Numbered from the whole stretch's first letter, positions 1-63,859 are shown. The stretch is DNA of 63,859 bases, filler included, from Octopus bimaculoides (GCF_001194135.2; 6 parts of 6 records of this genome joined end to end with filler, not necessarily neighbours in it); one strand, 5' to 3'. The notes: generated by a model not told the origin, from the sequence alone. Made by a program: numbers and translations.

Positions 1-116
1 TTCATGTCTATATGTATGTATGAGTATATTCTCTCAACAGTGTAAAAATATAAAAATACTTAATGAGAAACTTAGTTTAATTACGTTCAGTCATCAAAAA
101 ATATAACAGAAGACTA

Positions 117-125
117 ACTTACCTG
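117..125 (-). promoter_or_regulatory. 5' splice donor ending the giant exon
   Basis: Minus strand reads CAG|GTAAGT, a perfect GT-AG donor consensus. Confidence 0.8.
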
Positions 126-3100
126 AGTGTGTTTTAGCAATTTCATCAATAGTTTCGAATGTAATATCATCGGTCCACTCTTGTAATTCTGATTCTTCTT
201 CGCTTTCTTCTCTCTTGGATAGATCCGGATCACTTTGGTAGAGTGGGTTTTCTTTATCCAAGTGAAAACCATCAGCAAACACATTAATATTGTCATCGAA
301 ATCGTCTCCGTCTTTCGGCGAATCGATAACATTTTTGATAAGTAATTTTCCCCTGACGATTCTCAAATCTTCTTCCGCATCGGATGTTGAAACACTTTCC
401 GGTTCTGTGTTCAATTCATAGATTTTATGTGCTTCGATGCTCGATGAATTATTTACAAGAGTGGTCGGTCGTGCCAAGGCTGGTGTGGAAGAATTCTTCT
501 GTACATATTCCATCGTAATAGTCTGTTTGGGCGGCACGTTTGTAGTTTGTGACGGTATCAAAATTGCTTTTTGGTAGTTGACTTGTGGCAAAAACCTATA
601 TTCTGTCGAAGTTTCTACTATTTCTGTTTCACCTTCGGAGCTGACCGTTTCTGTTCCCATTCCTGAATCTACAAAATTTTCGGAATGGTTTTTTTTAACA
701 ACAGTAGGTTCTGGCGGCTTCATCTGAGAATGTAACACATGATTTGAAGATGTTTGTAGTATAGTTGCCTCCGGTTTATTTACATTCGGCATGAACTGGT
801 GATTAATCCTTTTCTGTTTCTTCATTTGATGGTTTTCATTATCGGAGAGTTCATCTCCACTTTCAGATGAATGAGTATCGTTTGTATTATTTTCCATTTT
901 TGTTCGGTTGATTTCACAATAAATAACGTGCTTTATTTGGTTGTGTTCCCCAGTTGATGGTGTTAAACTGACCACTTTATACTGATGATTCGAATCATTA
1001 TCGTCTGGCCTATCCTCAATATGGTTTTCAATTTCCTTCGAAGTTTCTCGATAAATTATCGGAGAAGGTGTTATTGTTGTTTCTAAGCCGTTATCTAACT
1101 TGGAAATATATGCTGGTTCTGAAACTTCAGTGTGCTCTTCTATAAAATTAGATTCCATTTTGGTGTCTACCACTTCTTTTGCTGGTATTGGGCGCAATTC
1201 GCTTTTCACTTTCTCGTATAAAAATTCAGTACTGCCTTCACCTGAACTATTATATAAGGAAGGCCGGGATCTTAATTTAACTGGCTTGCTATTTACATTC
1301 ATGACTGTATCTTTCGGCACCTCAAATGCTTTGATTCTACGGTGTACGTTTCCCTTGATTAAAGCTTCCCTTTTTTGTTCATTTATCGCTATACTTCCAT
1401 CTTCAATGTCGTTTTCTCCGTCATTTAGTGTGGGCGAAAGCAGAAAGCTTTGACGTTGTTCCGATGTCACAAAGCTTTCTACAATAGCTGGACTAGAAAT
1501 TTCAACATTCCTAGACGATGGTGTTTTATAATTTTCAGAAGTTGTCAAACCGGTCTCTGTGTTTGATATGACCGCTTGGGTTGGTTGCTGTGTAATAATT
1601 GAATTTTCCGAAAATGTATTTTGAGCGGTTTGAGCAAGAATATTTGGTTGAGACTCGAGCGTTTCATCGCTAATTAATTTATTCTTTAACGGTTGCATAA
1701 TATTATAGTCAATGACTCCATCGGCTCTGATACGTTTGTTTATTTCACTTGGGCTTTCTACTGTCCACAGGTCATTGTTTTCATTCCTATTGATTTCACT
1801 CGAAGGCAAAGTTTCTACAGGTGTATTAATATGTGCGTGTACATCTTCAGCAGTTTCGAAGTCTTTCTTGACTGGTGAAGCAGCAACCATTTGGTTAGAA
1901 GTTTGTTGAATTTCAGGGGCAACATATTCAGTGCCGTTTTTCACTAAAGGGTTCTTAACAATGAAATAGTCTGCCTCCGATTTATGTTGTAGATGTGAAG
2001 CCCATTCTTCCTCAGGGTATTCTGAGCTTCGTATTTCTTTAATTTCTCGATGTGAGCGCTGCGTCTGATGTTGAACGTCAACCGAGTCGGGAGAAGTTTT
2101 CTCAAATGAACTAAGTGCATTCAAATTCTCAACACGAGACCGATCACCGCTGACATCATGATTCACAACTTCTGAACCGGTTAAGTTTGCTTCAACTACT
2201 GTTCCGGGTCTAGCATCATTGTAACCAGTTAAACTTGCGGCGTCAGCTGGCTTATTGGGTTGAGACGCGAGTGGTTCATTCGCGGTAATAGGAGTCGTCC
2301 AACGAGTTATTTGATCGTTGTTTTTGTTGGCATCAATTGTTTCATGTTCTCTTAGTAATCCGTTTGAATCTTGCAGGTGTCGAGGGTGAACAGTACCGTT
2401 CGTAAGGTATTCAACTGGTTCTGCAGTAGACTTGTCGCTTGTTTTCTTCGTCTCACCGAAAATTGATCGCCCTGATTCGAAAATACGACGGAGGAAATTT
2501 ACTGGTTTTCCGGTCACCACTTGCTCTTTCTCTGTTTCATTCGTGCTTTTGATGACCGTTGGTTCAACTTTCACATTCTCTTCACTGTACTCTTGGGAGG
2601 CAAACTCTCCAAGAAAATTGCTGCCCAGACTACTACAGCTGCTGGAGCTTCTACTGACTGTTGCCGAGCCTGGGTATTTCGCGTTTTGCTCGCCGTTAAA
2701 ATCTCTATTGCTTTCACTCTCTTTCGATGCAGCCAATACAACAGATTCATTTTCTCGCACATTTTCTCCTTGAGTTTTTTCAACTGAACTCAATCCGTAC
2801 ACTAATCTCTCTCCCGTACCCGTGTCGTGTTCTGGGCTAACACTTGTGCTACTTTCTGTTATGACGGTATTTGTAACTGCAGGGTATGTAGATATAGTTC
2901 CATTGCTCTTTGTTATTGTTTTAGCTGCTGCTGTTGCAGTTGAATCACTTCTTATCAGCGGTGTCTGATTACCCTCTGGTGGTTGTTTAAGCCGGGTTAA
3001 CATCTCAGAGTTGGTTGAATAATAGGGAATGTATGAAACACGGTCGAGATTACTGCCAGAATTGTCTTCTTTTAAATGCGTTTCTTCTCCTTCTACTGTC

Positions 3101-6100
3101 CTTCCTTCCTCTTCTTCTTTGTCGTCTTCTTTCTTTTCCTCCCCTTCCTCTTCTTTATTACCAACACTGTCTCCTAAATATGTCCCACTAACCACTACAG
3201 TTTGTATATTTTCAACACTAGTTGGAGTAGAATGTATTTCACTGGCGATTGTCGGCACAATATTATATTCTGCTTCAACTAAAGTAATTTCTTCTCCCAC
3301 CACCACTCCTGTTTCGTCCGATTTTTTTAACACTTTCTGAGTCAAATCTGTTGTAGATGTTTCAATTATTGTCGTAGTGGTTGTTGTTATTGTTGTAGTT
3401 ATTGGTGTTATGTCCGTTGCTATATCTTTTATTACCCCTTTTTCATTGGTGTCAACAGAAGCACATGACTGAACAAACGAAGGAGAGCTTCTGAAGAAGG
3501 TATTGTTACTTTTTGACACGCCTTTCTTTGTTAAGAGGTGTTTCTCTCTTTCTCCTACCTTGTTTACTTCAAGCGCAGAAACTGAACTCAATGTGTTTTC
3601 ATTATCAATTAGTATATTTTCTGAAATCACAATTTCTTTGTCCTTCTCGTCTTCTTTATGTTTTTCTTCTGACATTACCATTACCTCTTCTACTTCGACC
3701 TTTTCTATCTGGCTTTCCTCCTTCTCTAACGACTCCTCTTCTCTTTCTTCTTCTCTCTCTCCTGCTACCACGACTACTTCAGTTGACCCTATCACTACCA
3801 CCTCTTCACTCTCTTTTTCGTCTTTTTCTTGTTCTTTCCTTTCTTCATGGTCTATGTCACGCTCTATTTCTCCGACAATGAGGTCTATTTTTCCACTTGT
3901 ATTTTCATTTGCATTTATTTCTTCCAGTGTTTCCCCACTCGTAACTGCCATTCCAGTCCCAGTTTCCATTTCTCCCTTAACTTCGTTGATATCTTCTGTT
4001 TTTACACTGTAGAAGATTTCAATTTCATCTCTTACATCATTCAAATCGTCAGTTTTTCTATTCGCCTCTGGAGGATCGCTTTCCACTGCACTGGCAATGG
4101 GTGGTTGATTTGCTTTGGGTATTTGTTTTTCTTCGTTCGACATGGAGAGAAACGAACCTTGCTTATAACATTCTGGTAATTCTGTATGGTCGCTTATTAT
4201 CTCGTTACTTCCTTCATTGTTTTCCCTATGCAAAACATACGCCATTACGCTCTCGAATTTATTAGGTATCATATCAGGAACATCTAATGGTAGACTCTCT
4301 GTAAGGCTTATCGTATCCTCTTCGACATTCATACGTTCAGCCTGCTCAGTATTCATCGCCGATGAAGCCTGAAGCCCTTCTTCTTTTTCTATTACAACCT
4401 CGTCATTGCCGGGGATAACAACGGGTTGTACTTCAAAATCAGATGAAATATCCACGGGTGGGTTCATTTCCGAAATAACTTGTATATTTTCCTTTGTTTC
4501 CGAAGAAGGGGCAACTTCATAGCTTATAGGGGTAACTTCGAGATCTTCACCTACTACATCATCTAGTGAAGGAAGCGTTTCTTGTGTGACGGTAGATAGG
4601 CTAACTACCACAGTTTCACCTACGACTTCGTTCTCCACTGAAGGGAGAGCTTCTTGTTTGACGGTTGGTAGGTAAACTTCTACAACTTCATGTATAACTT
4701 CACTGTCCACTGAATGGACAGCTTCTTGAGCGACGGTTGGTACGCTGACTTCCACAACTTCGTGTACAACTACGCTATCCACTGAAGAGACGTCTTCTTG
4801 TGTGACGGTTGGTAGACTAACTTCCACAGCTTCATGTACGACTTCACTGTCCACTGGAGGAACAATTTCTTGTGTGACGGTTGGTAGGCTAACTTCCACA
4901 ACTTCATGTACGACTTCACTTTCCACTGAAGGGACAGCTTCTTGTGTGACGGTTGGTAGGCTAACTTCCACAACTTCATGTACGACTTCGTTCTCCACTG
5001 AAGGGAGAGCTTCTTGTTTGACGGTTGGTAGGTAAACTTCTACAACTTCATGTATAACTTCACTGTCCACTGAATGGACAGCTTCTTGAGCGACGGTTGG
5101 TACGCTGACTTCCACAACTTCGTGTACAACTACGCTATCCACTGAAGAGACATCTTCATGTGTGACGGTTGGTAGACTAACTTCCACAACTTCATGTACG
5201 ACTTCACTGTCCACTGAAGGGAGAGCTTCTTGTGTGACGTTTGGAAGGATAACTTCAACAGAATCCTGTATAACTTCTTTGCTTACTGAAAGGATAGATT
5301 CTTGTGTGTTTAATGGTGGGATAACCTCCACGTACTTGTGTGCAACTTCAGTGTTCAGGGTACTGAATTCTTGTGGCTGAATTAGTGGGGTTAGCGCATA
5401 AAAACTCTGTGCAGTATTACTGGTTACAGAATCAGTATTCTCTTGGACCTTTGTATCGGGAGCAATCTCATTTGTTTTAAGGATAATTTCTTCTGTTTGT
5501 TGAGCCGGAATATTTTTATTTCTTATCTGTGTAATTCGGCTGTTTACAATCCTGAGTCTTTCTTGAACACTGGGTCTACGTGATTGCTCAGTCTTAATAA
5601 TTTCGCCAGTTATTTCAGAGTCATTCAATGAGAGCACATCAGCAACGCTCTTATCTGGGACAAAATTTTCTTCATCTTTTGTAGCAGAAGTAATTTCTTT
5701 AACATCATCAGCATCTTCTTTCTTCACGAAAGTGATAGATTCTTCCGTTTTTTTAAAGAGGGGTTCATCACAAGTTTTCAATATAGTTTCGCTTTTCATT
5801 GCAGGCAAGGTTTCGGCTTCCTTGACTGAAGAAATTTCAGCAAAGTTTGTCAAATCTGTCGATGGGCTAACTTCCACAGTCTCATGCATCTCTCCGTCCT
5901 GCAAAGCAGAAGTTTCTTGTGCTACTGTTAGCGGGCTATTTTCTATAGTCTCATATACAATTTCTTTGTTTACTGAAGGGAGAGTTTCTTGTATGTCTGT
6001 GGGTGGGCTAACTTCCACGGTCTCATGTACAACTTTACTGTCAGGTGAAGGCAGGAATCCTTTAGCTGATGTTACATCAACTGCTCTTTCTCCAATATGT

Positions 6101-9100
6101 TTGTTAACAATTCTGAGTCTTTCTTGAGCAGTTGGTCTGTGTTTCTCATTCACAGTTGCGTTATCTTCTAGGATGTGTGTCTGAGTACCGTTCAACAAAA
6201 TAGTTTCATCGTCTCCTGCATTTCCACCAATATTATGATTCTCTTTCTCTGAATACATGTCATTTTCTTTCTTCCAAGGTTGAAAATTAACATATGTTTC
6301 TGTTTCATCATCCATATATCTTGTTGGCGGCCAGATCTTTGCAAGTTTTCTTACTTTGTGTTTTCTGACAGTCTTCGAAACGTCGAAAATCGACAATTCT
6401 TGTATATTGGGTTTGTTATGAACTTTTTCTGGACGTTGTGCTAAATTTTTTTTCCTGATTTCGGCATCCTCTCTACCAGACGATTCAGTTTCTTCTTTTC
6501 TAATTGGTTTTACAGACTTCTCACTAAGCTCGTTTCCTAGTTCAGCTTCAACTTCAAGCTCTCTATTGGCATCAATTTTATCGGTAATCTGGTTTTCTAT
6601 TTGTTGTTCTACGATTTCGGATTCGCCTGATATTTCTGATGGAATATCTTTTACTATGAATTCTTCATTTCCACTGGTTCTGATTCCATTGCTGTACTCC
6701 TGGTCGGTCACTGGTGACTCTGAAATATTTCTTGAGTACAACTGTGATTCAGTTTTTCCCTCAACTGTGGAAAACTTCCCCAAGGTGATGCTGTTATTGT
6801 TGTTATCGTCGTCGTCGTCGTCGTCGTCATGTATATTGTTGATCTGGCTACTGTTTTGATCGTTAACGACATTACTGTCGTTGATAGTTTCCACCTTTCT
6901 ATTCACCTCAACAACAAGCACCTCTTCTGTCATATCTTCTCCGCGAACATAATTATCCGTTTTTGTTTCAATGACACCTTTTATATCGTTGTTGTTGCTG
7001 TAGAGATCATTGTTGTTGTTGTTTTTAATGTCGATATTACGGTTGTCGTTGTTGGTGATCGTATTAATTATTTCGTAACTGCTATTCTCGTCGCTTTCGT
7101 TCCGGATGTTGTCGTTAATTTTAGACATCGATTCCAATCTACATTGCTGCTCAGGAAACATTATATCTGATGTGATCGTAGTTTGAAAACCAGTCGACGG
7201 TAGCAGTAGAGACTCTTCTGTTTGTTGTTGCTTGACGTTAATGAGACGTTCAGAAACCAGCCCCACTTCCTCAGCTTCGGACGTATTAAATGATGTGTCC
7301 GATATATTTGTCAGTATATTTGGCTCTGTTTTATAAATAGTGTCTCCACTTTGCATAGCATTGTCTGAAGTAGAATAGAGAGGAACGGAGGCCACATCTA
7401 CGTTGATGAAAGTATTTTCTGTTATCTCTGTTTGCTGTTTTTGCTGCAGTTCATCGTTGAGTAGTTCTTTCTTTTCTTCCCCTGTTTTCAGTTCTTTTTC
7501 CTCTCGTTGTACTTCGTTTTGCTTGTTCTGTACACGAAATATCTGATTCAAATTACTTTCTACTGGTCTGTATCCTATTGGTTTCGTTCCGATTGTATGC
7601 ACCCAAGAAGTATCTGATATTTCTCCGCCATTTATAGAGTGGGCTTTATTTTGATGCAAGTCATCTTTGTCGTAGATGCACGTAGAAAATATCTTCTGCA
7701 ATTCCTTCACACGGCCTCGTTTGATGCTCTGTTTCATTGTCTTGTACATGTCGTCGCTTAAGTGCTGGACTACGTGGTTAGCATCTTGATATATAATTGT
7801 GAAATTTCCGTTCACACTGCTGCTATCTCCTTCAACACTCGCTGTCGGTGGCATTGCACGAGAATGTGACGACAGCGTGGTATGAGACGAGGTAGGGGAA
7901 GAGGAAGTCTCTGTCGACTGTGTCGATGGTGACGAAGAGAAGAAATGGGAAGTTGTCGGGGATGTCGACGATTGTGTTAGCAGAGGTGTTTCTCTTTCAG
8001 GCTGCATCGGCGACATCGTTTCAGGTGGTGTCGGTGGCGATGAGTGCAAAGTTTGTGTAGAAGGTGATTGTGAGAGAGGCAAAGTAGCAGACGAATTAAG
8101 GGACGAAACCTCAGATAGTGTCATGGGTGATTCTGCAGACACTACCATAGATGAGTCCAGAAATGATTCCACAGATTGTGTCACTGATGGTGCCAAAGAC
8201 AGTTCCAGTGCTGGTACTAGGGGCGGTACCTCACATAATTTTGGAGATTGCGGTTCAGACACTGCAACAGTTGGTCTTACAGATAGTTCCTCAACTGGGT
8301 TTAAAGAGATAGGCTCAAGCAATGCATTAGATTGCAGCACAGTCAATTCCTTAGCCTGTACTTCAGATTGTGAATAAGACTGTGGTGCCTCGGTCTGTTT
8401 GTTTTCCAATGGCGTAGATGGTACCTCCAGCATTTTCTCATCCAGTGTCACAGATGCTACCTCAGGCAACTTTTCATCTAATATCACAGATGGCACCTCA
8501 GGGAGTTTATCTCCCAATGTCACAGATGGTACCTCAGGAGGTTTATCTCCCAATGTCACAGATTGTAACTCAGGGAGTTTGTCTCCTAAAGTGACTACTG
8601 GCACCTCAGACAATTTATCTCCTAATGTCACATATGGTACATCGGACAGTTCGTCTCCAAATGTGGGAGATTGTATATCATGTAGTTCCTCATCCAATGT
8701 TACAGACGGTACCTCCCGCAATTTCTCATCCAGTGTCACAGAGGGTACCTCAGGAAGTTTATCTCCCAATGTAACAGATGGCACATCGGGCAGTTTGTCT
8801 CCCAATGTCATAGATGGTACATCAGGAAGTTTCTCGCTCAATGACACAGAGGATACCTCAGGAAGTTTGTCACCTAATGTTACAGCTGAAACATCGGGCA
8901 GTTTGTCTCCCGTTGTGACAGCTGCAACGTCAGGCAGTTTATCTTCCAGTGTCACAGATGATACCTTTGGCAGTTTGTCATCTAATGTCGCTGAGGGTAC
9001 CTCAGGCAGTTTCTCATCTAATGTCACTGATGGTACCTCAGGTAGTTTTTCACTCAATGTAACAGATGGTACCTCAGGCAGTTTCTCATCTAATGTCACT

Positions 9101-12100
9101 GATGGTACCTCAGGTACTTTTTCACTCAATGTAACAGATCGTACCTCAGGCAATTTCTCATCTAATGTCACTGATGGTACCTCAGGCAGTTTCTCATCTA
9201 ATGTCACTGATGGTATCTCAGGTAGTTTTTGACTCAATGTAACAGATGGTACCTCAGGCAATTTCTCATCTAACGTCACTGATAGTACCTCAGGCAGTTT
9301 CTCATCTAATGTCACTGATGGTACCTCAGGCAGTTTCTCATCTAATGTCACTGATGGTATCTCAGGTAGTTTTTCACTCAATGTAACAGATGGTACCTCA
9401 GGTNNNNNNNNNNNNNNNNNNNNNNNNNNNNNNNNNNNNNNNNNNNNNNNNNNNNNNNNNNNNNNNNNNNNNNNNNNNNNNNNNNNNNNNNNNNNNNNNN
9501 NNNNNNNNNNNNNNNNNNNNNNNNNNNNNNNNNNNNNNNNNNNNNNNNNNNNNNNNNNNNNNNNNNNNNNNNNNNNNNNNNNNNNNNNNNNNNNNNNNNN
9601 NNNNNNNNNNNNNNNNNNNNNNNNNNNNNNNNNNNNNNNNNNNNNNNNNNNNNNNNNNNNNNNNNNNNNNNNNNNNNNNNNNNNNNNNNNNNNNNNNNNN
9701 NNNNNNNNNNNNNNNNNNNNNNNNNNNNNNNNNNNNNNNNNNNNNNNNNNNNNNNNNNNNNNNNNNNNNNNNNNNNNNNNNNNNNNNNNNNNNNNNNNNN
9801 NNNNNNNNNNNNNNNNNNNNNNNNNNNNNNNNNNNNNNNNNNNNNNNNNNNNNNNNNNNNNNNNNNNNNNNNNNNNNNNNNNNNNNNNNNNNNNNNNNNN
9901 NNNNNNNNNNNNNNNNNNNNNNNNNNNNNNNNNNNNNNNNNNNNNNNNNNNNNNNNNNNNNNNNNNNNNNNNNNNNNNNNNNNNNNNNNNNNNNNNNNNN
10001 NNNNNNNNNNNNNNNNNNNNNNNNNNNNNNNNNNNNNNNNNNNNNNNNNNNNNNNNNNNNNNNNNNNNNNNNNNNNNNNNNNNNNNNNNNNNNNNNNNNN
10101 NNNNNNNNNNNNNNNNNNNNNNNNNNNNNNNNNNNNNNNNNNNNNNNNNNNNNNNNNNNNNNNNNNNNNNNNNNNNNNNNNNNNNNNNNNNNNNNNNNNN
10201 NNNNNNNNNNNNNNNNNNNNNNNNNNNNNNNNNNNNNNNNNNNNNNNNNNNNNNNNNNNNNNNNNNNAATGTCAATGATGGTACCTCAGGTAGTTTTTCA
10301 CTCAATGTAACAGATGGTACCTCAGGCAATTTCTCATCTAATGTCACTGATAGTACCTCAGGCAGTTTCTCATCTAATGTCACTGATGGTACCTCAGACA
10401 GTTTCTCATCTAATGTCACTGATGGTACCTCAGGTAGTTTTTCACTCAATGTAACAGATGGTACCTCAGGTAGTTTTTCACTCAATGTAACAGATGGTAC
10501 CTCAGGCAGTTTCTCATCTAATGTCACTGATGGTACCTCATGTAGTTTTTCACTCAATGTTATAGATGGTACCTCAGGCAATTTCTCATCTAATGTCATT
10601 GATGGTACCTCAGGCAGTTTCTCATCTAATGTCACTGATGGTATTTCAGGTAGTTTTTCACTCAATGTAACAGATGGTACCTCAGGCAGTTTCTCATCTA
10701 ATGTCACTGATGGTACCTCATGTAGTTTTTCACTCAATGTAATAGATGGTACCTCAGGCAGTTTCTCATTTAATGTCACTAATAGTACCTCAGGCAGTTT
10801 CTCATCTAATGTCACTGATGGTACCTCAGGCAGTTTCTCATCTAATGTCACTGATGGTACCTCAGGTAGTTTTTCAGTCAATGTTACAGATGGTACCTCA
10901 GGCAATTTCTCATCTAATGTCACTGAGGGTACCTCAGGTAGTTTTTCACTCAATGTGATGGATGGTACCTCAGGCAGTTTCTTATCTGGTGTGACAGATG
11001 GCACCTCATGCAATGTCACCGATGTTTCCTTCTTTAATACATCAGGTTGTATTGTATCCAGTGTCAAAGAGGATGCTGTGGTTATTATTTCAGTTTGAGG
11101 TGGGGAAGGTGCCGCGGACAATGATGGAGATAATTCTACTGACGATATTGATTGTGGAATGGAAGACGAAGATAGTGTATGCTGTGTGTATAAAGGTGTA
11201 GAAGTTGGTTCTTGAGATTGTAACTGCTGGTGAGCGTGTCTGGGAGAGGATTTTGCAATTTGCGAGGGTAATAAAGGAAGTGAGGAGTCGGTGCGAAGAG
11301 TTGGTGGGATTGTGGAATTGGTGGTTGTTGAATTCGTTGATTGTAATTGCGGCAATGACTCTGACGAAAGCTTCGCTGTTGACTTCGGTTTACCCAGAAA
11401 TAATTGTGAAAATTTCTTGAAGGGTTGTTGTAATGGCTTCGAATATGGCTTTGGAAGAAACGCACCCCATTTCGAAAATTCTGGCTGACGTATAATATTT
11501 GGAGCAACAATGTCTGGGATATCTTTTTTATTTTCAGTGTTATCAGTATTATCATTCTTACTATCCAATTTAGCTTCCGAAGATAATGGATCTGACGAAT
11601 TATTACCTTCTGGCTTTGGCTCTTCCTTTTCCTTGTCTAATAGTTTCTCTTCAGCGTAAGAGGAATTGGAAGGAAGAGAAGTAGCAGAAGGGAAAGATTG
11701 AGAGGAAACGTTGTCCTTTTTGTCTGGGAGAACCTTATCTTCGTTAGAGAGCAACGTGGATTCGTGCTTTCCAGCATGAGATGATGACTCTTCGGAACTG
11801 TACATATCTATTGTAGTCAAATCAGGTTTTTCACAGAGTTGGTCTGATGTCACATGAGGGACCTCTTTATTTTCCGCCATAGTTGAACTACTTTGAATAT
11901 GGTTTAACAGAGACAGTGGCTTTTCTGCAGTTCCAGACACATCACATTCTTGTTCATCATTCTTTTCTGTGTATGCACCAATCAGATCTTTTTCTCTTTG
12001 TGAATTACCATTTCTTACAAATGCATTTTCATCATCGGAAGAAGCATGGTTATTTATAGACTCTTCAGTTTCTATTTTTTGTTCTTTTTCATCTTCTTCA

Positions 12101-13341
12101 ATAATTTTTTCTTTCTCTTTTCCCGTAATTATTGCAGCTTTTTCTCCTTCTTTCTCGATTCCTTTTACAACTTTTCCATTTTCTTCAAATATAACATCCT
12201 TTCGGCTTTCTTCAGTTGTTACAACTTCTTTTTCAATTTCTTCACTTACTACTTCTCTTTCGCTTTCTCCAATTCTTTCAACATCTTTTTCTTTTTCTTC
12301 AGTTTTTGCCGCATCTTTTTCTACTTCTTCACTTACTACATCTCTTTCTCTTTCTTCAATTTTTTCAACATCTTTTTCTTCAGTTTTTGCCGTATCTGAT
12401 TCTATTTCTTCAATTTTCGCCGCATCTTTTTGTATTTCTTCACTTACCACTATATCTCTTTCTCTTTCTTCAATTCTTTCAATATCTTTTTGTATTTCTT
12501 CAATTTTCGCCGCATCTTTTTGTATTTCTTCACTTACCACTATATCTCTTTCTCTTTCTTCAATTCTTTCAATACCTTTTTCGATTTCTTCAGTTTTCGC
12601 CGCATCTTTTTGTATTTCTTCACTTACCACTATATCTCTTTCTCTTTCTTCAATTCTTTCAATATCTTTTTCTTTTTCTTCAGTCTTCGCCGCGTCTTTT
12701 TCTATTTCTTCAGTTTTTACCGCATCTTTTTCTATTTCTTCGAGTGTTACACCCTTTTCTTCACGAACATAGTTTTCTCTTTCTTCAAATTTTTGTATAT
12801 CTTTTTCTTTTTCTTTTTCATTTTCTTCAGTTTTTACATCTTTTTCTATTCCTTCAGTCAGTACATCTTTTTCTTTCCCTTTAGTTATTACATCTTTTTC
12901 TTGTTCTTCAGTTCTTACATCTTTTACTATATCTTCAATTACTACATCTTTTTCTTTTTCTTCCTTTTCTTCTGCTTCTAATTCCTCGACGCCTTCTTTC
13001 TGGCTTTCGGCAGATCTCAACGAAGCAATATATTCTTGAGGTGTTTCTAGTCCTCCGTTTAAATTTGAATCCAAATTCAAATCTAGAGAAGTTTCAGGGA
13101 GATATTTTTTAAGTGACTTACTAGCACTAGAGGCTGTGGTGCTGTTATCCTGCGACGTTTCTTTTCTGAGAACGCCATTCTTCACAGCGTCGTTTTCTTT
13201 GATGTTGGGATCTTCGTGTGTTTCGATTCCTTCGACTTTCTTGGGTTTACTCGGCGAAGAAAAACTCTTTTTAAAGCTGTTTCTAAGCAAATGAAATATA
13301 CTCTTTGGACGTTCTGGATTTTTTTCTCCTTCTGGGTCCAT
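123..13341 (-). CDS. Coding part of a giant exon: ~4406 aa acidic, E/S/T/V/K/P-rich, largely disordered repeat protein; N-terminal part of a gene continuing left of the window
   Basis: Single stop-free frame on both sides of the 864-N gap. ATG in AAAAGGAAA-ATG context with in-frame TAA at 13369-13371 upstream. Canonical donor CAG|GTAAGT at 123/122 (phase 1), so the ORF-track tail 94-122 (KLVFCYIF) is probably intron read-through. No SINE or dinucleotide microsatellite in 13 kb, unlike the rest of the window. Continuity through the gap is inferred. Confidence 0.85.
4560..5345 (-). repeat. Coding tandem repeat, 72 bp / 24 aa (VDSEVVHEVVEVSLPTVTQEAVPS), ~10 copies
   Basis: TTCATGTACGACTTC recurs at 4831, 4903 and 4975 (72-bp spacing); 4621-4860 is nearly identical to 4981-5220. 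Confidence 0.95.
5860..6045 (-). repeat. Second, diverged cluster of the 24-aa repeat (VVHETVEVSPPT...), ~2.5 copies
   Basis: Translation VVHETVEVSPPTDIQETLPSVNKEIVYETIENSPLTVAQETSALQDGEMHETVEVSPS matches the 24-aa unit. Confidence 0.8.
8415..11022 (-). repeat. Coding tandem repeat, 36 bp / 12 aa (D/S-EKLPEVPSVTL), spanning the 9404-10267 gap
   Basis: Plus-strand unit CATCTAATGTCACTGATGGTACCTCAGGCAGTTTCT repeated on both gap flanks; ~48 copies visible, ~70 if the gap is filled by repeats. Confidence 0.95.
12210..12741 (-). repeat. Coding E/K-rich repeat, 90 bp / 30 aa built from three 10-aa subunits
   Basis: CGCATCTTTTTGTATTTCTTC at 12421, 12511 and 12601 (90-bp spacing); EEIQKDAAKT-EEIEKGIERI-EERERDIVVS. 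Confidence 0.92.
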
Positions 13342-13386
13342 TTTCCTTTTAACTTTTTTCTTTTTCTTTTATTGTTGTATTTTATT

Positions 13387-13419
13387 TTATTCTAATTTTA
13401 TAACAAGAATATAAATCAT
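13387..13419 (-). other. Upstream ORF (MIYILVIKLE*) in the 5'UTR part of the giant exon
   Basis: ATG ATT TAT ATT CTT GTT ATA AAA TTA GAA TAA read directly; in frame with the main ORF, ending 45 nt before its ATG. Confidence 0.5.
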
Positions 13420-13452
13420 TTGGGCTCCAGGATTCTTTCGCTGTCGGTTTCT

Positions 13453-13481
13453 CTGCAAGAAGAAGAAAAAATCGAGATTAG
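13453..13481 (-). promoter_or_regulatory. Branch point, polypyrimidine tract and 3' splice acceptor of the giant exon
   Basis: Minus strand reads CTAATCTCGATTTTTTCTTCTTCTTGCAG|AGAAACC; CTAAT lies ~25 nt upstream of the AG. This defines a 111-nt 5'UTR portion (13452-13342). Confidence 0.75.
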
Positions 13482-13483
13482 AT

Positions 13484-13576
<93 letters not shown>
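13484..13576. repeat. Compound trinucleotide microsatellite (TAC)n(TAA)n
   Basis: Read directly; abuts the branch point and runs into the first join spacer. Confidence 0.95.
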
Positions 13577-13676
13577 NNNNNNNNNNNNNNNNNNNNNNNN
13601 NNNNNNNNNNNNNNNNNNNNTTAATTAATTAANNNNNNNNNNNNNNNNNNNNNNNNNNNNNNNNNNNNNNNNNNNN
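13577..13676. other. Artificial assembly join spacer 44N-TTAATTAATTAA-44N
   Basis: Identical 100-bp architecture occurs five times; palindromic 12-mer with stops in all six frames. Confidence 0.92.
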
Positions 13677-14470
13677 ATATATACGCATATACACACACAG
13701 ACACACAGACACACACACATATATATTCTTACAGACTTATATATGAGTCTGTCTGGTAGCGACAAAACGTCTTTCATTTAAGTCGAGAAAAGAAGGAAAT
13801 AAGTTACATATTTGCTACTTTTTAAAAAAATATTTTATTCCATGTTTTTTTTTTTGTCACTTTCTTTTTTACTAAATAAGCAACATCTAATGTTAAGTCT
13901 TCATAATTGCGGTATTTTAATATAATTTATATGTTTCCGAATACATAATTTATATATTTCTTTATAAATATTCGAGGAGAGGAAGAAATATAAGACATTT
14001 GAATTTTAGCTGTAGGGGAAGGGTGAGAAATAAAAGAGAATAACTTTCAAAATATATGGTTTAGTAGACTTCTTTCGAGACTACGTACCAACTGATTTGT
14101 TAGAACAATAGAGCTGTAAGTTTACACATGTATGTATGAATATATAAACATATGTGTATGTGCGTGTGTTTGTGTGTGTGTGTATGTATGTATATATATA
14201 TATATACATACAAATGTATGAATATGTGAATATATATGCATGTAATATATATGTGTGTATGTTTGTATGTGTATGTGTGTGTGTGTGTGTGAATAAATAT
14301 ATATAGAGAGAGAGAGCGAGAGAGAGCGAGAGAGAAAGAGAGTATGAATATTTATATATGGATATGATTATATATGTATATATATATATATATATAGACA
14401 TATATATATATATATACATGTATATATATGTATATACATATATGTGTATATACGTATACACACACACACG

Positions 14471-14511
<41 letters not shown>

Positions 14512-14879
14512 GCATGTATGTATGCACACACATACATGCACACATGCATATATGTGCATGTGGTTATGTATATTCATCGTTTACCTAATAGTTGTTTCGG
14601 TCATTGCACTACAGCCATTGTTTAGTCAAACAGATCGTTCGAAGGTTCTAAGTCTGGAAACCAAGTATTTGCTCTTTCGATATTTTTCGTCTCACCACTA
14701 CATTCTGTGCACGTAAATATACTAACAGAAGTTGTCAAGTGATGTAGATAGACAACACAATCCAAAGAAGTGAGATACTATCATTTTCAAGTACTGGTAG
14801 TGGTTTGTGTTCCGAGCATTTTTTTTTTATTATGGGGCAGGTCCAAGTCTTTGCAAATAACCCGGTGAATATACGTTTG

Positions 14880-15675
14880 CTCAGTCACATAGTCATTGCG
14901 ACTTCATTGCTGAAACTTTGGACAATTTTGATAATATTTCTCTCTTCAATGGCGCTTCTAGGAAAAAGTTTTAGGTTATATACAAGAGATGGCTTATTTT
15001 TTTGTCCATGGGACCTATAACTCATGACGGTTTCGTTGAAGAAGTTTGTTAGCGATGTCAGAGTAAGGCTGAAAAGCAAGAATGACAGTGTGTGTCCCAG
15101 GAAAATACATCTTTTTGGGGTATGTGGAAGGTTTTAATAACTTGTGAGTCATTTGTTAATGTTATACACGTCTTCCAGTTTGCCATTGCGTGTTTAATAT
15201 ATTTTAGTAGTGGTGGGGATACTGTATTTGTGTGGAGAGATTCCATTATCCATGAGCACGAAACACTGTCGAATGCTTTCTAGTAATCAATCCAAGTCAT
15301 GTTCAATTTTGTCTTTCTCCTCTTAAAGTCCCCTATCATGGCTCGATTTACCAGAAGTTGCTCCTTACAGTCATACATCCCTCTCCGGCACCCGTTGTTT
15401 TTCTTCTGGTTAAGCATTCCTTCTCTCAGGATATATTTCCGGACATTCGTGTCATTCTCCGAGATATTTCCACTTCAGTCAGTATTTCTTCTTCATTCGC
15501 AACATCTCCACTTCAATCAGTATTTCTTCTTCTTCTCCATATTTGGTACGTTTCTCATGCTATCCCTGTGTTTCCCGGGTTTAGTTTTCCTGTATAGAAT
15601 AGATATAGCACTTCGATGTAGTCGTCTTCTGTCCACCGTCATCTTTTGGTTTTGTTTTTCGCTTGGGTAGTGACA
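14880..15675 (-). mobile_element. Decayed, internally deleted R4/Dong-like non-LTR retrotransposon (N-terminal region joined to RT)
   Basis: Frameshifted translation: KTKR*RWTEDDYIEVLYLFY...TYQIW, then GCRRGMYDCKEQLLVNRAM...LNMTWIDY*KAFDSV...W-I-MESL...MANWKT...TLSFLLFSLTL...LKLF...IVQSFSNEVAM. These match RT motifs of the RLE-type R4 clade as I recall them. Confidence 0.7.
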
Positions 15676-15699
15676 GTAAGAGAGGGGTATGCCTGTTCA

Positions 15700-15990
15700 G
15701 AGCTCTATGCTAATTTTGTTTTGCGATCTGAGCTCAAAGATAACACTTCACCTTTAGTTGTTTTTGGAGTTTTATTACGGAGTATATCTGCTTTTTCTCT
15801 GTATTTAAAATGAAACATGCTGCATTTTATATCTATGGTTATTATTATTTTCTCGTTTAATTTATTTAAACATCGTGTTCTACGTTGTCTTGCTCGTGTA
15901 CGAAATGTCCGAGTGCTTGTGTGAACGATATAAACATTACATTTGTGTGTATTTGTGTAGAAAAATGACTGCATATACGATTATTATAGG
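15700..15990 (-). mobile_element. Possible decayed Penelope-type GIY-YIG endonuclease
   Basis: Translation IIVY.../CNVYIVHTSTRTFRTRARQ resembles the VY..C..YIGxTxRxFxTRxxEH pattern; heavily degenerate. Confidence 0.4.
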
Positions 15991-17120
15991 TACTTCCGTT
16001 TTTTTTTTCTGTAGCTACATCGCATTCTCGCATCTTGTTTCAATTCTTCTATAGGCAAATCACACCTCCGCGTGTTGTTTATATTATCACACTCGTAATT
16101 GCAACTTTATCTGCCGTATTATGTCAGGAGTAACACAACTCTATCAAACAGAATACATAACGTACCACTTAAATGTTTATGTATCTCATAATTATTTATG
16201 CTCCTAATAAATATTAATGAACCTCATAAATATTCATATTACTATACATCACTGTATCACTAAATCTGGCTCTCCCGCAATGAATGGTTTGAGGTGTGAG
16301 AAACTGATGCAAAAATAAAGCCCGCAGGACATATATGCTTCTTTCCCTGACGGTATCTGTAAATCTCATGTACTTGTTCCTCACTGGCAGTTACGATTTT
16401 GTTGCGCATTCGTCGAAAGTGTCTGCAAATAATCCGTCTTAAAGTTATGTGACTGTTTTATCTGTCTGGTTCTTCCATTCTTTAACTATTTCTAAATAAG
16501 TGCTTATTTAAATACACTTATCTGTGTTTCTTTGTGCAAACATTATTTTAATACACATATAGAAGGTAGCAGAATCATCACCTTCAGACTACGAGGCCTT
16601 CGCTAATAATATCGCCGTTGGTCTTTCTTCTCTGAGCAAGCACATAGCTACGTTTCCACGGAGCTATATAACTTATATCTTTCTCTATCTTCAACCTGGT
16701 TTCAGAAGTTAGATACTGGCTATGCTGGAGCAACGAATAGATCACAGCACTTTTATTTTAAGCGCGGAACTTATTTTCTCTGTCTCTTTTGCCGATTCGT
16801 TTTACAGTTATGGGTTCTTTACACATGCTAAGCGACTGATATTATTATTAACAATATCTTCATATATATTTGAATGATTTGCATCTATATATGTTATTTC
16901 ATTCTTTTACTTGTTTTAGTCATTTCACTACGGCCATGCTGGAGCACCACCTTAAAACGTTTTAGTCGAAGAAATCCACCCTAACATTTATTATAATGTC
17001 TTTGTTGATGAAGAACCGTAATGACTGTGCCACCCGCCTCGGTATGTACATATGTAGACACACACACACACGCACGCACATATATATTATATATACATTT
17101 ATATATACTTATTATATATG

Positions 17121-17156
<36 letters not shown>

Positions 17157-17214
17157 TATATATATAGTCAATCCAAACATGAACAAGCAAGGAAAAACAA
17201 CAACCCAAGGACGT

Positions 17215-17375
17215 GGCATAAGCACAATTTTATTGGACGCTCAGAAAAGGAAAGAAAAGAAAGAGGATTTCACGTTTCGAGTGGAACGCTTCATCAGAAA
17301 TATAGAAAAAGTCCAAAGAAGGGAAGACGGAGAAAGAAAATCGCCAACGATGCACACGCGGTCACATATTGAAAT
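17215..17375 (-). mobile_element. PLE-like terminal repeat remnant with degenerate minimal hammerhead core
   Basis: Minus strand TTT-CTGATGA-A-GCG-TTCCA-CTC-GAAACGT-G-AAA, followed downstream by AATAAA. Confidence 0.55.
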
Positions 17376-18217
17376 ATAACTGTGTGTTCGCGGTGCAGTG
17401 TCTGGAAACATTAAGTACTGCAACACGGGAAGAGAAATGTGCCTCAATTTCAACATTCAAACAAACATATTATTTCAATGTTTGCGCAATTGAAATAAGA
17501 ATACGATGACGTTTCGGACGATAGTCTTTCAGCAGAAAAAGAATGAAAATGGAAAAAAAGTGCACATCCTGAGAAAGCACGGAAAGGAAACATACACCAC
17601 TCCACACAGGAATTTTGAAATATGATTTAGCTGCGAATTATGTGATTTGTATGACATATTTTCTTGGGTAATGAACCACATGGTTCTATGGTAACCTCGA
17701 CAAAATACAATTAGAGACAACAATGTTGTCAAGCCACTGTACACTGACATTTCAAAAGCAGCTACTCTAAGTTCTCTCGTACACATACGAACTTGCACCT
17801 GGCTTTAGAAATGACAATGGAAAAATTCTGTGTAACTTTGGCATTCAGACAGGCGTCTAGATAATGTATTATTAGCCAGCTATCACTCTCCATGACGAAA
17901 ATGACAATAGCGATTTATTATTATGTTAGTACAAGGAAACACAGATAAGAGAATTTGCGCAAACACATATTCAGAAATACTTGAGAATTAACGAGCTAGA
18001 CAGATAAAATAAACACAATATTCTAAGAAGGATTATTACAGACACGTAAGATTAATGTTTAAGAGTGAGTTAAATGTAAGAAGAAAAATAAATTAAAAGA
18101 AATTAACGGGTATTAATAAACCAGCTGTTTGAGGTATAACTTTCAGAAACTACAAAACTCTTATAATGAAGTAGATTGCAAAAATTAACGGAAGATTATG
18201 TGAATGTGTCGCAGACA

Positions 18218-18690
18218 CCTCTTGTTTTCATAATTGTTATGAACTGGATTGACATGCGCAATAACCCGGTGCTACTTGGCTCATTAGACGGTGATCTCCA
18301 GCTTAAACTGAATACGTTTGCTGCCGAGTGTTGCAAAACAAGGTAAAGAATAGGTGTTATCAAAATTGAGTCCTCGCAAGAAAAGACCAATACCTCTGCA
18401 TATTCGTTGACCTTCATTAAACTACGTTGAGAAGCTTAATTATTTCCATCGCCATATTGACAAATGACGAGTGGAAGCTGGATTTACAGGTGTTGGCACA
18501 GTAACGTGCCAGCTCCAACAGCCAATCCTCAACAGAGGAAAGGTTGGTAATATGCCAAACTTGCTTCTTCAATTCGGTTTTCGTCACTACCATAATCTAT
18601 GGAAATGAATGTTTGGTAATGACCGAAAGAGTACGATAACGAATACAAATGGCCAAAATGGGATTCGTCGGTTAAATGATATATGTAGTT
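18218..18690 (+). mobile_element. Decayed RTE-clade LINE reverse transcriptase fragment
   Basis: PLVFIIVMNWID...PVLLGSLDGDLQLKLNTFAAEC...SVFVTTIIYGNECLVMTERVR*RIQMAKMGF parallels the RTE pattern SPLLF..MNWID/DLQ..L..FAAEC/SVFVP.L.YG.E.WVMTER...EMGF; stops and frameshifts present. Confidence 0.75.
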
Positions 18691-18924
18691 TCAATTAGTC
18701 GCGCTTAGGAATTCAGCTGGGGGATCTAGTGGTAGTTAATTCTTAAAATAACACTATGGCGAAGGTGTCTGAGAAGTCTACTCCAAAGACTCTCCCAGGA
18801 AAAGTGGACGGCGGAAACGAATAGGTCTTTCTCTGTAATTTTAATGAAAAGAGAATAGAGAAAATAAGAATTGGTCGGGTTTCCTGCACCGGAAGTTACA
18901 ACAGCATTATTAAATATTATCGAG

Positions 18925-19250
18925 GGCGCATGGCTCAGTGACTAGTGTATGGAGCTTACAATCATGTAGCTGTGTGTTCGCTTCTTGGATAAGGTTGTGT
19001 ATTGTGTTCATGAGCAAAGCACTGTATTTCAAGTCGCTCCAGTTCACTCAGTTGTAGAAATGAGCTGGGACGCCAGTGATGCCGAGCTGAATCGCCCTTT
19101 GCCTTTCGATTGGATAACATTGATGGCATGAAGAGGGGAGACTGGTGTACATGGGTGACTGCTAGTCCTGCACAGAAAATTTGCCCGGACTTGTGCCTCG
19201 GAGGGGAACTTTCTGTGGTCATTGGTGACCGACGGGGGTCTTTACTCATT
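18925..19250 (+). mobile_element. tRNA-derived SINE, family A (near full length)
   Basis: tRNA-like head GGCGCATGGCTCAGTG with a degraded B box, body GAGCAAAGCACTGTATTTC...CCAGTTCACTCAG; related copies at 26531 and 55365. Confidence 0.8.
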
Positions 19251-19569
19251 TTTTTAAAAACATTGTCACAAAGCAAGGTAATAGAAAATATACCTTAAGG
19301 AGTCGGAAAAGATAGGGTGACGATTGTCTTTCTGTAAAAAATTAGCATCAGAAGGTACCTTAGCTGCTTGTTCTACTTTTGTGTCGTCGGCATATAATCT
19401 AGTTTAAAAAGAAGTTTTCGTATAATGTATATATTGTGTCTGGTGTGTAAATCGTGCGTAGGCACCTTTCTTTGTCCACTTTTCAATCACACGTATTCTG
19501 GGCTGCTGCAGATAGAGGAAGTTGTTTCATCAATCTTGATGTCTCCTTCCCGTTTCGTTTCGGATTTAG

Positions 19570-19945
19570 AATTCTTTAAATTTAAGTTCCTTTTGCCTTT
19601 CGTAGTTGAACATTTTCAACTTTTATTTTGTAAAAGGGAAATATTTTAAAATTTTCCGTTTCCACAAACGTCTAGATGTTTACAACCTGGAACATTTCTA
19701 AGAGATGAATATCTATTTTGCTGTATATACACGCTTACACGACTGGTTGATTTAATTTTGTCCCTGTTTCCCCAATGTAGTTCTCGTTGCATAATGTGTA
19801 TGTAATGCAACAGTTGCGATTGCTTTGTTTTGCAATTCGTATTTACATTCACTTTCAATTCATTTCGTTTCTTGAAAGCTTTAGTTGTTCCTTGTTTAAT
19901 TATTTCACATGACTCACAACAAGGGTATCCGCGTGCACTTGAAAG
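19570..19945 (-). mobile_element. Decayed Penelope-like element GIY-YIG endonuclease with upstream CxxC
   Basis: YPCCESCEII...NTNCKT / CITYTLCNENYIGETGTKLNQ / IQQ...KHLDVCG across frameshifts. Confidence 0.75.
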
Positions 19946-21154
19946 GTAACGGAACATAAATATCTGGAAATAGAAATATTAACAATGTGGCCATTAAAAA
20001 CGGAAACCATCTGTATTTTCACAGATGACTTGAAAATTATTAAATATAAGACAAATAAATATATATATAACCAAAACACCAAAACGCCTGAATCCAAGTT
20101 CTTAGAAATATGCAGAATACGCAGAAATAATACAACTGCATACACATGACAGAGAGTACGTTAAATGTAATTTGGTTGAAACGGAAAAGTTTAAAAGAAT
20201 CCTTGGTACCCAAGGCACAGAATACTGCTCTCGATTTTCCCGTGACAGCGACTAATTAAAATATGACTAATGAATATTTAATTATAATTAAACTCTAATA
20301 AGATTTATACACTATGCGACTACTTTTGCTTAATTGGGGGTAATGATCTTGAGCAATTCTACTTGAAATATGAAGTGAGTAGGCATTGCAAAATATGTTG
20401 CCTTCAACCCTGGGGACGGAAATACCAAAAATAGCTAGAGTGTGTTTATTAGAGATATAAAATTGCACCAGAAATTTCATTAATTGTTGGAGGGAACAAA
20501 TGACATTTTAGTAAGAGATGAATACACGTATGATGTAGATACACAACGATGCCAATATATGGTAGACATATTTGAAGTCTACGATCTTGCCTAGTAGTAA
20601 TGCGTCGGATTAAATGCTTACAGGCGTTTCGTCCGTCTTAACGTTTTGTTTGTTCGAATTCCACCAAGGTCGAATTTGCATTTCATTCTTTCCCCAGTTT
20701 TACCGTGTGAGTTTCACATTCCACGGAGGTCGACTTTGCTTTTATCCTTAAATACCAGTTAAAAATCATTTTCAGGTTTATCTTGCCGAACTGCCATTTT
20801 ATGGGTACGTAAACACACCTACACCGCTTGCCTAACATTGGTGGGGGACAAACACAAACACAACGACACACCCACCTACATAAGAACACACACATATTGT
20901 GATATCTTTATGGATAAACAAATACACTGCAAAAGTGAGTGTAATAACGATATAATCGAAAGAAATGGCAGCAACCACACGGAACATAACAGCAATCTTT
21001 TAAGTACCAGGAATCCAACACACTAACTCGAACGGTAAACTTTGAATACCAAATGAACAATCGACACACTAACTGTGGAGCTAGCACGAACTAATTCACT
21101 TAGTCAGACCGCTACTATTTATATGTAGTGGTCCAGTATATTCTCGCCAGGGGA

Positions 21155-21320
21155 CATCGTCTGTCTTTACGTTCTGAGTTCAAATTCCGCCGAAGTCGAC
21201 TTTGCCTTTCATCCGTTCGGGGTCGGTAAATTAAGTACCAGTTGCGTACTGGAGTCGATCTATTGGACCGGCCCCTTTCCCAGATATTTCGGGCCTTGTG
21301 CCTAGAGTAGAAAAGAATAT
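21155..21320 (+). mobile_element. SINE family B, 5'-truncated
   Basis: GTTCTGAGTTCAAATTCCGCCGAAGTCGACTTTGCCTTTCATCC...TTAAGTACCAG shared with 62163-62396. Confidence 0.8.
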
Positions 21321-22505
21321 CATATTATATGACAAATGCAATAGAATGGACATATTGGTATATTTTAGTACAAAGAAGACGTCACAAAAGAACTACCAAC
21401 AAATATTTTCCAACCATGGCAGTGCTCCCTTATAATAAGCATCCAAATGTATATCTTTTTTACTCAGGTATTACACTGTGTTTTCCTATTATTTATATAG
21501 AATTTACACTCCTGCTGTGTCTTCTTCATTACTGGTATTTCTAGCAGAGACAAAAGCGACAGAAGCGACAAGAGAGGCAGCAGGGCGCATAAGACGCTTA
21601 ACCGTTAGACGATGTAAATTACTGAACGCTTTTAATGAACATTCTATGTATCAACATGTTAAAGAACGAAGCCATACTTTCACGTTTGGACATCTAAGAC
21701 GCTCCATATGATATTCCACCATTTTGTTTAGATCTATAATGTGTGAAGAAGAAAAAGAAAGAATCGCGTCTAAAAGCATTAGAAATGTGATATTTCTCCT
21801 TGTGTCATCGCGTTGTCAACAGATAAATATTTATTTCTTTTCATTAGCCCAAATATTATATGTAATTTATCGATTCAATTTCTCTTCTCTTCTTCCATAT
21901 TTTCATGTATTTTTAATTTTGATTTAGTTCTTGTTGAATATTAAAGTTTATAGGTTCTTCTGAATGAGAGTTGCTGCTCGTCATTTGGCGATATATTCTG
22001 TAACCTACATNNNNNNNNNNNNNNNNNNNNNNNNNNNNNNNNNNNNNNNNNNNNNNNNNNNNNNNNNNNNNNNNNNNNNNNNNNNNNNNNNNNNNNNNNN
22101 NNNNNNNNNNNNNNNNNNNNNNNNNNNNNNNNNNNNNNNNNNNNNNNNNNNNNNNNNNNNNNNNNNNNNNNNNNNNNNNNNNNNNNNNNNNNNNNNNNNN
22201 NNNNNNNNNNNNNNNNNNNNNNNNNNNNNNNNNNNNNNNNNNNNNNNNNNNNNNNNNNNNNNNNNNNNNNNNNNNNNNNNNNNNNNNNNNNNNNNNNNNN
22301 NNNNNNNNNNNNNNNNNNNNNNNNNNNNNNNNNNNNNNNNNNNNNNNNNNNNNNNNNNNNNNNNNNNNNNNNNNNNNNNNNNNNNNNNNNNNNNNNNNNN
22401 NNNNNNNNNNNNNNNNNNNNNNNNNNNNNNNNNNNNNNNNNNNNNNNNNNNNNNNNNNNNNNNNNNNNNNNNNNNNNNNAGAGAGAGACAGACAGACAGA
22501 GAGAT

Positions 22506-22594
<89 letters not shown>

Positions 22595-22700
22595 GCCCAG
22601 TCCCTTCCGACCCACCACCTACATACCTCTCATTCCCTACCTCCCAGCCTTCCACCCCACCACCCCTCCTACTTCTCTCACATCCACCCTTTCTCTACTT

Positions 22701-23116
22701 CAGTCTGTTGTTACCATTCCTCCAGATCTTCCCCTTTCTGAGGCGGAGCGTTCCCTCCTCAGTAGGGGACTGTGCTTCATCCCCCTCACTCCATCCACCA
22801 ACGAATTTTGGACTCGTGCCGATACCCACAGCTTTGTGTGCCGCGTTAGGTTGGGTTCGCCTTTGCGCGACACTCCACCTGCATCAAATGAGGAGGACTG
22901 CTTCACCGACCTGGTCCGCCGATCATCCTAGTGGATGCAAGCTCCTGGCTAGTTCCAAGCAGTCGATATCATTTTGCGGGAGCCTGCCAGTGAACTGTAG
23001 ACTGGTTTGAGTTTTTCAAGCGTCCCCGACATCTGAACATCTCCCCAGACGAACTCTCGGGCCTTTGATATCTCCGACGCCGCACGGACATCATCATAAA
23101 ACCGACCGACAAGGGT
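22701..23116 (+). mobile_element. Decayed Penelope-like (Neptune-type) ORF fragment up to the start of RT
   Basis: VVTIPPDLPLSEAERSLLSRGLCFIP...RVRL...LNISPDELSGL*YLRRRTDIIIKPTDKG; IIKPxDKG marks the PLE RT start; several stops and a frameshift. Confidence 0.8.
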
Positions 23117-23216
23117 NNNNNNNNNNNNNNNNNNNNNNNNNNNNNNNNNNNNNNNNNNNNTTAATTAATTAANNNNNNNNNNNNNNNNNNNNNNNNNNNN
23201 NNNNNNNNNNNNNNNN
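23117..23216. other. Artificial assembly join spacer
   Basis: 44N-TTAATTAATTAA-44N. Confidence 0.92.
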
Positions 23217-23298
23217 GTTTAACGTCCGCTTTCCATGCTAGCATGGGTTGGACGATTTGACTGAGGACTGGTGAAACCGGATGGCAACACCAGGCTCC

Positions 23299-23299
<1 letters not shown>
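23217..23299 (-). mobile_element. 3' end of RTE-related SINE-like repeat, family D
   Basis: Reverse complement of the 3' end of 40291-40602 (GTTTAACGTCCGCTTTCCATGCTAGCATGGG). Confidence 0.8.
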
Positions 23300-23333
<34 letters not shown>

Positions 23334-23555
23334 TAGATAGATAGATAGAAAGATAGATAGATAGATAGATATGTTTGTGTGTCTGTGTTTGTCCCCCACC
23401 ATCACTTGACAACTGATGTTGGTGTGTTTATGTCTCCGTAACATAGCGGTTCGGCAAAATAGACTGACTAAAGATGGTGCTACAGCATGTCTGCAGTCAA
23501 GTAAAAGAATAAAAGAATATATATATCTATGTATGTATGTATGCTTGTATATACA

Positions 23556-63666: not shown

Positions 63667-63859
63667 GGAACGAGAATGGGGCCCAATTACGCCAACCTCT
63701 TTGTTGGTTACATTGAGGCCCAAGTATTCTCCCAATTCTCCGGTCCAACCCCGGAACTATACGATCGCTACATAGATGACTGTATAGGAGCCACCTCCCT
63801 CTCCCGCATACAGCTCTGCCTTTTCATCTCCTTCCTCTCTAACTTCCACCCTGCTCTTG
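63667..63859 (+). mobile_element. Penelope-like (Neptune-type) reverse transcriptase core fragment, open to the window end
   Basis: GTRMGPNYANLFVGYIEAQVFSQFSGPTPELYDRYIDDCIGA...FHPAL; GTRMGP and YIDD motifs, no stops in 64 codons. Confidence 0.88.

What the first reader, a model, noticed from the sequence alone, without database searches (positions are those of the whole stretch)
123..13452. A ~13.3-kb single exon encoding ~4,400 aa of disordered repeat protein
Seen: strong acceptor at 13452, ATG 111 nt inside, one open frame, perfect phase-1 donor at 123/122, and no SINE or dinucleotide microsatellite, whereas the rest of the window is dominated by them. All three frames close before the ATG, so this is a first coding exon spliced from an upstream non-coding exon, not an internal cassette. 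Established: giant exons encoding acidic disordered spacers occur in ankyrins, titin and MAP1B/futsch-type genes. Inference: a lineage-specific giant N-terminal isoform of a cytoskeletal or scaffold gene whose folded domains lie left of the window.
Basis: partly seen in the sequence, partly recalled or inferred. Interest (0 to 1): 0.75.

Follow-up and report, generated by a model that had tools for sequence, protein, structure and literature searches.

The report
Giant octopus exon, acidic repeat protein
This is a real, expressed 13.3-kb coding exon of an uncharacterised Octopus bimaculoides gene (RefSeq LOC106868339). It encodes more than 4,100 residues of very acidic, repeat-rich, probably unfolded protein joined to a small conserved C-terminal domain. 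It is a good example of a known kind of gene rather than a new kind.

Summary
On the minus strand one open frame runs from the ATG at 13341 to a phase-1 donor at 123/122. The acceptor is at 13452, and all three frames are closed before the ATG. RNA contigs from 4 runs and raw RNA-seq from 3 runs cover the exon and stop at both junctions, with no canonical or abundant internal splice.

The N gap (9404-10267) lies inside a 36-nt (LPEVPSVTLDEK) tandem array. Both flanks are open only in that peptide's frame. RNA reads enter the gap in frame, and read pile-up implies about 1 kb of extra units. The O. vulgaris and Argonauta orthologous exons have no gap.

The gene is RefSeq LOC106868339, "uncharacterized". 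It is not an ankyrin, titin or MAP1B isoform. After the giant exon comes a single terminal exon of 206 codons. That exon encodes a beta-sheet/helix domain with no Pfam, PDB or fold match, found only in molluscs, a nemertean and an annelid.

dN/dS against O. vulgaris is 0.59, with 0 nonsense changes where 22 were expected.

Best reading, inferred only: a long acidic, PEVK-like flexible tether anchored by its conserved C-terminal module. Octopus and Argonauta expanded different repeat arrays yet reached similar exon lengths.

The parts
13453..13576 (-). 3' end of the upstream intron: (TAA)20(TAC)12 microsatellites, a polypyrimidine tract and the AG acceptor (13454-13453)
   Evidence: Sequence. 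TRF. RNA reads and contigs leave the window sequence at 13453.
123..13452 (-). The giant exon: 13,330 nt as assembled, including an 864-nt N gap of estimated length
   Evidence: Boundaries from sequence and RNA. RNA-seq coverage is continuous with no canonical or abundant internal splice.
13342..13452 (-). 5'-UTR part of the exon. Stops in all three frames. Contains a 10-codon uORF (ATG 13419 to TAA 13387) in the frame of the main ORF
13339..13341 (-). Start codon, opening MDPEGEKNPERPKSIFHLLRNSFKK. This is the same start as RefSeq XP_052829595 and as the O. vulgaris and Argonauta orthologues
12167..12963 (-). Acidic Glu/Lys/Asp-rich repeats (27-, 30-, 57-, 87-, 90- and 111-nt periods; aa about 127-392, e.g. 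EEIQKDAAKTEEIEKGIERIEERERDIVVS). Net charge is -15 to -20 per 100 aa
   Evidence: TRF, translation, charge profile. O. vulgaris has a different copy number.
11362..11484 (-). Conserved island GAFLPKPYSKPLQQPFKKFS, shared with Argonauta
10268..11012 (-). 36-nt array, 5' flank of the gap: about 20 units of LPEVPSVTLDEK
   Evidence: TRF, units listed. Only one frame is open. Pfam IMCp matches this repeat.
9404..10267 (.). Assembly gap (N) inside the 36-nt array; true length unknown. Most likely about 0.8-1.4 kb of further in-frame units
   Evidence: Frame and register analysis. RNA reads run into the gap reading ...GAT GAG AAA TTG|CCT GAG, i.e. DEKL|PE. Read pile-up gives an effective array length of 2.7-3.1 kb against 1.68 kb assembled. 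The O. vulgaris array is gapless at about 82 units.
8416..9403 (-). 36-nt array, 3' flank of the gap: about 27 units, degenerating towards the 3' end
   Evidence: Among units, third codon positions are 2-3 times more diverse than first and second positions.
7657..7812 (-). Conserved island NGNFTIIYQDANHVVQHLSDDMYKTMKQSIKRGRVKELQKIF. It is 66% identical in Argonauta and 53% in P0002
6790..6820 (-). (TCG)n, encoding a poly-Asp run with an in-frame +TCG length polymorphism in 50-80% of reads
4579..5260 (-). 72-nt array: 9.5 units of EVVHEVVEVSLPTVTQEAVPSVDS. It appears to be the counterpart, by position and shared SLP..T..P.V.D motif, of the roughly 120-unit, 20-aa array of Argonauta
   Evidence: TRF, units, Argonauta sequence.
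124..1353 (-). C-terminal cluster of islands shared with Argonauta, P0002 and P0004 (aa 3997-4406): GNVHRRIKAFE, YEKVKSELRPIPAK, HQYKVVSLTP..IKHVIYCEI, DSGMGTETVSSEGETE
124..438 (-). Module A, conserved across molluscs: DLRIVRGKLLIKN..DDFDDNINVF..FHLDKENPLYQSDPD..ITFETIDEIAK. It contains an NPxY motif
   Evidence: phmmer hits covering this part in more than 20 long molluscan proteins. Alignment A1.
1..122 (-). Start of the downstream intron (donor GTAAGT at 122-117). The next exon is outside the window and begins TCATGAAGAAAG, which with the last exon base G reads V-M-K-K
   Evidence: Sequence. Loose ends at 123 in 4 runs. RNA depth collapses below 121. Same residues follow IAKTHS in P0001.

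Best explanation
What is shown.
- The stretch is the constitutive giant first coding exon of Octopus bimaculoides LOC106868339.
- The gene has an upstream non-coding exon, this exon of about 13.3 kb, a long intron (31 kb in Argonauta, 60 kb in O. vulgaris), and one terminal exon of 206 codons.
- The exon encodes at least 4,117 residues, or about 4,400 with the gap. The protein is extremely acidic, with a net charge of about -410. It is rich in Glu, Ser, Val, Thr, Lys and Pro and poor in aromatic residues. It has no signal peptide and no membrane segment.
- It is built from several tandem arrays. These are Glu/Lys-rich 9-30-aa units, at least 47 units of 12-aa LPEVPSVTLDEK, and 9.5 units of a 24-aa EVVHEVVEVSLPTVTQEAVPSVDS repeat. 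Fast-evolving spacer and a dozen short conserved islands separate them.
- It is under weak but real purifying selection. The arrays change copy number quickly between species.

What is inferred.
- The long region acts as an unfolded, charged, PEVK/PEVT-like flexible tether: an entropic spring or spacer.
- Where it attaches is probably set by the conserved C-terminal module. That module comprises an acidic motif cluster with NPxY, a beta-sheet-plus-helix domain of about 110 aa, and an invariant-type C-terminal [D/S]-hydrophobic-hydrophobic-Tyr/Phe end. The short N-terminal basic island may also contribute.
- Length and composition, rather than sequence, are what selection keeps.
For: Gene structure and expression. 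Identity with RefSeq XP_052829595 and its 206-aa tail. The tail is one exon in the O. vulgaris and Argonauta loci.

Composition, charge and hydropathy: (maximum 19-aa Kyte-Doolittle hydropathy is 1.19).

Repeats.

Selection against O. vulgaris over 2,985 non-repeat codons: dN 0.047, dS 0.080, ratio 0.59 (chi-square p = 1.5e-7). There are 0 nonsense changes where 22 were expected (P = 1e-10). The Argonauta orthologue is an uninterrupted 4,637-codon exon although only about 26% identical overall.

Family and domain: 85 homologues, two conserved modules, and a confident AlphaFold core (pLDDT 88-95 for residues about 130-240 of the 313-aa construct).

PEVK-like character: the 12-aa unit is 58% P+E+V+K and contains PEVP, and Pfam's alveolin 'EKIVEVP' repeat model matches it.
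Against: - No experiment, tissue label or localisation supports any function.
- Disorder is inferred from composition only.
- A dN/dS of 0.59 is only weak constraint.
- The 24-aa and 12-aa units are fairly hydrophobic (Val/Leu-rich) and could form beta-structure rather than a random coil.
- The readings of NPxY and the C-terminal motif as PTB- and PDZ-type ligands come from memory of motif classes and were not tested.
- The exact exon length and the continuity across the gap are not directly read.
Confidence: 0.55

Rival explanations
1. One reading: an alternative, lineage-specific giant N-terminal isoform of a known cytoskeletal or scaffold gene (ankyrin, titin, MAP1B/futsch type), with its folded domains downstream.
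For: There is a giant single exon encoding acidic, disordered-looking sequence. UniProt auto-names the O. vulgaris orthologue 'Titin'.
Against: No Pfam domain of those families is found in the exon, the tail or the homologues. Only 206 codons in one exon follow. All 11 RefSeq isoforms contain the exon. Long N-terminal regions are present across molluscs.
Confidence: 0.04
2. The Val/Pro/Glu-rich 12-aa and 24-aa arrays are not a floppy spacer. Instead they form beta-rich filaments or a cortical membrane skeleton, as articulin, alveolin and epiplasmin repeats do in protists.
For: Pfam IMCp (alveolin, PF12314) matches the LPEVPSVTLDEK array at 38 bits, above its 21.1-bit cut-off, in 5 stretches. 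The arrays have near-neutral hydropathy, unlike the rest of the protein. From my own knowledge, articulins also use 12-residue Val/Pro repeats.
Against: The match is to a short periodic motif in a low-complexity array. Alveolins are restricted to alveolates. The arrays carry a net charge of -9 to -20 per 100 aa, which disfavours packing. The arrays differ completely in unit and copy number between Octopus and Argonauta.
Confidence: 0.12
3. It is a secreted or surface mucin/adhesin-like repeat protein. NCBI names the Biomphalaria relative 'serine-rich adhesin for platelets'.
For: It has Ser/Thr/Pro-rich tandem repeats. The Argonauta array is 15% Thr.
Against: There is no signal peptide or hydrophobic segment; the N-terminus is MDPEGEKNPERPK and maximum hydropathy is 1.19. 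The start codon is fixed by upstream stops in all frames. Cysteine is only 0.2%. The NCBI name is driven by composition.
Confidence: 0.04
4. The open frame is not a working protein-coding sequence. It is either a chance ORF in expanding repeats or a decaying pseudo-exon.
For: Constraint is weak (dN/dS 0.59). The O. vulgaris assembly has a 1-nt frame break in the array.
Against: There are 3,093 and 1,024 stop-free codons either side of the gap, against 7-10 stops per 100 codons in the other frames. There are 0 nonsense changes where 22 were expected. The ORF is kept in Argonauta at about 26% identity. The polymorphic indels are in frame. The exon is spliced and expressed in more than 15 RNA runs. 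The O. vulgaris break is an extra C in a C run, so probably an assembly error.
Confidence: 0.01

Closest known systems
Titin PEVK region; invertebrate titin-like PEVK/PEVT regions (Drosophila Sallimus, C. elegans TTN-1)
   Same: Long, unfolded, Glu/Val/Pro/Lys-rich tandem repeats. They contain PEVP-type motifs beside poly-acidic segments, and copy number varies. The proposed role is the same: an entropic spring or spacer. This comparison rests on my own knowledge.
   Different: No Ig, FN3 or kinase domains anywhere. The whole protein comes from two coding exons, whereas titin's PEVK comes from many small exons. P+E+V+K is 58% in the unit and about 37% overall, below titin's PEVK. No muscle link is shown.
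Giant ankyrin-G / ankyrin-B exons (480/440-kDa isoforms)
   Same: A single exon of about 6-8 kb encodes thousands of residues of extended or disordered polypeptide (PMC7401806, PMC6765234).
   Different: The ankyrin exons are alternatively spliced, neuron-specific inserts between folded ankyrin domains. Here the exon is constitutive, is the first coding exon, and makes up 95% of the protein. There are no ANK, ZU5 or death domains.
MAP1B / Drosophila Futsch
   Same: A very large acidic repeat-bearing protein encoded mostly by one huge exon, with conserved ends and a lineage-specific repeat expansion in the middle (own knowledge).
   Different: There is no MAP1 heavy- or light-chain homology. 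The conserved C-terminal module here is a different, unannotated domain.
Alveolins (Pfam IMCp, PF12314) and articulins
   Same: Short periodic Val/Pro/Glu/Lys repeats (EKIVEVP against EKLPEVP). The Pfam model scores above its threshold.
   Different: Those are membrane-skeleton proteins of protists. Here the match is confined to one array, the taxon is wrong, and the architecture differs. The resemblance is most likely convergent.
Unnamed lophotrochozoan family defined here (for example Argonauta GAB1604531, O. vulgaris CAI9734611, Patella KAK6172901, Physella XP_059168082, Liolophura XP_064607872, Tubulanus XP_074651457, Dimorphilus CAD5124642)
   Same: Orthologous or homologous C-terminal modules A and B, and the same exon plan in the cephalopods examined.
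   Different: N-terminal regions range from absent to about 4,700 aa and are unalignable outside cephalopods. The tandem arrays are specific to octopods.

Membership tests
Unnamed lophotrochozoan 'module A+B' family (this gene's true family) | C-terminal domain B (INVEH..EEIxGD..HADG..NFDxVxExVxL..GKAxIxVKVxAERIVPIDxEFNxWRKSxAIVTRxIEIDL..RRRLY) ending in [D/S]-hydrophobic-hydrophobic-Y/F | tested here: met
   phmmer gave 85 hits, 51 of them at E<=1e-10. Alignment A1 has invariant E175, V192, E195, P199 and R216. The tail of P0001 ends ...NDFMY. This part lies outside the window; the link is proven by RNA contigs and reads crossing 123.
Unnamed lophotrochozoan 'module A+B' family | Module A (DLRVVRGxxLIKN..DDFDDNINxF..NPLYxSDxD..ITFETVD) just before the exon junction | tested here: met
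   Window 124-438. It is aligned in more than 20 long molluscan proteins.
Unnamed lophotrochozoan 'module A+B' family | Exon plan: ATG shortly after an acceptor, one giant exon, a phase-1 donor a few codons after module A, and a single terminal exon | tested here: met
   O. bimaculoides. Argonauta L004. O. vulgaris L005. Unknown taxon L001.
Titin / connectin / Sallimus | Ig and FN3 domain arrays, and usually a kinase domain | tested here: not met
   No such Pfam hit in the exon, the tail or P0002.
Titin / connectin / Sallimus | PEVK segment (about 70% or more P, E, V, K; PPAK and poly-E motifs) | tested here: inconclusive
   The 12-aa unit is 7/12 P+E+V+K and contains PEVP. The whole exon is about 37%. 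It is similar in kind but below the classical composition.
Giant ankyrins | ANK repeats, ZU5-UPA and death domain flanking an alternatively spliced giant exon | tested here: not met
   No Pfam hits. The exon is present in all 11 RefSeq isoforms. Only one 206-codon exon lies downstream.
MAP1B / Futsch | MAP1 N-terminal and light-chain homology regions | tested here: not met
   No Pfam or PDB sequence match.
Alveolin (Pfam IMCp PF12314) | Match to the IMCp repeat model above the gathering score | tested here: met
   38 bits against a 21.1-bit cut-off, E = 2.1e-9, best stretch aa 930-1000 of the 12-aa array.
Alveolin (Pfam IMCp PF12314) | Alveolate protein of the inner-membrane-complex skeleton, with homology beyond the short repeat | tested here: not met
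   The organism is a mollusc. The match is limited to the periodic array. The homologues found are all lophotrochozoan.
Xin actin-binding repeat (lead from memory: GNVHRRIKAFEVP resembles GDVxxxxWLFETxPLD) | Match to Pfam Xin or tandem Xin repeats | tested here: not met
   The islands were scanned singly at E<=10 and gave no Xin hit.
Secreted mucins / serine-rich adhesins | Signal peptide or membrane anchor | tested here: not met
   The N-terminus is polar. Maximum 19-aa hydropathy is 1.19. Upstream stops fix the start codon.

The most novel reading that the evidence does not exclude
Total length of the tether, not its sequence, may be the selected trait. Octopus (12-aa PEVP-type array of about 72-82 units, 24-aa array of 9.5-20 units) and Argonauta (about 120 units of a 20-aa array, with only a rudimentary PEVP array) expanded different arrays. 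Both still arrived at a 13.3-14.3-kb exon. That is about twice the 6.5-kb exon of the two other, unidentified relatives that share the cephalopod-only islands (one exon plan read; probably non-octopod cephalopods). The protein would then be an octopod-specific 'molecular ruler' or spring built on a domain family that has never been studied.
Probability: 0.15. Interest if true: 0.65.

Novelty: new member of a known kind. Interest (0 to 1): 0.4.

Why it matters
- It gives a clean, well-supported example of a giant constitutive exon in a cephalopod.
- It shows how to read through an assembly gap that sits in a coding tandem array.
- It corrects database artefacts. Eleven RefSeq 'isoforms' and one O. 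vulgaris 'intron' are products of the repeat array. The names 'Titin' and 'serine-rich adhesin' are driven by composition.
- It delimits an unannotated, lophotrochozoan-restricted protein family. The family has a confidently predicted C-terminal domain with no Pfam, PDB or fold match.
- If the length-conservation idea holds, it would be a natural experiment on selection for polymer length in disordered proteins.

As it stands it is an ordinary, if large, uncharacterised gene.

Tried and rejected
- The search for homologous proteins with the 616-aa C-terminus returned nothing at all, not even the query's own protein. That search was wasted.
- A search for PacBio runs to span the gap found none. 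Logan contigs break inside the arrays, so they cannot span it.
- Single-sequence AlphaFold of the tail was useless, with pLDDT 35.
- These searches found no convincing match:
  - Pfam on the exon, tail, homologues and single islands, apart from the repeat-driven IMCp hit.
  - PDB sequence and profile searches.
  - Foldseek against the PDB, where the best hit was E = 4e-3 and TM <= 0.35, SecB-like, not a convincing match.
- Literature searches found nothing on the gene ('LOC106868339', 'giant exon' + cephalopod, PEVK + octopus).
- dN/dS against Argonauta was not attempted. At about 26% identity I judged synonymous sites likely saturated, so O. vulgaris was used instead.
- RNA editing: two A>G (transcript-sense) Ile>Val sites, at 4866 and 5784, behave like individual-specific SNPs and cannot be called editing.
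- Apparent joints are non-canonical, rare or repeat-mediated and are not treated as introns: 12099>12949 with 33 foreign letters, 'goes back' 87/141, and a 180-nt skip in one contig.
- The contig loose ends in run X7 lie in low-complexity Glu/Lys-coding sequence (3101) or at the poly-Asp indel (6805). I read them as assembly artefacts.

Full report
1. The observation

The window is T-rich on the plus strand. On the minus strand one reading frame is open from the ATG at 13341 down to 94. The sequence shows a polypyrimidine tract and ttcttgcag|A acceptor, with first exon base 13452. The ATG lies 111 nt inside the exon. The donor is CAG|GTAAGT at 123|122.

All three frames contain stops between the acceptor and the ATG. 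The in-frame one closes a 10-codon uORF.

The other two sense frames carry 289 and 419 stops, or 7-10 per 100 codons. An open frame of 1,024 + 3,093 read codons is therefore far beyond chance. Every tandem repeat TRF finds inside the exon has a period divisible by three. The only microsatellites lie in the intron at 13484-13576.

2. Expression and junctions

More than 15 RNA runs of the same organism hold the sequence; one run of the 2015 study holds none of it.

Logan RNA contigs from four runs cover 123-4650, 5179-9025, 10897-12433 and 12643-13453. They break only inside repeat arrays. They leave the window sequence exactly at 123 and at 13453.

The sequence joined at 123 begins TCATGAAGAAAG. 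With the last exon base G it reads V-M-K-K-D-S-Q-S-K-Q. These are the residues that follow ...IAKTHS in the RefSeq protein.

Raw reads of three 2026 RNA-seq runs give 27-28 reads per run crossing the acceptor into the same upstream exon sequence. At the donor, depth falls from about 45-70 to 0-7 below position 121. Coverage between is continuous, with no canonical or abundant splice joint.

So the exon and both junctions are confirmed, and the exon is not subdivided by introns.

3. The gap, tested first as asked

The N run 9404-10267 lies inside the 36-nt tandem array whose unit encodes LPEVPSVTLDEK.
- On both flanks only that frame is open. The other two have 35-43 stops per flank.
- The 5' flank ends at unit position 26 and the 3' flank resumes at unit position 3. 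If the missing DNA is more units, its length is 12+36n nt, which is always a multiple of three. The stated 864 nt keeps the frame but not the repeat register; 840 or 876 nt would.
- RNA reads running into the gap from 9402 read ...GAT GAG AAA TTG|CCT GAG, that is DEKL|PE, in frame.
- Reads pile up 2-4-fold on the array next to the gap and show many substitutions but no indels. Near-identical unassembled units therefore keep the register.
- From that pile-up, the effective array length in three runs is 2.7-3.1 kb against 1.68 kb assembled. About 1.0-1.4 kb is missing, with an extreme range of 0.3-4.4 kb depending on the baseline chosen.
- In the gapless O. vulgaris assembly the same array is about 82 units, or 2.9 kb.

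Continuity and frame are therefore strongly supported but not directly read. The '4,400 aa' figure is an estimate; 4,117 residues are read.

RefSeq models bridge the gap with a pseudo-intron. The model joins aa 1022 (...LPEVPS) to VTLSEK after the gap. The eleven 'isoforms' of 4,244-4,316 aa differ by multiples of 12 aa. I read them as alignment artefacts in the array, or possibly copy-number alleles, rather than as splicing.

4. What gene it is

The translation is identical over the 2,557 residues queried to XP_052829595, 'uncharacterized protein LOC106868339 isoform X3' of Octopus bimaculoides. After the giant exon only 206 residues follow. In the Argonauta hians and O. vulgaris loci these are one terminal exon, 31 kb and 60 kb downstream.

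Pfam finds nothing in the 3,093-aa part, the tail, the conserved islands or ten homologues. The one exception is a hit of the alveolin repeat model IMCp on the LPEVPS array.

The PDB holds no sequence relative.

5. The family

An exhaustive phmmer search with the last 720 residues found 85 proteins. All those that carry source names are 'uncharacterized' or 'hypothetical'. The named ones come from cephalopods (Argonauta, O. vulgaris), gastropods (Patella, Physella, Biomphalaria, Bulinus, Littorina, Elysia), a chiton (Liolophura), a bivalve (Mya), a nemertean (Tubulanus) and an annelid (Dimorphilus).

Two modules are conserved.
- Module A is the last 105 residues or so of the giant exon. It includes ...DDFDDNINVF...NPLYQSDPD...ITFETVD.IAK.
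- Module B is the terminal exon. It ends in a conserved [D/S]-hydrophobic-hydrophobic-Tyr/Phe carboxy-terminus.

With the 35-sequence alignment, AlphaFold predicts a confident core (pLDDT 88-95) of four or five long beta-strands followed by a helix. The flanks are low-confidence. Foldseek against the PDB gives nothing convincing (best E = 4e-3, TM <= 0.35, SecB-like). The domain is unannotated and has no evident structural relative.

Argonauta hians. The orthologue is an uninterrupted 4,637-codon exon in a locus without N. It has the same plan: an acceptor about 45 nt before the ATG and a TTTTAG|GTAAGT phase-1 donor a few codons after module A. It is only about 26% identical overall to Octopus. 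Conserved islands stand out at the N-terminus, at FLPKPY.KP.QQP.KKFS, at NGNFTIIY.DA.H.VQHL.DDM.KTMKQSIKRG.VK.LQ, and across the last 900 residues or so.

O. vulgaris. The exon is 14.26 kb with no gap. One extra C in a C-run inside the array breaks the frame, and the annotators hid it in a 109-nt 'intron'. I think this is probably an assembly error. I read through it only to align the two species.

Selection over 2,985 non-repeat codons, O. bimaculoides against O. vulgaris:

| Measure | Value |
|---|---|
| dN | 0.047 |
| dS | 0.080 |
| dN/dS | 0.59 (0.46-0.74 by region) |
| Chi-square p | 1.5e-7 |
| Nonsense changes among 464 substitutions | 0 observed, 22 expected (P = 1e-10) |

Within the 36-nt array, third codon positions are two to three times more diverse than first and second positions. 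Polymorphic indels are in frame: +TCG in a poly-Asp run at 6805, and a 180-nt two-unit skip in one contig. The single 1-nt insertion seen (6445, one run, 4 of 12 reads) lies in a T8 homopolymer.

The exon is therefore coding, under weak purifying selection. This is typical of disordered proteins.

A third genomic contig, from an unidentified organism (Logan ERR1237xxxx; protein P0002, 2,148 aa), shows the same plan with a 6.5-kb exon. P0002 and P0004 (2,175 aa) share four islands otherwise seen only in the three octopod sequences (O. bimaculoides, O. vulgaris, Argonauta). I infer, but cannot show, that they are other cephalopods.

7. The protein

| Property | Value |
|---|---|
| Glu | 13.9% |
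| Ser | 11.0% |
| Val | 9.6% |
| Thr | 8.3% |
| Lys | 7.1% |
| Pro | 6.5% |
| Cys | 0.2% |
| Trp | 0.2% |
| Net charge | -407 |
| Maximum 19-aa hydropathy | 1.19 |

There is no signal peptide and no membrane segment. The octopod proteins carry about -10 net charge per 100 aa, against -0.1 to -7.7 in other members of the family.

Arrays in O. bimaculoides:
- Glu/Lys-rich units, aa 127-392;
- the 12-aa LPEVPSVTLDEK array, aa 777 to about 1650, with at least 47 units read and about 72 with the gap;
- a 24-aa EVVHEVVEVSLPTVTQEAVPSVDS array, 9.5 units.

O. vulgaris has more copies of the 12-aa and 24-aa arrays, and its acidic region is a long uniform 10-aa array.

Argonauta has only a rudimentary PEVP-type array (KLSEVPPKLAEEPH). 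It has about 120 units of a 20-aa repeat, PVTDIVTETVDTSLPLETVP, at the position of the Octopus 24-aa array. The two appear related through a shared SLP..T...P.V.D motif.

Different arrays expanded in the two lineages, yet the exons are 13.3 kb (estimated), 14.3 kb and 13.9 kb.

8. Most likely mechanism

Shown:
- gene structure, expression and coding constraint;
- composition and rapid array turnover;
- a conserved C-terminal module with a predicted fold.

Inferred:
- The N-terminal 95% of the protein is an unfolded, strongly charged, PEVK/PEVT-like polymer acting as a flexible tether, spacer or entropic spring.
- The conserved islands, module A (NPxY and acidic Phe motifs), domain B and the C-terminal hydrophobic-Tyr end provide attachment.
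- Arrays grow and shrink by unequal exchange, because length and composition matter more than sequence.

I put the structural and coding statements at about 0.95 and the mechanism at about 0.35-0.4.

Rivals, all scored low and listed with their evidence in their own section:
- an alveolin- or articulin-like beta-filament former, supported only by the Pfam repeat hit;
- a secreted mucin or adhesin, which lacks a signal peptide;
- a non-functional ORF, which the selection tests refute.

9. Novelty

The gene model is already in RefSeq. I found no paper on it. Giant exons encoding disordered spacers are a known kind: giant ankyrins (PMC7401806, PMC6765234), and titin PEVK and MAP1B/Futsch from my own knowledge. 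This is a new, uncharacterised member built on an unannotated lophotrochozoan domain family. The independent array expansions that reach similar lengths are the one feature that might repay further work.

Noticed in passing
window 13387-13419 (-): A 10-codon uORF (ATG ATT TAT ... GAA TAA) lies in the 5'-UTR part of the exon, in the same frame as the main ORF, and ends 46 nt before the main ATG.
   Followed up: partly
window 13484-13576: Perfect (TAC)11.7 and (TAA)20 microsatellites sit in the upstream intron, right beside the polypyrimidine tract.
   Followed up: no
window 6790-6820 (-), insertion behind 6805: There is an in-frame +TCG (one extra Asp) polymorphism in a (TCG)n poly-Asp run. It appears in 50-80% of RNA reads in three runs and in three of the four RNA contig sets.
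   Followed up: yes
window 12099-12949 (-): A minor read class (3-5 reads per run, three runs) replaces 849 nt of the acidic repeat region with 33 other letters. The ends are non-canonical (AA..TC) and the net change is in frame. It may be an allele with a different acidic array or a template-switch artefact.
   Followed up: partly
window 12413-12594 (-): One RNA contig (run X10) skips 180 nt, which is exactly two 90-nt units of the acidic repeat. This is either copy-number variation or assembly collapse.
   Followed up: no
window 4866 and 5784 (+ strand T>C, i.e. A>G in the transcript): Two Ile>Val changes are seen in RNA reads. One is 10/12 reads on one mate orientation (10/13 overall) in one run, the other 6/6 in another run and 0 elsewhere. 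They could be SNPs or A-to-I editing. No matched DNA was available to decide.
   Followed up: partly
L005 about 5366-5386 (O. vulgaris OX597829.1): An extra C (CTTCCCTGAG where CTTCCTGAG is expected) breaks the frame of the giant exon inside the 12-aa array. The public annotation hides it with a 109-nt pseudo-intron. It is probably an assembly indel.
   Followed up: yes
RefSeq LOC106868339 isoforms X1-X11 (P0001, P0115-P0124): The isoform lengths 4316, 4304, 4292, 4268, 4256 and 4244 differ by multiples of 12 aa. The modelled 'introns' fall within the LPEVPS array and across the gap, so these are not real splice variants.
   Followed up: partly
L004 about 4,900-12,200 (Argonauta hians BAAFZT010000038.1): About 120 tandem units of a 20-aa repeat (PVTDIVTETVDTSLPLETVP), roughly 2,400 aa, lie in one exon. 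The public protein model (4,157 aa) omits about 480 residues of it.
   Followed up: partly
window 8399-9232, 11969-12772, 12216-12884 (+): Long antisense ORFs (183-277 aa) lie opposite the repeat arrays. They are a by-product of periodic sequence, and the RNA-seq is unstranded, so they cannot be assessed.
   Followed up: no
run X24 (same 2015 study as X1 and X2): This RNA run holds 0% of the exon's words, while sister runs hold 97-100%. Expression is therefore absent from at least one sample. Tissue labels are not available here.
   Followed up: no
database names of relatives: The O. vulgaris orthologue is auto-named 'Titin' in UniProt. Biomphalaria relatives are named 'serine-rich adhesin for platelets' by NCBI. 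Both names are artefacts of composition. The 2015 O. bimaculoides annotation split the gene into fragments (A0A0L8HVJ8, 205 aa; A0A0L8HWP4, 267 aa).
   Followed up: partly
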